DNA from: Minisyncoccota bacterium
GTDB lineage: Bacteria > Patescibacteriota > Minisyncoccia > Phycocordibacterales > CAJQIN01
DNA length: 64,000 nucleotides
Direction: 5' to 3'
Assembly (NCBI GenBank): GCA_905478465.1
Contig: CAJQIN010000002.1
Coordinates: 24,312-88,311 of the forward strand
Part shown: piece by piece, positions 1 to 64,000 of the stretch
Position numbering within the stretch: the stretch's first letter is position 1
Layout of the letters: each line of letters starts with the position of its first letter
Notes under the pieces: generated by a model
The model's database searches: none
What the model saw: the letters and a program-made list of their open reading frames with translations, nothing else
Told to the model about the DNA's origin: nothing
Translations under genes and position numbers: made by a program

Positions 1-1791
1 ACGAGCTTCTTTCATAATACGAGAAACTTCAGCATCAATCTTGGCAGAAACTTCTGAAGAATACTCTTTTCCACTAACACCTTGTCCAAAGAGAGCCTTA
101 CCCCCAGAACCTTCAAAAGCAATAGGACCCAAAGATTCTGACATTCCATATTTTGTTACCATATCACGAGCAAGAGCAGTTGATACCTGAAGGTCATTTG
201 AAGGACCAGTTGAAAGATCTCCGAAGATCATCTTCTCAACCACATATCCACCAAGTGACATAGCTATATCATCAAGAAATTCTTTTTTGGTTCGCAATCT
301 CTTATCTTCAAAAGGAAGATTCAGAGTATATCCACCTGCACGTCCACGAGAAATAATGGATACTTTGTGAACCGGATCAGAGAACTCAAGCACAGAGCCA
401 ACAAGAGCATGTCCCATTTCATGATATGCAGTTATTTCTTTTTCTTTCTTTGAGAGTAGATGACTTTTTCTTTCTGGACCAAGCATTACCTTTTCAATTG
501 AACGGAGTAGGTCATATTGAGAAACTTCCTTCCGTTCTTCACGTGCAGCAAGAATAGCTCCTTCATTCATAAGTGAATACAAATCTGCCCCAGAGAACCC
601 AGGAGTTCTTTCTGCAATAACAACAAGATCAACATCTTCTGTAAGGGGTTTCTTTCGTGAATGAATTTTCAAAATAGCTTCTCGATCTTTTCTATCTGGC
701 GGGTCAATCATAACTCGACGATCAAATCTTCCTGGTCGAAGAAGGGCTGGATCAAGTACATCAGGACGGTTTGTAGCAGCCATTATAATGAGTTTCTCAT
801 TTGGTTCAAATCCATCCATTTCAACAAGTATCTGATTGAGTGTTTGTTCTCGCTCATCATTCCCACCACCAACACCAGTTCCTCGAACACGTCCAACAGC
901 ATCAATTTCATCAATAAAAATAATTGCGGGTCCCATAGACTTTGCAAGCTTGAATAGATCTCGTACACGACTTGCTCCAACTCCTACAAACATTTCCACA
1001 AACTCTGATCCAGAAATAGAAAAGAATGCAACACCTGCTTCTCCAGCAACAGCACGCGCCAAAAGTGTTTTTCCTGTTCCAGGAGAACCCATAAGAAGAA
1101 TACCTTTTGGAATATCTGCGCCAATTTCAATAAATTTCTTTGGGTTCTTTAGAAAATCCACAACCTCAGCAAGTTCCTGTTTGGCTTCCTTTGCTCCTGC
1201 CACATCATCAAACGTTACCCGATTTTTAGTATCAGCAGGATCAATCATTTTTGCCTTTGACTGTCCGAAACTAAAGGCTTGCATGCCTGAACCTTTTACT
1301 TGTCTTGTGAGGTACCAGAAAATAAAGATAATAAAAATGATAGGGATAAGTACAGGAGCTAAATTAAGTATCCAAAAAAGAATACCTCCCTCTTTTTTGA
1401 TATTTATTTCAACACCAGATAGTTGTTCTGAAGTCACACCATAGTTCACCAGAGTATCAGATAAAGATGCTTCATCTTCTTTCTTAGAATTTTTTTCAAT
1501 CACCTCCTGCCCTTCTTCACCCCTATACGTAACAGACAGACTACTACCTTCAACTGTAATTTTTTCAACACTTCCTATCTGAATATCCTGCGCAAGTTGA
1601 GACAGAGCTATTTGCTCTATTTCCTTTTTATTATCAGAGATAAAAGAATACAAAGAGATAAGTGCAAATAGAATGAGAACAGTAGAAAGAAGATTCATCC
1701 AAAATGGCACTTTTTTATTCTTTTTACCCTTACCCTTCTTATTTACAACAAGTTTAAAATATTTCTTTTTCTTCTTCGGAGTTTTTTTCAT
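1..1791 (-). CDS. ftsH: ATP-dependent zinc metalloprotease FtsH (C-terminal part cut by window start)
   Basis: Minus-strand translation has N-terminal TM segments, AAA Walker A 'GSPGTGKT', SRH region and an HExxH zinc site; start MKKTPKKKK at 1791. The + strand ORFs 661..957 and 836..1444 are antisense artefacts. Confidence 0.9.
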
Positions 1792-1874
1792 ATGAGGCAA
1801 TTATACATAAATATCAGAGTATTAAAAGAAAAATACATTTTTGTTTCTATGAATTCGTTGCTATCATTGACCTA

Positions 1875-2315
1875 ATGTTAATTGCAAACAAAAAAGCACG
1901 CTTAAACTACGAGGTCCTTGAGACATTTGAAGCAGGTATCAAACTGCTTGGTTTTGAGGTAAAAGCCCTCAAACAGAAAAGTGGTTCACTGGAAGGCTCT
2001 CATGTGACCATACGTGGAGCCGAGGCATTTGTAATCAACATGCACATCCCCCCATATCAACCAACCAACACCCCTAAAGGATATGACCCATATCGCAACA
2101 GAAAACTACTACTCACAAAAAAAGAACTTCTTGTTTTAACAGGAAAAGAGTCCCAAAAAGGATTGACAATGGTACCACTTTCAGTGTATAATAAAGGAAA
2201 GAATATCAAACTTGAGTTTGCAATTGTTCGCGGAAAGAAAAAATTCGACAAACGAGAAGACCTGAAGAAACAAACTGCCAAGCGTGATATCGAACGATCT
2301 TTGAAATACGAATAG
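1875..2315 (+). CDS. smpB: SsrA-binding protein SmpB
   Basis: 146 aa, typical SmpB length and sequence character; lies immediately upstream of a tmRNA gene. Confidence 0.88.
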   Translation: MLIANKKARLNYEVLETFEAGIKLLGFEVKALKQKSGSLEGSHVTIRGAEAFVINMHIPPYQPTNTPKGYDPYRNRKLLLTKKELLVLTGKESQKGLTMVPLSVYNKGKNIKLEFAIVRGKKKFDKREDLKKQTAKRDIERSLKYE

Positions 2316-2366
2316 CAAAGCCGACCATTCATAAAGAGTAGAGGAATTCATATTCCCCTTTTCTTT

Positions 2367-2763
2367 GGGGATGATCGGCCTAGACGAGTAAGCTATCCAT
2401 CATATGTGCAAAGTAGAGCTCTGGGAACTCTTTAAAAGCTCAGAACACTCTAAGTGCAAACTTAGTACAAAAAACAAAGTCAGTAGCTTCACCTTTCTTT
2501 AAGGCGAACGACTTTGCATTCGCTTACGCAATAGCCTAAGCGACGCGCACGCATTGAGGAGTTCGAGTAAATGTATTGCGTGTTATTACACGAACTAGAC
2601 CTGCTAGTGTTTTGATTTCAGGTCGACATTAATTAAAACTCGACGTTTGAGAATTTTGTGTATTTTATATCTCAAATGTTTAAAACCTTAAAACACACTA
2701 CACTTTGTAGAATCATATTTTGAACTTATTCACACGGCGGTTCGATTCCGCCCATCTCCACAT
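2367..2763 (+). ncRNA. ssrA: tmRNA (transfer-messenger RNA)
   Basis: 5' GGGGAUGAUCGG...GACGAG; 3' T-arm GGCGGTTCGATTCCGCC then acceptor strand CATCTCC pairing with 5' GGGGATG including a G3.U pair (Ala identity), then A-CA. Internal tag frame GCG AAC GAC TTT GCA TTC GCT TAC GCA ATA GCC TAA gives ANDFAFAYAIA* (2504..2539). Confidence 0.8.
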
Positions 2764-4324
2764 CTAGGGATTTTGTAGTGACAAAATCTTCAAATAACCT
2801 TACAGCACTTGGTATTTCAGCGGTTCCATAACCCTCATCAAGTGAGTATGGTAATTTCTCATCAAAAATAAAGAAGAATAGCTTTTGCCTTTCTTCAACT
2901 TCTAATTTAGCCCATATTTTATAAGGGCTTTTCAGCATACCAGTCGCTTTATCTAAAGCGGTTCCATAAGGAATATCAAAGTCCACGACCTCAAGTATAT
3001 TTGGGTCTTCCTGCTCCCTCTGACTCACTAAGTCCTCAATCTCTTTTTCGTATACTTGAACAAGTGATTCTGACTTGGTTTCAATAACTCTCCGAGAAAG
3101 CAATTTTATTTTTTCATCTATCTCTTGACTCGCCTGTGAGTTTTTTAGCTCCCTTTCTTTCAACAATGAAACTTCTATATCCCAAGATTTATCAAATATC
3201 TTTTTGATAAGAGGGCCCGCTCGAGGATTTAGCTTGTGTCTTTTTAGTAGTTGATTAAAACGTAATTCCGCGTCCTCAACCGAAAGTGATTTACTGTATC
3301 GCTCACAATCTTTGTTTTGACACTTGTAATACGCATAGCGCCTTGTCCTACCTTTAGACCAAGCGCCAGTGAGATGTCCGCGACATTCTGGGCAAACTAG
3401 AAGGCCTCTCATAGGAAAATCTGCCCTTACATCCATTCTGACTTTCCGACCTGTTGCTTCGTTAGTTAATCGTTTTTGATTGAGTTCAAAAATCTCTTTC
3501 GAGATTAAACCTTCGTGTTTTCCTTCTCTTATACTGACCTCCCATGCGGGGTACTCAATGAAACCGGCATAGAATGGGTCTCGTAATATCACCGTAAACT
3601 TATCAATGTATCTTTCTGGAGCTTGGGCTTTCCAGAAACCCTTATCAACCAAGAAACGACAAGCGTCTACTTTTCTCAGAAAGACACTCTTGGCGTATCC
3701 TTCCAATGCTTCTTGCAAGTATGTAGCTTCCGGCTCCTTACGCATTGATATGGTCCCGTGTATAGGACTACGAGTCATTTTGTACCCTTTTTTAGAGCCA
3801 AAAGCCCAATAACCTAGCAATAGTCGAGCACGCTGTTTCTGTATCACCTGACGCTTATTTTGCTTTCTTTCTAGTTCGGCTTGGCCGGCCATGATTAACT
3901 CAGCAAAACGCCCTTCATCGCTATCATCAAAGTTGTAGTTGAGACAACGTAAAGCGACGTCTCTCATTTCAAAAGCTGTCCTTAGCTTGAGATGAAACTC
4001 AACATCTCTCGCAAACCGTTTTAAGTCATCAAAAACCACAACAAACTTTTTGTGAGGACGAGTGTCGATGTATTCAAGCATGGCCCTCATTGCGGGACGA
4101 TTCATAAAATCACCACCTCCAGTAACGCTGTCTCTAAATGTTTCAGCATGTGGCACCTTAATGTTTTGTAAGTCAGTCAAGCACCTCCCTTCTTGCGACT
4201 TCAGACCTGTCCCTTCTGTTTCCTGACGCTTACTTGATACTCGGGCATAGACAATGCCCTCGCGTCCATCATAAGAAACTTCTTTGCGTTCGCCGTATAA
4301 ATTAATTTTTCTTGCTTTGCTCAT
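2726..4324 (-). CDS. large serine recombinase (integrase) 1
   Basis: N-terminal resolvase-type catalytic domain 'IVYARVSSKRQ', recombinase domain, zinc-ribbon 'CPECRGH...YYKC'. The last ~11 codons (..VEMGGIEPPCE) are encoded by the tmRNA 3' end. Confidence 0.85.
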   Translation of the reverse strand: MSKARKINLYGERKEVSYDGREGIVYARVSSKRQETEGTGLKSQEGRCLTDLQNIKVPHAETFRDSVTGGGDFMNRPAMRAMLEYIDTRPHKKFVVVFDDLKRFARDVEFHLKLRTAFEMRDVALRCLNYNFDDSDEGRFAELIMAGQAELERKQNKRQVIQKQRARLLLGYWAFGSKKGYKMTRSPIHGTISMRKEPEATYLQEALEGYAKSVFLRKVDACRFLVDKGFWKAQAPERYIDKFTVILRDPFYAGFIEYPAWEVSIREGKHEGLISKEIFELNQKRLTNEATGRKVRMDVRADFPMRGLLVCPECRGHLTGAWSKGRTRRYAYYKCQNKDCERYSKSLSVEDAELRFNQLLKRHKLNPRAGPLIKKIFDKSWDIEVSLLKERELKNSQASQEIDEKIKLLSRRVIETKSESLVQVYEKEIEDLVSQREQEDPNILEVVDFDIPYGTALDKATGMLKSPYKIWAKLEVEERQKLFFFIFDEKLPYSLDEGYGTAEIPSAVRLFEDFVTTKSLDVEMGGIEPPCE

Positions 4325-4505
4325 GTTTTTTTATCTCGTTAACATATCTATCGAGTTCTGCCCTAGCTACATTTCGACAAAAAGCAGTCAGATAGTTTAT
4401 GCGTTGAATAATTTTGTCCTCGGAAGAACCAAAATCATCCACAAGAGACCGGTACTCATCGACCGAGATAACAGCGGTTGTGTCGTTTTCTAACTTCGAG
4501 GACAT
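4302..4505 (-). CDS. small hypothetical protein overlapping integrase-1 start (candidate excision/directionality factor)
   Basis: 67-aa ORF whose 3' end overlaps the int1 start by 23 nt (translational coupling). Confidence 0.35.
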   Translation of the reverse strand: MSSKLENDTTAVISVDEYRSLVDDFGSSEDKIIQRINYLTAFCRNVARAELDRYVNEIKKHEQSKKN

Positions 4506-4645
4506 GCCTCGATTGTAGAAACATCACCCCGTACCAAATCTAGGTCCGATAGAAATAGGAAATGTTTTAAATACCCTTGATTTGCTACATATTTGAAACA
4601 CTATCCACAAGTACGAATACGTACTTGCTCATAGGGTATACCCAG

Positions 4646-5305
4646 TCACTTTTTCAGCTTTACATTGGTCACTCGATAACCTGATTTGTTGTCACTTTCC
4701 AAAAGAGTTTCCCTGGGTAAGCCAAACTCGCGCTCGACCACATCTCTCAAGTTGTTTGCCACCTTTCTTATTCCCACGCCAGTTGTTTCAAACTCTTCTG
4801 CAAGTTTTTGTGTTTTAACAAATCGTTTCTTCTTTGCGAGGTAATTCAGAACCCCGTACGGCCGCTTGTCAGTTTCTAAATTAAACTTCTTGTCTAATCT
4901 GGCTTCAGGATAGAAGCTACCGTCTTTTTCAAGCACATAGCGTTGAACATTCTCCAGCTCTTTAATCTTTTCCTCTAACAAACTTTCTTGCTCTTGTAGT
5001 TGCTGGTAATCCCTAACTCTGACCCAAATACTTTTTCTCATCACATCACCGTCAATGATAGTTGTGACACCTGAAGGAACTATTGCACTTTTGTATTCCA
5101 GATTCCCATCACTTTCTGCAACAAGTAAGTCGAGTGCCTCTTCAGCTAAATATGGGTCAAGGAGCAGGTCATTATATTCTCTGATTCTGTCTATATCACA
5201 AGAAAAAGATTCTCTTGTTGCTCCTTCCTTGAGTCGTTTTGTAATAAACTCAATAAGAAGTTTCTCGCGATATATTGTCTTATCTCCATATCTCTCACTC
5301 TTCAT
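4646..5305 (-). CDS. hypothetical protein, possible C-terminal winged-HTH
   Basis: 219-aa ORF; the C-terminal segment KKKRFVKTQKLAEEFETTGVGIRKVANNL resembles a DNA-binding helix-turn-helix. Confidence 0.45.
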   Translation of the reverse strand: MKSERYGDKTIYREKLLIEFITKRLKEGATRESFSCDIDRIREYNDLLLDPYLAEEALDLLVAESDGNLEYKSAIVPSGVTTIIDGDVMRKSIWVRVRDYQQLQEQESLLEEKIKELENVQRYVLEKDGSFYPEARLDKKFNLETDKRPYGVLNYLAKKKRFVKTQKLAEEFETTGVGIRKVANNLRDVVEREFGLPRETLLESDNKSGYRVTNVKLKK

Positions 5306-5331
5306 TGCTTTATTTTAGCAACAAACAACAC

Positions 5332-5688
5332 TTACTGACATAACGAATACTCTTTCATCCCTTTAGTGAACCCTTGTCCGACCATATCTTCTTCACTGTA
5401 TCCATAGGCCCAAACAGTTACGGAATCCTGATTCGACTTATTAGCATTAATAATTTGTTCTAGCGTGTAATCGACCTTTTCTTGCTCAGCCACATCCGGG
5501 ACCAGAACATGAATGCCTACACGCCTACAGTTGAGATACGATAGGTCGCTTTGTTCCACAATCCGATATTCTAGTAGCGGTTTCTCGTTTACCCCTCTTG
5601 AAATTATCACCATAACAACCAGAATGGCGACTAGAGCGATAAACCCTCCTGCCGAGTACTTAGAAATTCTAATTATTTTATCTATCAT
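5332..5688 (-). CDS. small membrane-anchored protein
   Basis: 118 aa with an N-terminal hydrophobic anchor (FIALVAILVVMVIIS); preceded by repeat element A. Confidence 0.45.
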   Translation of the reverse strand: MIDKIIRISKYSAGGFIALVAILVVMVIISRGVNEKPLLEYRIVEQSDLSYLNCRRVGIHVLVPDVAEQEKVDYTLEQIINANKSNQDSVTVWAYGYSEEDMVGQGFTKGMKEYSLCQ

Positions 5689-5723
5689 GGTTTTCCTTTA
5701 AAACTCATAAACCCTGACAGCAG

Positions 5724-5879
5724 ATACAAAAAGCCCGCCACCAGGAGGGCCGAAGCCCCTATAGGAGTTTCCCCCTATAACGCGTTCAACGCCCTGAATG
5801 ACGGGTTTTTTATGTTGAACGCGATTTCTGACCATACCTTATGAAAACCATAAGGGTTAGGCCATCTCCTTATTTAATT
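5724..5879 (+). repeat. structured intergenic repeat, copy A (second copy at 11413..11562)
   Basis: About 70% identity to 11413..11562 over ~155 bp. Conserved core CCCTRAATGACGGGTTTTTTATGTT is flanked by a 10-12 bp inverted repeat whose sequence differs between copies but stays complementary (A: CGCGTTCAAC/GTTGAACGCG 5781..5823; B: AACGCTACAAAC/GTTTGTAGCGTT 11468..11515). Confidence 0.6.
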
Positions 5880-5998
5880 GTCATTGAATTATACCACCTT
5901 ATACGCTCCTGACCCTACCCCCCCTAAAATTAACATTTCAAAATATGATACGGCTCAAAATAAAGCTTTTTTTGTAAACAAAATTACAATTTCTAATT

Positions 5999-6508
5999 TT
6001 AGAGATTTAAATCTAAATCTTCAAATAAGTCGATGGCAAATCTTTCTCCTGAAACATGAAGGACATTGTAATCGTTACAAACATTTGGTATTTTGGCTTT
6101 TTTATTATTCTTACCAGAACTAACAGAACGCTCAGCAGTTACCACTACTGTCTTATGATTTAGAGAATGAGCTATTACATAAGGGTCCGCTATGGTCTTA
6201 ACTCTATTCTCATCTTCAAGAGTAGGATGAGCACGAATAATTGATATGGCTTGGTTATAATCATCCGCGCTTAATTCCTTAACTACCTGGGTCTGTCTTT
6301 CTTTAATCCACCCCGCCATGTCATCATCCTTATTCATAACCTCTTCATACACCTCACGAACAACATACGCTCTGCCAAGATTAAACAACTCTTCTATCTC
6401 CAGCCATAGGGGTGAAAATCTCTTAATAGGATAATTATGACTTAAAACAATCAAAGCAGAAGCATCGAAGTTATATATTTTATTATTCTCTGCCAGGTTC
6501 ATTGTCAT
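5999..6508 (-). CDS. PIN-like nuclease domain protein (DUF4411-like)
   Basis: 169 aa, N-terminal 'IYNFDASALI' acidic PIN-type motif. It lies immediately downstream of an ImmA/IrrE peptidase gene, a pairing that recurs in published gene-neighbourhood surveys. Confidence 0.55.
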   Translation of the reverse strand: MTMNLAENNKIYNFDASALIVLSHNYPIKRFSPLWLEIEELFNLGRAYVVREVYEEVMNKDDDMAGWIKERQTQVVKELSADDYNQAISIIRAHPTLEDENRVKTIADPYVIAHSLNHKTVVVTAERSVSSGKNNKKAKIPNVCNDYNVLHVSGERFAIDLFEDLDLNL

Positions 6509-6513
6509 AACTT

Positions 6514-7734
6514 TTAATTTGCCTGGCTAAACTGGTTTTCAATTTTTTGTATGTGCTTTTGTTTTATATCAAAAAATCTGACCATATCGAAATAAGATAT
6601 TTTCTTACTTTCTTGAGCAGATAAAACCCTTTGAGTGAGCTTTCTTCCACTTGCGTTTAAAGCCATAACATAAGGTTGAGGACCTCCACTTTGACCCTTT
6701 TCTTTTGCCTTTTGCTTTAATCTTTTCTTGTACTCTTGAAAAGATAGCTTTAACTCTCTGTCTTTATTTTCAAAAAAATTCTTAGTAACATTGCCACTGT
6801 CATAAAACCTTCTAAGAATAACTCTTGCACTTACTCTATATTTTGTTGCAAGACGTTCTAAGAGTTCTCCATCTTCTTTGTCAGACAAAAACCTTTTTGC
6901 CATATTTTCATTAAGAAGGTTATTCAAAGGAACAAGAAAACTACCAGAAAAATGATTGGCGAAAGTTTCTATAATTAGATGCTGACGTCTTAGGGAAGTA
7001 TTATCTCTTTTAATTTTAGCTAAATCATTCTCACTCAATAATAAGTGAGCTAGTTCATGAAATAAACTAAAAGTTCTGCCAGCAGGACTGTCTTTGGTAT
7101 TTAAAACAATAACTGGTACTTGGTCCTCATCCCCCCTTAAACAAAATGCTCTTATCCCGCCCTCTTCCTCATCAAGAGGCATAGACATTTGAAATACAAG
7201 CAAGCCCAAATCCTCTAAGGCATTAATCCAATTTTTTAACGCATCTCCTTTATCTTCCCAGGAAAGTTGCTCTTCTATACTGATGTTTATGAGATTTCGT
7301 AGCTTTTTGGCTTGCTCATTTACATCTTCTTCAAAATGCAAAATAAACTTTTTTATCTCTCTATTTATTGGTTCTTCCAAAATTTCACTAATCTCTTCAA
7401 AGTATTCTCTATTACGCCTGGCTTTCCTGACAGCTAGTCTGACCTCGTTACTAAGCTCTTCTTGCTTAACACTATCAAGAGTTCTGAAGTCAACAGGAAA
7501 AGCTTTCGTTACGGGAACGTCTGGCAAGAAAAAAACTCCCATACTGCGCTTATAGCGATTCGCAAGGTCTTTGAGTTTAGACACAGATATTTCTCCGCCA
7601 TTTTCCCATTCAACTAATTGCTCTTCAGAAACTTTTTGTTTTTTTGCTACTTCAGATAAGTCATATCCGATTGTTTCTCTGGCCCATTTAAGTATGCCTG
7701 GTGTAGTTTTAATTGTAGGTGTCCGGCTTGCCAT
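6514..7734 (-). CDS. XRE-family HTH + ImmA/IrrE (COG2856-like) zinc metallopeptidase
   Basis: N-terminal HTH (LKWARETIGYDLSEVAKKQKVSEEQLVEWENGGEISVSKLKDLANRY) and HExxH motif 'FHELAHLL'. The likely start MASRTP is at 7734; the ORF track extends to 7848. Confidence 0.65.
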   Translation of the reverse strand: MASRTPTIKTTPGILKWARETIGYDLSEVAKKQKVSEEQLVEWENGGEISVSKLKDLANRYKRSMGVFFLPDVPVTKAFPVDFRTLDSVKQEELSNEVRLAVRKARRNREYFEEISEILEEPINREIKKFILHFEEDVNEQAKKLRNLINISIEEQLSWEDKGDALKNWINALEDLGLLVFQMSMPLDEEEGGIRAFCLRGDEDQVPVIVLNTKDSPAGRTFSLFHELAHLLLSENDLAKIKRDNTSLRRQHLIIETFANHFSGSFLVPLNNLLNENMAKRFLSDKEDGELLERLATKYRVSARVILRRFYDSGNVTKNFFENKDRELKLSFQEYKKRLKQKAKEKGQSGGPQPYVMALNASGRKLTQRVLSAQESKKISYFDMVRFFDIKQKHIQKIENQFSQAN

Positions 7735-7822
7735 AGTAGTTACATTGTATAACAAATACACACCAATCTTAAGTACGATATCCTGCCGAGTAAAAAATGA
7801 TAGTATTCTAGTAGAAACTATT

Positions 7823-7937
7823 GCCCAAGTGGTGGAATTGGTATACACATCCGTTTACCAAAGCGTTTAATTATTTGAACGTTTTGTAAACGGATAGCGC
7901 AAGCTGTGCGGGTTCGAGTCCCGCTTTGGGCACAAAC
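7823..7937 (+). other. tRNA-like RNA element (115 nt) with an extended 10-bp anticodon-like arm
   Basis: 5' GCCCAAG pairs with 3' TTTGGGC (7-bp acceptor with a G.U), followed by A-CA. U8, a GG-containing D-loop and a canonical T-arm GCGGG-TTCGAGT-CCCGC are present. The central helix ATCCGTTTAC/GTAAACGGAT has a 27-nt loop. A hairpin terminator follows at 7950..7977. Confidence 0.35.
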
Positions 7938-7949
7938 AAAAACACCCCT

Positions 7950-7977
7950 TCAACTTCAAGAGTGTTTTTGTAGGGAG
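7950..7977 (+). terminator. hairpin flanked by A/T runs (AAAAACAC..GTGTTTTT)
   Basis: 8-bp stem AAAAACAC/GTGTTTTT with a 12-nt loop, directly 3' of the tRNA-like element. Confidence 0.4.
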
Positions 7978-8081
7978 GTGTTACCTTTCAGTCGCTGTTT
8001 CAGATTCGCAATACAATACCATTGGTCGAACAACCAGTTCTCCTTCCGAGCAAGCTCTACTTAAGCCAGTAACTTTTCCAT

Positions 8082-8396
8082 TCACCTCTTGTTGCGATTC
8101 ACATTGTCACGCTTACTGTGGTCTGGATTGTCACGCACATACCTTCGTCCATTCACAGAGATAACGTGGGCACCTTGATGCTTGCCCTGCAGTACCTCCT
8201 GTACTGCTTTGACTCGAGGAACGTTTGAACGACTTCCAATCTTGTAGCTCTCATTCCTGTCGTTGGGACCATCATTGTTTCCAATTATTTTAGTCATGAG
8301 TATTTTATTATTGTCTTCTAACGAGGGGCGTACGGACTCGACCACTTCCGCACTCACCTTTTTATATTTTACCTCGTTACTTGTTGAATGTATCAC
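8082..8396 (-). CDS. hypothetical protein co-transcribed downstream of integrase 2
   Basis: 104-aa ORF whose start lies 21 nt from the int2 stop. Confidence 0.35.
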   Translation of the reverse strand: MIHSTSNEVKYKKVSAEVVESVRPSLEDNNKILMTKIIGNNDGPNDRNESYKIGSRSNVPRVKAVQEVLQGKHQGAHVISVNGRRYVRDNPDHSKRDNVNRNKR

Positions 8397-8419
8397 TTGT
8401 GGCCATTCACATTAAAAAA

Positions 8420-10075
8420 TCACGTTGTAGAAAGGGCTTTTTGCAGACGTGGGCAGTTCTCGTAAAAATGCCAGAAGTCAACGAGGTAGCTTTTCAGGCG
8501 GTTGAACGAATTGTTCGACAAGTCCACATCACAGGAACCAGACACTGATATTGCCTCAAATACGTTGTATATTGGCGATAGTTCAGCGGTTCCAAAGCCT
8601 GTTTTTAAATCATAAGCAGGACCCCTAGAGAAGACTAGCTTATAGGCTAGTCTTTTCTTTGCCAAATCATCAGAAAGCCAGAGTTTTTCAGGGTTTTTTA
8701 TTAGTTTCATCGTAGACGCCAAAGCGGTTCCAAAGGTTTTAGGATAAGTGTTATCTGACTTAACTTGTTTCTTTAGTTGTTTTATTTCTTTTTCTATATC
8801 TCCTATCCTCTGTTCATACGTCCCTATTACGGACTCATTCTTTGCATTAACTATACGGTCCAAAAAAGTTTTCTTCTCTTCCTCTAATTTTTCTATTTCT
8901 TTTTTACTCCCTTCTCCTTTTTTGAATAGCTTAACCATTCTCTTCTCCCACACATCCTTAATTATTTTTTCTGCAAGATTAACAATCTGTTCTTTTGGAT
9001 GATTCTCAGTGAGTAAATCCAAAAAATCACTGTGTATGTTTTCTATGGGGATACTCTTTCCATAATATGGCGACTCCTTTTTATTGAACCTATAATATGG
9101 GTGCTTTCCGTTCCTACCTGTAGTCCAGCTAGCAGTTAAAGGATGTCTAGTCACAGAATCCACGATGAAACCCCTAAGCGGAAAATCTTTTGTCATTCCT
9201 TGTTTTTGAGTAGCTGGGTACAAAGGTTTGTTTTCTAACTTTCTTTCAATTTTATCTAAAATATCTTCTGAAATTATTCCCTTGTGCTTCCCTTCTCTTC
9301 TTGCAACTTCCCAGTCTGGATACTCAATAAACCCAGCGTACAAAGAAGCCCTCTTTAATAACCGAGAAGCGGTATCGGCATATACTTTTTTGTCTTTGTA
9401 GAAACCATTCTCATCCAAAAACTTCCTAAGCTCTTCTTTGTTTGAGAATCTTCCAGAAGCAAAACCCTCAAGACCTTCCCTAATCACTGAAGCAATAGGT
9501 TCATTAGGATGAAGGACCCAAGTACCGTCGCTAAGGTTTTTTCTAACAAAACCAGGGACCTTTGAACTAAAACCCCAATAACCTCTTTCAAGTCTTGCTT
9601 TCGTCTTTTGCACAACCTGTCTTTTATTCTGGTTTCTCTCAAGCTCAGCTCCAGCAGCTAAAATTGTCTCTACGTAACGACCCTCTGGAGTATCGTCGAA
9701 GTTAAAGTTTAAACACTCTGGTGTTATATCTCTTGATTTAAAAGCACTCCTAAGTTTGAGATGAAATTCAACATCTCTTGCAAATCTCTTCAAGTCATCA
9801 AATACAACAATATATTTATTATGCGGTTTACTATCAACATAATTAATTAAAGCTGACATAGCGGGCCTTTTCATAAAATCACCTCCTCCAGTAAAACTGT
9901 CTAGAAAAACTTCTTCTACTTCATAACCTTTACTTCTGGCGTATTCCTTACAGCGTTGCGCTTGACTATCCAATCCATTCCCTTCTTTAGTCTGCCTATC
10001 GGAAGACACACGAGCATATATAATTGCTTTAAGTTTAATTTCCATATTCTTTATTATAACCTTCATAATGCTCAT
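8420..10075 (-). CDS. large serine recombinase (integrase) 2
   Basis: Paralogue of int1 ('IIYARVSSDRQ', 'FDDLKRFARDVEFHLKLR' shared). The probable start MEIKL at 10045 overlaps the stop of a 49-aa upstream ORF (ATGGAAATTAA). Confidence 0.85.
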   Translation of the reverse strand: MSIMKVIIKNMEIKLKAIIYARVSSDRQTKEGNGLDSQAQRCKEYARSKGYEVEEVFLDSFTGGGDFMKRPAMSALINYVDSKPHNKYIVVFDDLKRFARDVEFHLKLRSAFKSRDITPECLNFNFDDTPEGRYVETILAAGAELERNQNKRQVVQKTKARLERGYWGFSSKVPGFVRKNLSDGTWVLHPNEPIASVIREGLEGFASGRFSNKEELRKFLDENGFYKDKKVYADTASRLLKRASLYAGFIEYPDWEVARREGKHKGIISEDILDKIERKLENKPLYPATQKQGMTKDFPLRGFIVDSVTRHPLTASWTTGRNGKHPYYRFNKKESPYYGKSIPIENIHSDFLDLLTENHPKEQIVNLAEKIIKDVWEKRMVKLFKKGEGSKKEIEKLEEEKKTFLDRIVNAKNESVIGTYEQRIGDIEKEIKQLKKQVKSDNTYPKTFGTALASTMKLIKNPEKLWLSDDLAKKRLAYKLVFSRGPAYDLKTGFGTAELSPIYNVFEAISVSGSCDVDLSNNSFNRLKSYLVDFWHFYENCPRLQKALSTT

Positions 10076-10184
10076 CTAAAACAACCTCAGCTAATGAATA
10101 TAGAGCATCTCTAAACATCTCCACCTCTTCATCAGAAATAGCCACATCAGCAAGATATTCTTTACATTCCTTAATAGGTATCAT
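10035..10184 (-). CDS. 49-aa acidic small protein overlapping integrase-2 start
   Basis: MIPIKECKEYLADVAISDEEVEMFRDALYSLAEVVLDEHYEGYNKEYGN; its stop overlaps the int2 ATG. Not in the ORF track because it is shorter than 60 aa. Confidence 0.3.
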   Translation of the reverse strand: MIPIKECKEYLADVAISDEEVEMFRDALYSLAEVVLDEHYEGYNKEYGN

Positions 10185-10220
10185 GTTTAGTAAAAACTCT
10201 TCATGTTAGTGATTTTTACC

Positions 10221-10442
10221 TCATTTTTTACGCCCCTCAAGAGACTTCGTAAGAGACATAAGATGCTTAATTAGTTTTTTTCTGTCTCCTTTATCATAGT
10301 CGTCACGATTAACTAATTTAGAGAAATTTTCTGTAATAGAATTGTAAGAAAAATTTCTACCATTAACAGCTGCTGCAAATGCCATATAGCTACTAATTGG
10401 TTCCTTGTAATACTTGTTAAACCTAGCCTTGATACTTCTCAT
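10221..10442 (-). CDS. hypothetical small basic protein
   Basis: 73-aa ORF upstream of the 49-aa ORF/int2 operon. Confidence 0.35.
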   Translation of the reverse strand: MRSIKARFNKYYKEPISSYMAFAAAVNGRNFSYNSITENFSKLVNRDDYDKGDRKKLIKHLMSLTKSLEGRKK

Positions 10443-10662
10443 GTTTGTTTTTAATTAAAAAATAAAAAAAGACGACAAATAGCAATAAAGCTATGTGTCG
10501 TCTTTTGTTAGATTTAACACAAGATGTCGTCTGACATCTAAATAAATATTCAGTTGTTACTTATTAATATACCACCTATACGTCTGTAGAGCAAGTTTTT
10601 TCCAGAAAACAAACATCTTCTAACTTTTCATATCCTACATTTTCCAACATTTGACAGAAGTC

Positions 10663-11385
10663 TTATAGTTTAAATTTTTTATCATACTTTTTTGATATCC
10701 AAGACTCCCAATAGTCAATAAACTTAAATGGGTCTTTAGCATACTCCAAACTAGGGTCTGCCTGTATTTGCTCATCTATTTTTTCAAATCTAGGGTACAT
10801 AAAACTAGAGTTATATAGTTTGTATTCCGACAACAACTCGTCTGTTACATCTTTTAAGTTATTAGAAAAGTTAAATGAGCCAGAACTTTTCCACTGGTCA
10901 TATCTACGCCCCCACTCTGTGTTTATTCTATCTTCTAAATACACAGGCCTTTCGTCTGCGTAACCTGTCTTACCACTACCCTCTGACGAATCTAAGGAAG
11001 CCTTTTTTAATTCCCTAGAGCAAGAAGTTACTTCATCATTAAGATTGTTAATTTTAATTTTGTAAGTAGTCGCCAAAGTGCCCAGCTCTAATTTCAATTT
11101 TTTATTTTCCTCTTCTAAAAAACTCATCCGTTCAGCCACGACGGGGTCATTTATTATTTTTTCAATAAATACTTCTTTTACCACGACCTCTTTTGTGTCC
11201 TTATTCACAGAATCACCAACTTCCTTTTGAGCTAGGTTAGGTTGAGAATTATTTTCTAAATTTTCTGGTATCACAAGTGTGTCATTTTTTGAGTTGAACC
11301 AACTTGAGGGATTCCACCAACTAGCATACGTGACCAATGGAATGATTATGACCACCACTATAAGTATTTTGGATATATTTTTCAT
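10663..11385 (-). CDS. secreted coiled-coil protein
   Basis: N-terminal signal-like segment MKNISKILIVVVIIIPLVTYASWW; coiled-coil region (EENKKLKLELGTL). Preceded by repeat copy B. Confidence 0.5.
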   Translation of the reverse strand: MKNISKILIVVVIIIPLVTYASWWNPSSWFNSKNDTLVIPENLENNSQPNLAQKEVGDSVNKDTKEVVVKEVFIEKIINDPVVAERMSFLEEENKKLKLELGTLATTYKIKINNLNDEVTSCSRELKKASLDSSEGSGKTGYADERPVYLEDRINTEWGRRYDQWKSSGSFNFSNNLKDVTDELLSEYKLYNSSFMYPRFEKIDEQIQADPSLEYAKDPFKFIDYWESWISKKYDKKFKL

Positions 11386-11412
11386 ATTTGTTTGTAGCGT
11401 TTAAATAATAAG

Positions 11413-11562
11413 ATACACAAAACCCGCCACTAGAAGCCCCTAAAGGCCTACACGAGTTTCCAAGTGCAACGCTACAAACGTCCCTAATGACGGGTTTTTT
11501 ATGTTTGTAGCGTTTTTTCAGACCATGCCTTATTTTATAGGTTTAGGTCACCATATTTAATT
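11413..11562 (+). repeat. structured intergenic repeat, copy B
   Basis: See copy A. The right stem arm GTTTGTAGCGTT also occurs a third time at 11392..11403. Confidence 0.6.
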
Positions 11563-11611
11563 ATTTAATTACAAGCTAAATAATACATCACTTACAGGTA
11601 TTTTACACACC

Positions 11612-12307
11612 TTATTTTTCAATCTCTAACAAGCAATCGCTGGTCTGCTTACCCGTATCTGGGTTCACACATTTGTATGCAATAACTAACTCATCTATAG
11701 AGGAGTTTCTGTCAAGTGAGTTAACGTACGTAGTGAAAATAGTTTTGTTTGAAACATTTAAAAGTGCCACCCAGTCTGCAACCATAATTGGGTTACTTCT
11801 ATTCTTTGTCTCCCTGTAGACAATTTCACCTAGTGGAAAAAGTACCTCAGTATAATCTCCTGTATTATGATTAACGACAGCACCTTCTGACACCAAATGT
11901 CCACCAAACACACCAGGGCTCAAATAGAAATCCTCCCAATAATCAAGCGGCTTACCACTCTTTTGAACTCTAATATATAAGTACCCACAAGCAACTTTAG
12001 AGTTAGAGCCATACCGATTTACGACAACAGTTCTATCTTCGATAAAACCGTTATAAGCATTCACAAAAGTTCTATCTCCCAAAAGCTCAATAGAACTTTT
12101 ATCTTTTAAAGACTTGAAACTATCAAAATCTCTCGGACAACTAACGGTAGGATTTTCTATCTGCTTAATAACCTGATTAGCAACGTCCTTAAACTGGTCT
12201 TTACTAGGATTTACTTTCTCCGCAAGCCAAACAGAAAACACCACAAACAAAATAGACACCGCTATTAACAAAAATGCTTTAACAATACTTTTAAAATTAT
12301 TTTTCAT
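11612..12307 (-). CDS. membrane-anchored extracytoplasmic protein
   Basis: ORF 11612..12352; the likely start MKNNFKS at 12307 is followed by a TM helix. Confidence 0.5.
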   Translation of the reverse strand: MKNNFKSIVKAFLLIAVSILFVVFSVWLAEKVNPSKDQFKDVANQVIKQIENPTVSCPRDFDSFKSLKDKSSIELLGDRTFVNAYNGFIEDRTVVVNRYGSNSKVACGYLYIRVQKSGKPLDYWEDFYLSPGVFGGHLVSEGAVVNHNTGDYTEVLFPLGEIVYRETKNRSNPIMVADWVALLNVSNKTIFTTYVNSLDRNSSIDELVIAYKCVNPDTGKQTSDCLLEIEK

Positions 12308-12311
12308 TAGA

Positions 12312-12614
12312 TTAATTATTATTCCGTTCCTCAACAAGAATTTTAAACTCATATTTAATAAAGAATATGTATAAAACAGTTATTAGTATGCTAACAAAAA
12401 CTGGCAAGAGTAATGCATGAATTTTGTCTGGTATTTCTTCAAGCCAAAACGTTTTTACTGCCACCTTAATATCAGGCGCAAAGAAATTTGTTACCCCGAC
12501 AAACGTTACCATTAAAGACGCCAACAATGCTCCTGCCACAAAATTAAAAATCGTGGCAATAGTAACTAATATACAAGTAACTACTAAGATATTCCCTAAT
12601 TTAATAAAAAACAT
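12312..12614 (-). CDS. small integral membrane protein
   Basis: 100 aa, three hydrophobic segments. Confidence 0.4.
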   Translation of the reverse strand: MFFIKLGNILVVTCILVTIATIFNFVAGALLASLMVTFVGVTNFFAPDIKVAVKTFWLEEIPDKIHALLLPVFVSILITVLYIFFIKYEFKILVEERNNN

Positions 12615-12784
12615 ATATTCTATAAATCAAATCTAACCTAATATACACTTAAAAACAAGGTCCTTAATTAATTACCACCAGGTGCTTACATGTGGTCAGA
12701 AATATGATTTTCAAGATATTCACCAAAATAAAATTAGTTATAACTCTTTTTTATTTCAAAATATTTTAAAACAGCATTTAAACC

Positions 12785-13249
12785 CTAAAGATTATTCTGA
12801 TAGTACTCATCTAGATATTTTTGTAACTTAAAATACCAAAGAGTAAAGCCTACTACGGTCAGTAAAAATCCTACCCACAACAGACTTTGTGCAAGAAACC
12901 TACCTTCCGTAACTTTAGAAAGTTTGGTTTTTGTAATTATAAAGTTTTCTTGAACTTCCTTAATTCTGTTTTCATATTTAATAACCCCACCCTTAAATAA
13001 AACTATATACTCAAGTTTTACTTGCTCACTTGAAACAAGAACTTCATCAAGAACCCCGTTAAGCTGTTCCCTGGTACTATTTACCTCCTGTGTTAATGTT
13101 TCAATTTCTAACTCATTAAAATATTCCTGTTGATAAATATCAAGCAAACTATTCGATGTTTGATAAAAGAGGATAGAACCTGTAACAAAAACAAGTAATC
13201 CCGCTATGGCGATAAATTTATAAAGATTGTCAGTAGGAATTTTAAGCAT
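12785..13249 (-). CDS. membrane protein
   Basis: 154 aa with N- and C-terminal TM segments. Confidence 0.45.
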   Translation of the reverse strand: MLKIPTDNLYKFIAIAGLLVFVTGSILFYQTSNSLLDIYQQEYFNELEIETLTQEVNSTREQLNGVLDEVLVSSEQVKLEYIVLFKGGVIKYENRIKEVQENFIITKTKLSKVTEGRFLAQSLLWVGFLLTVVGFTLWYFKLQKYLDEYYQNNL

Positions 13250-13598
13250 AAATTTAGTAAGTATCTAATAACTTATTTATATTTTACCTTAAATAACGTT
13301 CTATTACTCCTGCGTGTGTCTACTACCCAAATCATCTACCAATTTAAACCATTTCTAAACCTATGGACATTTCTCCAATTTCTAATACCCAATCTTTTAT
13401 TAGGTTCCAATTTTTCGACAAGATGTCCACCAAAAATACTAAACTTCCAAAAAATAACAGACAAAATACCTGTTGTTTTTACATTTTATAAAAACACCAC
13501 TTACCTCTCTTTGTCTAAACCCAGACTTGACAACTAACCCATAAGAGACGAATATACGAAACAAACCCTAGAACCTTCACATAGAAAAGGAGATACCA

Positions 13599-14159
13599 TT
13601 GAGATTAATTAACGGCATACCAAAAGGAGCTCTTTTGGAATTAGCAGTCCTTGGAAAGGCGTGTTCTATACACAACGAAGAACCATTATTCACAGGTGAC
13701 TACCGAAAATTTGAAGATTGTATACGGATAGCTAAAAAAGTCGCCCGGCAAGATGGCTGGAATGCTCACAAACCAGATGAAAAACTTCTTATCAGTCATC
13801 TTCTATCGGAAATAAGACAGATACTCAGGAATATAAACAAAAAAAATATTACAGTGTCTGTATTTTTAGCAACAAACACTCCATTAGATTTATTACACTC
13901 TGTAGATGGATTCTTCACGGCAAAATTCAGTAGCAAAACTCAGAAGAGTACGCACGAGGCTAGATTTTATTTTGATCTGAGTCTAAATCCAGAAAAAAAA
14001 CACAAAAAAGGAGTAGATATCTTTCGAGAAGATGATTTTTACAAACCTAAATTAAAAAATACTGCCAAACGAGTAACAAGAGTTCTTCAAAAACAACTAC
14101 AATCCATCCCACTTGTTACAAAAAACAAGAAGAAAATAAAAGGAGCTTCATATGTCTAA
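13599..14159 (+). CDS. hypothetical protein
   Basis: 186 aa; TTG start with AAGGAGA 7 nt upstream; candidate promoter TTGACA-N17-GAATAT upstream. Confidence 0.5.
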   Translation: MRLINGIPKGALLELAVLGKACSIHNEEPLFTGDYRKFEDCIRIAKKVARQDGWNAHKPDEKLLISHLLSEIRQILRNINKKNITVSVFLATNTPLDLLHSVDGFFTAKFSSKTQKSTHEARFYFDLSLNPEKKHKKGVDIFREDDFYKPKLKNTAKRVTRVLQKQLQSIPLVTKNKKKIKGASYV

Positions 14160-14289
14160 TTATAAACCTGGACAAAAACCTATAATCACCTGTCCTGAGC
14201 GTAAGTACAAGTACTACCAAGGTACCCCTGTTCATGATAAAAATTGTCCTCGATTAAAAAAACCTAACGAGACAAAAACAAAAAACTGA
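14152..14289 (+). CDS. 45-aa small Cys-containing protein, translationally coupled
   Basis: MSNYKPGQKPIITCPERKYKYYQGTPVHDKNCPRLKKPNETKTKN; AAGGAG 6 nt upstream; ATG overlaps the preceding stop (ATGTCTAA). Confidence 0.3.
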   Translation: MSNYKPGQKPIITCPERKYKYYQGTPVHDKNCPRLKKPNETKTKN

Positions 14290-14328
14290 GTTCGAAATAA
14301 AATTATCTCAACACAAAACAATTTAAAA

Positions 14329-14368
14329 CTCCCTTGGACCAAAACGCGTGGTCCTTGGGAGTTATTTT
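14329..14368 (+). terminator. rho-independent terminator
   Basis: CTCCCTTGGACC...GGTCCTTGGGAG imperfect stem followed by TTATTTTT. Confidence 0.5.
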
Positions 14369-14382
14369 TAATCATATAAAAC

Positions 14383-14410
14383 TTGACTTTTTATTTCTTT
14401 AGTGTATACT
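14383..14410 (+). promoter_or_regulatory. near-consensus sigma70-type promoter TTGACT-N16-TATACT
   Basis: -35 TTGACT 14383..14388, -10 TATACT 14405..14410 with GTG just upstream. Confidence 0.55.
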
Positions 14411-14457
14411 TCTTACTAGAGTTTAATTGTTTAAACATTTTCATTGGAGGAAAATTC

Positions 14458-14580
14458 ATGTTTTCAGTAACCTTTCAAAGTGGCTTTTACTCGGCCCATG
14501 GTCCGTCTGGGGAAATCCTCGGACAGGGCAGTACGCCCACAGAAGCCTGCCAACAGGCTGAAATTACGTTGTTGAGATAA
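14458..14580 (+). CDS. 40-aa small peptide MFSVTFQSGFYSAHGPSGEILGQGSTPTEACQQAEITLLR
   Basis: GGAGG 7 nt upstream of ATG 14458, strong promoter upstream, strong terminator downstream. The ORF track start at 14383 is inside the promoter. Confidence 0.5.
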   Translation: MFSVTFQSGFYSAHGPSGEILGQGSTPTEACQQAEITLLR

Positions 14581-14604
14581 AAATCTCCAACAACACAAAA
14601 ACCC

Positions 14605-14638
14605 ATACCCTACAACATTGTTGTAGGGTATATTTTTA
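14605..14638. terminator. bidirectional rho-independent terminator
   Basis: 13-bp stem ATACCCTACAACA/TGTTGTAGGGTAT with a T-run on the + side and an A-run on the other side (T-run for the minus-strand ORF). Confidence 0.7.
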
Positions 14639-14647
14639 TACCAAAAT

Positions 14648-14734
14648 CTAGCTATGCAGTGCCAATGCTAAAAAAGCTAATGCAACTCCACCAATAACAA
14701 CAAGTGCTGCCCAAACAATTCTTTGTTTACTCAT
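14648..14734 (-). CDS. 28-aa hydrophobic peptide MSKQRIVWAALVVIGGVALAFLALALHS (leaderless candidate)
   Basis: A perfect TATAAT lies 8 nt upstream of the ATG on the minus strand; the stop is followed by the shared terminator. Not in the ORF track. Confidence 0.3.
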   Translation of the reverse strand: MSKQRIVWAALVVIGGVALAFLALALHS

Positions 14735-14764
14735 ATATCTTTATTATACATCAGCTATTTTTAT

Positions 14765-14811
14765 TTGCAGACTTCTACACACATGCTATACTTTATATGA
14801 ACGATTGTTCA
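14765..14811 (+). promoter_or_regulatory. arsR promoter (TTGCAG-N16-TATACT) with operator palindrome TGAACGATTGTTCA
   Basis: -35 at 14765..14770, -10 at 14787..14792; perfect 5-4-5 palindrome at 14798..14811 between the -10 and the ATG. Confidence 0.45.
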
Positions 14812-14820
14812 CACATTCAT

Positions 14821-15111
14821 ATGACTATCGATCAAAAAAAAGCAATACGCATAGCGTCAACATTGAAGGTTCTAGCGGACCCCATGAGATTACGTATCAT
14901 CAGCCTTCTTCTTTCAAAAGAAGCTGGTTCTTGTGTTGGAGACATAGCAAAAGAAGTGAGACTCTCACCTTCTGCTACCTCACATCAGCTGGCCAAACTT
15001 GAAGACAAGGGTATTGTCACAAGTACCAGAGATGGACAAATGATATGCTACCGTCTCGTTGACTGCCATGCTGTACAGGATATTATTAATGTTATTAATC
15101 ATTTTAATTAA
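14821..15111 (+). CDS. ArsR/SmtB-family transcriptional regulator
   Basis: ASTLKVLADPMRLRIISLL...VGDIAKEVRLSPSATSHQLAKLEDKGIV is a winged-HTH signature of the ArsR family; likely start MTIDQKK (the ORF track begins at 14704). Confidence 0.7.
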   Translation: MTIDQKKAIRIASTLKVLADPMRLRIISLLLSKEAGSCVGDIAKEVRLSPSATSHQLAKLEDKGIVTSTRDGQMICYRLVDCHAVQDIINVINHFN

Positions 15112-15116
15112 AAGAT

Positions 15117-15353
15117 ATGAAAAATATTACAATCTACTCAACACCTACCTGTCATTACTGTCACTTAGTAAAAGACTTTCTAACCGAAAACAATGTAACT
15201 TTTACTGACTACAACGTTGCAGAAGATGCAGACAAACGACAAGAAATGCTAGACAAAACAGGACAAATGGGAGTACCTGTTGTTGATATCGAAGGAGAAA
15301 TAATGGTTGGATTTAACGAAGAGAAGCTTCGAGAAGTTCTAAACATTAAATAA
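15117..15353 (+). CDS. glutaredoxin-like / NrdH-like thiol-disulfide oxidoreductase
   Basis: 78 aa with a thioredoxin-fold CxxC motif 'TCHYC' near the N-terminus and a conserved GVP motif. Confidence 0.65.
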   Translation: MKNITIYSTPTCHYCHLVKDFLTENNVTFTDYNVAEDADKRQEMLDKTGQMGVPVVDIEGEIMVGFNEEKLREVLNIK

Positions 15354-15358
15354 AACAT

Positions 15359-15748
15359 ATGGATATAATCTTTATCATAGGAAGAATCATGTTTGGAATG
15401 ATTTTTCTTCTATCTGGAGTAAATCACTTCACCAAACTTGAGAATCTGACAAGTTATGCGGCTTCTAAAAAAGTTCCTGCACCAAAATTAGCAACAATAG
15501 GAACAGGTATCCTTTTGATACTTGGTTCTCTTGGTATTATTTTTGGAGTGTACGTTACATTCGCTCTCTGGGCACTTGTACTATTTCTTGTACCTACAGC
15601 ACTAATGATGCACACATTCTGGAAAGAAACTGACCCTCAAACAAAACAAATGGAAATGATAGCTTTTTTGAAAGATATCTCTTTGGCTGGAGCAGCTCTG
15701 ATGCTTCTTTCAATCCCCCTCCCATGGACGCTTAATGGACTAGTATAA
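15359..15748 (+). CDS. DoxX-family membrane protein
   Basis: 129 aa, 4 TM, DoxX-like length and hydrophobicity pattern; terminator at 15774..15797. Confidence 0.55.
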   Translation: MDIIFIIGRIMFGMIFLLSGVNHFTKLENLTSYAASKKVPAPKLATIGTGILLILGSLGIIFGVYVTFALWALVLFLVPTALMMHTFWKETDPQTKQMEMIAFLKDISLAGAALMLLSIPLPWTLNGLV

Positions 15749-15809
15749 GAAAAATACACAATACTAAAAAACAAAAAATGCACGTATGTGCATTTTTTGT
15801 TAGTTTTAT

Positions 15810-16697
15810 TTGAATCAGAACTCTGTTAAGGTAACTACTATTATGAAAATAGCTATATTTACCAACAAAACATTTACTGAACTAGAGGAACTTAAATCCA
15901 TAGCAGAAAAACGTGGGCATATTTTAGATTTTATAAAAATACCCAATATTGAAATTACTAGTTTTTCCGATCAAAACGAAATCAAAAAATTGTTTTCCTA
16001 TGATGTTGTACATTATAGAACCGGAATGAACATAGATTGCGCTAACATTCTAGGTAAAATTCTAAAAGAAAAAAATGTTACTTTTATAAACGAAGCTTTT
16101 TACACCCACCCTCTTTTTATAAATAAAATATTTCAAACAGTGTGTTGTTCAGAGGCAGGCATATTATGCCCTAAGACTTTTACAGCAAAAAACCCTAACT
16201 ACCAAGAAATTTCTAAGCTTTTGGGTAAGAAATTTATTATGAAAAATTCACGAGGATGTCAGGGTAAACATGTATACCTCATATCCAACAAAAATGATTT
16301 GCAAGAATCTTTGGAAGTAGAAAATAACAATATCTTATTTCAAGAACTTATTCCCAATACTGGAGATTTTAGAATTCATACTTTTGGAAATACGGTGGCC
16401 ACTATATATAAACGCATACCTTCAAATGGTGATTTCAGAGCAAACTTTTCTCTAGGTGGCTCTATGCAAAACGTTGAAAAAGGTGATTTATACAATGAGT
16501 TATCTAAAATAGCAAATAAAGCCACCCAAGTTCTTAACTTACAAATATCAGGAATTGACATCATTCAATCTAAGAAAAATGGAAAATTATACTTTATTGA
16601 ATCAAACGAAAATCCAGGCTGGAAACAGGTCCAAGAAATAACAGGTACTGACATATCTGAAGCAACGATAAATTACTATGAGTCCACTTGTCTATAG
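15810..16697 (+). CDS. RimK-like ATP-grasp ligase
   Basis: Motifs 'GDFRANFSLGGS', 'GKHVYLISN', 'ELIPNTGDFRIHTFG' are typical of RimK/GshB-type ATP-grasp enzymes; likely start MKIAIF at 15843. Confidence 0.65.
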   Translation: MNQNSVKVTTIMKIAIFTNKTFTELEELKSIAEKRGHILDFIKIPNIEITSFSDQNEIKKLFSYDVVHYRTGMNIDCANILGKILKEKNVTFINEAFYTHPLFINKIFQTVCCSEAGILCPKTFTAKNPNYQEISKLLGKKFIMKNSRGCQGKHVYLISNKNDLQESLEVENNNILFQELIPNTGDFRIHTFGNTVATIYKRIPSNGDFRANFSLGGSMQNVEKGDLYNELSKIANKATQVLNLQISGIDIIQSKKNGKLYFIESNENPGWKQVQEITGTDISEATINYYESTCL

Positions 16698-16702
16698 ACT
16701 AT

Positions 16703-17998
16703 TTATTTTTTAGAAACATCTCCGTTTCTAAATACAGTTTCAATATTCACCATCTTCTCCATTCGTCTGATATCTGCCAATAATTTAGACCTATCTTCAT
16801 TAAACATAGTCACATTAAAAATACTCTTTCCGCCGTTAGCCGCTGATTCAGCTTTATCACCTACCTTTTTATTGATACTTACACCGTAAAAAGACTTTAG
16901 TGTTTGCATTTTTTTAATACCAGTCAAATTAGTAATGATACCCTGCTTCTTTGCAAAAAATTTAAACACAGCAGTATATCCGAGTACTTTTTTTGGAATA
17001 ATAGGTTTTCGTGGAATACGAATACGAATATCATTAGCGGCATGATTAATACCATAAGAAAGTTCGTACATACTGTGACGAAATCCTCCAATACGTGGAC
17101 CCACTTCAACAACTTTCCATCCCGTCTCTGTCCTCATCAATTCCACATGAGCAGTTGTACTTCGAAGCCCTAAAGCATGCACCGACTTTTCGGCTACTAC
17201 CTGTGCAGCTTCTACACTATCTTTATGAAGTTTGGTTGGTGTCATTTGCTGATACCCAAAAAAGTCATCGAATCCAACCTGAATACCAGTTTTGACACCA
17301 ACTAGCGGGCAAAAGTATACACGACCTAAAGAGTTTACATACACATCAATTGAATACAAATTTCCTTCAAGGAATTGTTCAACAAGAACCCTCGGTTCTT
17401 CACTTCTGTTATACGTTTGGTTTAGTGCCTTTATTTTTTTAAATACGGTTTTCAGTGCTTTTTCGAGTTCTTCATGATGATATGCAATAGTAACCAGCAA
17501 ACTTGACGCCAAACCAGTAGGTTTTACAACAAGAGGAAAACCAATCTTTTCTTCGATATTTTGAATAGTCGCCTTCTTTACGTCCCCCACCCTCATATAC
17601 CGCGGAGTAATACTCTTATCATAAATAGAAAACCGTCGACGCATTTCAAGCTTATCAATAGCCCAGTGGAGTGACTGTGCAACAGGAGTTTTTAGATATG
17701 GCACATGTGGAATAACTTTTTGGAATCCAGGAATCCACACTTCAGACCGACAAGTCATCACTAAAAGATTATTTTGGTATGGCAAAAGAGCCTTCATGAT
17801 CGTTTGCGGAGAATCAAAATTAACCACCATTGTTATATCAAACATATCAAAAATTTCTTGTTCAGCAGCATTTGCCGGCTCATTTTCCTGCATCAATGCA
17901 AACCTAAGTTTATCCTTGTACACATCCTGAAAATCTATAACGGTCTGTGCAACCGACTTTGAAACATGCCCAACAACCAAAACGATGTCTTTTTTCAT
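16703..17998 (-). CDS. ATP-grasp domain protein (carboxylate-amine ligase-like)
   Basis: 431 aa; 'PLVVKPTG', 'LVEQFLEGNLYSIDVYV', 'AHVELMRTETGWKVVEVGPRIGG' fit the ATP-grasp fold. Convergent with the RimK-like gene. Confidence 0.6.
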   Translation of the reverse strand: MKKDIVLVVGHVSKSVAQTVIDFQDVYKDKLRFALMQENEPANAAEQEIFDMFDITMVVNFDSPQTIMKALLPYQNNLLVMTCRSEVWIPGFQKVIPHVPYLKTPVAQSLHWAIDKLEMRRRFSIYDKSITPRYMRVGDVKKATIQNIEEKIGFPLVVKPTGLASSLLVTIAYHHEELEKALKTVFKKIKALNQTYNRSEEPRVLVEQFLEGNLYSIDVYVNSLGRVYFCPLVGVKTGIQVGFDDFFGYQQMTPTKLHKDSVEAAQVVAEKSVHALGLRSTTAHVELMRTETGWKVVEVGPRIGGFRHSMYELSYGINHAANDIRIRIPRKPIIPKKVLGYTAVFKFFAKKQGIITNLTGIKKMQTLKSFYGVSINKKVGDKAESAANGGKSIFNVTMFNEDRSKLLADIRRMEKMVNIETVFRNGDVSKK

Positions 17999-18272
17999 AT
18001 ATAAAATAAGTATAAAATAGTGCCAAAACCTGACACTTACACATGTTCACACACTATACAGAAGAGTCAAGGGGTTATACACATGTACAAAAATGAAATA
18101 CGGGAGCATACTATTATAGTATCTACTGTTCTTTTTCTTCCACAAGAAGGGTTTACACATGAAAAATCTCTCTCTAGAACAAGTAAAAATTCAACAACAG
18201 GGACGAGATCTCCTACGAAAATGTCGCAAAACCGGAAAACCACGTAAATAACCCACAGATAAAATACCTAGA

Positions 18273-18299
18273 AACACCAGGACCTCCACTGGTGTTTTT
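18273..18299 (+). promoter_or_regulatory. hairpin plus U-run in the infC leader (candidate L20-dependent attenuator)
   Basis: 8-bp stem AACACCAG/CTGGTGTT then TTTTT, ~60 nt upstream of infC. Confidence 0.35.
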
Positions 18300-18358
18300 C
18301 TTGTAAGATAAAGAAAAAAATGGTACTATACCTGACACTTAACCCTTAAAAAAATAAT

Positions 18359-18898
18359 TTGAGTAAAGAATACATACGCATAAATAGCCAAATCAAAGCA
18401 GAGCAATTACGTGTTATTGGCGCAGAAGGAGAAAACATTGGTGTCATCTCACGAGAGGAAGCACTTCGTCAGGCACAAGAGGTAGATCTAGACCTTATTG
18501 AAATATCTCCAAAAGCCAATCCTCCAGTTGCAAAAATCATGGATTATGGTAAGTTTCTTTACGACCAGAAGAAGAAGCAGAAAATTGCAAAAGCCAAGTC
18601 ACACACCGTTGAAGTTAAGAATGTGCAGGTAAAATTAGCCACAGGAGAGCACGATTTAGGTCTCAAAGCTAAAAAAGCAAGTAAATGGCTAACACAAGGA
18701 CATCGGGTTAAATTAGAACTTTATCTTCGAGGACGAGAAAAATATATGGATGCTAATTTTCTCAAAGAGAGATTAAAACGTATTCAAAACCTCATAACAG
18801 AAGAATACAAAGTCGCCGACCCTATCAAAAAAATCCCCAAAGGATATATGCTCATTATTGAAAGAGCAAGCAAACAAGAATCAAATGAAAACAAATAA
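18359..18898 (+). CDS. infC: translation initiation factor IF-3 (TTG start)
   Basis: Standard IF-3 length and sequence; position at the head of the infC-rpmI-rplT operon. Confidence 0.88.
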   Translation: MSKEYIRINSQIKAEQLRVIGAEGENIGVISREEALRQAQEVDLDLIEISPKANPPVAKIMDYGKFLYDQKKKQKIAKAKSHTVEVKNVQVKLATGEHDLGLKAKKASKWLTQGHRVKLELYLRGREKYMDANFLKERLKRIQNLITEEYKVADPIKKIPKGYMLIIERASKQESNENK

Positions 18899-19076
18899 AT
18901 CTTATACAAAACGAATAAAGATAACCAAGAATGGTAAGATCATTTGTAAAAAAGCTGGTGGAAACCACTTTAATGCAAAAGAAAGTCGAAGTAAGCAAAC
19001 AAGACGAAGTGGTCTTCATACCCTTATGCTTGATATGTCTAATAAGGCAAAGAGTCGTTTTCTTACAAAAAAATAA
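18885..19076 (+). CDS. rpmI: ribosomal protein L35
   Basis: MKTNKSYTKRIKITKNGKI... is an L35 signature; the ORF-track N-terminus at 18858 is an extension. Confidence 0.8.
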   Translation: MKTNKSYTKRIKITKNGKIICKKAGGNHFNAKESRSKQTRRSGLHTLMLDMSNKAKSRFLTKK

Positions 19077-19102
19077 TTATTAATTTTTTCTAAAATACTA
19101 CT

Positions 19103-19447
19103 ATGGTACGCGTAAAGAAAGGTGTAAATGCAAATAAGACTCGAAAGAATATCCTCAGCAGAGTAAAGGGATATAATTTTGGTCGCTCAACAAAAGAACG
19201 TCAGGCATATGAAGCTATTGTTCATGCTGATTCATACCGATTTGCACACCGACGCACAAAGAAAAGAGATATGCGAGCATTATGGAATACAAAGATCAGT
19301 GCTGCTCTCATGGAAACATCTCTTTCATACTCGAAATTCATTGGTGCTCTAAAAAAAGCCAATATCTCTATTAACCGAAAGGTTCTAGCAGAAGTTGCAG
19401 AACATCGACCTGAGAATTTCAAGAAAATTGTAGAGAAAGTTTCTTAA
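19103..19447 (+). CDS. rplT: ribosomal protein L20
   Basis: MVRVKKGVNANKTRKNILSRVKGYNFGRS; terminator at 19467..19496. Confidence 0.9.
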   Translation: MVRVKKGVNANKTRKNILSRVKGYNFGRSTKERQAYEAIVHADSYRFAHRRTKKRDMRALWNTKISAALMETSLSYSKFIGALKKANISINRKVLAEVAEHRPENFKKIVEKVS

Positions 19448-19466
19448 AATAATCTAAATATAGAAA

Positions 19467-19496
19467 ATACCCAACAAAATTGTTGGGTATTTTTTT
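19467..19496 (+). terminator. rho-independent terminator of rplT
   Basis: ATACCCAACA-AAAT-TGTTGGGTAT followed by TTTTTTT. Confidence 0.7.
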
Positions 19497-19545
19497 GCAA
19501 AAGAAAACCCATTCAAATAAATGAACGGGCTGCGTCTCTCTTTTC

Positions 19546-19761
19546 TCATCTTGTGGCAGCATCTAAAGCTTTTTTCAAAGCCATTGATTGCTGCGGTTTC
19601 TTCTGTCTTGGCTTTTTTGGTTTACTTTGCTTTTGTTTTTTATTTATTACCTCAAGGGCAATAATCTGTCTTTGGTATTTAATTTTACATGAATACCAAC
19701 CGACAAAAAAAGCAGTAACCGTACTAAAAAGTGAAACAGACAAGATAATGATGAGAAGCAT
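19546..19761 (-). CDS. small membrane protein with basic tail
   Basis: 71 aa; GGAGAA 4 nt before the ATG; one TM then a KPKKPRQKKPQQ tail. Confidence 0.3.
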   Translation of the reverse strand: MLLIIILSVSLFSTVTAFFVGWYSCKIKYQRQIIALEVINKKQKQSKPKKPRQKKPQQSMALKKALDAATR

Positions 19762-19850
19762 GAGATTCTCCTAAAAAAAATGAAGGAACTAAATTAAACT
19801 CTCTATTTAATAGTATACACCTTTTTACATCTTTGTCAAGTATCTCCCTA

Positions 19851-20300
19851 TTACTCCTGAGGCATTCTCAACCTAGAAACAAAGTGTAATGATAACCACC
19901 ATCCAATAACAATTGACCCTAAGAGATCCATCGTTAAATCACTCAACGTATCAATCCAAAAATCACGAAATATAAAACTCAATCCAGTAAAATATTCAAA
20001 TATTTCCCACAGAATACCAATAATTAATACCGAACTTATAGTAATAATAAATATCTGAGCCTTTGAAAAGGAAGGATGCCTTATGAAAGATAGAACTAGC
20101 CAAAACCCCAAGAGTGCTACCCACGCTCCACCCAAAAAATGCATAACCATATCAAACCATAATAATTCCCAATATAAATAAAAAGTTATCGCACTTTGGT
20201 GCAAAGCTGCGATAATAAGCCCCAATATACCAACATATAAAGCAACAGTAAATCTTGTAATGGGCTTTTTATAAATCATAATCGTCTTATTATAACGCAT
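19851..20300 (-). CDS. integral membrane protein (4 TM)
   Basis: 149 aa, hydrophobic; long (~300 nt) upstream noncoding region. Confidence 0.5.
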   Translation of the reverse strand: MRYNKTIMIYKKPITRFTVALYVGILGLIIAALHQSAITFYLYWELLWFDMVMHFLGGAWVALLGFWLVLSFIRHPSFSKAQIFIITISSVLIIGILWEIFEYFTGLSFIFRDFWIDTLSDLTMDLLGSIVIGWWLSLHFVSRLRMPQE

Positions 20301-20599
20301 CCTGCTTATAAAATAAAAATAACCACCAAATAATGGTGATTAGTTTTATAGGCCACTCGAAACATCTTACCTAGGAAACCCTAGGTGGGTGCCTGCAATC
20401 TGTTACCACGGCAACAAACAATATGAGACTCCCTGATGTATATTTAATCTAGATAATATCTCGAGCAACCTGAGTATATTATACTCCTCTCTTTATTTTT
20501 TGCACAATAAAAAACAATGGCACAGAAAATATTTGCATTTATGTCAAACTTTTAGAATAATAAATCAATATTAAAGCCCTGCCACAAGATATATCACAA

Positions 20600-21205
20600 T
20601 TACTCTAATATTCCATCCAAATTAACATCATAAAGAATCTGTTCCCCTATCAAACGATAATCAACAAGTTCATTCTGATCAAACCAATGCATAATTTCTT
20701 TTTCGGCTTCTTCTGGAGAACCTGAAGCATGTACAAGATTTCGTATAGCTCGGCTATCAGCATCTGCCATCATATATGAATCTAATACATAATCTCCACG
20801 TATAGTACCAACATCTGTTGAACGAGGCTCTGTACCGCCAGTTAATTTCCTTACAATCTCTACAACATGAGCTCCTTGCCAAACCATACACACCACAGGA
20901 CCACTGGTCATGTATTTTTTTAGATTATCTAAAATAACAGCCGTAATCTCATAAGGATCTTCTGTTTTTAGAACTTCTCCTTTTGCTTTTGCTGCCTTTA
21001 CCCTTTTTTCTCCTGTAATCCTTCGCCATTCAGGATCAAGAGTGTAATGCTGCTCTACATGCTCGGCACTTGGCACCACCAACTTCATCCCCACTAATTT
21101 TAATCCAATACGTTCATACCGTTGAATAATTTCACCCATGAGTGAGCGTTGAAGAGCATCTGGTTTCAAAATAATAAGAGTTCGTTCTTTTGATTGATGT
21201 GACAT
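20600..21205 (-). CDS. ndk: nucleoside diphosphate kinase
   Basis: 'ERTLIILKPDALQR' and the downstream region match Ndk; contains an insertion relative to short bacterial Ndks. Confidence 0.8.
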   Translation of the reverse strand: MSHQSKERTLIILKPDALQRSLMGEIIQRYERIGLKLVGMKLVVPSAEHVEQHYTLDPEWRRITGEKRVKAAKAKGEVLKTEDPYEITAVILDNLKKYMTSGPVVCMVWQGAHVVEIVRKLTGGTEPRSTDVGTIRGDYVLDSYMMADADSRAIRNLVHASGSPEEAEKEIMHWFDQNELVDYRLIGEQILYDVNLDGILE

Positions 21206-21214
21206 ATATAATAA

Positions 21215-21985
21215 TTATGCTGTTAATATTTCATATCCTTTTTTTGTAATAAGAACAGTATGTTCAAAATGTGCACTTCTTTTTCCATCTTGTGTTCGCA
21301 CGGTATATTCGTCAGGATCAAATCGTACCTGCCCTGACCCCTCACAAAGCATTGGTTCAATAGCAATAACCATTCCTGGAACAAGCTGTGGACCTTGTCC
21401 TTTCTTTCCCTCATTAGGAACATACGGCTCTTCGTGCACCGTATAACCCACACCGTGCCCAGCAAGCTCCTCTGCCCCCGAAAAGGGTGTTGTGTCGGTA
21501 TATGCTTCAATGGCAGCACTGATGTCTCCTACGTGCCCATATGGCTTAATTGCGTCAATTCCTGCGTATAAGGCACGTTCTGTGTCTTTAATGAGCTGTT
21601 CTACAATAGCATCCACTTTTCCCACAGGAACGGTTATAGCCGCATCTGTAATCATACCCTCATGTGTCAAACCTAGATCAATGGTAACAATATCTCCCTC
21701 TTGAAGAACGATCGGTTTCTCATTCGGTATACCATGCACAATAACTTCATTCACCGACACGCATAAACTAGCAGGATATGCGCGCCTAACATGCTCTGGT
21801 CTGTACCCAAGAAAAGAAGCCTTGTCACCATACTCAATAAGATACTCTCGTGCTTTTTGCTCAAGAGTTTCAGTAGAAATTCCCGGCGAGACATCTAGTG
21901 CAAGTTTCTGAAGAATTTCAGCATGATGCTTTCCTCCCACTTTCAACTTCTCAATATCTTCTGGTTTTTTTATTGAAATATTCAT
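21215..21985 (-). CDS. map: methionine aminopeptidase type I
   Basis: 'HGIPNEKPIVLQEGDIVTIDLG' and 'HGVGYTVHEEP' are metal-ligand motifs of MAP. Confidence 0.9.
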   Translation of the reverse strand: MNISIKKPEDIEKLKVGGKHHAEILQKLALDVSPGISTETLEQKAREYLIEYGDKASFLGYRPEHVRRAYPASLCVSVNEVIVHGIPNEKPIVLQEGDIVTIDLGLTHEGMITDAAITVPVGKVDAIVEQLIKDTERALYAGIDAIKPYGHVGDISAAIEAYTDTTPFSGAEELAGHGVGYTVHEEPYVPNEGKKGQGPQLVPGMVIAIEPMLCEGSGQVRFDPDEYTVRTQDGKRSAHFEHTVLITKKGYEILTA

Positions 21986-21990
21986 AATAA

Positions 21991-22587
21991 TTATAAAGAG
22001 TTTACAATCTTTTCATGCACTTGTTCAATAGGTTCTGAGCCATCTACTTCGATAAGAGTTCGGACTAAATGAGATCGATAATAGTCGAGCGCTGGCTCAA
22101 CATCTTGATCAAACCAATCCAACCTTTTCCTTATACCATCCACACTATCATCTCCTCTCTTTCTTTCAGTTAAACGTCTTTCAGCCTCTTCACGGGTAAT
22201 ATGAGGATGAATGATATACACACTATCTCTCATAAAAAAATCTAATGCAGTATCAAGTATTTTTGCTTCAGGAAGAGAGCGCGGTGTACCGTCAATAATA
22301 AGATGCTCATTTCCGGTTAATTCATCGATGAGGATATGCGACCACATCCATGTAGCTAAAAAATCTGGCTGTCTGTCATTTTTTTTATGAACAGCAAATG
22401 AAAGTCTCTCAGCATATGAATCTCCTTTGATAAACTTACGAAAACGCTGACCTGTTTCAAGATAAATAACTGGCGTTTCAGGATCATGAGTATGCAAATA
22501 TTGTTTCAATAGCTCAGCCTGTGTACCTTTTCCACAACCAGAACGACCAGTTAGAACAAATGTTTGTTTTTTTGAGAAATCTATCAT
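21991..22587 (-). CDS. adk: adenylate kinase-like nucleoside monophosphate kinase
   Basis: P-loop 'GRSGCGKGTQ', 'IIDGTPRS' (DGFPRT-like); short, lid-less form. Confidence 0.7.
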   Translation of the reverse strand: MIDFSKKQTFVLTGRSGCGKGTQAELLKQYLHTHDPETPVIYLETGQRFRKFIKGDSYAERLSFAVHKKNDRQPDFLATWMWSHILIDELTGNEHLIIDGTPRSLPEAKILDTALDFFMRDSVYIIHPHITREEAERRLTERKRGDDSVDGIRKRLDWFDQDVEPALDYYRSHLVRTLIEVDGSEPIEQVHEKIVNSL

Positions 22588-22727
22588 GGAGATATTGTAG
22601 CATAATGAATAAGCCTAAGACTTAATAACAACATACATGACTTGACAAATGTCTATATTAGGTGTATACTATATGTAGTAATTTGTTCTTCACAAAAAAT
22701 CAAAAATCTTAGAAAGAGAGCCTTAAA

Positions 22728-23231
22728 ATGTTACTATTTTGCACTTTGTTTGTGTTAACCCTAATGATTATTATTGTCGGGGTATACACAGGGTCAGGTG
22801 ATAGGAACAGTTTATTTTCGTTAATGTCATTAAGATTTCTTATCAGTATGATAGTTGGCGTGCTACTACTGACAACAGCACAGATAATGTACTTCGAAAT
22901 AACAGATCAATCAACGTGGTTGATCCCTATTTTATGGGTAGTCAGTTACCTACAAGGAATGAAGGTACGCCGTGACACTGAAGAAGCTGCGTACCAGGCT
23001 TGGTTAGCAGAAGAAGGTGAAGATTTTTTTATTAAAGTATTTGCCCCCCGAGCAACACAACACCCAAACATATTTATATGTGCGGGTGTTTTTCATACCT
23101 CACACAATAATACCCAACAGAGCGAAGCTCTGTTGGGTATTATTTATATAAATCCATGTTTTGAATCTACCCTAGTATTCCCGTGCCGTTGCCTGCGCTT
23201 CCACCTGCTTCACAAGATCAAGAATAACTGA
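22728..23231 (+). CDS. hypothetical membrane protein (opposite strand, overlaps secY 3' end)
   Basis: Promoter TTGACA-N17-TATACT at 22637..22665; two N-terminal TM segments. The ORF reads through the secY terminator hairpin before its stop. Confidence 0.4.
   Translation: MLLFCTLFVLTLMIIIVGVYTGSGDRNSLFSLMSLRFLISMIVGVLLLTTAQIMYFEITDQSTWLIPILWVVSYLQGMKVRRDTEEAAYQAWLAEEGEDFFIKVFAPRATQHPNIFICAGVFHTSHNNTQQSEALLGIIYINPCFESTLVFPCRCLRFHLLHKIKNN
23108..23140. terminator. 15-bp perfect hairpin downstream of secY
   Basis: AATACCCAACAGAGC-GAA-GCTCTGTTGGGTATT with AT-rich flanks. Confidence 0.6.
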
Positions 23232-24449
23232 AACAACAATGAGAAGTGCTGTACCTCCAATTGCAAGTGAACTGATTCCAGTCAGACCTTGCATGATAAT
23301 CGGCAAGACTGCAATGAAACCAAGGAAAACAGCTCCAACAAACGTTACCCGCACAAGCACTTTTCCAAGATACTCTGCTGTAGATGGTCCTGGTCGTACC
23401 CCTGGAACAAAAGCTCCACCTCTCTGAAGATTTGTCGCAATTTGCTCTGGATCAAAGGTCACAGCTGTGTAGAAATATGTAAAAACAAACACCAAGAAGA
23501 AATAAGAAATACCATATACCCACAAATTCTCAAGAAGATTGGTACTTATAAACTCTAGAATACTTTGGAATTTTCCTCCAAACCCAACGTTTGCAAGAAC
23601 GTTAACGATAAGTTGAGGAAACAACAGAAATGAAAGAGCAAAAATAATTGGAATTACCCCAGCTTGATTCACTCTAAGTGGAAGATAGGTACTCATACCA
23701 CCATACACCTTTTGTCCTCTAACACGCTTTGCATAAGTTACAGGAATTGGTCGTTCTGCTTCAGAAATATAAACAACTCCCAAGATAATAACAAAAGCAA
23801 CAAAGAAGAAGGCTACGTATGTAGGAATCTGAGCAACATCAAATGTAAAAACAAGTTGTGAAAGAGCTCCTGGAAGAGCCGAAACAATTCCAGCAAAGAT
23901 AATCAAAGAAACACCGTTTCCAATACCAAACTCTGTCACTAATTCACCAATCCACATGATAAGCATTGAACCTGCGGTAATTACCAGAATATTGGTAATC
24001 ATTTCAACAGAAGTAAGATCTCCTACGATACCCTGTCTAGAAAGAAGGGCCAAGAAACTAAATCCTTGAACAAGAGCAAGAGGCACTGTCATAAAACGTG
24101 CATATTGCATAAACTTTCGACGCCCTATTTCTCCCTGTTCTTGGTACATTTCTTTTACCTTAGGAAATACAATAGTCATCAATTGCATAATAATAGAAGC
24201 TGTAATGTATGGACCTACACCAAGCATCACAATAGAGAGGCTTGAAAAACCTCCTCCAGAGAAAATATTGAGTAATCCAAAGAAGTTATTATTACCTAAA
24301 AACTCTTGTAATTGAACATGATCGACTCCAGGAATAGGGACAGCAGCTAGTAGTCTAAAAACAGCAAGCGCTACAAGTACAAACAACACTCGTCTTCGCA
24401 GAACCCTGTCTCGAAAAACTATTGCCAATTTTTGTATTAGTGTCTGCAT
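23172..24449 (-). CDS. secY: preprotein translocase subunit SecY
   Basis: 425 aa, 10 TM, SecY signature regions. Confidence 0.92.
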   Translation of the reverse strand: MQTLIQKLAIVFRDRVLRRRVLFVLVALAVFRLLAAVPIPGVDHVQLQEFLGNNNFFGLLNIFSGGGFSSLSIVMLGVGPYITASIIMQLMTIVFPKVKEMYQEQGEIGRRKFMQYARFMTVPLALVQGFSFLALLSRQGIVGDLTSVEMITNILVITAGSMLIMWIGELVTEFGIGNGVSLIIFAGIVSALPGALSQLVFTFDVAQIPTYVAFFFVAFVIILGVVYISEAERPIPVTYAKRVRGQKVYGGMSTYLPLRVNQAGVIPIIFALSFLLFPQLIVNVLANVGFGGKFQSILEFISTNLLENLWVYGISYFFLVFVFTYFYTAVTFDPEQIATNLQRGGAFVPGVRPGPSTAEYLGKVLVRVTFVGAVFLGFIAVLPIIMQGLTGISSLAIGGTALLIVVSVILDLVKQVEAQATAREY

Positions 24450-24455
24450 AAGATG

Positions 24456-24896
24456 TTATTTTACTGTACCACCAGCTTTTTCAATTTTTGCTTTTGCCGT
24501 AGCTGAAACTGCGCACTTTGATACTCTAATCTTCTTAGTAATTTCTCCAGTTCCAAGAATCTTAACCTTTGGATACAGACCTCCTTGTTTCTTGATAAGT
24601 CCTAATGCCAATAGAGATGTTGGTGTTACATGCATTCCTTCTGTACACACAGTCTCAAGCAGAGATAGATTGATTCCTCTAGATTTTGCAGTTACAGGAG
24701 TGTTACTGTTTACCCCTCGTCCTCTAAGCTTTGGAATACGCTTGATTTCATCTCTCATTTGTGGACGAATACCATGTCCTCCATGTTGTCGCTGTCCTTT
24801 ATGACCTCGTCCAGATGTCTTTCCCCGAGTACCTCCTCGTCCTACTCGTTTCTTTTTAACTGATTTTGTTCGTGGTGTAAGTGTATTAATTTGCAT
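24456..24896 (-). CDS. rplO: ribosomal protein L15
   Basis: Glycine/arginine-rich N-terminus 'GRGGTRGKTSGRGHKGQ'. Confidence 0.85.
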   Translation of the reverse strand: MQINTLTPRTKSVKKKRVGRGGTRGKTSGRGHKGQRQHGGHGIRPQMRDEIKRIPKLRGRGVNSNTPVTAKSRGINLSLLETVCTEGMHVTPTSLLALGLIKKQGGLYPKVKILGTGEITKKIRVSKCAVSATAKAKIEKAGGTVK

Positions 24897-24900
24897 AAGC

Positions 24901-25482
24901 CTATATTTTCTTTATGGTTCCCTCAATAGCAGACAATGCTTTTATTGTTGCTCGAGCGTTATTAACCTTATTCTTACTTCTTGAGATAAATTTTGCACCA
25001 ACCTCTCTTACCCCAGCAAGTTCAAGCACAGTACGTGCAGCACTTCCTGCAATAATTCCCTTTCCAGGTGCAGTCATTAGCTTTACTTCAGAACTTGAAA
25101 ACTTTGCTTGCATATCATGTGCAATAGAACCTTTCTTTGTTAGCTTTATAGTAATCATGTTCTTCTTGGCATGTCGTACAGCTTTTTCAATAGCAAGTGC
25201 TGTATCTGTGGCCTTTCCAATTCCAACCCCAACAGAACCTTTCTTGTCTCCAGCAACTAATCCAACACTAAATGAGAATCGTCTTCCTCCTCGAACAACA
25301 CGAGTTACACGACGAATACTCACAATCTTTTGATCAAATTCTGGCTTTGGTCGTTCTCGACGTCCTCGTGGTCCATCTCGACGTGTACGAAAATTACGCT
25401 TTCGCTCAGGTTGAGCTGCTGCAGGCTTTGCTGCATCTTTATTCACATTATCTACTTTTTTTGTTTCTGTTGTTGTTTCCAT
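24901..25482 (-). CDS. rpsE: ribosomal protein S5
   Basis: 'RRVTRVVRGGRRFSFSVGLVAGDKKGSVGVGIGKA'. Confidence 0.9.
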   Translation of the reverse strand: METTTETKKVDNVNKDAAKPAAAQPERKRNFRTRRDGPRGRRERPKPEFDQKIVSIRRVTRVVRGGRRFSFSVGLVAGDKKGSVGVGIGKATDTALAIEKAVRHAKKNMITIKLTKKGSIAHDMQAKFSSSEVKLMTAPGKGIIAGSAARTVLELAGVREVGAKFISRSKNKVNNARATIKALSAIEGTIKKI

Positions 25483-25492
25483 AATTGTCTAA

Positions 25493-25843
25493 TTAAAATT
25501 CAAGACCGCCATCTCGTGCACCATCTGCAAGAGCTTGTACTTGTCCAGTATAAATATATCCTCCTCTATCAAAAACGATCTTTGAAATCTTTTTCTCTTT
25601 TGCCAATTTTGCAATTTCAACACCAATTTCTTTTGCTTTCTCAAGAGGTGTTCCTTTTGTAAGCTTTTGTGTAGTTGCAGCAACAAGAGTATTTCCAATA
25701 GTATCATTGATAAGTTGTGCAGAAATAAACCGATTTGATCGGAATACGGCAAGACGAGGAATTTCCCCTGTTCCGTATATTTTTGTACGGATACGTTTTT
25801 GTCGTCGTTGCTTTTGTGTTTTTTTTGTATTTTGTAAATTCAT
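25493..25843 (-). CDS. rplR: ribosomal protein L18
   Basis: '[29 protein letters not shown]'. Confidence 0.85.
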
Positions 25844-25860
25844 ATTCCTTTTTGATTAAA

Positions 25861-26406
25861 CTACACAGCCTTCTTTCCCTGTTTTCGTCTAATAACCTCA
25901 TCATGATATCGAAATCCTTTTCCTTTATATGGTTCCGGCTTCTTCTTTGAACGAAGAGATGCTGTAAATTCTCCTACCATCTCTTTATCAACACCACTTA
26001 CTGTAATCTCATTTTTTTCTGCAGTAACAGTCAGTCCTTCTGGAATAGCAATCTCAACAGGATGTGAGAATCCAAGAGCAAGAGCAAGTACCTTTCCTTT
26101 TACCTCAGACTTGAATCCAACCCCTTCTAGAATAAGCTTCTTTTCATATGCAGTCTGTACTCCTTGAATCATATTTTTCACATGTGAAGCATATGTTCCA
26201 ACAAGTGCTTTTGCAAAAAGAGTTTTTTCTGCTGGCACAAGTGTAATATCTTCTGCAGTTACTTCTACAGAAACATCTTTTTTAAATGTTTTTGAAATTT
26301 CTCCAAGAGGTCCTTTTACTTTGAAGATACCATCAACAAAAGTAACTTCAACATTCTTTGGAATTTCTATAGGTTTTTTAGATAATCTAGACATAATATT
26401 TACCAA
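25861..26406 (-). CDS. rplF: ribosomal protein L6
   Basis: 'MSRLSKKPIEIPKNVEVT'. Confidence 0.9.
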   Translation of the reverse strand: MVNIMSRLSKKPIEIPKNVEVTFVDGIFKVKGPLGEISKTFKKDVSVEVTAEDITLVPAEKTLFAKALVGTYASHVKNMIQGVQTAYEKKLILEGVGFKSEVKGKVLALALGFSHPVEIAIPEGLTVTAEKNEITVSGVDKEMVGEFTASLRSKKKPEPYKGKGFRYHDEVIRRKQGKKAV

Positions 26407-26789
26407 ACTTTAAGAATTACCTCTCCACCAACCTTTTTCTCTCGAGCAGATGTATCACTCATAACACCTTCTGGTGTTGAGATAACGTACATAGATCGTC
26501 CTGTCTCTGCAACGTGAAGGTCTTTGAATCCTGCATATCTTCGTTGTGAATACTTTGATACTCGCTGAATACCCTTGATTCGTGGACTTGTACCTACATA
26601 TGCAATACTAATTTCAAGACTCTTTCGAGTATCTTTTCCTGATTTTTCAACAGCCTTTACGTAACCCGCTTTAAGAAGGGTCTCAGCAATTGCGTGCTTT
26701 AATTTTGAATACTGTAATACAACCGACTCCTTTTGGACGGCACCTGCATTTCGTATTTGTGTAATCATGTCTGCTACTGGATCTGTCAT
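26400..26789 (-). CDS. rpsH: ribosomal protein S8
   Basis: 'DPVADMITQIRNAGAVQKESV'. Confidence 0.9.
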   Translation of the reverse strand: MTDPVADMITQIRNAGAVQKESVVLQYSKLKHAIAETLLKAGYVKAVEKSGKDTRKSLEISIAYVGTSPRIKGIQRVSKYSQRRYAGFKDLHVAETGRSMYVISTPEGVMSDTSAREKKVGGEVILKVW

Positions 26790-26823
26790 AATATATTCGA
26801 GGTAGTATCGTTCAAAGAACGAC

Positions 26824-27093
26824 TTACCAAGATGCTTTCTTTACACCTGGGATTTTACCCTCATTAGCTAATTTTCTAAACTCGATACGGTTTATACCAA
26901 AATCTCTCATATAACCTCGAGAACGCCCACTCAAAAAACATCGATTCTTTAATCGTGAGGGTGATGAATTCAAAGGAAGTGCCTGTAATGCAACAAGGTC
27001 ACCCTTCTTCTTCAACTCAGCTCGCTTCTCTGCATATTTTGCAATAAGCTTTGCTCGTTTTTCGTCTCGTGTAATACTTGATTTTTTTGCCAT
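26824..27093 (-). CDS. rpsN: ribosomal protein S14
   Basis: 89 aa; '[15 protein letters not shown]' and a '[11 protein letters not shown]' C-terminus. Confidence 0.8.
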
Positions 27094-27571
27094 AATAAAT
27101 GTATGTATTTACCCCTTAGGGCAAATAAAAACCGCATCAAATGCGTACCAGCTATACTACACAAAGAGGTATGTGATGTCAACAACAGGCTTACTAAAAA
27201 GCTTATTTGTCTAAAAATTTACAACAAATAAACATTGACTCCTGTACAAAAACGTCCTCTACACACCTTATCCCCAAAAATACCCCACTTATACACCAAT
27301 ATTCCACATATTATCCCCCAAAACACACATTGACTTTTAAAAGAAATAAAATAGACAATATATACAGGTATCCTTCTCTCAAAGATGTTCTACATAATAA
27401 TTTATAATAAAGGGCTTTAACGTATACATATTCCGCTGAATATGTATCCAGAGCACCGCAATAATATAATAAGAACTTTTCTTCGGTAGGGATACCTTCC
27501 CACCAAAAAACCACATCTTCAACAGTTTTATGAGGGCTGTCACCAGAAGAAGTGGTTTTTGGTTTTCATAC

Positions 27572-27605
27572 AAAAAAATCCACTAGCTACACTAGTGGAT
27601 TTTTA
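27572..27605. terminator. bidirectional terminator after rplE
   Basis: ATCCACTAG-CTACA-CTAGTGGAT flanked by an A-run and a T-run. Confidence 0.6.
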
Positions 27606-27622
27606 ATTAGAATGTATTAAAA

Positions 27623-28156
27623 CTATTTTTTAAACGGCATTCCAAGATGAGAAAGTAATTCAAATGAATCTTCTTTGGTCTTTGCTGTTGTAACAAAGGT
27701 AATAGACATACCAAAAATATCTCGAATGTCTTCATCTGCAGTTTCAGGAAAAATAGTATGCTCTTTAATTCCCATAGTATAGTTACCCATAGCATCAATT
27801 CCATCTGGAGAAACTCCTCGGAAGTCCTTGGTTCGGGGAAGAGCAATATGTATAAGCTTATCCATAAAATCAACCATTCGTTGTCCTCGTAGAGTTACTT
27901 GGTATCCAACAATATCCCCTTCTCGAAGCTTAAAGGCAGCCACAGATTTCTTTGCAGGATTCTTTACAGGACGTTGTCCAGTAATTTTCATGATTCGATC
28001 TTCGATAAGCTTAATCTTATTCTTATCTTTTACTGACCCTATACCTGTAGATACCACAATTCGTGTCACCTTAGGTGTTTGCATGATATTTGAAAGAGAA
28101 AGTTTTTCTTTCAAGGTATTAAATGTTTGTGCGATTTTTTCTGTTGTAAGTTCCAT
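27623..28156 (-). CDS. rplE: ribosomal protein L5
   Basis: 177 aa, L5 family. Confidence 0.9.
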   Translation of the reverse strand: MELTTEKIAQTFNTLKEKLSLSNIMQTPKVTRIVVSTGIGSVKDKNKIKLIEDRIMKITGQRPVKNPAKKSVAAFKLREGDIVGYQVTLRGQRMVDFMDKLIHIALPRTKDFRGVSPDGIDAMGNYTMGIKEHTIFPETADEDIRDIFGMSITFVTTAKTKEDSFELLSHLGMPFKK

Positions 28157-28166
28157 AATAAATATG

Positions 28167-28406
28167 CTATTTTTTTGCTGTTTTTTCCTTTACCACAAGC
28201 TTCACATTCGAAACATGTATTGGCATTGCCATCTCAACAATCTCCCCTTTCTTGCCTTGTTGTCGTGCACGCTTGTGAACCTTCCGTATGTTCACACCCT
28301 CCACAACCACTCGGTCTTTCGCAGGAATTGCCTGAGAAACTTTTCCAGCCTTCCCCTTATCTTTTCCCGCAATAACTATTACATTGTCTCCTGTCTTGAT
28401 TTTCAT
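28167..28406 (-). CDS. rplX: ribosomal protein L24
   Basis: '[23 protein letters not shown]'; the ORF-track N-terminal extension is removed. Confidence 0.85.
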
Positions 28407-28413
28407 AATATAT

Positions 28414-28785
28414 TTAGATAACTTCTGGTGCTCGAGAAATAATTGTTTGGTATCCAAGATCTGACAATTCTCGTGGTACGGGACCAAAGATACGTCCAGC
28501 AATAGGCTCTTTTCCTTTCTTTTCAACAAGCACTACTGAATTTTCATCAAATCGTACGTATGATCCATCTTTTCGTCGGAAAGCCTTCTTCTGTCGAACA
28601 ACAACAGCATGGTGAATGTCTTTCTTCTTTACAGCCTTTCGTGGTTCTGCTTTTTGTACAGAAACAACCACAAGCTCACCGATACTTGCATATCGCTTTT
28701 TTGAAGCACCTAGCACCTTAAACACGCGAGCAATCTTTGCTCCAGAATTATCAGTAACTTTAACTATTGATTGTGGTTGGATCAT
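28414..28785 (-). CDS. rplN: ribosomal protein L14
   Basis: '[17 protein letters not shown]'. Confidence 0.9.
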
Positions 28786-28790
28786 AAATA

Positions 28791-29075
28791 TTATTTAACC
28801 TGCTCCTGAACTACCTGAAAATGCTTATTCTTTGAAATTGGCTTTGTTTGCTCAATTTCAACTTTATCTCCGATTTTCTTTGTATTACCAGCATCATGAA
28901 CCTGATACTTCTTTCGTGAATTAATATACTTACCGTATTTAGGATGCTTTGTGTATCGAGAAACCTCAACAACAATAGTATCTTGCATCTTATCAGAAGT
29001 AACCACCCCTTGAAGTGTCTTTTGTTTCTTTACAGTAGATACTGCCTCTTTTGTTGTTTGTTTCTCAGTTGTCAT
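28791..29075 (-). CDS. rpsQ: ribosomal protein S17
   Basis: 'LQGVVTSDKMQDTIVVEV'. Confidence 0.85.
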   Translation of the reverse strand: MTTEKQTTKEAVSTVKKQKTLQGVVTSDKMQDTIVVEVSRYTKHPKYGKYINSRKKYQVHDAGNTKKIGDKVEIEQTKPISKNKHFQVVQEQVK

Positions 29076-29077
29076 GA

Positions 29078-29263
29078 TTATGTATTTTTTCGTGAATTAA
29101 GTTCAGTCAATATTCTAGCAACATCTCGTCGAAGAACCTTTGCCTGCTTCATGTCCTTTAGTTTACTCCCAGCAATATTGAACCGAAACTCTCTTAAAGC
29201 TACTCGCTTTTCAAGAAGTTCTGTATGTAGTTCTTTTTCGCTTTTTTTTACTAAGGTAGACAT
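29078..29263 (-). CDS. rpmC: ribosomal protein L29
   Basis: 61 aa, 'ELHTELLEKRVALREFRF'. Confidence 0.75.
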   Translation of the reverse strand: MSTLVKKSEKELHTELLEKRVALREFRFNIAGSKLKDMKQAKVLRRDVARILTELNSRKNT

Positions 29264-29373
29264 ATAAATTTTTGGGTGAAATGAGCTCTATATCATTTCT
29301 GCTTACTTACGCTATATTACTTATTTTTATTATAATTTCAACTCTATTTTCACTTTGATTCAAAAAACAAAAA

Positions 29374-29799
29374 CTATACTCTAGCAACAAACTTTGTTTT
29401 TACTGGCAACTTTGTACCAGCTTTCCGCATTGCTTCTCTGGCATCAACTTCATTTAGTCCGTCAATTTCAAACATTACTCGTCCTGGCTTCACTGGAACA
29501 ACATACCCAACCAAATCTCCTTTTCCTTTACCAAGCTTTACCTGTGCAGGCTTCTTGGTATAAGGCATATCAGGAAAGATTCGAATCCAAACTTTACCTG
29601 TTTTTCCTGAAGCTCTAGAAAGAATCTTTCTTGTAGCTTCAAGTTGGTTTGAAGTGATACGTCCAGGCTGCATTGCCTTAAGACCAAATGAACCAAAGGA
29701 AACCTTTGTTCCACGACTAGCAACACCAATTTTATCTGGATGTTCTCTGAAAGTTTGCCACTTTCGATGTTTTACTTTTTTAGGAAAAAATTGACTCAT
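29374..29799 (-). CDS. rplP: ribosomal protein L16
   Basis: 'VSFGSFGLKAMQPGRITSNQLEATRK'. Confidence 0.9.
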   Translation of the reverse strand: MSQFFPKKVKHRKWQTFREHPDKIGVASRGTKVSFGSFGLKAMQPGRITSNQLEATRKILSRASGKTGKVWIRIFPDMPYTKKPAQVKLGKGKGDLVGYVVPVKPGRVMFEIDGLNEVDAREAMRKAGTKLPVKTKFVARV

Positions 29800-29801
29800 G
29801 A

Positions 29802-30467
29802 TTATTTCTTATTATCCTCAAAAACTTCTCCTTTATAAATCCAAACCTTTATACCCAGTGAGTCATACGGAAGAAATGCTTCTGTATGAGAATAATCAAT
29901 ATCAGCTCGGAATGTCTGAAGTGGCACTTGTCCCTTTCGTAGTTTTTCTCTTCGAGCCATTTCCGCTCCTCCAAGTCGTCCCGAAAGTTCGATCTTCACT
30001 CCTTTTACATCTCTATTTGCAAGAGTTTTTTCAACAGTCTGCTTCATAACTCGTCTAAATGGCATTCTTCTTTCAAGAGATTCAGCAATCATTTGTCCAA
30101 CGATGGTAGCATTTGATTCAGGAGATTTTACATCCTCAATATCAATTCTTACATCTTCATGTTTAAACAAATCATGTTTTGCGATAAGAGCATGAACATC
30201 ATCTCGAAGCTTAGTACTTCCTTCTCCATTACGTCCAATAACCATTCCTGGTCGAGATGTTTTGATAATAATTCGAAGAACTTTTTCACTTCGCTCCATT
30301 TCAATATCAGCAACAAAGTTACCTTTGAGTCTTTTTGCAAGAAATGTTCGCAACATCAAGTCTCCTTTTAGATAAGCTTGATATTGTCCTTTTTCAGCAA
30401 ACCAACGCGACTTCCAGTCTCGAATGATCCCCAATCTATGTGCATATGGATGTACTACGTGTGTCAT
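29802..30467 (-). CDS. rpsC: ribosomal protein S3
   Basis: KH domain followed by the S3 C-terminal domain. Confidence 0.9.
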   Translation of the reverse strand: MTHVVHPYAHRLGIIRDWKSRWFAEKGQYQAYLKGDLMLRTFLAKRLKGNFVADIEMERSEKVLRIIIKTSRPGMVIGRNGEGSTKLRDDVHALIAKHDLFKHEDVRIDIEDVKSPESNATIVGQMIAESLERRMPFRRVMKQTVEKTLANRDVKGVKIELSGRLGGAEMARREKLRKGQVPLQTFRADIDYSHTEAFLPYDSLGIKVWIYKGEVFEDNKK

Positions 30468-30472
30468 GGTAA

Positions 30473-30853
30473 TTAATTTTTAGCCGTTAGTTCAAGAGTA
30501 ATATGACTTGTTCGCTTTCGGATAGGCGCAGCATTTCCTCGTGCTCGTGCTCGTCGTCTGTATAAAATAGCACCTTCATCAACAGAAGCTTTACTGATCA
30601 TAAGACCCTCTTTTTCCATTCCTTTGTCTTTTGCATTAGCAATAGCCGATTCCAAAAGCTTTTGTATTGGAAGTGCTGCTCGTTTATCTGCAAACTGTAA
30701 AACAGTCAAAGCATTATCAATATTTTTTCCTCGAATAGCATCAACAACCAAACGAACCTTTCGTGGAGATTGTCTATATGATTTCAAGATAGCTTTTGCA
30801 GTATCTTTCTCAACAAGAGTTTCTGTATTTTTTTGTGTTTTTGCTGTTGCCAT
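30473..30853 (-). CDS. rplV: ribosomal protein L22
   Basis: 'SPRKVRLVVDAIRGKNIDNALTVLQF'. Confidence 0.85.
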   Translation of the reverse strand: MATAKTQKNTETLVEKDTAKAILKSYRQSPRKVRLVVDAIRGKNIDNALTVLQFADKRAALPIQKLLESAIANAKDKGMEKEGLMISKASVDEGAILYRRRARARGNAAPIRKRTSHITLELTAKN

Positions 30854-30876
30854 TATAGTGTCAGAAATATCCTAAA

Positions 30877-31218
30877 TTATTTCTTTGAGTCAGTAGATGC
30901 CTTAGCTGCTTTTGCTGCTGCAATTTCTGATTCTTTTGCCTTAGTCTCAAGCTCCTTCTGCATTTTTCCTCCATGTCGATAGAATTTTCGAGTATGAGAG
31001 AATTCTCCGAGCCGATGCCCTACCATGTCTTCTGTTACAAAAACAGGAAGATGCTCTCTTCCATTGTGTACACCAAATGTAAAACCAATCATCTCTGGTG
31101 CAATTTGACTACCTCGTGCCCATGTTTTTATAACCCCAGTTTCAGTTGGAGTTTTTCCAGCAATCTTCTGTAGAAGACGCTCATATACGTATGGTCCTTT
31201 TTTTAGTGATCGTGTCAT
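30877..31218 (-). CDS. rpsS: ribosomal protein S19 (with C-terminal extension)
   Basis: '[11 protein letters not shown]...[16 protein letters not shown]'; the ORF-track N-terminal extension is removed. Confidence 0.85.
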
Positions 31219-31443
31219 AAAATGTAACAAAAAACAGCGGAAAAGCTGTGTAGGCACTATCTTATACGAAGCACAAGGAGATGTCAACATCATAATATGT
31301 ACTCAGTTTTTTATATTCGATATGTGGCAAATATAAACTACAAAATATATTGACAACACCAGTTATAAGTAGTATGATAGCAAACAGAAGTCAGTCGCAA
31401 AGTGCGAAAGACTAAACAAAAGGTTCTTTTAAAGGAGAATGCT

Positions 31444-32412
31444 ATGCAAAATCTGCAAGCAACACAAGAATATCCTCACTATCGAATCGAGAGGATTATC
31501 ACTCACCGGTGGCCACATCTCGATGAGATACTGGCTATTATTCTACTCATGCAAGAAGGGAAACGTAAATTCCCAGGAATATCTAAAGCCAGAATTGAAT
31601 ATAGTAGGGCTGGTGAACAGCCCGAAGGGAAAAGTTCCGAAAAACACCTCGAAGAAGGTACTCTTCTCATTGGCCTTGGAGGTGGAATATTTGACGAACA
31701 CCCGACTATAGAAGGTGGCGTTCGGAAAAAGGGCGAATCTGCGTGCTCGTTGGTTGCCAAATCTTTAGGCATCGACAAACACCCTCTTTACAAAGACCTT
31801 GTAAAAAAGGTGACTCAGGCAGACCTATCTGGCGTTGACATGCTTCACATTGCCAATGAATTAAAAAGGCGATATCGTCTAAATCCGCACAACCAAGAAG
31901 CAGGTATCCACTTCGGACAAGACTGTATCTACAATCTTTTGGAACAACAAAGGCTGTTCTTAGAGGCAATAAAAATTTGCCAGCACCCTGACAGACAAGC
32001 ATTGGCTGTAAATTTTCCATGCCTTAAGGTTATTTTTGTAAAATCAGACAACTTTATGGTTCCAGCAGCAGCCAGATACCTGAAAATTGACGTTGTCATT
32101 CAACGCAATGAATCTGGAAATGTTCAAATTTTCACCACTTCTCCGATCGACATCAAAATGGATACTGTGGCATGTGCCTTACGCTGTGCAGAAATTGATA
32201 TTGTTATTGAAGAACTCTCAGAAAAAGAGTTAAGTCACTTCAGCGAGGATGGCAAAATACCCGAATCCCCTCTATGGTATCTACAAGTTCCTGGTGACAA
32301 CATCCTGAATGGAAGTGAAACAACACCGGACACTCCGGCCACGGGACTCAAATACCACCAGATTTTCGGCCTGGTCAGAGAGTATGTCCGTAAAAATGGA
32401 AAAGTTGAATAA
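31444..32412 (+). CDS. metal-dependent hydrolase, MYG1/UPF0160-like (tentative)
   Basis: AAGGAG 6 nt upstream; N-terminal 'ITHRWPHLDEILAIILL' resembles the MYG1 THxxxxHxDEALA metal site. Sits on the opposite strand inside the S10 operon. Confidence 0.4.
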   Translation: MQNLQATQEYPHYRIERIITHRWPHLDEILAIILLMQEGKRKFPGISKARIEYSRAGEQPEGKSSEKHLEEGTLLIGLGGGIFDEHPTIEGGVRKKGESACSLVAKSLGIDKHPLYKDLVKKVTQADLSGVDMLHIANELKRRYRLNPHNQEAGIHFGQDCIYNLLEQQRLFLEAIKICQHPDRQALAVNFPCLKVIFVKSDNFMVPAAARYLKIDVVIQRNESGNVQIFTTSPIDIKMDTVACALRCAEIDIVIEELSEKELSHFSEDGKIPESPLWYLQVPGDNILNGSETTPDTPATGLKYHQIFGLVREYVRKNGKVE

Positions 32413-32446
32413 GAATCTAATTTTATTCAAGTCAACATTCCATTCA

Positions 32447-32476
32447 GAACCCCAAATAAACGGGGTTCTTTTTTTA
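32447..32476 (+). terminator. terminator of the + strand insert gene
   Basis: GAACCCC-AAATAAA-GGGGTTC then TTTTTTT. Confidence 0.6.
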
Positions 32477-32490
32477 TATAAAAAACTATT

Positions 32491-32522
32491 AAAAAACAGT
32501 ACGTATTTCGTACTGTTTTTTA
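32491..32522. terminator. bidirectional terminator downstream of rplB
   Basis: AAAAAACAGTACG-TATTT-CGTACTGTTTTTT. Confidence 0.6.
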
Positions 32523-32524
32523 AT

Positions 32525-33367
32525 CTATCGCTTCTTCCCAACCTTTCGACGAGAAACAATAAGTCGATTTGAGTATTTCTTTGGTGTTCGTGTCTTCTCT
32601 CCCTTTCCAACAGATTTTCCCCATGGTGACTTCACTCGCTTTCGTTTTCCTCTTCCCTTTGCCTCTCCACCTCCTTGTGGATGGTCAACAGAGTTCATAG
32701 CACGTCCTCTAACAGTTGGTCTGATGCCTCTCCATCGGTTTCTTCCTGCCTTTCCTTGCTTCTCTAGACGCTTTTCTGGGTTTGATACCTCTCCAATAGA
32801 AGCCCATGCTATTTCAGGCACTTTTCGAATCTCAGACGATGGCATTTTTATATCAACATATCCTGCATCTCGTGCAAGAATTTCTACATAGTCTCCTGCA
32901 GAACGTGCAAGTCTTGCTCCAGCTCCTGGTTTTAATTCTACGTTATATATAAATGTTCCAAGTGGAATGTTTTTCAACATTGCCCGGTTTCCTGGCTCAA
33001 TTGGAGCTGTCTCAGAAATGATAAGTTTTGTTCCAGCTGTAACAGCTTGTGGAAGAAGTACATATCGTTTTTCTCCATCTGCATACACAGCAAGACCGAT
33101 AAACCCTGTTCGATACGGATCATACTCAACAGACTTAATTGTCATTGGAATATCTTTCTTTTCAAATTTAAAATCAACCAATCGGTATCGTCTCTTATGT
33201 CCACCTCCTTGGTGACGCGTTGTTACACGACCATATGAGTTTCGTCCAGCTCTCTGGGAAGCTCCTTTTACAAGAGATTTAAGTGGTGTACTTGTTGTCA
33301 AAACACCCCGATATGTAATCGTTGTTTTTCCTCGTGTTCCTGGTGTTACTGGTTTATGTGTTTTCAT
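32525..33367 (-). CDS. rplB: ribosomal protein L2
   Basis: 280 aa, 'SVDHPQGGGEAKGRG'. Confidence 0.92.
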   Translation of the reverse strand: MKTHKPVTPGTRGKTTITYRGVLTTSTPLKSLVKGASQRAGRNSYGRVTTRHQGGGHKRRYRLVDFKFEKKDIPMTIKSVEYDPYRTGFIGLAVYADGEKRYVLLPQAVTAGTKLIISETAPIEPGNRAMLKNIPLGTFIYNVELKPGAGARLARSAGDYVEILARDAGYVDIKMPSSEIRKVPEIAWASIGEVSNPEKRLEKQGKAGRNRWRGIRPTVRGRAMNSVDHPQGGGEAKGRGKRKRVKSPWGKSVGKGEKTRTPKKYSNRLIVSRRKVGKKR

Positions 33368-33377
33368 ATGTTTCTAT

Positions 33378-33746
33378 TTATACTAATTCGATAGTATCTC
33401 CTTTTTTAAGATAAATATATGCTTTCTTTCCTCCTCCTCGCATGCCCCACTTTCCTCGAGAGAACTTTTTCTTTTTAGGAATCTTTACAGTATTGATTTT
33501 TACAGGAGTTACTTTGTACAAAGACTGTATTGCAAGAGAGATTCTTCGCTTTGTGGCATCTTGTGTCACTTCGAAGGTATAAACACCGCTCTCGGCCTTA
33601 AATGAAGCTTTCTCAGTCACTCGTGGACGAAGAAGAACTGCTGCAATATCAATTGGTCCTCGAACTTTTCCTTTTACTACCGAAGCAACAACTTTTTTGT
33701 CTTCAACTTGTTCTGTATTTTTTTGTGTTTTTGCAAAAAGTGCCAT
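33378..33746 (-). CDS. rplW: ribosomal protein L23
   Basis: 'VLLRPRVTEKASF'. Confidence 0.8.
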   Translation of the reverse strand: MALFAKTQKNTEQVEDKKVVASVVKGKVRGPIDIAAVLLRPRVTEKASFKAESGVYTFEVTQDATKRRISLAIQSLYKVTPVKINTVKIPKKKKFSRGKWGMRGGGKKAYIYLKKGDTIELV

Positions 33747-33748
33747 AT

Positions 33749-34423
33749 TTATTTCTTTGAAACGGTTAATCTACTCTCCAAATTTTCAATTGTTGCTTTT
33801 GGATCTACAAAAACAATATATGCATATGAAAGAACGTCAACAGTATTGAGGTTTCTAACCTCGTCTATTTCAACATTACCCATATTATTAAAACTTTTCT
33901 TGATTTCAAGATTATTTTCTGGTATCAAAAATAATGCTGTATTTGTTTTTTTAGTAGTAAATTTCTCATACCCTTTTATAGTAGCAAGAGCATCTACAAT
34001 ACTTTTTGCCTGAGAGGTCTTTGGTGCATCAAATGAAAGAGTATCTACAAAAAGAACTTCTCCATCTTTTACCTTTCTTGAAAGAGCAGTATAAAGAGAT
34101 TTTGCTTTCATTTTCTTATTCAATTTTTTTGCAAAAATACGCTCATTTGTTGGACCATGTGCAACTCCACCACCAACCCAAATAGGAGAACGACTTGAAC
34201 CATGTCGAGCTCGTCCTGTTCCTTTTTGTCTCCATGGCTTTTTACCACCCCCACTCACATCTCCTCGGTCTTTTGTGTGTGCAATAGGATTTCGTGCATT
34301 TGCTTGCATAGAAACTACAACTTGATGAACAAGATCAGCATTCCAAGGAATACCAAATACTCGCTCTGGGAGAGTTACTGTTGCTGTTTCTTTTCCTTTT
34401 TGATTATAAACTTTTGTTTCCAT
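33749..34423 (-). CDS. rplD: ribosomal protein L4
   Basis: 224 aa, L4 family. Confidence 0.85.
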   Translation of the reverse strand: METKVYNQKGKETATVTLPERVFGIPWNADLVHQVVVSMQANARNPIAHTKDRGDVSGGGKKPWRQKGTGRARHGSSRSPIWVGGGVAHGPTNERIFAKKLNKKMKAKSLYTALSRKVKDGEVLFVDTLSFDAPKTSQAKSIVDALATIKGYEKFTTKKTNTALFLIPENNLEIKKSFNNMGNVEIDEVRNLNTVDVLSYAYIVFVDPKATIENLESRLTVSKK

Positions 34424-34427
34424 GATA

Positions 34428-35033
34428 TTATCCTCGAAGTTCTACAAGTGTTCCTCGTCGTCCTGGAACAGCACCCTTAATAAAAAGCATATTGTTTTCT
34501 GCATCAATCTTTACCACCTGCAGATTTGTTGTTGTAACTCGATCAGTTCCCATTCGTCCTGGCATTCTCTGTCCCTTCAACACTCGCTGTATTCCACCAA
34601 TACCAATTGAACCTCCTTCTCGTTCGGAATGCTTTTGTCCATGAGAACGTCGTCCTCCAGCAAAACCATGTCGCTTTACAACACCTTGAAATCCTTTTCC
34701 TTTTGAAATTGCTGATACTCTCACAGTATCTCCTTCTTCAAAAGAAGAAACACTGACAGTATCACCAACCTTTATCTCTCCTACCGGCATTCTAAACTCT
34801 TTAATATATCTGAAATTTCCTAGATCTTTTGTATGACCCTGAACAGCCTTACTAATTCGTTTTACATTCCGTGTACCAAAACCAACCTGAACAGCTTCAT
34901 AGCCATCAGATTCTACTGTCTTCACTTGCGTTACCACAACTGGTCCAGATTGCACAATAGTAACAGGATGCGCATTTCCTTCCGCATCGAATACTTGTGA
35001 CATATTTTGCTTTGTTCCAAGAATAAATTTCAT
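34428..35033 (-). CDS. rplC: ribosomal protein L3
   Basis: 'MKFILGTKQNMSQVFDAEGNAHPVT'. Confidence 0.9.
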   Translation of the reverse strand: MKFILGTKQNMSQVFDAEGNAHPVTIVQSGPVVVTQVKTVESDGYEAVQVGFGTRNVKRISKAVQGHTKDLGNFRYIKEFRMPVGEIKVGDTVSVSSFEEGDTVRVSAISKGKGFQGVVKRHGFAGGRRSHGQKHSEREGGSIGIGGIQRVLKGQRMPGRMGTDRVTTTNLQVVKIDAENNMLFIKGAVPGRRGTLVELRG

Positions 35034-35177
35034 AACCTAATCGTTGAATGTCTATACTACTTATTTTTTTTGACTTGTCTAGAAGAAATTTCTAAAAATG
35101 AAAGTCTTCCTCTATTTTTAATCAACGTATAAGCCCCACTAGCCTTTAAACTAATGGAGCCTAACGTGGATCAAAAA

Positions 35178-35534
35178 CTACATTACCTTCACATCAATCT
35201 TTACTCCAGATGGAAGTGAAAGATTTGTCAGTGATTCGATAATTTTTTGTGAAGGATTTAGGATATCGATCAATCGTCGGTGTACTCTCATTTCAAATTG
35301 TTCTCGCGCGTCCTTGTACACAAACGTTGCTCGGTTAACCGTATATTTTTTGGTATCTGTTGGAAGTGGGATTGGCCCTACTACCTCAGCATCATATCGT
35401 ACAGCAGTATCAATAATCTGCTTTACTGATGCATCAAGAACCTTAGACTCATATGCCTGTATTCGGATACGTAATCGAGGTATAGCATCTGTCTTTGACT
35501 CCTTCTTTTTTGTTGTTTTTGTTCCTGTTGCCAT
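35178..35534 (-). CDS. rpsJ: ribosomal protein S10
   Basis: '[14 protein letters not shown]...GPIPLPT'. Confidence 0.85.
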
Positions 35535-35538
35535 AATA

Positions 35539-36735
35539 TTAGGCGTTGACTTTTGTTACCACTCCAGCACCAACAGTCTTACCTCCTTCTCGGATAGCAA
35601 ATCGTGTCTGTGCTTCAAGAGCAACGGGAGCTGATAGTTTTACCTTAAAGGTAACAGTATCTCCTGGCATAACCATTTCTGTTCCTTCGGCAAGAGTTAC
35701 ATCACCAGTTACATCAGTTGTTCGAATGTAGAATTGTGGTTTGTATCCTGAGAAGAATGGTGTATGTCGTCCTCCTTCTTCTTTCTTTAGAATGTACACC
35801 TCAGCTTCAAAGTCTGTATGCGGTGTTACTGTTCCTGGAGCAGCAAGTACCTGTCCTCGGTGAATATCGTCTTTCTTTAGTCCTCGAACAAGAATACCAG
35901 CGTTATCACCAGCCATACCTGAATCAAGAGACTTGTTGAACATTTCAATACCGGTAACTGTTGTCTTTTGTGTATCCTTGATACCTACAATTTCAACTTC
36001 TTCACCAACCTTGATTTGTCCTCGTTCGATTCGTCCTGTTACCACAGTTCCTCGTCCTTCAATTGAGAAAATATCTTCAACTGGCATAAGGAATGATTTT
36101 TCAGTATCTCGCTCTGGAGCAGGAATGAATGTATCTAGGTGATCAACAAGCTCAATAACCTTTTGTCCCCATTCATCACTTGGCTCTCCTTCGAGTGCCT
36201 TAAGAGCAGAACCTCGAACAACAGGAGTATTTTCTCCATCAAACCCTTGTGAGGTAAGTAGTTCTCGTACTTCTTCTTCAACAAGATCGATAAGGTCAAC
36301 ATCTTCAACCATATCGCACTTATTAAGGAAAATAATAACCTTTGGTACTCCCACTTGCTTTGCAAGAAGAATATGCTCACGTGTCTGTGGCATAACACCG
36401 TCAGTCGCAGCAACTACCAAGATAGCACCATCCATTTGAGCCGCACCGGTGATCATGTTCTTGATGTAGTCGGCGTGACCTGGAGCATCAATATGTGCGT
36501 AATGTCGGTTAGGTGTTTCGTACTCTGAGTGAGAAAGTGCAATAGTAATACCACGTGCCTTTTCTTCAGGAGCGTTGTCAATTTGGTTCACATCTTTTAC
36601 TGAAGATCCATATCCATCTCCCTTTTTATTAAGAGTGGTCAAGATAGCTGCAGTCAAAGTTGTCTTTCCATGGTCAACGTGACCAATGGTTCCCACATTT
36701 ACATGTGGCTTTGATCGATCAAATGCATCTGCCAT
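35539..36735 (-). CDS. tuf: elongation factor Tu
   Basis: 398 aa, '[13 protein letters not shown]', 'DAPGHADY', 'NKCD'. Confidence 0.95.
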
Positions 36736-36933
36736 AAATGATTTATGTTAAATAATAATTATAATTCTAAATTACCAAAAGTAAGTGCGCGAAAACCCTC
36801 TCTTACTTTTAGCAACTCTTTTATCTACAGTCGAAACCATAAACAAAATAGCGCAAAAACGCGTACGGATATCTTATCAAACAGAGAGTAATAGTCAATA
36901 GCTAACTGGCTTTAAATAAAAAAAACGAGGTCC

Positions 36934-36958
36934 AAAAAACACCCCGAAGGGTGTTTTT
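36934..36958 (-). terminator. terminator after fusA
   Basis: ACACCC-CGAA-GGGTGT then TTTTT (minus-strand orientation). Confidence 0.55.
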
Positions 36959-36961
36959 ATA

Positions 36962-39121
36962 CTAAGATTGTCTTGATTCTGCAATTTCTGTAGCTACATT
37001 TGGTGGAACAACATCATAATGATCAAATTCCATAGAAGCACTTGCACGTCCTGCGGACATTGAACGAAGTGTCGTAATATACCCAAACATTTCTGACAGA
37101 GGAACAAAGGCTTTCACCACTTGGTTCATACCCCTTTCTTCCATACCCTGAATTTGCCCTCGTTTTCCATTCAAATCTCCTGTAACGTCTCCCATGTATT
37201 GCTCTGGTGTTACCACTTCAAGCTTCATGATAGGTTCTAGAATAACAGGGTCTGCCATACGTGCTGCAGCCTGAAATGCTTGCGAAGATGCAATTCTGTA
37301 GGCAATTTCAGATGAATCCACATCATGACTTGATCCAAATGTAAGTTCACATGATACGTCGATTAACTTGTATCCGGCAACAATACCCCGATCCATTCCC
37401 TCTTTTACACCCTTTTCAACAGCAGGTATAAATTCTGCAGGAATAATACCTCCTTTAATAGAATCGATAAATTCAAACCCTTCTGATCGATGTACATTTT
37501 TAGGAAGTTTTCCACCCTCAGCAACAATTTCATTGTATTTAGACTCTGAAAGTGGCTTGATTGTAAGCTTCACGTGACCGTACTGTCCTTTACCTCCAGA
37601 CTGCTTGATATACTTCTCTTCTGCCTCAGCTGAACGTCGAATTGTTTCCATATAAGCAACTTGTGGGTTTCCAACATTTGCTTCAACAGCAAATTCTCGC
37701 TTCATTCTATCCACCATAACCTCTAGATGCAGTTCTCCCATACCTTGAATAACAGTTTCTCCCGTATCCTGATCAGTCTTAATATGAAATGTAGGATCTT
37801 CATCTGAAAGACGCTTTAGAGCCATTCCCATCTTCTCCTGATCTGCCTTTGTCTTTGGCTCGATTCTTAATGAAATAACAGGATCAGCAAATTCAATCTT
37901 GTCTAGAATAACAGGCTGGTTTTCATCACACAGAGTATGCCCGGTAATTGTGTCTTTCAACCCTACCGCTGCTGCAATTTCTCCTGCATAAACAGTCTTC
38001 ACTTCTTCTCGAGAGTTGGCATGCATTTTCAAAATACGTCCAACACGTTCTTTATTCCCCGTAATTGAATTGTACACATATGTACCAGATGACAATGATC
38101 CTGAATATACTCTTATATATGTTAGTTGTCCTACAAAAGGATCTGTTTGCAATTTAAAGGCAAGAGCTGAAAAAGGCTCTTCATCAGACGCTTTTCTTTC
38201 AACTTGCTCATCAGTCTTTGGGTCAATTCCTTTAATAGCAGGAACATCTAGAGGTGATGGTAAGTATTCTACTACAGCATCTAATATCAACTGCACACCT
38301 TTGTTTTTTAAAGCAGTTCCTGTGAAAACGGGAACAATTTGATTTGCAATCACTCCCTTTCGAAGAGCTGCCTTCAAATCAGCAAGAGGTATTTCTTCTC
38401 CTCCAAGATATTTCTCCATCATTTCCTCATCATTTTCAACAATCTTCTCAATAAATTCACCACGATACTTTTCAGCATCTGCTTTCATATCCTCTGGAAT
38501 ATCTTTTTCAACAATAGTACTTCCCATCTCTCCTTCGAAGTAATAAGCTTTCATTTTCAGAAGATCAATAACACCTTCAAATGCTTCTTCTGCACCGATA
38601 GGTAACTGAGCTCGCACAGCATGTGGCGTTAGGCGCTCAACAATGGAATTAAATGATCGGTCAAAACTTGCACCTGTTCGGTCAAGCTTGTTAATGAAAC
38701 AAATTCGTGGCACATGATACTTGTCAGCTTGTCGCCACACAGTCTCTGACTGTGGCTCAACACCAGCAACACCATCAAATACAACCACTCCTCCATCAAG
38801 AACCTTGAGTGATCGCTCTACTTCAACAGTAAAGTCTACGTGACCAGGAGTATCAATAATATTAAAACGATGTTTTAGCTCTGGATTCTCTTTGTCATAC
38901 GAAGGAGTCCAAAAACACGTCGTAGCAGCAGAGGTAATAGTGATACCTCGTTCTTTTTCTTGTTCCATCCAGTCCATGACAGCTTCTCCTTCATGCACTT
39001 CACCAATTTTGTGTGAAATTCCAGTATAAAAAAGTACACGTTCTGTTGTGGTAGTTTTTCCAGCATCAATGTGGGCAATGATTCCAATGTTTCGAACTCT
39101 TTCTAAAGGATAATCTCTCAT
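36962..39121 (-). CDS. fusA: elongation factor G
   Basis: 719 aa, '[13 protein letters not shown]', domains G, II-V. Confidence 0.95.
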
Positions 39122-39255
39122 AGTAATTTAAAATATAAATAATATTGTGTACTAATAATACGTACCCAAACGTTTTTTGCAACAGTCCATATACAACAAT
39201 AGTTTTTATAGAAATCTACAAAAACTATTTTAATTAAAAAGAATACTTTGTTTTT

Positions 39256-39726
39256 CTACCAAGCAAAGTGAGCAAAAGCCTTGTTTGCTTCAGCCATCTT
39301 GTGAGTATTCTCACGCTTCTTCACGGCTTCTCCCTCATTTTTACTTGCAAGAACAAGTTCTGTAGCAAGTTTTTTGTACATAGGCTTTCCTTTTCCTACT
39401 TTTGCAGCCTTAATAATCCATGTCATAGCAAGAAATATACGTCGATCTGTTCGTATTTCTCGTGGAACCTGATAGTTTGCTCCTCCCACTCGTCGAGAAC
39501 GAACCTCAACTTGTGGACCAGCATTTTGCAAAGCAAGTTCAAAAATCTCAAGGGGAACCTCTGTTTTTGCTTCTTTTTTTATCTCTTCAAAAGCACCGTA
39601 AACAATTTTTCGAGCTGTCTCCTTTTTTCCATGTAACATAACATGGTTAATGAATTTCTCTAATGACTCTGAATTGTAGACAGTGTCTGGAGAAACAATA
39701 TTTCGATTTTTTACTGGTCTTCGCAT
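39256..39726 (-). CDS. rpsG: ribosomal protein S7
   Basis: 156 aa, S7 family. Confidence 0.9.
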   Translation of the reverse strand: MRRPVKNRNIVSPDTVYNSESLEKFINHVMLHGKKETARKIVYGAFEEIKKEAKTEVPLEIFELALQNAGPQVEVRSRRVGGANYQVPREIRTDRRIFLAMTWIIKAAKVGKGKPMYKKLATELVLASKNEGEAVKKRENTHKMAEANKAFAHFAW

Positions 39727-39747
39727 AATAACTTAGTATATATAAAT

Positions 39748-40161
39748 TTAGTCTTTCTTTGGTCGTTTAGTACCGTATCGTGATCGAGCATTTTTTCGAT
39801 TCTCCACACCTGTTGCATCGAGCTTTCCTCGAACTACAGTATATCGAACACCAATATCCTTCACTCGTCCACCTCGTAATAGTACAACTGAGTGCTCTTG
39901 CAGGTTATGTCCCATACCTGGAATGTATGCTGTTACTTCCATTCCGTTAGTAAGTCGTACACGAGCAATTTTTCGAATAGCTGAGTTAGGTTTTTTAGGA
40001 GTCTTTGTTGTTACTTTTGTACACACCCCTCGCTTGAACGGAGAGTTGTAAATAGTAGGTCGGTTTTTAAGTGTATTGAACCCACGTCCAAGAGCCACGG
40101 TCTTCTTCTTTTGAATTCGACTTTGGCGTCCTTTTCGTACTAGTTGATTAACTGTTGTCAT
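39748..40161 (-). CDS. rpsL: ribosomal protein S12
   Basis: '[12 protein letters not shown]...PKKPNSA'; promoter TTGCAT-N17-TAAAGT at 40199..40227 (minus). Confidence 0.9.
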
Positions 40162-40353
40162 ATAAAATTAAAAACTGCCTAGATATGCAGTGACATGTAC
40201 TTTAATGCAAAGTAACAAATAATGCAAGCCTTTATATCTATCTATATAAAGAAGAGGATATAACAATCAAAAACCACCTCGAAGGGTGGTTTTCATCTTT
40301 ATATAAGCAACGTTATTATTTTTTAAATAAAGATGTTTTTAAAAGTACAAAAC

Positions 40354-40986
40354 CTAAATCACAATAGGCATACCCGTCATCAGCTTAAATATTCCTAATA
40401 TCACAGGAATAAACCATTGCCAAAGAAACAAAACAAAAATAATCACAAAAACAAAAGAATGTTTTTCTAGGAAAACCCGGATATGAGACAAACGCCTAGG
40501 TAGAGCAGTAAATAAAATCTTTGAACCATCAAGAGGCGGTATAGGGATAAGATTAAAGCAAGCAAGAACAATATTAATAAATACAACAAAAGCAGAAATC
40601 TTCACAAAAGAAGGTGATAGATTCAAATAACCACCATTCATACGCAAAATAACGCTAAATATGATAGCAACGGCAATATTTGTAAGAGGACCCGCCACAG
40701 CCACAATAGCATCTCCCCATTTATGAAATCGTTTGAAGTTATAAGGATTATATACAACAGGTTTTGCCCACCCCACAAGAAAACCTCCAAGAACGTAGAA
40801 CAACGTCGGTACAATAATAGAACCAAAAATATCAATATGCTTCAAAGGGTTCAGAGTAAGTCTCCCTTGTAATTTTGCAGTAGGATCCCCTAAAGCAAGA
40901 GCGGCATATCCATGAGCAACTTCATGAATAACGACAGACATCAAAAGAATAGCTAAAATAAAGATAAATTCCATAACAATGTTCAA
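40354..40986 (-). CDS. site-2 protease family (M50) zinc metalloprotease
   Basis: 'HEVAHG' HExxH motif and 'NLIPIPPLDG' within a polytopic membrane protein. Confidence 0.7.
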   Translation of the reverse strand: MNIVMEFIFILAILLMSVVIHEVAHGYAALALGDPTAKLQGRLTLNPLKHIDIFGSIIVPTLFYVLGGFLVGWAKPVVYNPYNFKRFHKWGDAIVAVAGPLTNIAVAIIFSVILRMNGGYLNLSPSFVKISAFVVFINIVLACFNLIPIPPLDGSKILFTALPRRLSHIRVFLEKHSFVFVIIFVLFLWQWFIPVILGIFKLMTGMPIVI

Positions 40987-41074
40987 TATAATAACATAAT
41001 CTTTAAAAGATTTTCTAGTGGAATATACCAGCTATTGCATTATTTCCTTATATATATTAAAGTAACCCCTACTT

Positions 41075-41320
41075 ATGGCAAAAACATGCGCAATCACAGG
41101 TAAATCAGGTCAAATGGGTGGCGGGTACTCAAACAGTACGCGTGCAACGCAATTTAACCCGACTGGAAAACGACGTCGAAAGGCTAATATACAAAAGAAA
41201 CGTATTTTTGTACCTGAATTAAAAAAACACATTACTCTCCAAGTATCATCTCGAGGACTCAAAACTATCCAGAAGAATGGAGCTCATAGTGCGCTCACAA
41301 AAGCAGGCGTAATTAAATAA
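41075..41320 (+). CDS. rpmB: ribosomal protein L28
   Basis: 'MAKTCAITGK...KRRRKANIQKKRIFVPEL'; promoter TTGCAT-N17-TAAAGT at 41035..41063 leaves a ~5-nt leader. Confidence 0.7.
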   Translation: MAKTCAITGKSGQMGGGYSNSTRATQFNPTGKRRRKANIQKKRIFVPELKKHITLQVSSRGLKTIQKNGAHSALTKAGVIK

Positions 41321-41348
41321 AAAAACAATCGGTTATCCGATTGTTTTT

Positions 41349-42194
41349 TTATTCCCTCCACCATCCCTTTCCATCAGACACGAAACTAATATTCCCCTCT
41401 TTTGAGGTTTCTAAATATTCCACCTCAAAATTATCTAATATATCCAAAACTTCTTGATGTGGGTGTCCATAACGATTACCCTCTCCTGCAGATATAACAA
41501 CCTCTTCCGGAGAAACTTTTTGCAAGAATATTTCTGATGTAGAAGTTCGTGAACCATGATGCCCTAATTTGAGAATATCACTCTGGAGTAAACTACCTTC
41601 TAAAGGAATAAGATATTCCTCCACAGAAATAGATGCATCACCAGTAAGCAGAAAGCTCACTTCTCCATATATAACCTTTGCCACAATAGAGCCCCCATTT
41701 CCGCCACTCACAGCATACTCCTCAGGAAAAAGTATCTGCACATACACACTTTCACCCATATCAATAAGCATTCCTCTTTCAGCATAGACAACGTCAGAGC
41801 CTTCACCCAAAACAGCCTGCTCAAAAGTTTCAAAAATATGCGTACCAGATGAAGCTTTTGTACGTAATACACCTGAAATGCTGTACCGATCAAACACAGC
41901 CGCAGATCCTCCCACATGATCAGCATCCGGATGCGTTATCATCATAATATCAATATCTCTATCAAAAAAAGACATTTCTTTTCCCAAAGCACGTAATACG
42001 GATTGATTTGGACCTGTATCAATAAGCATCTGCACACCTGATGGTGATGTGATAAGAATAGAATCACCCTGACCAACATCAAGAAAGGTAACAATTAAAA
42101 ACTCTTTACTCGAGCCAGAAAGTGAGTACCAAAAAAGCACACCCACACAAAAACTCAAGACACTACACACAAAAAACCTTCTAGAAAATAGCAT
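41349..42194 (-). CDS. ComEC C-terminal-type metallo-beta-lactamase domain protein (separate ORF)
   Basis: 'FLDVGQGDSILI...IDTG', 'HPDADH' MBL motifs; N-terminal TM anchor. Confidence 0.6.
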   Translation of the reverse strand: MLFSRRFFVCSVLSFCVGVLFWYSLSGSSKEFLIVTFLDVGQGDSILITSPSGVQMLIDTGPNQSVLRALGKEMSFFDRDIDIMMITHPDADHVGGSAAVFDRYSISGVLRTKASSGTHIFETFEQAVLGEGSDVVYAERGMLIDMGESVYVQILFPEEYAVSGGNGGSIVAKVIYGEVSFLLTGDASISVEEYLIPLEGSLLQSDILKLGHHGSRTSTSEIFLQKVSPEEVVISAGEGNRYGHPHQEVLDILDNFEVEYLETSKEGNISFVSDGKGWWRE

Positions 42195-42237
42195 ATGTTA
42201 CACTAGAATATATCATTATCTATGTAACATAAAAAAT

Positions 42238-42831
42238 ATGTACCCAGAACAAACATTCAACATCCCACAGCTACAAGGAATTTCACAAACAACTACAGAA
42301 GAACACCTCAAACTATATGCAGGGTATGTAAAAAATACCAACCTTGTACTTCAAAAAATATCTGAACTTTCAAAAGATGAAAGTACAAATGTATACACCC
42401 TCGGAGAACTTCAGAGACGATTCTCTTTTGAATTCAATGGCATGAAAAATCATGAAATATTTTTCAAATCATTTGAAGGTGGACCTTCTGAACTTTCTGC
42501 AGACAGTTCTCTAAAAGAAAAAATTACAAATACTTGGGGATCATACGACATATGGCTTTCTCGTTTTAAAGCCATCGCAAAAACTCGAGGAATTGGCTGG
42601 GCAATACTCTCATACGACAAACAGACAGATACTCTAATAAACAGCTGGACTGACGAACAACATATCGGACAACTAATAGGAGTCACTCCGATACTAATGA
42701 TCGATATGTGGGAACATTCTTTTGTCGCAGACTATCAACCAAGCGGCAAAGGAAATTACATTGAAGATTTTTTCAAAAACCTTAACTGGCAAAATATTGA
42801 AAAAAACTTTTCTGAAGCGCAGAATAAATAA
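42238..42831 (+). CDS. Fe/Mn superoxide dismutase-like protein
   Basis: C-terminal 'DMWEHSFV' (DxWEH ligand motif) and 'WGSYD...GWAIL'. The N-terminal region has a single His ('EEHLKLYAGYV') where SODs have HHxKHH. Confidence 0.55.
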   Translation: MYPEQTFNIPQLQGISQTTTEEHLKLYAGYVKNTNLVLQKISELSKDESTNVYTLGELQRRFSFEFNGMKNHEIFFKSFEGGPSELSADSSLKEKITNTWGSYDIWLSRFKAIAKTRGIGWAILSYDKQTDTLINSWTDEQHIGQLIGVTPILMIDMWEHSFVADYQPSGKGNYIEDFFKNLNWQNIEKNFSEAQNK

Positions 42832-42871
42832 TATAAAAAATACCTAGAAGAAAAATCTTCTAGGTATTTTT

Positions 42872-44281
42872 TTATTTAAACTTCCACACAATAAAAAGTA
42901 AGCCTGCATACATAAGTGCCACCATCCACAAAGAAAATTGTGGAACCGAAACTGCCGCATACGGCAGACTGGCTGATACGTGTACAATCCACAACTCATA
43001 CCCAAGAAGAAAATACGCAGGAACAGCGATAACTTGCAAAGGAAATATTCCTGATATAAAAGACGCAAGCATTGCCAAAGGAACACTCGGAAGAACCAAC
43101 AGATTCGATACAAAAGAAATAATAGATACATTCCCCACCTGATACACCAGCCACGGCATAACAAAAATTTGTGCTGAAAAAGTTGTCATAATAATTTCTC
43201 GAAGTCCAATTTTTTTTGGTACCCAATAAAATATTTTCTCTGCCACAGGCGTAAATGAGATCAGACCAAAGGTAGCGATAAAAGAAAGCTGAAAAGAAAT
43301 ATCACTCGAAAGTATTTTTGGATTATGAAGTACCATAAAAAATCCTGCTAAGAAAAGTGCTCGAATGGCATCATACGGTCTTCCTGTATAACGAGCCACG
43401 AGAGCCAAAAGTCCCATAATAGTGGCACGAATTACAGTAGCCCCTCCGCCAACAAGAAGTGCAAAAAGTACCATTCCCACAGCACTAAAAATACTAGCCA
43501 CAACAAGAGGAAGAAAACCGAGTAGTACAAAAAAGGTTTCAGCAATGATGGTAAGGTTGTACCCAGAAAGAACAATGATATGAGAAAGTCCTGCGATACG
43601 AAACTCATTTTCAACATCTTTTCCTAAGGACTGTTTTTCTCCGAGAAGAATACCCCCAGCAAGAGAGGAATGTGGTTCAGGCAAAACATACTGTATATTT
43701 TTCACAAACCAATTTTTCACCCCATCAAGAAATGATCCCCGAGATAATCCACCCATGCTCATTCTCTCTATCGCATCTGGTTTTGATATTTCCAAAAAAA
43801 TATTATCTTTCGACAAATACGTTTCATAATCAAATATTCTCCCATTATCTGTTTCAAAATTTTCAGGTTTTTTTGCTATTCCAGATACTCGCAACCTATC
43901 TCCATATCGAATATCAGAATACATCTCATCCCATATGAGCACACGGAAGTGTTTTATCTCATCGAGAGAGAGGATAATGCGTGTGCGATACTCTCTTTGT
44001 TCTGGCGAAGAAATAACAGTTCCTTCAAGTGAAACACTCTCTCCGTTCCACCTTTCAGAGAAAGCGTGGGGTGTTGTGTCTATAAAAAAATACCTCGCTT
44101 GCCCAAGACCCAAACACATACATATAAGGAAACACACACCAAGATATTTTGCAGGCAAACCTTTTAAATACAAAAACAAACCGTATAAAAATAATATCAC
44201 TGATACCAAACACACAAAAAGAAAAAAAGTTTTGTTGTGAAACAAAACTCCTAAACAAAATGCGATAACAAAAAAATACAT
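42872..44281 (-). CDS. ComEC/Rec2-family competence membrane channel (N-terminal portion)
   Basis: 469 aa polytopic membrane protein with a competence-domain-like core; the MBL domain is encoded separately at 41349..42194. Confidence 0.6.
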   Translation of the reverse strand: MYFFVIAFCLGVLFHNKTFFLFVCLVSVILFLYGLFLYLKGLPAKYLGVCFLICMCLGLGQARYFFIDTTPHAFSERWNGESVSLEGTVISSPEQREYRTRIILSLDEIKHFRVLIWDEMYSDIRYGDRLRVSGIAKKPENFETDNGRIFDYETYLSKDNIFLEISKPDAIERMSMGGLSRGSFLDGVKNWFVKNIQYVLPEPHSSLAGGILLGEKQSLGKDVENEFRIAGLSHIIVLSGYNLTIIAETFFVLLGFLPLVVASIFSAVGMVLFALLVGGGATVIRATIMGLLALVARYTGRPYDAIRALFLAGFFMVLHNPKILSSDISFQLSFIATFGLISFTPVAEKIFYWVPKKIGLREIIMTTFSAQIFVMPWLVYQVGNVSIISFVSNLLVLPSVPLAMLASFISGIFPLQVIAVPAYFLLGYELWIVHVSASLPYAAVSVPQFSLWMVALMYAGLLFIVWKFK

Positions 44282-44291
44282 CCCTCTCTAC

Positions 44292-44993
44292 TTACAACTT
44301 CTTGTATGTTTCTATAATATCTTTTTCATCAGAAGGGCTAAAAGATTTTTTGAATCGTGCACCAGAAGTTCCTTTGACTCGTTTCTCTGTTTCTGCCCAT
44401 GTGGCATGTATCTGAACATCTCCATTAACACAACTCACATATGAATATGCTTTTTTTCCTGAATTACTTTTCCCTTTCTTTTTTTCATGTGTCACCGAAA
44501 GATTAGCTAGATCAACTCCATACCCTTCCAAGCTTCCCTTATACAAAGTGACATCTTTTCCTTCTGCCAAATTTGAAGCGATTTCATCTACCCGTTCATT
44601 TCCGGCAATTCCACTATGTCCAGGAATGTGAATAATCTCCACATCATGCACTTCAAGAAAGGTATCAATATCTTCCCACAACCCCTGATGAGTAACTGGT
44701 GTTTTTGCTTTTGTCATCCAACCATTTGCCTTCCATGAAGCAACCCATCTATTCACACCATTCATCACGTACTTTGAATCCATATATACTTTTATCTTTT
44801 GATCCTGTGATTTCACATTTCGTAATCCTTCTAACAAAGCCAAAAGTTCCATTTCATTATTTGTGGTATTTGCTTTAGCACCACCAAGTTCAGTAACAAT
44901 TTCAGGTGTGGCCACAATAGTTCCCCACCCGCCTTTACCCGGATTTCCTTTTGAAGCTCCGTCGGTAAAAATAACAATGCTGTCAGTTTTTTT
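44292..44993 (-). CDS. rnhA: ribonuclease HI with C-terminal extension
   Basis: 'IVIFTDGASKGNPGKGGWG' and a 'DSKYV' DEDD-type RNase H core. Confidence 0.75.
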   Translation of the reverse strand, partial: KKTDSIVIFTDGASKGNPGKGGWGTIVATPEIVTELGGAKANTTNNEMELLALLEGLRNVKSQDQKIKVYMDSKYVMNGVNRWVASWKANGWMTKAKTPVTHQGLWEDIDTFLEVHDVEIIHIPGHSGIAGNERVDEIASNLAEGKDVTLYKGSLEGYGVDLANLSVTHEKKKGKSNSGKKAYSYVSCVNGDVQIHATWAETEKRVKGTSGARFKKSFSPSDEKDIIETYKKL

Positions 44994-45009
44994 CATATCA
45001 GATATCATA

Positions 45010-46674
45010 CTACATACAATCAATAATTCTCAAACGTCTTTCTTTTCTTCCGGCGAAAAATGACTCTTCTAAATTTGCAATGAGTGTTAAAGGTTTTCCA
45101 ATTTCTGGAATTTTTTCAAAAGAATCTTGGGTCATAAAAAAACCAATTGACCGAATACTTCCGAATTGTAATTCCAAATGGTTCTTTCCCGCTCCAAATA
45201 ATTTTATATTTGTTGGTGTAATATTTTTAAACATAAATACTGGTTTTGGATTACCAACACCAAAAGGAGAAAGCTTTGACACCACAGCAAAAAGTCTTGG
45301 GTTAATATCTTGTAAAGAAAGTTCTGCATCAATCCACTCTGGCTCTCTCTCAGATGCAGACTGATTTAAGGTGTCACAGGAGAGACAGAGTTTTTCTTCT
45401 AATGTATGAATGTGTTCCTGGTCAACAGCAAATCCTGCTGCCATCTTGTGTCCACCATAGTGAGTAAAAGAATCAGCAGTTCCATTCATAACATCAATAA
45501 GACTGACTGACCCATCAGAACGACACGAACCTTTCAAATCTCCTTCACCTTCTCTTCCCCAAAGAAAGACAGGCTTGTTATGTTCCTCCGCAAGCTTGTT
45601 CGCCACAAGACCAAGGACCGAAGGTTTCCAGTCAGGATCTCCTGCAACAATGACACTTCCTAAGGTTTCTCTTTTTTTTATTTTCGCATGAACCTTTCTA
45701 ACCAAAGAAGCAACAAGGGCTTTCCGCTCATCATTTATTTTTGATAAATGCTTAAACTGCACTCCTGCCTCAACTTCATTTTCTGCCACAAGTAATTTAA
45801 ATGCATCATCTGGATGCCCCATTCGAGATGCGGCATTGATACGAGGAGTGATAAGAAAACCAATATCATCTTCCGACACTGTAGCTTTATTTATCTTTAA
45901 CCCTTTACACATTTGCAAAAAAGCAGGTCGCGGAGTTTTTCTCAAAACCATGAGTCCATAATGAGCAAATATCCTATTCTCCCCAACCAAAGGAACCATG
46001 TCTGAAAGAGTGGCAAGCCCAACCAAATCTAGCCACCATTTCTCCATCCCTTTTTTCAAACCGAAATCTCTTGTTGTCAAAATTGCTTGAATAAATTTGT
46101 ATGCCACTCCACTACCACAAAGCTCCTTAAACGGATATTCACAATCCAATCTCTTCGGATCAAGGACGGCAACAGCTACAGGAAGCTCTCCATTTGGTTC
46201 ATGATGATCTGTAATGATCACATCCATACCAAGATCATTAGCTTTTTGAACCTCTTCATTTGCAACAATGCCCACATCAATAGTAATAATTAGATGTGTT
46301 CCATCTTTAGCAAACTCTTCAATTGCTTCCAAATGAAAACCATACCCCTCATCATTTCGATGTGGAATATAATTCACAAAATTTTCATAACCAATCTTCT
46401 TTAGAAAATCATAAAAGAGTGCACCACCTGGAATACCATCAGCATCAAAATCACTGTATATAACAATTCTTTCCTTCTTCTCAACCGCTTCCAAAAAGCG
46501 TTTCACTGCAATATCCATATCTTTCATGAGAAACGGATCATGTGTATGAGCATCGTAATCGGGAGAGAGAAAAGATTCTACATCTTTTTCTTCTGTTATT
46601 CCTCGGGTAGCAAGCAAATGTGCAGTCAATTCATTATCAATATCTCGACGTTTTCGTAGTTCATAGCGTTCCAT
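45010..46674 (-). CDS. recJ: single-stranded-DNA-specific exonuclease RecJ
   Basis: DHH motifs 'VIYSDFDADGI', 'ITDHHEP', DHHA1 region. Confidence 0.85.
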   Translation of the reverse strand: MERYELRKRRDIDNELTAHLLATRGITEEKDVESFLSPDYDAHTHDPFLMKDMDIAVKRFLEAVEKKERIVIYSDFDADGIPGGALFYDFLKKIGYENFVNYIPHRNDEGYGFHLEAIEEFAKDGTHLIITIDVGIVANEEVQKANDLGMDVIITDHHEPNGELPVAVAVLDPKRLDCEYPFKELCGSGVAYKFIQAILTTRDFGLKKGMEKWWLDLVGLATLSDMVPLVGENRIFAHYGLMVLRKTPRPAFLQMCKGLKINKATVSEDDIGFLITPRINAASRMGHPDDAFKLLVAENEVEAGVQFKHLSKINDERKALVASLVRKVHAKIKKRETLGSVIVAGDPDWKPSVLGLVANKLAEEHNKPVFLWGREGEGDLKGSCRSDGSVSLIDVMNGTADSFTHYGGHKMAAGFAVDQEHIHTLEEKLCLSCDTLNQSASEREPEWIDAELSLQDINPRLFAVVSKLSPFGVGNPKPVFMFKNITPTNIKLFGAGKNHLELQFGSIRSIGFFMTQDSFEKIPEIGKPLTLIANLEESFFAGRKERRLRIIDCM

Positions 46675-46696
46675 ATATTATGCTAGTATAACAGGA

Positions 46697-47098
46697 ATGA
46701 GTGATTCTATTTTCACAAAAATTATTAAACGAGAGATTCCTGCAGATGTCATTTATGAAGATACGAAAGTCATCGCTTTTCTTGATATTAATCCTGTAAA
46801 CCAAGGACACACGCTCCTTGTGACAAAAGAACCTTACACCTGGATGAGTGATGTGCCTGATGAACTACTCCAATATGCTTTTACCAAAGCTAAAGAACTA
46901 ATGATCCCTCTCAAAGAAGCGACCAAAGCTGATTTTGTGGCAGTACTTGTAATGGGAATTGACGTCCCCCACTTCCACATCAATCTTGTACCAAGAAAAT
47001 ACACTGACAAACCCCATTCTCTCTGGCCGACAAAAAAATACAAATACGGCGAAGCCAAAACAATTGCAGAAAAAATTAAAATAAATCTCTCGAAATAA
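46697..47098 (+). CDS. HIT-family hydrolase
   Basis: Histidine triad 'VPHFHINLVP'. Confidence 0.75.
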   Translation: MSDSIFTKIIKREIPADVIYEDTKVIAFLDINPVNQGHTLLVTKEPYTWMSDVPDELLQYAFTKAKELMIPLKEATKADFVAVLVMGIDVPHFHINLVPRKYTDKPHSLWPTKKYKYGEAKTIAEKIKINLSK

Positions 47099-47199
47099 TT
47101 CGAGAGTTTTTTAAAAAATTAGATATAAAAATGCCCCCCAGTACACGAAGTACTGGAGGGCGAATAGAACGACTTCTCATGAAACTCGTGGTTTACGAG

Positions 47200-47607
47200 T
47201 CACATAAGCTTAAGCCATGGCAGACGATAATCAAAAGAAGAAAGACACTGAACACATTTCGAGTGTGCTCGGATACCTTCCTTATCCTGGAGGTTGGCCG
47301 GTTCCGTCATTGCCCGTGTAAATTCCAGACTCTCATGAGTAGGAATCCATGAACGAGCATTTGAACCACCCCGTTCGATATGGCAATTTTGCGGATTGAC
47401 GATGCTGAAGATGGACTGCTGAGTCCTGGCCATGCTGCTGAGACTGTCTCCTAAAATTGTAAAATTTTTCATCATCGGCGGCGCCGGACCAACGTCCGAT
47501 GCCAGCATCACTTGCTGACCTCCGAACGTATCTGCGTTCACGACTTCACTCGTGAACATCATCGCCATCAAACAGATGGCAAGCATACAAAGAACAAAAC
47601 GCTTCAT
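47200..47607 (-). CDS. small secreted Cys-containing protein
   Basis: Signal peptide MKRFVLCMLAICLMAMMFTS; promoter TTGACA-N16-TAACAT and AAAAGGAGA RBS. The + ORF 47131..47352 is judged antisense. Confidence 0.5.
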   Translation of the reverse strand: MKRFVLCMLAICLMAMMFTSEVVNADTFGGQQVMLASDVGPAPPMMKNFTILGDSLSSMARTQQSIFSIVNPQNCHIERGGSNARSWIPTHESLEFTRAMTEPANLQDKEGIRAHSKCVQCLSSFDYRLPWLKLM

Positions 47608-47757
47608 AAGAATCTCCTTTTCTTCTGACAGAAGCCTTAGTTAGCAACACGCTGTTACCAACATAAACTGATGTTAACACAAGTTAATTTTATGTCAAGT
47701 GATAATAAAAATACCCTCGGTTCCTTTTCGGTTCCGAGGGTTAAAATAAACATACTC

Positions 47758-48330
47758 TTATTTTACTAAGCGCAAACGTGGTCGCACTAAAAGCAAATAT
47801 AGCATCGGAGTATCAATTACCACGAACATAACAGGTGGTGCTACAGAAGCAAAAGTCATACTTGAAATAGCAAGAACACCAAATAAATTAGCGGTGTTGA
47901 AGATAACCCAAGATTTTGCATCTTCCTTTTCTGGACATTTCCATGCAGAAACATACATTGGCCAAGCTGCAATAAATAATGCACTCAGACTTAATGCTAT
48001 GCCCACATTTTTTGTACTAAAAAAACTACCAACGATAGCCATCAAGGAAATAGTTACACATAATTTGTCCCGGACGTCCCAACCATTTTCTCCTTTTTTT
48101 ATAGAAAGACAAAAAACAATAACAGCTCCAAGAGTTGCCCCCACAATAAGACCATTAACCTTACCTGTCAAAAACATTCCCGACAATACGATCACATCAT
48201 TGAGCGCCCAAATTAACCAAGTTACTTTCTTTGGCACTGTTTTTCCGACAACAATAGATCGGACATACGGGAAAAAAGCAAACAAAAATAGCAAACCAGC
48301 AAGGATCGAAAAAATATTATTTAATGACAC
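47758..48330 (-). CDS. polytopic membrane protein
   Basis: 190 aa, 5 TM; terminator at 47706..47746. Confidence 0.5.
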   Translation of the reverse strand: MSLNNIFSILAGLLFLFAFFPYVRSIVVGKTVPKKVTWLIWALNDVIVLSGMFLTGKVNGLIVGATLGAVIVFCLSIKKGENGWDVRDKLCVTISLMAIVGSFFSTKNVGIALSLSALFIAAWPMYVSAWKCPEKEDAKSWVIFNTANLFGVLAISSMTFASVAPPVMFVVIDTPMLYLLLVRPRLRLVK

Positions 48331-48451
48331 AGGTCACCTCCAAATATCTAGATTTTAAAGAACTTTTGTTACGGGCACACATGCCCCGACCTATTCAAAT
48401 ATATCACACAAAATACTCATTTGTCAACCATAAAAACAGGCACTCAAAACA

Positions 48452-48835
48452 CTATTCTTCTGGAGAATTTTTTTGATCAAAAGTCGATGAATCTAATTCC
48501 GGATTAGGCATCATTTTTACAAAAAGACATTCTTGAATATTCACCACCTTTTCATACGAAATTCCTAATTCCTTCGCAACATCATACAACCTCTCATCAG
48601 CATCAGGACTATTAACAATCCATGTGACATCTCGAATTTTTAATCCTTTCCCTTCTAGCAACAAACGAATAACAAGAGCGTCTCCACATCTTTCTTCAGC
48701 CTGTTCCCTTTTTTCTTTTGCCCGCGGACCAAGATAAAAAAGAAAACATGCTATAAAAAATATCAATGCACAGATAACCACACACTTACTAACCAAGCTC
48801 ACATCAAACTCCTTTATATTAAAAAAACAGAACAA
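48452..48835 (-). CDS. membrane-anchored small protein, paralogue family member 1
   Basis: N-terminal TM then LLEGKGLKIRDVTWIVNSPDADERLYD, paralogous to 49180..49533. Confidence 0.45.
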   Translation of the reverse strand: MFCFFNIKEFDVSLVSKCVVICALIFFIACFLFYLGPRAKEKREQAEERCGDALVIRLLLEGKGLKIRDVTWIVNSPDADERLYDVAKELGISYEKVVNIQECLFVKMMPNPELDSSTFDQKNSPEE

Positions 48836-48962
48836 GCGAAACTGTATCGCAATCTATTTATATTATAAATAAAAAAACCGTTACGCACATAAAAATATGT
48901 ACATAACGGTCTAAAGAAAGGATTCACACATAATCAACGGGACCCAAAGGAACGGTTGTTTT

Positions 48963-49241
48963 TTAATCTGACTCCTGACCTGGACTTTCTAGCTCTTCCT
49001 CAAGCGGAAAAACTTTTTGCTGAACAGGAGGTGAATCAGATTTTTCCAAAGCCTTTCTTCTTTCTGACAAAGCATTCAAGAATGGCATAATAACAAGAAG
49101 CCAAATAAGAGTCAGGAAGAAACAAAAAATAACCGCCTGTCTATTTTTATTACGCTCTCTAATCAGTTTTTCCAATTCATCATTCGGCATCAGAGACCTC
49201 CTTTTCTTGCGGATAAAAAACAGGAACAGGCGTCGAATCAA
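48963..49241 (-). CDS. small membrane protein
   Basis: 92 aa, one TM, basic N-terminus. Confidence 0.3.
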   Translation of the reverse strand: MIRRLFLFFIRKKRRSLMPNDELEKLIRERNKNRQAVIFCFFLTLIWLLVIMPFLNALSERRKALEKSDSPPVQQKVFPLEEELESPGQESD

Positions 49242-49533
49242 ACAAATTATCTGTATCCAACGAAACTTTTAAATTTGTTCGTAGAATATGAATAAGCTCC
49301 ACATATTCTTCAGTTGAAACCGCCGCCCGCAGACGATCGGGTCCGTGCGGACCAAACACCCACACGATATCTCTAATCGGAACTTCTTCCCCGGCAAGCA
49401 ATGCTTCAATCGTTTGCTGATCCTTGGTAGGACCATGCTCTGCAGGTTCAATAGACCCAGCTATTAAGAAAAATAAACAAATCATTAAACCTACCACAAC
49501 TCCAATCACCACTTTATTATTCATATTCATCAA
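49180..49533 (-). CDS. membrane-anchored small protein, paralogue family member 2
   Basis: TM then ALLAGEEVPIRDIVWVFGPHGPDRLRA; shares an IRD(V/I)xW core with 48452..48835. Confidence 0.45.
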   Translation of the reverse strand: MMNMNNKVVIGVVVGLMICLFFLIAGSIEPAEHGPTKDQQTIEALLAGEEVPIRDIVWVFGPHGPDRLRAAVSTEEYVELIHILRTNLKVSLDTDNLFDSTPVPVFYPQEKEVSDAE

Positions 49534-49616
49534 AACCCCTTTCTATACAAAGATCACATGCAACACATTGTTACATTTCAAACAAACAATATCTTAAAAA
49601 GAAAATATGTCAATAT

Positions 49617-50744
49617 CTACCGAAGAGCTTCAATTCCTGGAAGAGTTTCATGCGCAAGAAAATCTAACATCGCACCTCCGGCACTTGAAACAAAAGAGAA
49701 CTTTGAAAGTAGGTGAAGTTTTGAAACCACAGCAAGAGTATCCCCTCCACCAATAACAGATTCTTTACCACTCTCTGCAATACGATGTGCGCACTCATTG
49801 GTACCTTCTGCAAAACCTACTTCATAGTTTCCAAGAGGACCATTCCAAAGAATAAAAGATGCTTTATTAATATGCATTTGCAAATCTACAAGTGTCTCTG
49901 GGCCAACATCCATCACAATATCTCCTTTTTCTATTTCAGACGGAAGTCTAACTTCCACTTCCCCCTCCTCAGTTTTCACCACCACATCACTAGGCAAAAA
50001 AAGATGATTATTCTCCAACATACCAGCAACATCAAAATCTTCACCTTCATCAACAAGAGAATCACCCACTTCTAAATCCTGCGCTTTATAAAAATTATTC
50101 ATAAGTGCTCCACCCACCATGACAGTATCGGCTTTCGAAAGAAACTTTTTCAAAAGAGGAAGTTTTGTAGAAAACTTGGCACCACCTAGTATAAAAAGAA
50201 ATGGATGTTTTGGAGAAAGGGCATGTGACAACTCTTCCACCTCTCGAGCAAATGATATTCCCGCATAATGAGGTAGATATTCTGGAATACCAACAATAGA
50301 CGCATGAGATCGATGAGATGATGCAAAAGCTTCATTCATGTACACATCTCCAAAAGAAGCTAGATGTTTTGAAAACTCTCTATCATTCCCTTTCTCCCCT
50401 TCCCACTGCCTAAGATTCTCAAACAAAACAACATCTCCATTTTTCATTTCATTAACTACTTCCCGAGCACTATCTGAAAATATATCTTTTATAAAAAGAA
50501 CAGGAAAATACAAATGTAGATAATTTACAACAGGAAGAAGTGTCCCCCCCAAACCTTCAAAATGACTCATCAAAATAACTTTAGCTCCTTTATGTCTAAG
50601 CTCTTTTATCGTTGGTAAAACTTTCTGAATACGAAAATCATCACCAATAATTCCACCTGATAAAACTGGGACATTAAAATCAACACGAACAATAATCTTT
50701 TTCCCTGCGATATCTCCGATATCGTTGATTGTTTTAAAATTCAT
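49617..50744 (-). CDS. pgk: phosphoglycerate kinase
   Basis: 'KKIIVRVDFNVPV', 375 aa. Confidence 0.9.
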   Translation of the reverse strand: MNFKTINDIGDIAGKKIIVRVDFNVPVLSGGIIGDDFRIQKVLPTIKELRHKGAKVILMSHFEGLGGTLLPVVNYLHLYFPVLFIKDIFSDSAREVVNEMKNGDVVLFENLRQWEGEKGNDREFSKHLASFGDVYMNEAFASSHRSHASIVGIPEYLPHYAGISFAREVEELSHALSPKHPFLFILGGAKFSTKLPLLKKFLSKADTVMVGGALMNNFYKAQDLEVGDSLVDEGEDFDVAGMLENNHLFLPSDVVVKTEEGEVEVRLPSEIEKGDIVMDVGPETLVDLQMHINKASFILWNGPLGNYEVGFAEGTNECAHRIAESGKESVIGGGDTLAVVSKLHLLSKFSFVSSAGGAMLDFLAHETLPGIEALR

Positions 50745-51505
50745 TATGCTTTGTTTACAATACTAATTATTTTTCCAAATTCTTTCGCATCTAAACTGGC
50801 ACGCCCCACAAGAAAACCTTGCACCTCCCCTTCTGAAAAGATATCTTTTGCATTGTTACCTGTTACAGAACCCCCGTATAAAACAGGAACAGAAAAAGCC
50901 GTTCGTTGATTATATAAATCTGAAAGCACTTTACGTATATATAATGTCATCTCGTGCAAGTCCCTTCCTGTAATAGCTTCTTCTCCTGTTTTTCCAATAG
51001 CCCAAACGGGTTCATATGCAATAACTATCTTTTTCACATTTGCTTGTGACACATCCTTTAGGGCATCTTTGATTTCATTTTTTATAACAGACAAATACTC
51101 ACCTTCCATATCTCGCTCGGCCTCACCAATACAAAGTATCGGAATGAGTTTTTCTTTTAGCACTAAAGATATTTTCTTTTGTACGTCTTCTGATGTCTCA
51201 CCTTTTGCTCGACGTTCTGAATGGCCAAGGATAATGTGCGAGACTCCAGCATCTTTCAGCATAGACAAACTTGTCTCTCCAGTATGCGAACCATCTTTTT
51301 CACAAAAAACATTTTGGGCACCATATGAAATAGGCTTATGACCAACAGATGAAAGTGTTATCAAATGCAAAAAAGAAGGACAGACAATTACCTGTGTTTT
51401 TCTGTTTTTTGATGCAACAGTTTTTATACCCCCAGCAATACGCTTCGCCTCACGAAGTGTTTGAGGATTCATTTTCCAATTAGCAATAACTAATTTTGTA
51501 TTCAT
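50744..51505 (-). CDS. tpiA: triosephosphate isomerase
   Basis: 'VIANWKMN', 'YEPVWAIGTG'. Confidence 0.9.
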   Translation of the reverse strand: MNTKLVIANWKMNPQTLREAKRIAGGIKTVASKNRKTQVIVCPSFLHLITLSSVGHKPISYGAQNVFCEKDGSHTGETSLSMLKDAGVSHIILGHSERRAKGETSEDVQKKISLVLKEKLIPILCIGEAERDMEGEYLSVIKNEIKDALKDVSQANVKKIVIAYEPVWAIGKTGEEAITGRDLHEMTLYIRKVLSDLYNQRTAFSVPVLYGGSVTGNNAKDIFSEGEVQGFLVGRASLDAKEFGKIISIVNKA

Positions 51506-51530
51506 AATAAAATTATAGCACGCAGAAAAA

Positions 51531-52955
51531 TTATTTTACCTCTTGCCACTTCAATATTTCGTACTGATCACTAGTCAAAGGAAAACTTGGTGGAGGGCTG
51601 TACAAAAGATTGGCGTCATAGTTTAAATTACGAACTTGATATCCTGTATTATCAGTATAAGAAAATCCATATCGTATATTTGTAGCTATCATGCCATTCA
51701 AAGTCAATGTCGAACGAACATAATTTGAACCACATGACGAACTGTAATAATGTCTTCCCACGCGTCCATTTTGGGCAATAAGGGCACCATCTATCTGCAA
51801 ATCATTTTCACTATATAATCCAACATTTATATTATTCTGCGCGATAAGAGCAATTACATCATTACCATCATAATCGGTATACAATAAATCATTATTAACT
51901 GTAATATTTCGACGAGTTGACTGTGAATCTGGAAATCTTCCTGCAGCAATAGTTACACGTGACCCATCTATCTGACCATCTACCCACACATGATCTTCAA
52001 AAAAAATAATACCGTTATCAGGAATAGGATAGTTACCTATATATCTCTCACTCCTTATACTCCATGTCCCCCAGCCATCTTGAGCTGAATAGGTACAATA
52101 ATAAGAAGCCCACTCAGTACTTCTGACCGTACGCACATCAAAAGTATTATTTGTTTTGAGTGTTATGTGATACCCAGATCTTCCTGAAGATGAAAAATAT
52201 TTTCCATCTGAAATAGCATCTGCCTTCATTTGTGCAAGATCTGTTGTCAATCCAACAAAATCCACCGCCGGCAACGGAAACTGCCTACCCACTTCAAAAA
52301 CGTCAGTCCTGTCTGGAACATCTGCTGGAGGCAAAGGATCTGTCGGATATACGTGAGTATGAACACCAAATTCATTTCCTCCTGCATGATCAGGATCATC
52401 ATACTTCTCAAGCGCACTTGAAATAACATTATGAGCCAAACCATCAAAACGCACTCCTCCGTTTACATGTATTGGTCCATATACTTCTGTCCCTTCACCA
52501 AAACGCATAGCGTCATTTGCCACAACGGCATATTTTGCAAAAGATGGAATTGCCATAGTCACTTGAATAGTACGCGAAATACTGTCATCAGATACAGATG
52601 TACCTGTTGATTTAATAACTACCACGGTAGAACCACTAGGTGGCGGAGTGATCTCAAGGATAAACTCACCAAGCTTCACACCATTTTCATCATTAAAATC
52701 ATGTACATACGGACCATCTACACCTGTTCCATCCTGAAAATCTGTTGGGGCGTGCGCTAGGTGCCATCTATAGTAGTCGATACCCGCTTCGGCAATCTGT
52801 ATAGACCGCTCCAAATATACAGAACGTTTGGCTGATTTTATTGCCACAGCAGATGCATTTACCAAAGCTGTCACCAGAACCACTGCAATACTTCCATATA
52901 CAATAGTTTGTATGAGAATGGTTCCTTTCTGTTTTGTCTGTGAAAATATATTCAT
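51531..52955 (-). CDS. minor pilin/pseudopilin-like protein (no Glu at +5)
   Basis: N-terminal 'KQKG/TILIQT' prepilin-like hydrophobic helix; 474 aa. Confidence 0.5.
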   Translation of the reverse strand: MNIFSQTKQKGTILIQTIVYGSIAVVLVTALVNASAVAIKSAKRSVYLERSIQIAEAGIDYYRWHLAHAPTDFQDGTGVDGPYVHDFNDENGVKLGEFILEITPPPSGSTVVVIKSTGTSVSDDSISRTIQVTMAIPSFAKYAVVANDAMRFGEGTEVYGPIHVNGGVRFDGLAHNVISSALEKYDDPDHAGGNEFGVHTHVYPTDPLPPADVPDRTDVFEVGRQFPLPAVDFVGLTTDLAQMKADAISDGKYFSSSGRSGYHITLKTNNTFDVRTVRSTEWASYYCTYSAQDGWGTWSIRSERYIGNYPIPDNGIIFFEDHVWVDGQIDGSRVTIAAGRFPDSQSTRRNITVNNDLLYTDYDGNDVIALIAQNNINVGLYSENDLQIDGALIAQNGRVGRHYYSSSCGSNYVRSTLTLNGMIATNIRYGFSYTDNTGYQVRNLNYDANLLYSPPPSFPLTSDQYEILKWQEVK

Positions 52956-52956
52956 A

Positions 52957-53571
52957 TTACAAGTTATCTTTTAGATTACGCATCATAGCTTCAGTTGTAA
53001 TTACCATTGCACCAGGTCCTGTACTTACATTATTATCTACCTCTAAGATTATTTGAACTAAACGTATATCACTAATGTTCACCGGAAATGTAAGAGCTGT
53101 TGTGGACGAAACTCCATTATAATTTTCATCATAGAATGTAAAAATATTTGTATTACGCACATCCTCAAGTAGCGTTACTATCTCCTCATCTTCATCGGAG
53201 TACACATGGTACGCCCCTTCTGGAACAATAATTCCTCTCTTGAAAAGAGTTCCTTCCAAAAAATATCTAATTTTTTCTTTTAACCCATCACCATCGGCAT
53301 CACTGAAAAATGTAAAAGTACTTTCATTTGCCACAGCAACAGGGTACGCCCCCGAACTTGATGACTCAGCGCTTCGTATCTCTGATGCTGTATTTTTTAA
53401 CATTCTCTCTGCTTGAAATTGTGCAGACAAATTACTCTGAAAACCAAAACCAAGATTAAAAATATCCGCTTGGAATGTCGCCATCACTATAGTGAACATG
53501 GAAATAATAGAAACGACAATAATCAATTCTATAAGAGTTATTCCTTTATTATATTGTTTATTATTCATCAA
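52957..53571 (-). CDS. type IV pilin/pseudopilin
   Basis: Class III signal 'NKG/ITLIEL' with Glu at +5. Confidence 0.6.
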   Translation of the reverse strand: MMNNKQYNKGITLIELIIVVSIISMFTIVMATFQADIFNLGFGFQSNLSAQFQAERMLKNTASEIRSAESSSSGAYPVAVANESTFTFFSDADGDGLKEKIRYFLEGTLFKRGIIVPEGAYHVYSDEDEEIVTLLEDVRNTNIFTFYDENYNGVSSTTALTFPVNISDIRLVQIILEVDNNVSTGPGAMVITTEAMMRNLKDNL

Positions 53572-55375
53572 GATTTAAAATGATTTCACGTTGCTGCCAA
53601 GAACTTCCCACGGTCACAGATTCACTTTGTGTTTGGTATCCAGAAGCTTCAATATCTAAAATATAATCACCCTGATCCAGCCCATCAAATATAGCTTGCC
53701 CTGGAGGCACGCAATCTGTTGTAAATGTAAAAGAAATATCTGAAACATTAGGTGTCACCGTATCATCTTCTGTACTCAGAATTACTTTGTATCGAACATA
53801 CCTATCTCCATTATGAATAGGATTAATATCTGTTTCTGCCAAACTATAATATGTAGTTGTAGCACCATCCGGTCCTCTGAAAACCCAATCAACAGTTGAG
53901 GTAGCATTACTCGTGGCAATTTGTAGCCGAACACTCTCTGCCCCAGTACCCACTGATTGGTCTTGTGGCGCCCAATTTAACTTTCCAAAATTACTTGTTT
54001 CTCCTGTATCAAAAATAGACGAAACAAGTTCTCCGTCAGCCACATAACTTCCAAAGACATTTTGCAATTTCAAATCTCCACTTGGAGAAGTTGTATCTAT
54101 ATCTCCATCTGATGAAAAATATTCATCCTCCTGCTCAAATTCTATCTGCCCAGATCCACCAGACCAGTCTGTTTGATTTAAATACCCACGACCAGTTGTC
54201 TCAACAAGAGCAGAACCTGAAGACGGGGTTAATGTCACTGTTGCACCTGAGAGTGGCTGCAATGTGGCATTATCCCGCACAGTCACCAAAAGTGCCGAGG
54301 GATTATACGAACCTAGAACAAGCATAACGTCATAGTCGGTCCCAGGTGATACATCTAGAAGTGTCGCAGGACTTGAACCCTCAAGTTGATATGCCAGGTC
54401 TGTCACATCCAAACTATATGTATCCCACTCTGCCCCCCAAACATCCAACTCCCCCAAAGAATTAGTTACTTTATTCGCAGTATATTTTGTCTGATCTGGA
54501 TTTATACCAATGAGCTTTGTTCCCTTTAAGGAAAAATCAACGGATGAAACAGGATCACAACTACGATTAACGGTAGCAAAATGTAAGTCACTTGTTTGGT
54601 CGATGATAAAAGTTACCTGTGTAACCTGCTGCAGAATGACAGTAACATCTGGATGGAGAGGAGTTGAGGGACTAAGATCATCTAATGCATATGTTTGTGA
54701 CGCTGAGTACCCAGACTTTGTAACATGTACAGAATAACCTTGCACATCTGGAGGAACATCTACCAATTGAAGCATTCCGTTATTATCTGTTGTTTCATCA
54801 AATGTAATTACAGGATCAAGATTTGTATTTGATATATGAACATCAGCATCAACGATAGGTTGTCCATTTGCATCTATAACCTGAATAAACAGAGCACCAT
54901 TATCTGAAGCTGTTTCTAAATTCTTTGGACCCACACGTGTAGTGAAATGAAGTGGAGAAAAACTCTTGCACCCTGGACATCCGATAAGGATATCTACCAA
55001 TTTTGAATCAGCAGGAGAAAGGTCATTTGGACTACCGCCAATTGTTCCATCAAAAGGATCGTCAATATTTCGAATAGTAGTAGTTGCATAGAATGTCGCA
55101 TTATTACGCACAAACTCTTGTGCTCGTGGAAGTGTTCCTGTCGGAATACCACCCTCTATACCAACATCTGCATAAGGCATATTGCGAATGATTTCAAACA
55201 TTTCATTTGAAAGAGCCGAAGCGGTTACTTTATCTTTTGAAATACTTATCAGCTCATACAAATTCACATAGGCTGTGTATGTAATGGTTGAGATAATAAG
55301 AAACAAAGCAACACCAATAACAGTTTCAACAAGGGTAAGTCCAGATTTTTTTGAAGATGAGAAAGAATGCATCAT
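53561..55375 (-). CDS. giant prepilin-like protein (604 aa)
   Basis: 'KKSG/LTLVETVIGVALF' prepilin cleavage/methylation motif, then a large Thr/Ser/Gly-rich extracellular region. Confidence 0.6.
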   Translation of the reverse strand: MMHSFSSSKKSGLTLVETVIGVALFLIISTITYTAYVNLYELISISKDKVTASALSNEMFEIIRNMPYADVGIEGGIPTGTLPRAQEFVRNNATFYATTTIRNIDDPFDGTIGGSPNDLSPADSKLVDILIGCPGCKSFSPLHFTTRVGPKNLETASDNGALFIQVIDANGQPIVDADVHISNTNLDPVITFDETTDNNGMLQLVDVPPDVQGYSVHVTKSGYSASQTYALDDLSPSTPLHPDVTVILQQVTQVTFIIDQTSDLHFATVNRSCDPVSSVDFSLKGTKLIGINPDQTKYTANKVTNSLGELDVWGAEWDTYSLDVTDLAYQLEGSSPATLLDVSPGTDYDVMLVLGSYNPSALLVTVRDNATLQPLSGATVTLTPSSGSALVETTGRGYLNQTDWSGGSGQIEFEQEDEYFSSDGDIDTTSPSGDLKLQNVFGSYVADGELVSSIFDTGETSNFGKLNWAPQDQSVGTGAESVRLQIATSNATSTVDWVFRGPDGATTTYYSLAETDINPIHNGDRYVRYKVILSTEDDTVTPNVSDISFTFTTDCVPPGQAIFDGLDQGDYILDIEASGYQTQSESVTVGSSWQQREIILNLDE

Positions 55376-55665
55376 AAGTACATCTATTATGACAGAAGAA
55401 GGGCTAAGTTAGAAATCTTTTTTATAAAAAAAGAACTCACTAGTAGTAACTAGTGAGTTCTTGAACTTTAACAAACCCTTAACCTGTACAAAAAATTGAA
55501 ATCAAAACGCCAGCCATGATTACACACACAGCTACCAACATACAGATGACATCTTTCTTGAAAATATCAACTTGTTTGCGAGACTTAAGACTTTCCATAA
55601 AAAACTCCTCTAATCTTGAGTACTGATCCATAAAAAATATACAATCTTTTCCAAAAAAAGCAAGT

Positions 55666-56889
55666 CTATATAGCATCCACCAAAGAATACGTAGGTGTCA
55701 GCATTGAAATAGCAAAGAATCCAACCGCAACACCAATGAAGGCCATAAGCAGAGGTTCAATAAGAGTCGATAAGTTTTTAGTTCTCTCCTGTACATCATT
55801 TTCATAAAAATCAGCAACATTTCCAAACATTTGCGCAAGGTTTCCTGTCTCCTCTCCAACACTTGCCATCTCTCCAACAAAAATAGGATAAAGTTTTTCA
55901 TAAGAAAGAAGTACTTTTGAAATCGGCTCACCTTTCTGAACTTTCTCCTCCGCTTCTTCAAGAACTTTTCTGTAATATGAATTTTGTACAACATCGCGTG
56001 TAATACGAATTGCCTCTACATACTCAACACCAGAAGAAAGAAGTGACGAAAGTGTTCTAGCTGTTCGCGCCGAGTTAATCTCTTTTGTAATCGGAGAGAA
56101 AAGTGGAACTTTCAACAAAACAAACTCTATAGATTTTTTCCCCCACTTTGTCTTTAACGCATACGCACCAGAACCAAATACCCCAACCAATACACCCAAG
56201 GTAAGTATCGTATGAAAGCGAAGAAAATCACTAATTGCAATAACAAATTGCGTTGAAAGAGGTAACTCAACCCCAAGATCTTTGAAGGTAGATGTTAGAG
56301 TAGGAACTACAAAATAAAGCATCAAAATTCCAAGAACTCCAATCAAACTAATAATCACGGCAGGATAAATCATGGCCCCTTTTATCTTCTTTTTAATCAA
56401 ATATGTACGCTCTAATTGTGAAGCAACGGCATCTAATGATTCAGACAAGTTTCCACTTCCCTCACCTGAAGCAACCATTGAAACAAAAAGGTTAGGAAAG
56501 ACTTTCGGATAATCCTGCAAAGATTGATGAAAGGAATTACCTTTACTAATACTTGTCTGCATATCAGCAAGTATTTTTTTAAAAAATTTATTTTTTGTTT
56601 GTCTCTCAAGAACAGACAAAGCTCTTGTCAAAGAAAGTCCTGAACGAATCATGAGTCCCAAGTTACGTGCAAAAAGAATTTTGTCGTGCTCTTTTACCGT
56701 ACCTAGAAAAACATCAATTTTACTCACAATAGATTTAAATCCTTTAGATTTTCGAACAACTTCTATAAAAATAACTTGTTCTCCAGACTCTTCAATCTTT
56801 GCCTTTACCACAAATTTATCCTTGGCCTCCATTTTTGCCTCATACGACTCTCCATTACTTTTCAATGCTTTATATTTAAATAGTGACAT
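55666..56889 (-). CDS. pilC: type IV pilus / T2SS platform protein PilC/GspF family
   Basis: 407 aa, two GspF repeats, 3 TM. Confidence 0.8.
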   Translation of the reverse strand: MSLFKYKALKSNGESYEAKMEAKDKFVVKAKIEESGEQVIFIEVVRKSKGFKSIVSKIDVFLGTVKEHDKILFARNLGLMIRSGLSLTRALSVLERQTKNKFFKKILADMQTSISKGNSFHQSLQDYPKVFPNLFVSMVASGEGSGNLSESLDAVASQLERTYLIKKKIKGAMIYPAVIISLIGVLGILMLYFVVPTLTSTFKDLGVELPLSTQFVIAISDFLRFHTILTLGVLVGVFGSGAYALKTKWGKKSIEFVLLKVPLFSPITKEINSARTARTLSSLLSSGVEYVEAIRITRDVVQNSYYRKVLEEAEEKVQKGEPISKVLLSYEKLYPIFVGEMASVGEETGNLAQMFGNVADFYENDVQERTKNLSTLIEPLLMAFIGVAVGFFAISMLTPTYSLVDAI

Positions 56890-56892
56890 ATA

Positions 56893-58635
56893 TTATTCTG
56901 AAATAACTCGTAATACTTCTTCAATTGTTGTTCTTCCTTGCGCAGCTTTAAAAATACCATCTTCAATCATGGTAAGCATTCCTTCCTCCATAGCTTGTTT
57001 CTGAATAACGCCAGCGGTAGCGTCTTTCATAATCAACTCTTTAATAGATTCTGAAACTTTGAGTACCTCATGAATAACCAATCGTCCTGAGTATCCAGCC
57101 TCACCTTTTGGTTTAAAAAATGGAATCTTCTCCCATGAAGTAACTTTATCTTCAATAATCTTTTCTTCTTTCAAGACTTCCAAAACTTTATCCAAGTTAA
57201 CATTCTTCTTTAAAGTAGCTACCTCTTTTTTACTCAAAAAATATGTTTCTCTTGCTTCAGAAAGTTTTCGTACTAGACGTTGCGCGATAATAACATCAAG
57301 AGTTGAAACCAAAAGAAAAGGCTGAGCACCCATATCCAACAAACGAGGAATAGTTCCTGCGGCAGAGTTGGTGTGCAAAGTTGAAAGCACAAGGTGTCCG
57401 GTAAGTGAAGCATTAATAGCAAGAGATGCTGTTTCTCCATCTCGGATCTCACCAACCATAATCACATCAGGATCTTGTCGAACAAGAGCACGAAGCCCTT
57501 TTGAAAAGGTAAATCCAATATCTGGCTTTACCTGCGTTTGATTCACTCTCTTCATTTGATACTCAACAGGATCCTCTACCGTAGAAATATTCACATCAGG
57601 AGTATTTAGAATATCTAAAACAGTATACAGTGTGGTCGTCTTTCCTGAACCCGTAGGACCAGTGGTGAGAATCATTCCTGTAGTGGATTTTGTGGCATTT
57701 TGAATTCTCTCAAGAGCTTCTCCGTGGAAACCAAGTCCTTCAAGGGTAAACCCTGAAACATTTTCTCTCAACAACCGCATAACAGTCTTCTCTCCATAGT
57801 AGGTAGGAAGTGTTGAAACACGAAAAGAAACTTTTTCTCCATTCAATTCAATTTTAAATCGTCCATCTTGAGGAAGACGCTTCTCATCAAGTTTTAAGTT
57901 TGAAAGAACTTTTATACGTGCAGTAATACCCTCTGATGCTACCTTGGGAAGAGTCATGGCATCACGCAAAATTCCATCAATTCGATATCGAACTACAACC
58001 TGATCTTCCATTGATTCAATATGGATATCTGATGCATTTTGTAATATGGCATGTTTTAACAATGTATCTATAATACGCACCACAGGAATATCCTCGGCCA
58101 TAGCTTTCAAATCTTTTTCAGAGGCACCTGACCCAGAGCTCTCTTTTAGTGTTTTTATCTCCCCAACTTCTTTCTGAATAATATCCCCAAACTCCGCTTT
58201 CAAACTTTTTTGATATTGAAGAAGTGCATGCTTGATAGAAGCGTTATCTGTCAGACGAGGAAGTATTCGAAGTCCTACTTTCTTTTTTACAAAATCAATT
58301 GCCTCCAAGTCATCAGTATCAAGCATCGCTATCTCAAGAGCCTTTCCATCTTTTCGAAAAGCCACAATATTATGATTACGGGCAATTGGTTCTGGAATAA
58401 GTGACAACACTTCAAAATCAAGTTGCTGATTTTTCAAATTAACAAAAGGAATACCCAGAATGTATGCCTGTATCTTTCGCAAATCATCTTCAGTCAACTT
58501 CCCCTCACCTACCAAAATATCTCCCACCCCTTGCCCCTTCTTCTCGGCAATTTTGCTGGCAGCATCGAAATCTTTTTTTGTAATGAGACCAGAATCAAGA
58601 ATAAATTCTTCGAGTTGTGATTCTTCAATATGCAT
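56893..58635 (-). CDS. pilB: type IV pilus assembly ATPase PilB/GspE family
   Basis: Walker A 'GPTGSGKTTTLY', Asp/His boxes, N-terminal GspE_N domain. Confidence 0.85.
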   Translation of the reverse strand: MHIEESQLEEFILDSGLITKKDFDAASKIAEKKGQGVGDILVGEGKLTEDDLRKIQAYILGIPFVNLKNQQLDFEVLSLIPEPIARNHNIVAFRKDGKALEIAMLDTDDLEAIDFVKKKVGLRILPRLTDNASIKHALLQYQKSLKAEFGDIIQKEVGEIKTLKESSGSGASEKDLKAMAEDIPVVRIIDTLLKHAILQNASDIHIESMEDQVVVRYRIDGILRDAMTLPKVASEGITARIKVLSNLKLDEKRLPQDGRFKIELNGEKVSFRVSTLPTYYGEKTVMRLLRENVSGFTLEGLGFHGEALERIQNATKSTTGMILTTGPTGSGKTTTLYTVLDILNTPDVNISTVEDPVEYQMKRVNQTQVKPDIGFTFSKGLRALVRQDPDVIMVGEIRDGETASLAINASLTGHLVLSTLHTNSAAGTIPRLLDMGAQPFLLVSTLDVIIAQRLVRKLSEARETYFLSKKEVATLKKNVNLDKVLEVLKEEKIIEDKVTSWEKIPFFKPKGEAGYSGRLVIHEVLKVSESIKELIMKDATAGVIQKQAMEEGMLTMIEDGIFKAAQGRTTIEEVLRVISE

Positions 58636-58833
58636 TGATGAAATTATAACAGAGAAAAGAAATTTACGTTGTGTATACCTAACAATAACTCACTTTATAT
58701 ATAAAAATAATCGAGTACACTAACTTGACAAACAACATATTTCGTGTATTCTTATGCCCAGAACTTTCTAAGACATGTGTCTTATAAAGTAACAAACAAA
58801 CTAGTTCATTAAAAAAATACAAGGAGAAATAAA

Positions 58834-59661
58834 ATGAAATGTTTTGGAATAATTATTGTTACCATCTTGTTGATGGTACTCACAGGTTGTCAAACGATGA
58901 CTACTCGTGAGATCTCGAGTAATGAACCACTTCAACAGTGGTCTCCGCCAACTCCGAAACCCACCACTCGACATGTAGAGCCGGTACAAGTTCAACAACA
59001 AGAACTTTACCAACAGCCGGTTGAAAATACGCCTGTCACACAGGAATACGAAGCTCCTGTGCAAAATGTGGTAGCCATGCCTCAAAATATTCAATCGGAA
59101 GAGAGAACCTTTTTTTCTTTCGACTGTGCCTTAGGAACTATTAAATACATTCTCTACACACAGACTGACGAAAGAGGAGTATTTAAGGTCATAACCATAT
59201 GCCTTACCTACAGCGGAAAAAGTTCTGCTCAAAACGTATCGCCTCGAACATCGAGGCAGCTTCAGGCATTTTTTGCATCGAATCCAGACCTGGTACAGGA
59301 ATTTGAAGATGGTCCAGCCCTTCCACTATACCAAGCATTTGTCAAAGACTATCAATTTGACAGGGCACATAAGGAAATGTGGAACAAGTTATCAAACTTG
59401 TACCTACAGTTTGGAGAAGGTGTCAGCATGACTCATTTAGTGTATTTACACCCTAATGTCATGCAAATGCTTCAGATGACAGGATTCACATCACACGAGA
59501 TGCTGCAATTAATGCGCAACTCGACCGATACTTCCTTCAGTTACAACTGGAGGAAAGATGTAGACACAAAGCGTAAAAAAATATATTTCACAAAAAACAA
59601 AAGAGTAAATGATGCCATTAAGTATGCAATGGATCAGATGCTCGCGGAGGAAAGATCATGA
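58834..59661 (+). CDS. lipoprotein
   Basis: Signal peptide plus lipobox LTGC; AAGGAG RBS; promoter TTGACA-N16-TATTCT upstream. Confidence 0.55.
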   Translation: MKCFGIIIVTILLMVLTGCQTMTTREISSNEPLQQWSPPTPKPTTRHVEPVQVQQQELYQQPVENTPVTQEYEAPVQNVVAMPQNIQSEERTFFSFDCALGTIKYILYTQTDERGVFKVITICLTYSGKSSAQNVSPRTSRQLQAFFASNPDLVQEFEDGPALPLYQAFVKDYQFDRAHKEMWNKLSNLYLQFGEGVSMTHLVYLHPNVMQMLQMTGFTSHEMLQLMRNSTDTSFSYNWRKDVDTKRKKIYFTKNKRVNDAIKYAMDQMLAEERS

Positions 59662-60164
59662 AAGTACTGTTAATTGTAATTCTTTTACTTTTGTCACTAG
59701 GATGTCGACGGGCAGAGGTAATAACTGTCCTGACACAAAATATCAACGGAGAGATCAGAGAAGATAACATTCTTCTGGTGAAGGAACCCTTCACTCCGTC
59801 GATAACTCACGTGGAAAGTACAAAGTACTGTCCCACAGGCAATCTTCAAGGCTATGACCTGAACAAAAACTCTTTGAAACAGGGTGTCGCTAACGGAGAC
59901 CTGTGTCTCACAAAACAGGATGGCTGGAAATATGGAGCAGCAGGCTCAACCCCAATTGAGCAGATGGCTGCTTTTGTTGGAGCTAGTGGACGTCTTGCCC
60001 AAGGTTTAAACACCGAAGGGACCAAGATAAATAACTACAACGGGGGTGCAGGCGGATCAGCAAATGCCAGTGGCGGTACAGCTTCTTCTAGCCTAGGAGC
60101 AAGCTTCATAAACCAGAACGTTAACGCTAACTGCGGCGATGCCACAGGAAGTATCTCACGTTAA
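59658..60164 (+). CDS. lipoprotein with Gly/Ala/Ser-rich C-terminus
   Basis: Lipobox LGC; ATGA overlap with the upstream gene; terminator at 60296..60321. Confidence 0.5.
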   Translation: MKVLLIVILLLLSLGCRRAEVITVLTQNINGEIREDNILLVKEPFTPSITHVESTKYCPTGNLQGYDLNKNSLKQGVANGDLCLTKQDGWKYGAAGSTPIEQMAAFVGASGRLAQGLNTEGTKINNYNGGAGGSANASGGTASSSLGASFINQNVNANCGDATGSISR

Positions 60165-60351
60165 TTTCTCTCTTGTATTAGGACCAGGAGACATTCCAGC
60201 CCAGTATCTTTCGATACTGGGCTGTTTTTATACAACAAAATACCAATTTGACAATAAAAATAGTTACGATATACTACAGAAGTCAGTTTGATAGATTTTA
60301 CCGTAATTCGCCTTCCAGCGAATTTTTATTTTTTTAACAATACAAATTATT

Positions 60352-61641
60352 ATGATCGATCTAAAAGTAGTGAACTCAGTTCTTGGACAACTTGAAGAAG
60401 AACGAGGAATCCCAAAAGAGAAAATAATTGAAGCCATTGAAACAGCTTTAGCAACTGCATACAAAAAAGAATGGGGAAAACGAGGACAAATAGTCCGGGC
60501 AATTTTTGATACCGCTTCAGGAACAGCAGAATTTGTACAAGCCAAAACAGTTGTTGATGATACGAAAGTATACATGGATCCTGAAGATGCACCTGAATAT
60601 ACAGAAGAAACTCCCGAAGAAGAGCGAAAAGAGCTTTTCAACTCTGAACACCACATAATGATTACAGATGCACGAAGAATGAAAGCCGATGCAGAACTTG
60701 GAGATGAAGTAGTCTTCCCCCTTGAAGCAAAAGACGACTATGGACGTATCGCAGCACAAACAGCAAAGCAGGTTATTATCCAAAAAATTCGTGAAGCTGA
60801 GAAAGTATCTGTCTTCAAAGAATATGGAGAAAGAGAAGGAGAAATAATCAGTGGTACAGTGCAGAGAATCGAAAGAGGAAATCTATTCGTTGATCTTGGA
60901 CGAGCCACAGGTATTCTTCCTTTCAATGAACAAATCCCAGGAGAGCGATACCGACAAGGAGAACGTATCCGAGCCTTCCTTTATCGTGTAGAAGATACGC
61001 CACGAGGAGTATTTCTTCGTCTTTCACGTTCACATCCAAAATTTATGGAAAAACTATTCGAAGCAGAAGTACCAGAAATTGCATCTGGAGCAGTTATTGT
61101 CAAAGCAATTGCCAGAGAAGCAGGATCACGAAGTAAGATAGCGGTACAATCTGCAGACAATCACATAGATCCAGTCGGAGCACTTGTTGGACAAAGAGGA
61201 GTTCGCGTATCTACCGTTATGTCAGAACTTGGTGGAGAAAAAATAGACATCATCGAATGGGCAGAAGATATCGAACAATTTATCGAAGATGCTCTATCCC
61301 CTGCAAAAGTACTGAAGGTTGAACTAGACAAAGAAAGAGAACAAGCTCATATTGAAGTAACAGAAGACCAGCAATCACTTGCTATCGGAAAAGGAGGACA
61401 AAACGTACGACTTGCTGCGAAACTTACCGGGTGGAGAATAGATATCCAATCTATCGAAGGTTCTGAGGTAGCAGATGCTGACGGAGAACATGTTGAAATC
61501 AATACTGAAAACATATCTACCGAAGCAAAGGAAGAAGTTGCACCCACAGAAACAAAAGAGGAAACTGCCCCGGAAGAAAAAACTGAAGAAGTAACCCCTG
61601 AAGAAACTCCAAAAACAGATTCTACAGAAGAAAAAGCCTAG
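60352..61641 (+). CDS. nusA: transcription termination/antitermination factor NusA with acidic C-terminal tail
   Basis: NusA N-terminal domain, S1 and KH regions; E/T/P-rich tail. Confidence 0.85.
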   Translation: MIDLKVVNSVLGQLEEERGIPKEKIIEAIETALATAYKKEWGKRGQIVRAIFDTASGTAEFVQAKTVVDDTKVYMDPEDAPEYTEETPEEERKELFNSEHHIMITDARRMKADAELGDEVVFPLEAKDDYGRIAAQTAKQVIIQKIREAEKVSVFKEYGEREGEIISGTVQRIERGNLFVDLGRATGILPFNEQIPGERYRQGERIRAFLYRVEDTPRGVFLRLSRSHPKFMEKLFEAEVPEIASGAVIVKAIAREAGSRSKIAVQSADNHIDPVGALVGQRGVRVSTVMSELGGEKIDIIEWAEDIEQFIEDALSPAKVLKVELDKEREQAHIEVTEDQQSLAIGKGGQNVRLAAKLTGWRIDIQSIEGSEVADADGEHVEINTENISTEAKEEVAPTETKEETAPEEKTEEVTPEETPKTDSTEEKA

Positions 61642-61687
61642 GTGTTATAATACACACCAATAACTAATAGCTAATTACTAAAATACT

Positions 61688-62224
61688 ATGAATTTATGGC
61701 ACGACGTCTCTCTTGGAGACAATCCAACAAAAGAATTTAACACTATTATTGAAATTCCAAAGGGATCTAATAATAAGTACGAAATGGACAAAGAAACAGG
61801 TCTAATTATGCTAGACCGAGCAAACTATTCTGCAGCAGCTTATCCATTTGACTACGGTTTTGCTCCACAAACACTCTGGGAAGATGGTGATCCTCTTGAT
61901 GTTGTAGTTCTCACTACTTACCCTCTTTTTCCAGGAATTCTTGTGAAGGTAAGACCTATTGCCATCATGGAAATGATTGATGATGGAGAATCTGATTACA
62001 AAATCATTGCAGTCCCAGTAGAAGACAAGCATTTTGAAGATGTTCATGAACACGAACACCTAAACAAGCACCAAGTAAACGAAATCCAACACTTCTTTGA
62101 AACATACAAAGCCCTCAAAGGAAAAAACAATGTGGTGGTAATCAACGACACCAAAGGAAAACAAGAAGCTATTGCTGCCATTGAGAAATCAATACAACTA
62201 TACAAAGAAAAGTACGGAAAATAA
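61688..62224 (+). CDS. ppa: inorganic pyrophosphatase (family I)
   Basis: 'IIEIPKGSNNKYEMDKETG', 'DGDPLDVVVL'; terminator at 62248..62276. Confidence 0.85.
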   Translation: MNLWHDVSLGDNPTKEFNTIIEIPKGSNNKYEMDKETGLIMLDRANYSAAAYPFDYGFAPQTLWEDGDPLDVVVLTTYPLFPGILVKVRPIAIMEMIDDGESDYKIIAVPVEDKHFEDVHEHEHLNKHQVNEIQHFFETYKALKGKNNVVVINDTKGKQEAIAAIEKSIQLYKEKYGK

Positions 62225-62342
62225 ACATTCTCATTGCACACACAAACAAAACACTCTCCATGATGGAGAGTGTTTTGTTGTATACTAATAGAAGAATGCC
62301 AAAATGGCATAACATTTTATTTTATTAAATAATTTTAATTAC

Positions 62343-63017
62343 ATGAAAAAAATATCAATAATTAGTTCCATATTATTAATACTACCTTTCTTGGTAAGTG
62401 CCCAAACAAATGTCCGAGAAAACGCCCAAATGCGCATGGAGACACAAAAAGCTGAAGTGCAGGCACAAGTAGAAGTACGTAAAATGGAAATGGAACAAAA
62501 TCAAGAAGCAAGAGTTGTTCAAATGGAAGAAAAGAAAACTAACCTGCAAACAAGACGAACAGAACTACAAACAAAAATAGAAGAACGAAAACTAGAAATA
62601 CAAAACACACGAGAAGAGAGAAAGATGACGATGACGGCAAACAGAGAGGAACGAAAACTAGCACTAACAGAACAAGTTCGTACACGAATCAACGAAACAG
62701 CAGAGCGTATCACGGAACAATTTGATTCCATTCTTGCACGTTTTGACAATGCAGGAACAACCATCAGTGAACATATCACTCGTATAGAAGACCAAGGAGT
62801 CGACGTTTCTGAAGCAATAGACCTCTACACAACAGCTGAAGCTTTCCTTGAGGTTACACAAGATACCCTTATACAAGCACAAATAGATCTTGATGTAGCA
62901 CTCGGAGAAGATGAAGTTTCTCGAGAAGATATCCACGATATCATAGAAGATGTACGAAACAGTATCCAAGACACACGAAATGCCTATACTGCCGTTATTG
63001 ATTCTTTAAAAAACTAA
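62343..63017 (+). CDS. secreted coiled-coil protein
   Basis: Signal peptide MKKISIISSILLILPFLVSAQ; E/R/K/Q-rich heptad-like repeats. Confidence 0.5.
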   Translation: MKKISIISSILLILPFLVSAQTNVRENAQMRMETQKAEVQAQVEVRKMEMEQNQEARVVQMEEKKTNLQTRRTELQTKIEERKLEIQNTREERKMTMTANREERKLALTEQVRTRINETAERITEQFDSILARFDNAGTTISEHITRIEDQGVDVSEAIDLYTTAEAFLEVTQDTLIQAQIDLDVALGEDEVSREDIHDIIEDVRNSIQDTRNAYTAVIDSLKN

Positions 63018-63099
63018 CTACCAAACAATTAGAACACTCTTGACGCTACTACAAGAAAAAACATACAATACACTTACTTATTCTTTAAATTATCTAATT

Positions 63100-63378
63100 A
63101 TGGAAAATATGGACCAACAACAAGATACCGTGACACAAACAGAAACACCTGAAATGAAGGAATCAAATACAGGCCCAAGTATAGCAATAATCATAATCCT
63201 TATCATGATTATACTTGGAGGTATCTACTTCTGGATTGGACGGTCAGAAAACGTACAAGCTCCTACCCAAGAAGTAACAGAATTCACAGAGGTTGAAAAC
63301 ACACTCAATACTCCAGAATTTGATGCAATAGACGCAGAACTCAACAAAATTGATGCTGAGTTCGATGTGGTTATATAA
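63100..63378 (+). CDS. small single-TM protein
   Basis: Likely start MENMDQQ; TM IAIIIILIMIILGGIYFWI; terminator at 63403..63438. Confidence 0.4.
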   Translation: MENMDQQQDTVTQTETPEMKESNTGPSIAIIIILIMIILGGIYFWIGRSENVQAPTQEVTEFTEVENTLNTPEFDAIDAELNKIDAEFDVVI

Positions 63379-63500
63379 ATAAACACATAAATAATCCAAA
63401 AAATATCCTAACAAATAAAATTTGTTAGGATATTTTTATATAAAAAACCACCCATACAATATTATTTGCATAGGTGGTCACTAATAACCCAATTTGTGAT

Positions 63501-64000
63501 TTACACGTAAATAAAGCTTTCTTTTCCACCCGTGTTTTTCTTAAATTCTTCAAATGCATTATTTGCAAGAGCAATACACATATCGGCAACCATGCCAGAA
63601 ATCATTTGATCAAAATGCTGCTGGTCACCCGAACAAGCGACAACAATACCACCACGATCAACTCCTCCCCAAAAAGGAGTGTCTCCCGTGAATAGAAGTT
63701 GCGGCTGAACACACGAACTTCCGTTATTACGCCCCTCCCAAAGTTGCCACGCTTTGCGCTGAGCAATTTCATCATAAGGATGTTCCCACTTTCCAGGTGA
63801 ACCAACTGAGTGCTCATGTAGAAGTTTAACGCTTGTGGTAAATTTATGTGGAAACGAACCATGTTCATCAATCAGTATTGAAGGCACAAGAATAACAATA
63901 TGAAGATGCATTCTGTCTTTCAAATAACCAAAAACTGGACCTCCTTGTTTAATAGTCATTTCAACCTGTGCACAAGCACGTTCCGCGACATCTTTTGTTA
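63501..64000 (-). CDS. hypothetical protein, N-terminus beyond window end (possible creatininase-fold amidohydrolase)
   Basis: The frame stays open to the window edge; 'IDEHGSFPH' loosely resembles the creatininase-family EQHGPHLP motif. Confidence 0.3.
   Translation of the reverse strand, partial: TKDVAERACAQVEMTIKQGGPVFGYLKDRMHLHIVILVPSILIDEHGSFPHKFTTSVKLLHEHSVGSPGKWEHPYDEIAQRKAWQLWEGRNNGSSCVQPQLLFTGDTPFWGGVDRGGIVVACSGDQQHFDQMISGMVADMCIALANNAFEEFKKNTGGKESFIYV

Follow-up and report, generated by a model that had tools for sequence, protein, structure and literature searches.

The 3' end of the tmRNA gene (ssrA) of this Minisyncoccota bacterium carries two small mobile islands, E1 followed by E2, stacked on its final nucleotides. 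We conclude with considerable confidence that both are integrative large serine recombinase (LSR) elements whose attP sites lie within the integrase ORFs, and that the C-terminal tails of the two integrases have been displaced by integration.

Structure of the ssrA locus

The window (the whole 64 000 nt stretch that was analysed) contains smpB (1875..2315, + strand; identified from the ORF list and the Pfam SmpB domain in the gene record of the matching contig) as the left host flank, 5' of ssrA. The tmRNA gene itself (2367..2761, + strand) is intact; ARAGORN detects it together with its tag peptide, and the match to Rfam RF00023 (90.7 bits) covers model positions 1–374 of 374. Its 3' acceptor strand terminates in the core TCCAC (GTGGA on the integrase strand), and a check of the core gave three copies in the window, at 2757–2761, 8523–8527 and 13426–13430. 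Junction 1 (2757..2761, attL of E1) has the tmRNA on its left and the body of int1, the integrase gene of E1, on its right. Junction 2 (8523..8527) is an attP-like hybrid site between E1, which ends in a segment denoted tail A, and the body of int2 in E2. Junction 3 (13426..13430, attR) is followed by the presumed original ssrA trailer. E1 spans 2762..8527 (5766 bp) and E2 8528..13430 (4903 bp); the islands had been predicted to extend to 14300, but their right boundary is the third core, at 13430. The presumed ssrA 3' trailer (13431..13485, + strand), assigned from its sequence, begins CAAAAATAC..., contains a weak hairpin and a T-run, and is similar to the trailers of unoccupied tmRNA genes. 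Before insertion, ssrA presumably read ..TCCACCA into this trailer at 13431.

Integrases and their C-terminal tails

int1 (2726..4324, − strand; body 2762..4324) encodes an LSR of 532 aa with the Pfam domains Resolvase (E-value 1.1e-17), Recombinase and Zn_ribbon_recom. Its final 11–12 codons and stop (2726..2761) are antisense tmRNA, as is also apparent from comparison of the translation with the C-termini of the family: the C-terminal sequence V-EMGGIEPPCE-stop is the reverse complement of the tmRNA T-arm and acceptor strand, just as the original prediction had it. The ORF covers the last 36 nt of ssrA, and its stop codon (2726–2728) lies within the tmRNA gene.

int2 (8420..10075, − strand; body 8528..10075) encodes a second LSR of 551 aa (Resolvase E-value 4.3e-23), 40% identical to int1 over 507 aa. 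The proposal of a tandem pair of islands at ssrA, with one LSR apiece, is supported. The invariant Y-R-V-S motif with the serine nucleophile is present (25-sequence alignment). In the AF2 model of int2, the zinc ribbon is followed by long helices (362–442), where LSRs have an embedded coiled coil, and its Foldseek matches are full-length integrase–DNA complexes (9y66, 9dxf and Bxb1, 9iu2; E 1e-13 to 1e-15); as modelled, int2 has the full LSR fold.

The stop codon of int2 (8420–8422) lies within E1. Tail A (8420..8527, − strand; translated as VDLSNNSFNRLKSYLVDFWHFYENCPRLQKALSTT followed by a stop codon) is the native C-terminal tail of the int1 clade, detached from int1 by integration and now fused in frame to the int2 body; it matches the type-1 tails of 16 loci and three uncut genes. 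The native tail of the int2 clade is found detached at the right end of E2 (tail B, 13344..13430, − strand; translated as VDILSKNWNLIKDWVLEIGEMSIGLEMV followed by a stop codon). Its sequence agrees with the type-2 tails that int2-clade loci have at attR, for instance VDILSKSWNQIESYIFE in locus L040; the tail types in the window thus fit the integrase clades. The expectation that int2 would be followed by a target tRNA was not borne out, since its 3' end is completed by tail A and the tRNA-like element lies ∼ 590 bp away, inside E1.

A small ORF overlaps the start of each integrase gene, as predicted. The first (4302..4505, − strand) is conserved, carries the motif EYR..L.YL.AFCRN and has homologues directly upstream of the integrase gene in at least 10 other elements; it has no Pfam match, and we regard it as a candidate directionality factor or regulator. 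Its counterpart at int2 (10035..10184, − strand; from the gene call and translation) was judged similar by eye.

Among NCBIfam models, CcrB scores best for both integrases, but with 65 bits it stays far below the cutoff of 900. This match and the two serine recombinases encoded by the Dehalococcoides islands (PMC3146451) could be taken to mean that E1 and E2 form one composite element with two cooperating recombinases, like CcrA/CcrB of SCCmec. We give this very little credence: int1 and int2 are paralogous LSRs of full length, a separate small ORF, LOOT RNA and clade-specific tail go with each of them, E1 is set off from E2 by a perfect core, and a second full integrase occurs in just one (L009) of 72 related loci. 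L009 is the second tandem case, with two full integrases; the second integrase match in L064 is its own interrupted gene.

A family of LSR elements at tRNA and tmRNA genes

Of 72 related loci, almost all from Patescibacteria (CPR bacteria), at least 48 have the integrase 3' end on a tRNA or tmRNA gene. The convergent RNA gene is tmRNA in 28 loci, tRNA-Ala in 17 and tRNA-Leu in 3, so that the same type of integrase does occur at ssrA elsewhere and the proposed family of RNA-gene-targeting LSR elements in CPR bacteria, a large one, is supported. Since this geometry recurs, the overlap of int1 and tmRNA is not due to chance, a possibility that the original prediction had allowed for. Among the 120 homologues listed, most have an antisense-t(m)RNA peptide after a conserved D-V-[DE], and a few have the conserved native tail in its place. 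Conversely, of 120 tmRNA genes that retain ..TCCACCA, none is followed by an LSR of the family.

Detached tail-coding fragments were found on the same strand, 3.3–9.0 kb upstream, in 33 loci, and 27 of these have complete attL/attR pairs. GTGGA is common to nearly all pairs. The codon-position entropy of the tails (0.88/0.71/1.31) is of the coding type, and the tails are under selection at the protein level. One locus, L083, is a 6534 bp contig that encodes an uncut integrase with its native tail; it appears to be circular, judging from a 25 nt terminal overlap. Two loci (L008 and L064) have detached tails and integrases that do not end on a tRNA, which counts against our explanation.

Tyrosine integrases use the 3' regions of tRNA and tmRNA genes as landing sites, whereby a segment of the tDNA is duplicated and the gene restored. 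In the Myxococcus phage Mx8 (intP) and in Sulfolobus SSV1, the integrase gene spans attP and is altered or split by integration. The islands resemble Mx8 and SSV1 in the t(m)RNA 3' landing site and in an integrase gene that is changed by integration, but the enzyme family is unrelated. It had been proposed that the element supplies or rebuilds the ssrA 3' end, i.e. that crossover takes place inside the tmRNA gene and a carried replacement 3' end reconstitutes ssrA, as in tyrosine-integrase islands. The 36 nt overlap of int1 with ssrA and the few loci (L009 and L071) in which attL and attR have as much as 16 nt of acceptor strand in common would be compatible with such a scheme. However, a displaced second copy of the 26 nt tmRNA 3' end was not found in the window at up to three mismatches, the identity of attL and attR ends after GTGGA in most pairs, the attR sequence directly after the core encodes the native integrase tail rather than tRNA, and Pfam detects no tyrosine integrase (Phage_integrase) in the islands. 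A tDNA-type origin is therefore largely refuted already, and we consider it extremely improbable. Because the attL/attR pairs of 27 loci have just GTGGA/TCCAC at the last acceptor bases in common, the tmRNA gene must remain complete, and the native C-terminus is lost from the integrase instead; crossover at the last bases of the RNA gene makes restoration of the gene unnecessary. The tmRNA therefore remains host-encoded and donates junk codons to int1.

Recombination site and proposed mechanism

The attP site lies inside the integrase ORF, ∼ 30–35 codons before the stop codon, and the core TCCAC corresponds to the end of the acceptor stem plus the discriminator base. LSRs characteristically cross over at two bases, with no long duplicated core; the shared core here is 5 bp in most pairs, and variant junctions narrow it to TGG/CCA. 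One arm of each att site was included in a comparison of zinc ribbon domain (ZD) motifs: the consensus of 28 B arms has T.GAAC at positions 17–22 and that of 34 P arms has it at 22–27; in 27 of the latter, GAAC starts at position 24. This offset of 5 bp fits the known shift of LSR sites, in which the ZD motif of attB sits 5 bp nearer the centre than that of attP (PMC3783163).

We propose that attB consists of the final ∼ 20 bp of the RNA gene (tRNA or tmRNA) together with its trailer. In this model, the B arm uses T.GAAC of the T-loop as ZD motif and the P arm the same motif 5 bp further out, and strands are exchanged inside TCCAC at acceptor positions ∼ 70–72, the discriminator base and the base next to it. 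On integration the RNA gene is kept whole and only the trailer is replaced (here including the encoded CCA), the integrase body is joined to antisense-tRNA codons, and the conserved native tail is left next to the host trailer, at the opposite end of the element. When another element inserted at this site, the tails were displaced by one position: int1 now ends in tmRNA codons, int2 is completed by the tail of E1 and the tail of int2 is orphaned (13344..13430). The elements probably move as circles by LSR recombination, and loss of the tail may change integrase activity. If E1 and E2 are mobile, the expected junctions are attP sites composed of int1 body plus tail A and of int2 body plus tail B, and an attB site reading ..TCCACCAAAAATAC. 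Recombination of attP with attL or attR is not known for LSRs, which counts against this explanation of the tandem array.

E1 and E2 could alternatively be fixed remnants, immobile today, with an int1 that lacks its native tail and an int2 that carries a foreign one. The arrangement is identical in every contig of the strain and neither integrase has its own tail. We found no empty ssrA allele lacking E1/E2 (all 20 of 20 contigs with an identical SmpB carry int1), no right flank free of E2 (both shown contexts of the right-flank gene carry it), no close relative in the metagenome scan and no excised circle of either element; these negative results also weigh against our own explanation. On the other hand, the integrase ORFs, small ORFs, LOOT copies and tails are all intact, all three cores are perfect and loss of the native tail upon integration is normal for the whole family; moreover, the coding-type conservation of detached tails across the family implies a frequent return to the circular form. 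Immobility of the two islands is thus unlikely in our view, though it deserves to be taken seriously, and we favour mobile elements with displaced tails.

Cargo and LOOT RNA

The elements are characterized by a LOOT RNA (RF03000). Copy 1 in E1 (5744..5863, − strand) scores 80.2 bits with the Rfam model and 103 bits with our own covariance model, copy 2 in E2 (11433..11549, − strand) 61.7 and 91 bits; the gathering score of RF03000 is 46.4, and both copies span model positions 1–121 of 121. Directly 3' of LOOT in E1 is a 118 aa ORF (5332..5688, − strand) with an N-terminal hydrophobic segment, and a 219 aa ORF (4646..5305, − strand) occupies the slot that in related elements is filled by a MerR-like gene of ∼ 270 aa. 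The 219 aa ORF has at most a faint C-terminal HTH signal; the MerR_1 cluster is present in eight related elements.

E1 also carries a pair of genes (5999..7848, − strand; Pfam) for a DUF4411 protein (5999..6508) and an RmrA-like protein with HTH and peptidase-M78 domains (6514..7848). The latter matches PADLOC RmrA models (1.4e-20) and an NCBIfam spr1629-family antitoxin; no PADLOC model matched the DUF4411 protein. In RosmerTA defence systems, RmrA (HTH plus zinc peptidase) is encoded next to a toxin gene. The two E1 genes may form a toxin–antitoxin or defence-like pair, in line with the cargo originally predicted. The tRNA-like element of E1 (7823..7932, + strand; Rfam tRNA 43 bits, found by ARAGORN only with introns allowed) has a class-II (Leu-like) body with a 28 nt insertion that lengthens the anticodon arm, and was found in contigs of the same strain only. 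A DUF3892 ORF (8082..8396, − strand; Pfam match at threshold) adjoins tail A.

In E2, ORFs of 73 and 240 aa (10221..11385, − strand; ORF list) have no family matches in Pfam or PADLOC; the 73 aa ORF falls into a cluster that also contains ORFs of L008 and L011, and the 240 aa protein begins with a segment that is signal- or TM-like. Three further ORFs (246, 100 and 154 aa; 11612..13249, − strand) contain hydrophobic segments and likewise gave no family matches.

LSRs commonly serve as phage integrases, and three IMG/VR contigs encode distant family members (30–36% identity), so small prophages or phage satellites have to be considered. We regard this as scarcely credible for elements of 3.3–9 kb with no capsid, tail, terminase, replication or lysis genes (Pfam, PADLOC) and no close relatives found in viral contigs. 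Conjugation genes were not found in the islands either, which agrees with the original description of the cargo.

Comparison with known systems

The closest precedent is the layout described once for the ssrA islands of Dehalococcoides, which encode the serine integrase DsiB (McMurdie et al., 2011; PMC3146451). Those islands, too, are stacked in tandem downstream of ssrA and include a tRNA-like locus; they are small, can be mobilized and have no transfer genes of their own. As published, DsiB is a CcrB-like LSR of ∼ 540 aa, encoded on the reverse strand and adjoining attL, with an integrase 3' end that runs into attL/ssrA and a stop codon outside the island, as in int1 and int2; CcrB is also the best named relative of int1 and int2, though at the low score given above. 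It was proposed there that a complete integrase gene exists only on the circle, or where a neighbouring island upstream provides the 3' fragment (PMC3146451), and int2 is an instance of the latter.

There are also differences. The Dehalococcoides islands have a 20 bp direct repeat, whereas the core here is ∼ 5 bp and only TCCAC recurs. DsiA, their second, small serine recombinase, and the ParB/Mom/RecF module are absent; no Resolvase, ParB or methyltransferase family was detected in the other ORFs of 2300..14600. The conserved module here consists instead of the MerR-like gene, the small ORF and the integrase together with LOOT RNA, the targets comprise tRNA-Ala and tRNA-Leu as well as tmRNA, and the hosts are Patescibacteria. 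A further difference is the conserved native tail, which we identify here and which is under coding selection.

In the TIGER/Islander survey, 14 of 297 serine integrase islands were mapped to tRNA or tmRNA genes, as are the elements here; such use was called previously unreported and experimental proof was asked for (Mageeney et al., 2020; PMC7192596). Neither the anatomy of the att sites nor a family was described in that survey. The geometry, originally judged unusual for LSRs, is therefore rare indeed (PMC7192596) but has a precedent in Dehalococcoides (PMC3146451).

With the phage LSRs A118/LI, Bxb1 and phiC31, the family shares domain architecture, fold, a short crossover core and a distal motif common to one attP and one attB arm, 5 bp further out in attP. 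Unlike in these phages, attP lies within the integrase coding sequence, so that integration rewrites the C-terminus of the enzyme; integration is targeted to where an RNA gene ends and not to a protein gene, and the elements are tiny and non-viral.

Implications

We speculate, as a rather doubtful extension of the model, that the exchange of the C-terminus acts as a sensor of state in a family of self-editing LSRs, with the tail setting whether the element integrates, stays silent or excises and with LOOT as the regulatory RNA of the elements. If so, the full enzyme with its helical tail would be made only by the circle or by a copy downstream of a neighbour's tail. The family would then comprise several hundred or more LSRs that edit their own genes and whose landing sites, the ends of tRNA-Ala and tmRNA genes, are near-universal, in bacteria for which genetic tools are currently lacking.

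An integrase reading frame that ends in the tmRNA gene

ARAGORN identifies one tmRNA with a tag peptide at 2367..2761(+), directly downstream of smpB, and Rfam matches the whole tmRNA model there (90.7 bits). On the strand opposite this ssrA gene lies int1 (2726..4324, 532 aa), recognisable as a large serine recombinase (LSR) by its Resolvase, Recombinase and zinc-ribbon domains. Its C-terminal codons, V-E-M-G-G-I-E-P-P-C-E-stop, are the reverse complement of the T-arm and acceptor strand of the tmRNA. The paralogue int2 (8420..10075, 551 aa) shares 40% identity with int1, and the alignment of the two proteins ends at D-V-D-L (int2) versus D-V-E-M (int1), the exact point at which int1 enters the tmRNA. 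The original prediction that the end of int1 is encoded by the tmRNA T-arm and acceptor is borne out by the translation and by this alignment break, which it had named as a check. The islands and the int1/tmRNA overlap are real. An AF2 model of int2 (mean pLDDT 76.5) consists of a catalytic domain, a recombinase domain, a zinc ribbon and a long coiled coil, with the native-type tail modelled at moderate confidence as helices (522-550); its best Foldseek matches are full-length integrase-DNA complexes.

A family of integrases that end on tRNA and tmRNA genes

A homologue search returned 1180 proteins at E ≤ 1e-10, and a genome scan with int1 gave 72 loci, with few exceptions in Patescibacteria/CPR MAGs. 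In 48 of the 72, ARAGORN and Rfam place a convergent RNA gene under the 3' end of the integrase: tmRNA in 28, tRNA-Ala in 17 and tRNA-Leu in 3; the remaining loci are mostly truncated by contig ends. Related integrases are found at ssrA in other assemblies, as had been proposed for checking, and the postulated CPR family of RNA-gene-targeting serine-integrase islands is supported by the 48 loci that share this geometry. Nearly all of the 120 best database homologues carry a conserved D-V-[DE] followed by a peptide dictated by the antisense tRNA, e.g. ..EMGGIEPP.. or ..DPTGLEPATPSLQMRCSTR. A few (P0006, P0069, P0109 and int2 of the window) finish instead in a conserved tail, ..LN.LK.YLsrFW.YYqssp.LQkAL. 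In a control set of 120 tmRNA genes from metagenomes, all sharing this 3' end plus CCA, none had a family LSR downstream (64 of the 120 have at least 1.7 kb of sequence able to show one). Targeting of t(m)RNA genes is the rule, not a curiosity, for a large clade of LSRs.

Of the 28 tmRNA genes detected by Rfam, 10 escaped ARAGORN (L006, L009, L012, L014, L020, L025, L026, L038, L070 and L072), so tmRNA-linked islands will be under-called by ARAGORN-based pipelines in such CPR genomes. A tRNA-Ile(TAT) gene lies ∼ 3-6 kb past ssrA on the host side in L003, L012, L016, L017, L020, L021, L023, L025, L026, L028, L029, L045 and L072, which is probably conserved host synteny. In a distant integrase clade (∼ 35% identity; L050, L051 and L055) the t(m)RNA end is crossed in another frame (..CLNGG.. 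or ..CCGG..); this suggests a shifted junction, with CCA possibly retained. Family members in Bacteroidota and a sponge-associated lineage (L039, L042, L043, L057 and L067) have non-tRNA tails and no adjoining tRNA, and are possibly uncut genes or users of other targets.

Detached tails and the crossover site

By tblastn, 16 loci have type-1 detached tail-coding fragments, the native C-terminal segments of int1's clade, on the integrase strand and upstream of the integrase gene. The type-2 tail (VDI..KSWNQIESYIF..) is present in 17 further loci, all of int2's clade. Past the first nine codons the entropy at codon positions 1/2/3 is 0.88/0.71/1.31 bits; the tails retain coding-type conservation. 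Two loci (L008 and L064) have detached native tails and integrase 3' ends that enter non-tRNA sequence; these may be secondary sites or rearrangements.

When the integrase/tRNA junctions were aligned with the tail/host junctions, one common element emerged, reading GTGGA along the integrase gene and TCCAC along the RNA gene. Left of this core, one end of the element has the integrase body and the other end the host trailer; right of it, the former end has antisense tRNA and the latter the native tail. Complete junction pairs are present in 27 loci, delimiting elements of 3.3-9.0 kb. Since the paired junctions share the core, we place attP within the ORF of the integrase, with the crossover at the discriminator and the final bases of the acceptor. 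On this reading of the junction sequences, insertion leaves the RNA gene unsplit. Junction variants in L071 (CTGGA/ATGGA) and L013 (GTGGG/GTGGA) narrow the common bases to TGG/CCA, a 3-base window rather than one dinucleotide.

Counted from the first G of the core, the motif T.GAAC (the T-loop in antisense) occupies positions 17-22 of the tRNA-side arm and 22-27 of the tail-side arm, where GAAC begins at 24 in 27 of 34 arms. Translated, this DNA motif gives the conserved LN or WN residues seen in the tails. In LSR attB sites the zinc-ribbon-domain (ZD) motif lies 5 bp nearer the centre than in attP (Rutherford et al., PMC3783163), and the tRNA-side and tail-side sites look like such attB and attP sites.

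A candidate free form of a related element is provided by L083 (Logan SRR9159698_6614, 6534 bp), which appears circular, its ends overlapping by 25 nt as a circle would predict. It encodes P0006, an uncut integrase with its native tail, together with a MerR-like gene and one large ORF wrapping round the ends.

Boundaries of the two islands

Three copies of the core divide the region. At 2757-2761 the tmRNA (left) meets the int1 body (right), at 8523-8527 tail A meets the int2 body, and at 13426-13430 tail B meets the host trailer. By type, tail A (8420..8527) belongs with int1's clade and tail B (13344..13430) with int2's clade, as in L040 (VDILSKSWNQIESYIFE). The latter was missed by tblastn with type-1 queries; it was located by translating at each TCCAC and confirmed with type-2 tails. 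The three cores and the tail types define E1 as 2762..8527 and E2 as 8528..13430. The tails are therefore shifted by one position: int1 ends in tmRNA codons, int2 ends in the tail of E1, and int2's own tail is orphaned. The same tandem layout, with the second integrase completed by the tail of the proximal element, is seen in L009. LSRs normally refuse recombination of attP with attL or attR.

Serial cores and clade-matched tails uphold the original prediction of two tandem LSR islands at ssrA, with corrections. The right boundary is not at 14300 but at 13430, where core and tail B meet the host trailer, and the idea that the element supplies or rebuilds the ssrA 3' end is to be reversed: the RNA gene lends codons to the integrase. 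Restoration of the target gene by the element (tDNA restoration) is ruled out, since the window holds no direct repeat of the tmRNA 3' end. A CcrAB-like two-recombinase element was also considered and rejected. The predicted junction of the int1 body with tail A reads ..CCCTAGATGTGGACTTGTCGAAC.., that of the int2 body with tail B ..TCCTGTGATGTGGACATCTTGTCG.. and the reconstructed empty site ..CCCATCTCCACCAAAAATAC...

Past 13430 the sequence runs CAAAAATAC.., then through a weak hairpin to a T-run, and is similar to the trailers of tmRNA genes that carry no insertion. Comparison of 13426..13433 with 2757..2764 gives a reconstructed empty site ending ..TCCACCA, with CCA encoded, and an occupied ssrA ending ..TCCACAT. 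The ssrA gene before insertion would thus have encoded ..ACCA, turned to ..ACAT by the insertion. As this would remove the genomically encoded CCA of the tmRNA, maturation would rely on a CCA-adding enzyme.

No empty site or circle of E1 or E2 was found in searches by SmpB, right flank and metagenome. All 20 contigs retrieved by exact SmpB lookup are occupied, lookup of the right-flank protein gave 3 contigs, with E2 in both contexts shown, and the 120 loci with the tmRNA end plus CCA in the metagenomes scanned include no close relative (best tmRNA identity 73%). Present mobility of E1 and E2 is inferred.

LOOT RNA and other element content

Each island carries one copy of the LOOT RNA motif (Rfam RF03000), at 5744..5863 in E1 and 11433..11549 in E2. 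Rfam itself bounds its matches at 5746..5863 and 11435..11549. Downstream of each copy come a conserved GTGGCGGG(C)TTTT stretch and an ORF, in that order. Our own covariance model found 29 matches in the window and the 72 loci (952 kb), two in the window and 27 in 25 loci. With two exceptions they are 0.4-2.4 kb upstream of an integrase start, and both orientations occur (10 copies share the strand of the integrase, 17 do not). Exceptions are L009 and L015, where the copy is outside the delimited element, in L009 by the second integrase. None was detected on the three contigs whose integrases are uncut, L083 included. LOOT is a near-constant, not universal, component of these Patescibacteria serine-integrase elements, upstream of the integrase module. 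To our knowledge, LOOT was known only from unclassified metagenomes, and a search of the literature library gave no functional description and no account of its genomic context.

ORF clustering over 18 delimited elements shows that, cargo aside, three genes recur: the integrase; a small ORF immediately 5' of the integrase (EYR..L.YLEAFCRNI; 4302..4505 and probably 10035..10184 in the window); and a ∼ 270-aa MerR-like protein, present in 8 elements and not clearly in the window. Cargo in the window comprises a DUF4411 protein with an RmrA-like HTH-M78 protein, a DUF3892 protein and, as predicted, several membrane or secreted proteins, none with a family match. DNA methyltransferases occur in related elements, and one such element, in L006, has a SAM riboswitch (S-box, 55.6 bits; 6802..6898) ∼ 500 nt from its LOOT. 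No phage or conjugation genes were found in the element content, as first read, and likewise no replication genes. A single-protein scan of IMG/VR for a viral origin gave no match; a profile scan gave three distant family members, none of which ends on a tRNA, and otherwise generic LSRs. The integrase family is almost absent from viral contigs. A promoter/terminator scan remained at chance level.

The tRNA-like element at 7823..7932(+), reported by Rfam, has a Leu-like class-II body and, in the anticodon loop, a 28-nt insertion that extends the anticodon arm to a ∼ 21-bp hairpin (folding z-score -7.2; called 'Gly(ACC)' in ARAGORN intron mode). The M78 ORF, as annotated, has its 5' end within this element, which was seen only in contigs of this strain. 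The element had been placed after int2, but is cargo of E1, ∼ 590 bp from int2's junction; as a target of int2 it is rejected, because that junction (8523-8527) is fused to a tail, not a tRNA.

Comparison with known systems

Fourteen of 297 serine-integrase islands lie at t(m)RNA genes, a usage called previously unreported (Mageeney et al., PMC7192596). Tandem ssrA islands had already been described in Dehalococcoides, with a CcrB-like serine integrase of 540 aa. In every case the integrase gene runs over attL and stops outside the island, and its authors suggested that only the circular form, or a position behind an adjacent island, completes the gene (McMurdie et al., PMC3146451). The system in the window is of this kind. 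It differs in its 5-bp core (versus a 20-bp repeat), in lacking a second small recombinase and the ParB/Mom/RecF module, in its LOOT RNA, and in a family that also targets tRNA-Ala and tRNA-Leu and resides in a different phylum. As for DsiB, the Dehalococcoides integrase, CcrB is the best named relative of int1 and int2, at a score far below the family cutoff. In the literature library searched, no paper linked Patescibacteria to such integrases.

The system is a variant of a known, rarely documented kind, with a family-level anatomy specific enough for direct testing; the attB and attP predictions are given at sequence level and can be tested directly. The conserved tail and the putative circular form support the 2011 suggestion that a complete gene exists only away from the chromosome or downstream of a neighbouring island. 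LOOT, an orphan motif, gains a host group and a genomic context. Because they insert at conserved gene ends (tRNA-Ala, tRNA-Leu and tmRNA) and the RNA gene would stay intact after insertion, these integrases are attractive candidate genetic tools in Patescibacteria and beyond.

Follow-up and report, generated by a model that had tools for sequence, protein, structure and literature searches.

What is the structured repeat of about 155 bp that occurs twice in the window (the whole 64-kb stretch of DNA analysed here), on which strand is it read, and what does it do for the genes that follow it? A preliminary description had placed the copies at 5724..5879 (copy A) and 11413..11562 (copy B), and had read them as an RNA secondary structure kept by selection rather than as a recent duplicate, and one that could be a cis-regulatory leader, a small RNA (sRNA) or a recombination/att-associated structure.

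Two minus-strand genes for LOOT RNA

Both copies are present. A repeat search paired 5722-5827 with 11411-11516 at 73% identity, and the covariance model of Rfam family RF03000 (LOOT RNA; gathering score 46.4 bits) matched copy A at 5863..5746 (minus strand, 80.2 bits, E = 1.6e-13) and copy B at 11549..11435 (minus strand, 61.7 bits, E = 3.7e-9), both covering model positions 1-121 of 121. As the LOOT model matches both repeats over its full length, they are far beyond what chance would produce. The two window elements are genes for LOOT RNA, located on the minus strand, and the kind is already known, because the covarying inverted repeat noted in the preliminary description is helix P2 of this catalogued family. 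With our own covariance model, run over the 64-kb window with filters off, the copies scored 129.7 and 101.5 bits and no third copy was found, the next best match reaching 10.3 bits (E = 0.15). This model was built from 12 in-register sequences, P2 being out of register in 8 of the 20 rows of the first MAFFT alignment (A2).

LOOT RNA comes from the ZWD alignments of Weinberg and Breaker and carries the Rfam term "metagenome-based RNA" (PMC7779021); CaCoFold assigns it six helices comprising about 43 bp (PMC7657543). Its Rfam type is "Gene; sRNA". It is not mentioned in the main text of PMC5737381, and other papers just list or depict it. The preliminary description did not recognise the family. 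The Rfam family and the window copies have in common four hairpins, the CCUAA...GCAUGG and GAAA elements and the covarying stems. They differ in that the Rfam consensus has an apical extension of P2, whose place is taken by an A-rich loop in the window copies as well as in CPR relatives, the model pairs there being non-canonical. The promoter, U-run, downstream-ORF linkage, P2-arm repeat (X*) and mobile-element context discussed below are not in the Rfam description of LOOT; the original supplement may note some of them. To find a catalogued orphan family is ordinary when taken alone. The follow-up makes LOOT experimentally tractable, as it provides a strand, a promoter region, a 3' boundary, an additional helix (T), a likely tetraloop-receptor contact, a leader position and a link to serine recombinases.

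Further homologues, on whose existence the preliminary description had made its claim of a selected structure depend, were readily found: we collected 97, nearly all from CPR/Patescibacteria. The family is present in 21/30 genome loci (nearly all CPR MAGs), in one viral contig and in many metagenome contigs. A protein encoded in the window was met on 21 metagenome contigs, and the taxonomy of the MAGs that bear LOOT suggests a CPR origin. Homologues were gathered via a P1-anchored pattern, and represent one branch of the LOOT family in which the invariance of P1 arises by construction. The alignment used below (A4) holds 84 distinct homologues as rows and was fitted to hairpins P1 to P4, with the T columns not modelled as pairs.

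In copy A, the P1 hairpin (5830..5863, minus strand, as are all RNA features below) contains a receptor-like internal loop, CCUAAC (5856..5861) facing UAUGG (5832..5836). Its counterpart in copy B (11521..11549) has CCUAAA/CAUGG, and the two sides of P1 account for the blocks GGTTTAGG and CAGACCATRCCTTAT that had been described as shared by both copies. P2 of copy A, delimited by the Rfam alignment and by covariation, consists of a 5' arm (X, CGCGUUCAAC, 5814..5823) and a 3' arm (X', GUUGAACGCG, 5781..5790), with an apical loop (5793..5813) made of an A-run (AUAAAAAA, 5806..5813) and the segment T5' (CCCGUCAUUCAGG, 5793..5805). P2 of copy B (11468..11514) has the arms X (AACGCUACAAAC, 11503..11514) and X' (GUUUGUAGCGUU, 11468..11479), and its loop likewise holds an A-run (11495..11502) and T5' (CCCGUCAUUAGG, 11483..11494). 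These arm pairs are the inverted repeats that had been noticed in A and B, and the shared block CCCTRAATGACGGGTTTTTTATGTT corresponds to the apical loop with its A-run. Then come P3 with a GAAA tetraloop, to which the shared block GAGTTTCC belongs (5760..5779 in A, as placed by the Rfam alignment and loop statistics, and 11450..11467 in B), and P4, at which the Rfam model ends (5746..5759 and 11435..11449). P4 of copy A is the GGGC-UUCG-GCCC hairpin already reported on the minus strand; the P4 loop is of the GNRA or UUCG type. According to the Rfam alignments, both copies bear the LOOT signature, with CCUAA/GCAUGG in P1 and a P3 loop that reads GAAA.

Covariation bears out the claim of a selected RNA structure. 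The sequence of the P2 stem is locus-specific, yet 98% of its cells are paired among the 84 distinct homologues, and both partners vary at 9 of its 10 pairs. In this alignment, which was fitted to the helices concerned, 90-99% of cells are paired in P1, 97.5% in P3 and 97% in P4, and compensatory changes on both sides are seen at 29 of the 34 pairs of P1 to P4.

The same pairs indicate the transcribed strand. Read on the minus strand, G-U pairs number 5 and 7 in the window copies, A-C pairs being absent, and family-wide there are 417 G-U cells vs 38 A-C cells. The minus strand is the RNA strand of both copies, judging from pairing, because G-U pairs far outnumber A-C pairs in the window as well as across the family. 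The preliminary description had seen in its "invariant core" a CCC/GGG hairpin with a U-run on the plus strand; this core is the complement of the A-run and loop of a minus-strand RNA. We also considered, and rejected, a plus-strand terminator made of these elements, as no credible plus-strand gene lies upstream and the G-U pairs fit the minus strand only.

The P3 and P1 loops may moreover contact each other. Of the 84 rows, 76 have GAAA as their P3 loop, a constancy that is not due to the search pattern, and the P1 internal loop covaries (CCUAAA/CAUGG in 55 rows, CCUAAC/UAUGG in 20). The 11-nt receptor of the GAAA tetraloop, CCUAAG/UAUGG, is found in group I and II introns, RNase P and designed RNAs (PMC11381326). 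The P1 internal loop is identical to it at 9 of 11 positions, and the likeness extends to the presence of a conserved GAAA loop, that of P3, in the same RNA. However, where the receptor module has a G-U wobble, P1 of LOOT has a covarying A/C (55 rows) or C/U (20 rows). The P3 GAAA loop would probably dock on the receptor-like loop of P1.

A helix between the P2 loop and the 3' tail

The P2 apical loop is more than the plain invariant loop that it had been taken for: it forms the 5' strand of a long-range helix with the tail that directly follows P4. This helix T comprises 12 bp and joins, in copy A, CCCGUCAUUCAGG of the loop to T3' (CCUGGUGGCGGG, 5734..5745), which is followed by a U-run (CUUUUUGU, 5726..5733). 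In copy B, T3' (UCUAGUGGCGGG, 11423..11434) likewise precedes a U-run (UUUUGUGU, 11415..11422). T3' accounts for the shared block ACCCGCCAC of the preliminary description. This pairing falls outside the 121 positions of the Rfam LOOT model; T is absent from that model and is thus a newly modelled covarying helix.

Helix T was first predicted, unprompted, by RNAalifold on a MAFFT alignment. In the 84-row alignment A4, 91.0% of its cells are paired, vs 73.8% in shuffles (a value reached by 0 of 500) and 39-60% when the strands are slid. Cells that change on both sides number 169 vs 52.6 in shuffles, and 10 of the 12 pairs show such changes, with homologues carrying for example CCCGUCAU/GUGGCGGG, CCCAUCAU/GUGGUGGG, GGUCUUC/GGGAGACC or GCUACUCG/CGAGUAGC. 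The duplex has a predicted energy of about -24 kcal/mol, and the state containing T is predicted to be about 9 kcal/mol more stable than the state with P2 only in both copies. By eye, no local hairpin partner for the tail after P4 was consistent across homologues.

The strands of P2 and T succeed each other in the order S1-5', S2-5', S1-3', S2-3', which is that of an H-type pseudoknot, and both helices covary. The 5' loop measures 6-8 nt and is 63% A; the other linker measures 2-4 nt. T would thus cross P2 in an H-type pseudoknot topology, in which the two helices may coexist or alternate. The 12 columns after T3' are 63% U, and the A-run and U-run are complementary, with 75% of cells paired in the alignment.

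Like a Rho-independent terminator, T is a stable G+C-rich helix that runs directly into a U-tract, and an A-tract 5' of it can pair with this tract. However, the stem of such terminators is contiguous and closed by a short loop, whereas the arms of T lie 47-60 nt apart, with the 3' arm of P2, P3 and P4 between them, and the 5' strand of T is located in the loop of another hairpin. A terminator scan based on the consensus gave no match at either copy. Pseudoknots also occur in the expression platforms of preQ1, SAM-II, fluoride and ZTP riboswitches, which are pseudoknot-containing leaders. LOOT shares with them a location in the 5' UTR, a hairpin loop that pairs with a 3' segment near expression signals, an A-rich loop beside the pseudoknot helix, and a U-tract or start codon just downstream. 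It differs from them in the length of the pseudoknot helix, which has 12 bp and could be extended to about 20, and in the presence of two whole hairpins (P3 and P4) in the connecting loop, as well as in having no known ligand and mutually unrelated downstream genes.

A probable leader of unrelated genes

Both units are preceded by a promoter-like -10 box and a conserved 5' motif of their own. Upstream of the RNA, copy A has a putative promoter, an extended -10-like box (TGGTATAAT, 5888..5896, minus strand), and a 5' leader motif (ACAAUUAAAU, 5872..5881; family consensus CAAYTNAAW), whose counterpart in copy B is GUAAUUAAAU (11563..11572). The shared block ATTTAATT lies in this conserved motif. 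Of 81 distinct upstream regions, 52 contain the motif. A -10-like hexamer occurs in 49 of these 52 homologues, mostly 7-8 nt upstream of the motif, and several of them also carry TTGATT/TTGACT at 17 nt. The leader motif of copy A is likely the transcription start region. We examined it as a possible anti-T strand, since its CUGAAU could face AUUCAG of the P2 loop, but this was ruled out, as the motif is constant even where a subfamily has an entirely different T5'.

Downstream, copy A is followed by an SD-like motif (AAGGAAAA, 5691..5698) and an ORF of 118 aa with an N-terminal membrane anchor (5332..5688, minus strand); copy B is followed, without an SD-like motif, by an ORF of 240 aa with an N-terminal signal or anchor (10663..11385, minus strand). 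The copies thus lie, as had been stated, just upstream of genes for secreted or membrane-anchored proteins, both of which have N-terminal hydrophobic segments. The start codon lies 45 nt past T3' in copy A and 37 nt past it in copy B. In relatives this distance has a median of 45 nt, mostly falls between 20 and 56 nt and can be as little as 20-26 nt, the start codon therefore being too close for a separate promoter. For 41 of 60 matches, an ORF of 80 aa or more begins on the same strand between -45 and +100 nt of the model end, vs 10 with an opposite-strand (convergent) ORF in that interval. An SD-like motif was detected in 6 of 46 leaders.

In copy B, the 5' arm of P2, AACGCUACAAAC, recurs unchanged 4 nt before the start codon (11390..11401, minus strand); this repeat is here called X*. 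This arm occurs 3 times in the window vs 0.24 expected. Among 76 relatives, 14 have such a repeat where <1 would be expected, in every case with 1-7 nt between it and the ATG. X' has two possible partners, X and X*, at 14 of 76 loci, of which copy B is one. X* is found neither in copy A nor in about 82% of relatives, about 18% having it. No further match to X or X' of either copy beyond chance was found in the 64-kb window, and the idea that P2 arms guide the RNA to other sites was accordingly discarded.

These observations bear on whether LOOT acts where it is made. It could instead be a stand-alone sRNA of about 150 nt, with its own promoter and efficient termination at T and the U-run, which would act in trans on other targets or bind a protein, the downstream ORF being expressed incidentally. 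This agrees with the Rfam type, the promoter-like box and the resemblance of a strong helix with a U-run to an sRNA terminator, with the convergent ORF that follows the RNA in about 10 of 60 loci, and with "mini" variants (L075, L076 and L101) that consist of P1, a simple hairpin and a U-run. Against it stand the start codons 20-56 nt past T3', which leave no room for another promoter, the predominance of same-strand over opposite-strand ORFs (41 vs 10), the pairing of X* by the AUG with the P2 arm of the same locus, and the absence, over the whole 64-kb window, of further sites that match the P2 arms of A or B. We regard a stand-alone sRNA as possible, if rather doubtful. Of the functions initially offered, a leader and an sRNA both fit the data, with the leader role favoured because of the gene context.

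The genes that would be controlled have little in common apart from encoding mostly membrane-anchored proteins. Among 40 downstream proteins, mean column identity is 9%, no shared ligand-related function was found, and ten unrelated Pfam families were matched, by at most three proteins each. As far as sequences tell, this lack of relatedness is atypical for a ligand-sensing riboswitch.

LOOT may be a cis-acting pseudoknotted leader or attenuator of cargo genes of mobile elements, mostly genes for small membrane-anchored proteins; this is our preferred reading, to which we give a probability of about 0.55. P1 to P4 would form during transcription, the GAAA loop of P3 docking on P1, and the emerging tail would anneal to the preformed P2 loop. 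The T duplex, abutting the U-tract, would then serve as an attenuator resembling an intrinsic terminator, attenuation yielding an RNA of about 150 nt and read-through yielding the mRNA. Where X* is present, as in copy B and roughly 18% of relatives, it would compete for the 3' arm of P2 and mask the translation start, which would add translational control. If this model is true, LOOT would be among the first regulatory RNAs for CPR mobile elements, and an unusual case of termination by pairing between a loop and a tail.

A leader need not switch, and LOOT could also be a constitutive structural element whose compact pseudoknotted fold shields the mRNAs of cargo genes against 5' exonucleases or against transcription arriving from upstream. 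Its U-rich tract would then give ribosomes a place to land in leaders that are poor in SD motifs. The mutual unrelatedness of the genes and the paucity of SD-like motifs (just 6 of 46 leaders) suit such a role, as does an apparently very stable fold, with its tetraloop and receptor-like loop, its A-rich linker of 6-8 nt and a helix T of -24 kcal/mol. But the competition of X* for the 3' arm of P2 and the A-run/U-run complementarity (75% paired) suggest regulated alternatives, and terminators, too, have a U-run directly behind a helix. We thus consider a purely constitutive leader unlikely. The roughly 10 of 60 loci in which a convergent ORF follows the RNA are left unexplained by a pure leader role.

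Association with serine recombinases

Both copies lie in mobile islands that encode a large serine recombinase. That of island 1 (2726..4324, minus strand) is on the same strand as copy A and downstream of it, and at its 3' end it overlaps with the gene for tmRNA (2367..2763). That of island 2 (8420..10075, minus strand) is similarly placed relative to copy B, adjoins a tRNA-like gene (7823..7932) and is paralogous to the first. More generally, a large serine recombinase co-resides in 16 of 34 LOOT loci of at least 6 kb vs 0 of 10 controls; in some cases, the two are just about 220 nt apart and divergent. No att-type direct repeats of tmRNA or tRNA 3' ends of at least 16 nt delimiting the islands were found.

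Such proximity would be expected if LOOT were a recombination site at the DNA level, attC- or att-like, that the neighbouring recombinase recognises as a folded single strand or as repeats, the downstream ORFs being exchangeable cassettes. The diversity of these ORFs and the fact that X and X* are locus-specific direct repeats could be read in the same way. However, G-U pairing is strand-specific (417 vs 38), the GAAA tetraloop and receptor-like loop are RNA tertiary modules, and a promoter-like box lies directly upstream. In addition, integron attC sites are associated with a tyrosine integrase and lie at the 3' end of cassettes, while LOOT lies 5' of the ORF, next to recombinases that carry a Resolvase (serine) domain and not the tyrosine integron-integrase domain. 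Serine recombinases exchange strands at a 2-bp core and are not known to use folded hairpins. Together with the missing att-like repeats of tmRNA/tRNA ends, this makes a DNA site barely credible, and the recombination option of the preliminary description does not find support.

The RNA itself might nevertheless be functionally coupled to the co-travelling recombinase. LOOT could then, for example, govern integration, excision or the exchange of cargo, or determine how specific they are, with the locus-specific P2 arms and the X* repeat as specificity determinants. In a weaker version, LOOT would be a portable pseudoknot-type intrinsic terminator or attenuator spread across CPR elements, in which loop-to-tail annealing replaces the usual hairpin. 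We hold this proposal, in either version, to be highly improbable.

The setting of LOOT resembles that of phage "moron" or lysogenic-conversion units, which are self-contained, with promoter, gene and terminator-like signals, encode small membrane proteins and lie near the integrase. LOOT loci share with them an integrated mobile element near a recombinase and a variable gene content. They differ from moron units in that a conserved and elaborate RNA fold precedes unrelated genes as a common module.

Identity and distribution of the repeats

Both copies of the structured repeat reported in the preliminary description are present in the window (copy A, about 5724-5879; copy B, about 11413-11562). 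A repeat search of the window pairs 5722-5827 with 11411-11516 at 73% identity, and pairwise alignment of the two intergenic regions reveals long invariant blocks. Scanning the whole window with Rfam 15 at gathering thresholds, we obtained four matches: a tmRNA, a tRNA-like gene and two LOOT RNAs (RF03000, gathering score 46.4). The latter are full-length and on the minus strand, at 5863..5746 (copy A, 80.2 bits, E = 1.6e-13) and 11549..11435 (copy B, 61.7 bits, E = 3.7e-9). The structured RNA initially proposed is thus real, and both repeats are members of a catalogued family, RF03000; because this family was already known, their novelty as a kind is low. Of its hairpins P1 to P4, P2 is the inverted repeat claimed to covary, P1 is made by GGTTTAGG and CAGACCATRCCTTAT, the block GAGTTTCC is the GAAA loop of P3, and the UUCG hairpin named earlier is P4.

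The LOOT family was derived from metagenomes, comes from the Weinberg/Breaker ZWD collection and entered Rfam 14 (PMC7779021). CaCoFold resolves it into six helices with about 43 base pairs (PMC7657543), and two covarying pairs were added in Rfam 15 (PMC11701678). No paper found by our literature search assigns it a function, and the main text of the discovery paper contains no discussion of it.

A search pattern whose only anchors were P1 and the linker after it matched one viral contig, 30 loci in GTDB species genomes and 83 metagenome stretches (80 of these 83 being among the matches listed); Rfam's LOOT model confirms 21 of the 30 genome loci as well as the viral contig. Named hosts are nearly all CPR/Patescibacteria MAGs (Saccharibacteria, Paceibacterota, Parcubacteria, Levybacteria, Niyogibacteria, Nomurabacteria), and IMG/VR is the source of one locus. 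A covariance-model search, the check put forward in the preliminary description, did recover further homologues: our own model, built from 12 in-register sequences and spanning P1-P4 plus 32 nt of unpaired 3' flank, gave 97 matches, 84 of them distinct, which form the alignment A4. With filters off, the same model detected no copy in the window beyond A and B, and some contigs carry two to three copies (L075, L101, L090, L093). Mini-LOOT variants, arranged in arrays adjoining a full-length copy, lack P3 and P4: P1 and the linker lead straight into a simple hairpin (ACGGUCUUUAAGAUCGU) and a U-run (L075:9437-9547(-), L075:8598-8750(-), L076:1-149(-) and L101:5951-6096(-)).

Long-range pairing and a receptor-like loop

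The invariant core (minus strand AAAAAACCCGUCAUUCAGG) lies within the P2 apical loop, and the ACCCGCCAC block (minus strand CCUGGUGGCGGG) begins directly past P4, at the end of the Rfam model. AAAAAACCCGUCAUUCAGG and CCUGGUGGCGGG are complementary, with G-U pairs possible on the minus strand only. The homologues exhibit compensatory variants of this helix, hereafter T (T5' in the loop, T3' in the tail): CCCAUCAU / GUGGUGGG, CCCGUUAU / GUAGCGGG, CCCGUCGUC / GGCGGCGGG, GGUCUUC / GGGAGACC and GCUACUCG / CGAGUAGC. T was predicted unprompted by RNAalifold from a plain MAFFT alignment. In A4, where fitting bias is avoided because the T columns were aligned as unpaired, 91.0% of the cells of its 12 pairs can pair. 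Shuffles give 73.8%, none of 500 reaching the observed value, and sliding the 3' partner gives 39-60%. Both-side changes affect 10 of the 12 pairs (169 cells, against 52.6 in shuffles), and pairing is comparable to that of the established helices (90-98%). T is absent from the Rfam model.

As T crosses P2, the topology is that of an H-type pseudoknot, with a first linker of 6-8 nt (63% A) and a second of 2-4 nt. A U-rich tract (CUUUUUGU, UUUUGUGU or similar) lies directly 3' of T, and an A-run 5' of T5' is able to pair with it, this extension being 75% paired with little covariation. The computed energy of the T duplex is about -24 kcal/mol, and in both window copies the nested T-state is computed to be about 9 kcal/mol better than the P2-only state. 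Since P2 is nevertheless 98% paired, it must either form first during transcription or coexist with the T core as its pseudoknot partner.

The P1 internal loop, CCUAA(A/C) opposite (C/U)AUGG, is identical at 9 of 11 positions to the classical GAAA-tetraloop receptor (CCUAAG/UAUGG; PMC11381326), and the other two covary, being A with C (55 rows) or C with U (20 rows). That CCUAA and AUGG do not vary among our homologues is in part a product of the search pattern; these residues are conserved in Rfam's consensus too. GAAA occupies the P3 loop in 76 of the 84 rows and P4 loops are GNRA or UUCG; by analogy with the classical receptor, the P3 loop likely docks on P1.

Flanking elements and a proposed leader function

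The genes flanking both copies are all on the minus strand, those upstream being located at 5999..6508 (copy A) and 11612..12352 (copy B). A CAAYTNAAW motif occurs 0-10 nt before P1 in 52 of 81 distinct upstream regions of 70 nt; 49 of these 52 carry a -10-like hexamer, mostly 7-8 nt further upstream, and several regions show TTGATT or TTGACT at 17 nt. This pattern points to a promoter-like box upstream of LOOT. In the window, the conserved motif lies at 5872..5881 and 11563..11572 (minus strand), and the putative promoter box of copy A, TGGTATAAT, at 5888..5896. The motif, often ACAACTGAAT, has the -10-like box on its 5' side and P1 on its 3' side. No segment of the LOOT RNA covaries with it, and it may be an initial-transcribed or protein-binding element. 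Some loci have a small GC hairpin inserted between it and P1.

Downstream, both window ORFs are of the secreted or membrane-anchored type claimed for them: 5332..5688 (minus strand, 118 aa, predicted membrane anchor) after copy A and 10663..11385 (minus strand, 240 aa, predicted signal or anchor) after copy B. Among the 60 full-length matches with enough flank, a same-strand ORF of 80 aa or more begins -45 to +100 nt from the model end in 41, against only 10 with an opposite-strand ORF in that interval, and in a second pass most of the apparent misses still showed an ATG followed by a hydrophobic ORF. The distance from T3' to the start codon has a median of 45 nt and is only 20-26 nt in several cases, where a separate promoter cannot fit; on this spacing, the ORFs must be transcribed from the predicted LOOT promoter. 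An SD-like motif is found in only 6 of 46 leaders. Forty downstream proteins are mutually unrelated (mean column identity 9%), and hydrophobic segments at the N-terminus occur in 33 of 41. The few Pfam matches are scattered (DUF2726 in three, SNase in three, bPH_2 in two, and others). The copy B protein and a Levybacteria protein (L010:2161-3378 (+)) have an N-terminal motif in common, in which ASWWNP(S/L)SW comes after a signal-like segment; the P2 arms of the LOOT RNAs preceding them differ.

In copy B, the 12-nt 5' arm of P2 (AACGCUACAAAC; X) recurs at 11390..11401 (minus strand; X*), 4 nt before the AUG; the window holds three exact copies of the 12-mer, where 0.24 would be expected. Of 76 homologues, 14 likewise repeat 8-12 nt of their own linker and P2 5' arm exactly, always 1-7 nt before an ATG, against fewer than one expected when arms are swapped between loci. 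X* varies between loci but agrees with the local P2 in every case; the best explanation is therefore that it serves as an RNA partner of the P2 3' arm (X'), able to mask the translation start. Copy A lacks X* and has an SD-like AAGGAAAA instead.

We infer that LOOT is a cis-acting leader. P1-P4 would fold during transcription, the emerging tail would then anneal to the exposed P2 loop, and this duplex beside the U-tract should favour transcript release, in the way intrinsic terminators act. The products would be an RNA of about 150 nt and a read-through fraction serving as mRNA; in the X* subclass, a choice between X':X and X':X* would add control of translation initiation. That the short product is instead a stand-alone sRNA, the class to which Rfam assigns LOOT, seems to us rather unlikely, and a constitutive leader that merely stabilises or insulates the transcript less likely still. 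The structural and contextual features added here seem to extend past what the Rfam model describes, and they make this orphan RNA testable.

Association with mobile islands

The window contains two paralogous tandem islands (2726..7850 and 8420..13300) about 5.7 kb apart, with several short repeats at that spacing (repeat pairs D1, D2, D7, D8, D12) and the same minus-strand order: LOOT, membrane-protein ORF, small ORF and large serine recombinase. The recombinase genes (2726..4324 and 8420..10075, both minus strand with a Resolvase domain) are 73% identical over 179 nt. The 3' end of the first overlaps that of the tmRNA gene (2367..2763, plus strand, Rfam match, tag peptide ANLVQKTKSVASPFFKANDFAFAYAIA), as would be expected if the island had integrated into tmRNA; a search for att-type direct repeats of 16 nt or more found none. 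The second lies beside the tRNA-like gene (7823..7932, plus strand, 43.2 bits with the Rfam tRNA model), which is located between the islands and is not called by ARAGORN. Its anticodon-loop region is interrupted by 32 inserted nt and its variable region is long; it may represent a tRNA that is disrupted or contains an intron, or else a target for integration. In island 1, the gene just upstream of copy A encodes a DUF4411 protein and is paired with an HTH_3 + Peptidase_M78 (IrrE/ImmA-like) gene (6514..7848, minus strand) overlapping the 5' end of the tRNA-like gene; such pairings are typical of mobile-element regulatory or toxin-antitoxin-like modules.

More broadly, of 34 LOOT loci spanning 6 kb or more, 16 contain a serine-recombinase homologue by tblastn, against none of 10 control loci. 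LOOT therefore moves with CPR mobile elements that encode recombinases. Of 19 cases, 14 have the recombinase upstream and divergent, at a distance that can be as small as about 220 nt, and four have it downstream on the same strand, as in the window. The preliminary description had considered a recombination or att-associated structure, but the G-U bias, the RNA tertiary modules, the promoter-like box and the recombinase type all argue against a DNA recombination site, which we regard as highly improbable. On one metagenome contig (L090), two LOOT copies in opposite orientation (597-737 (+) and 6593-6740 (-)) flank a serine recombinase gene (about 1439-3055 (+)).
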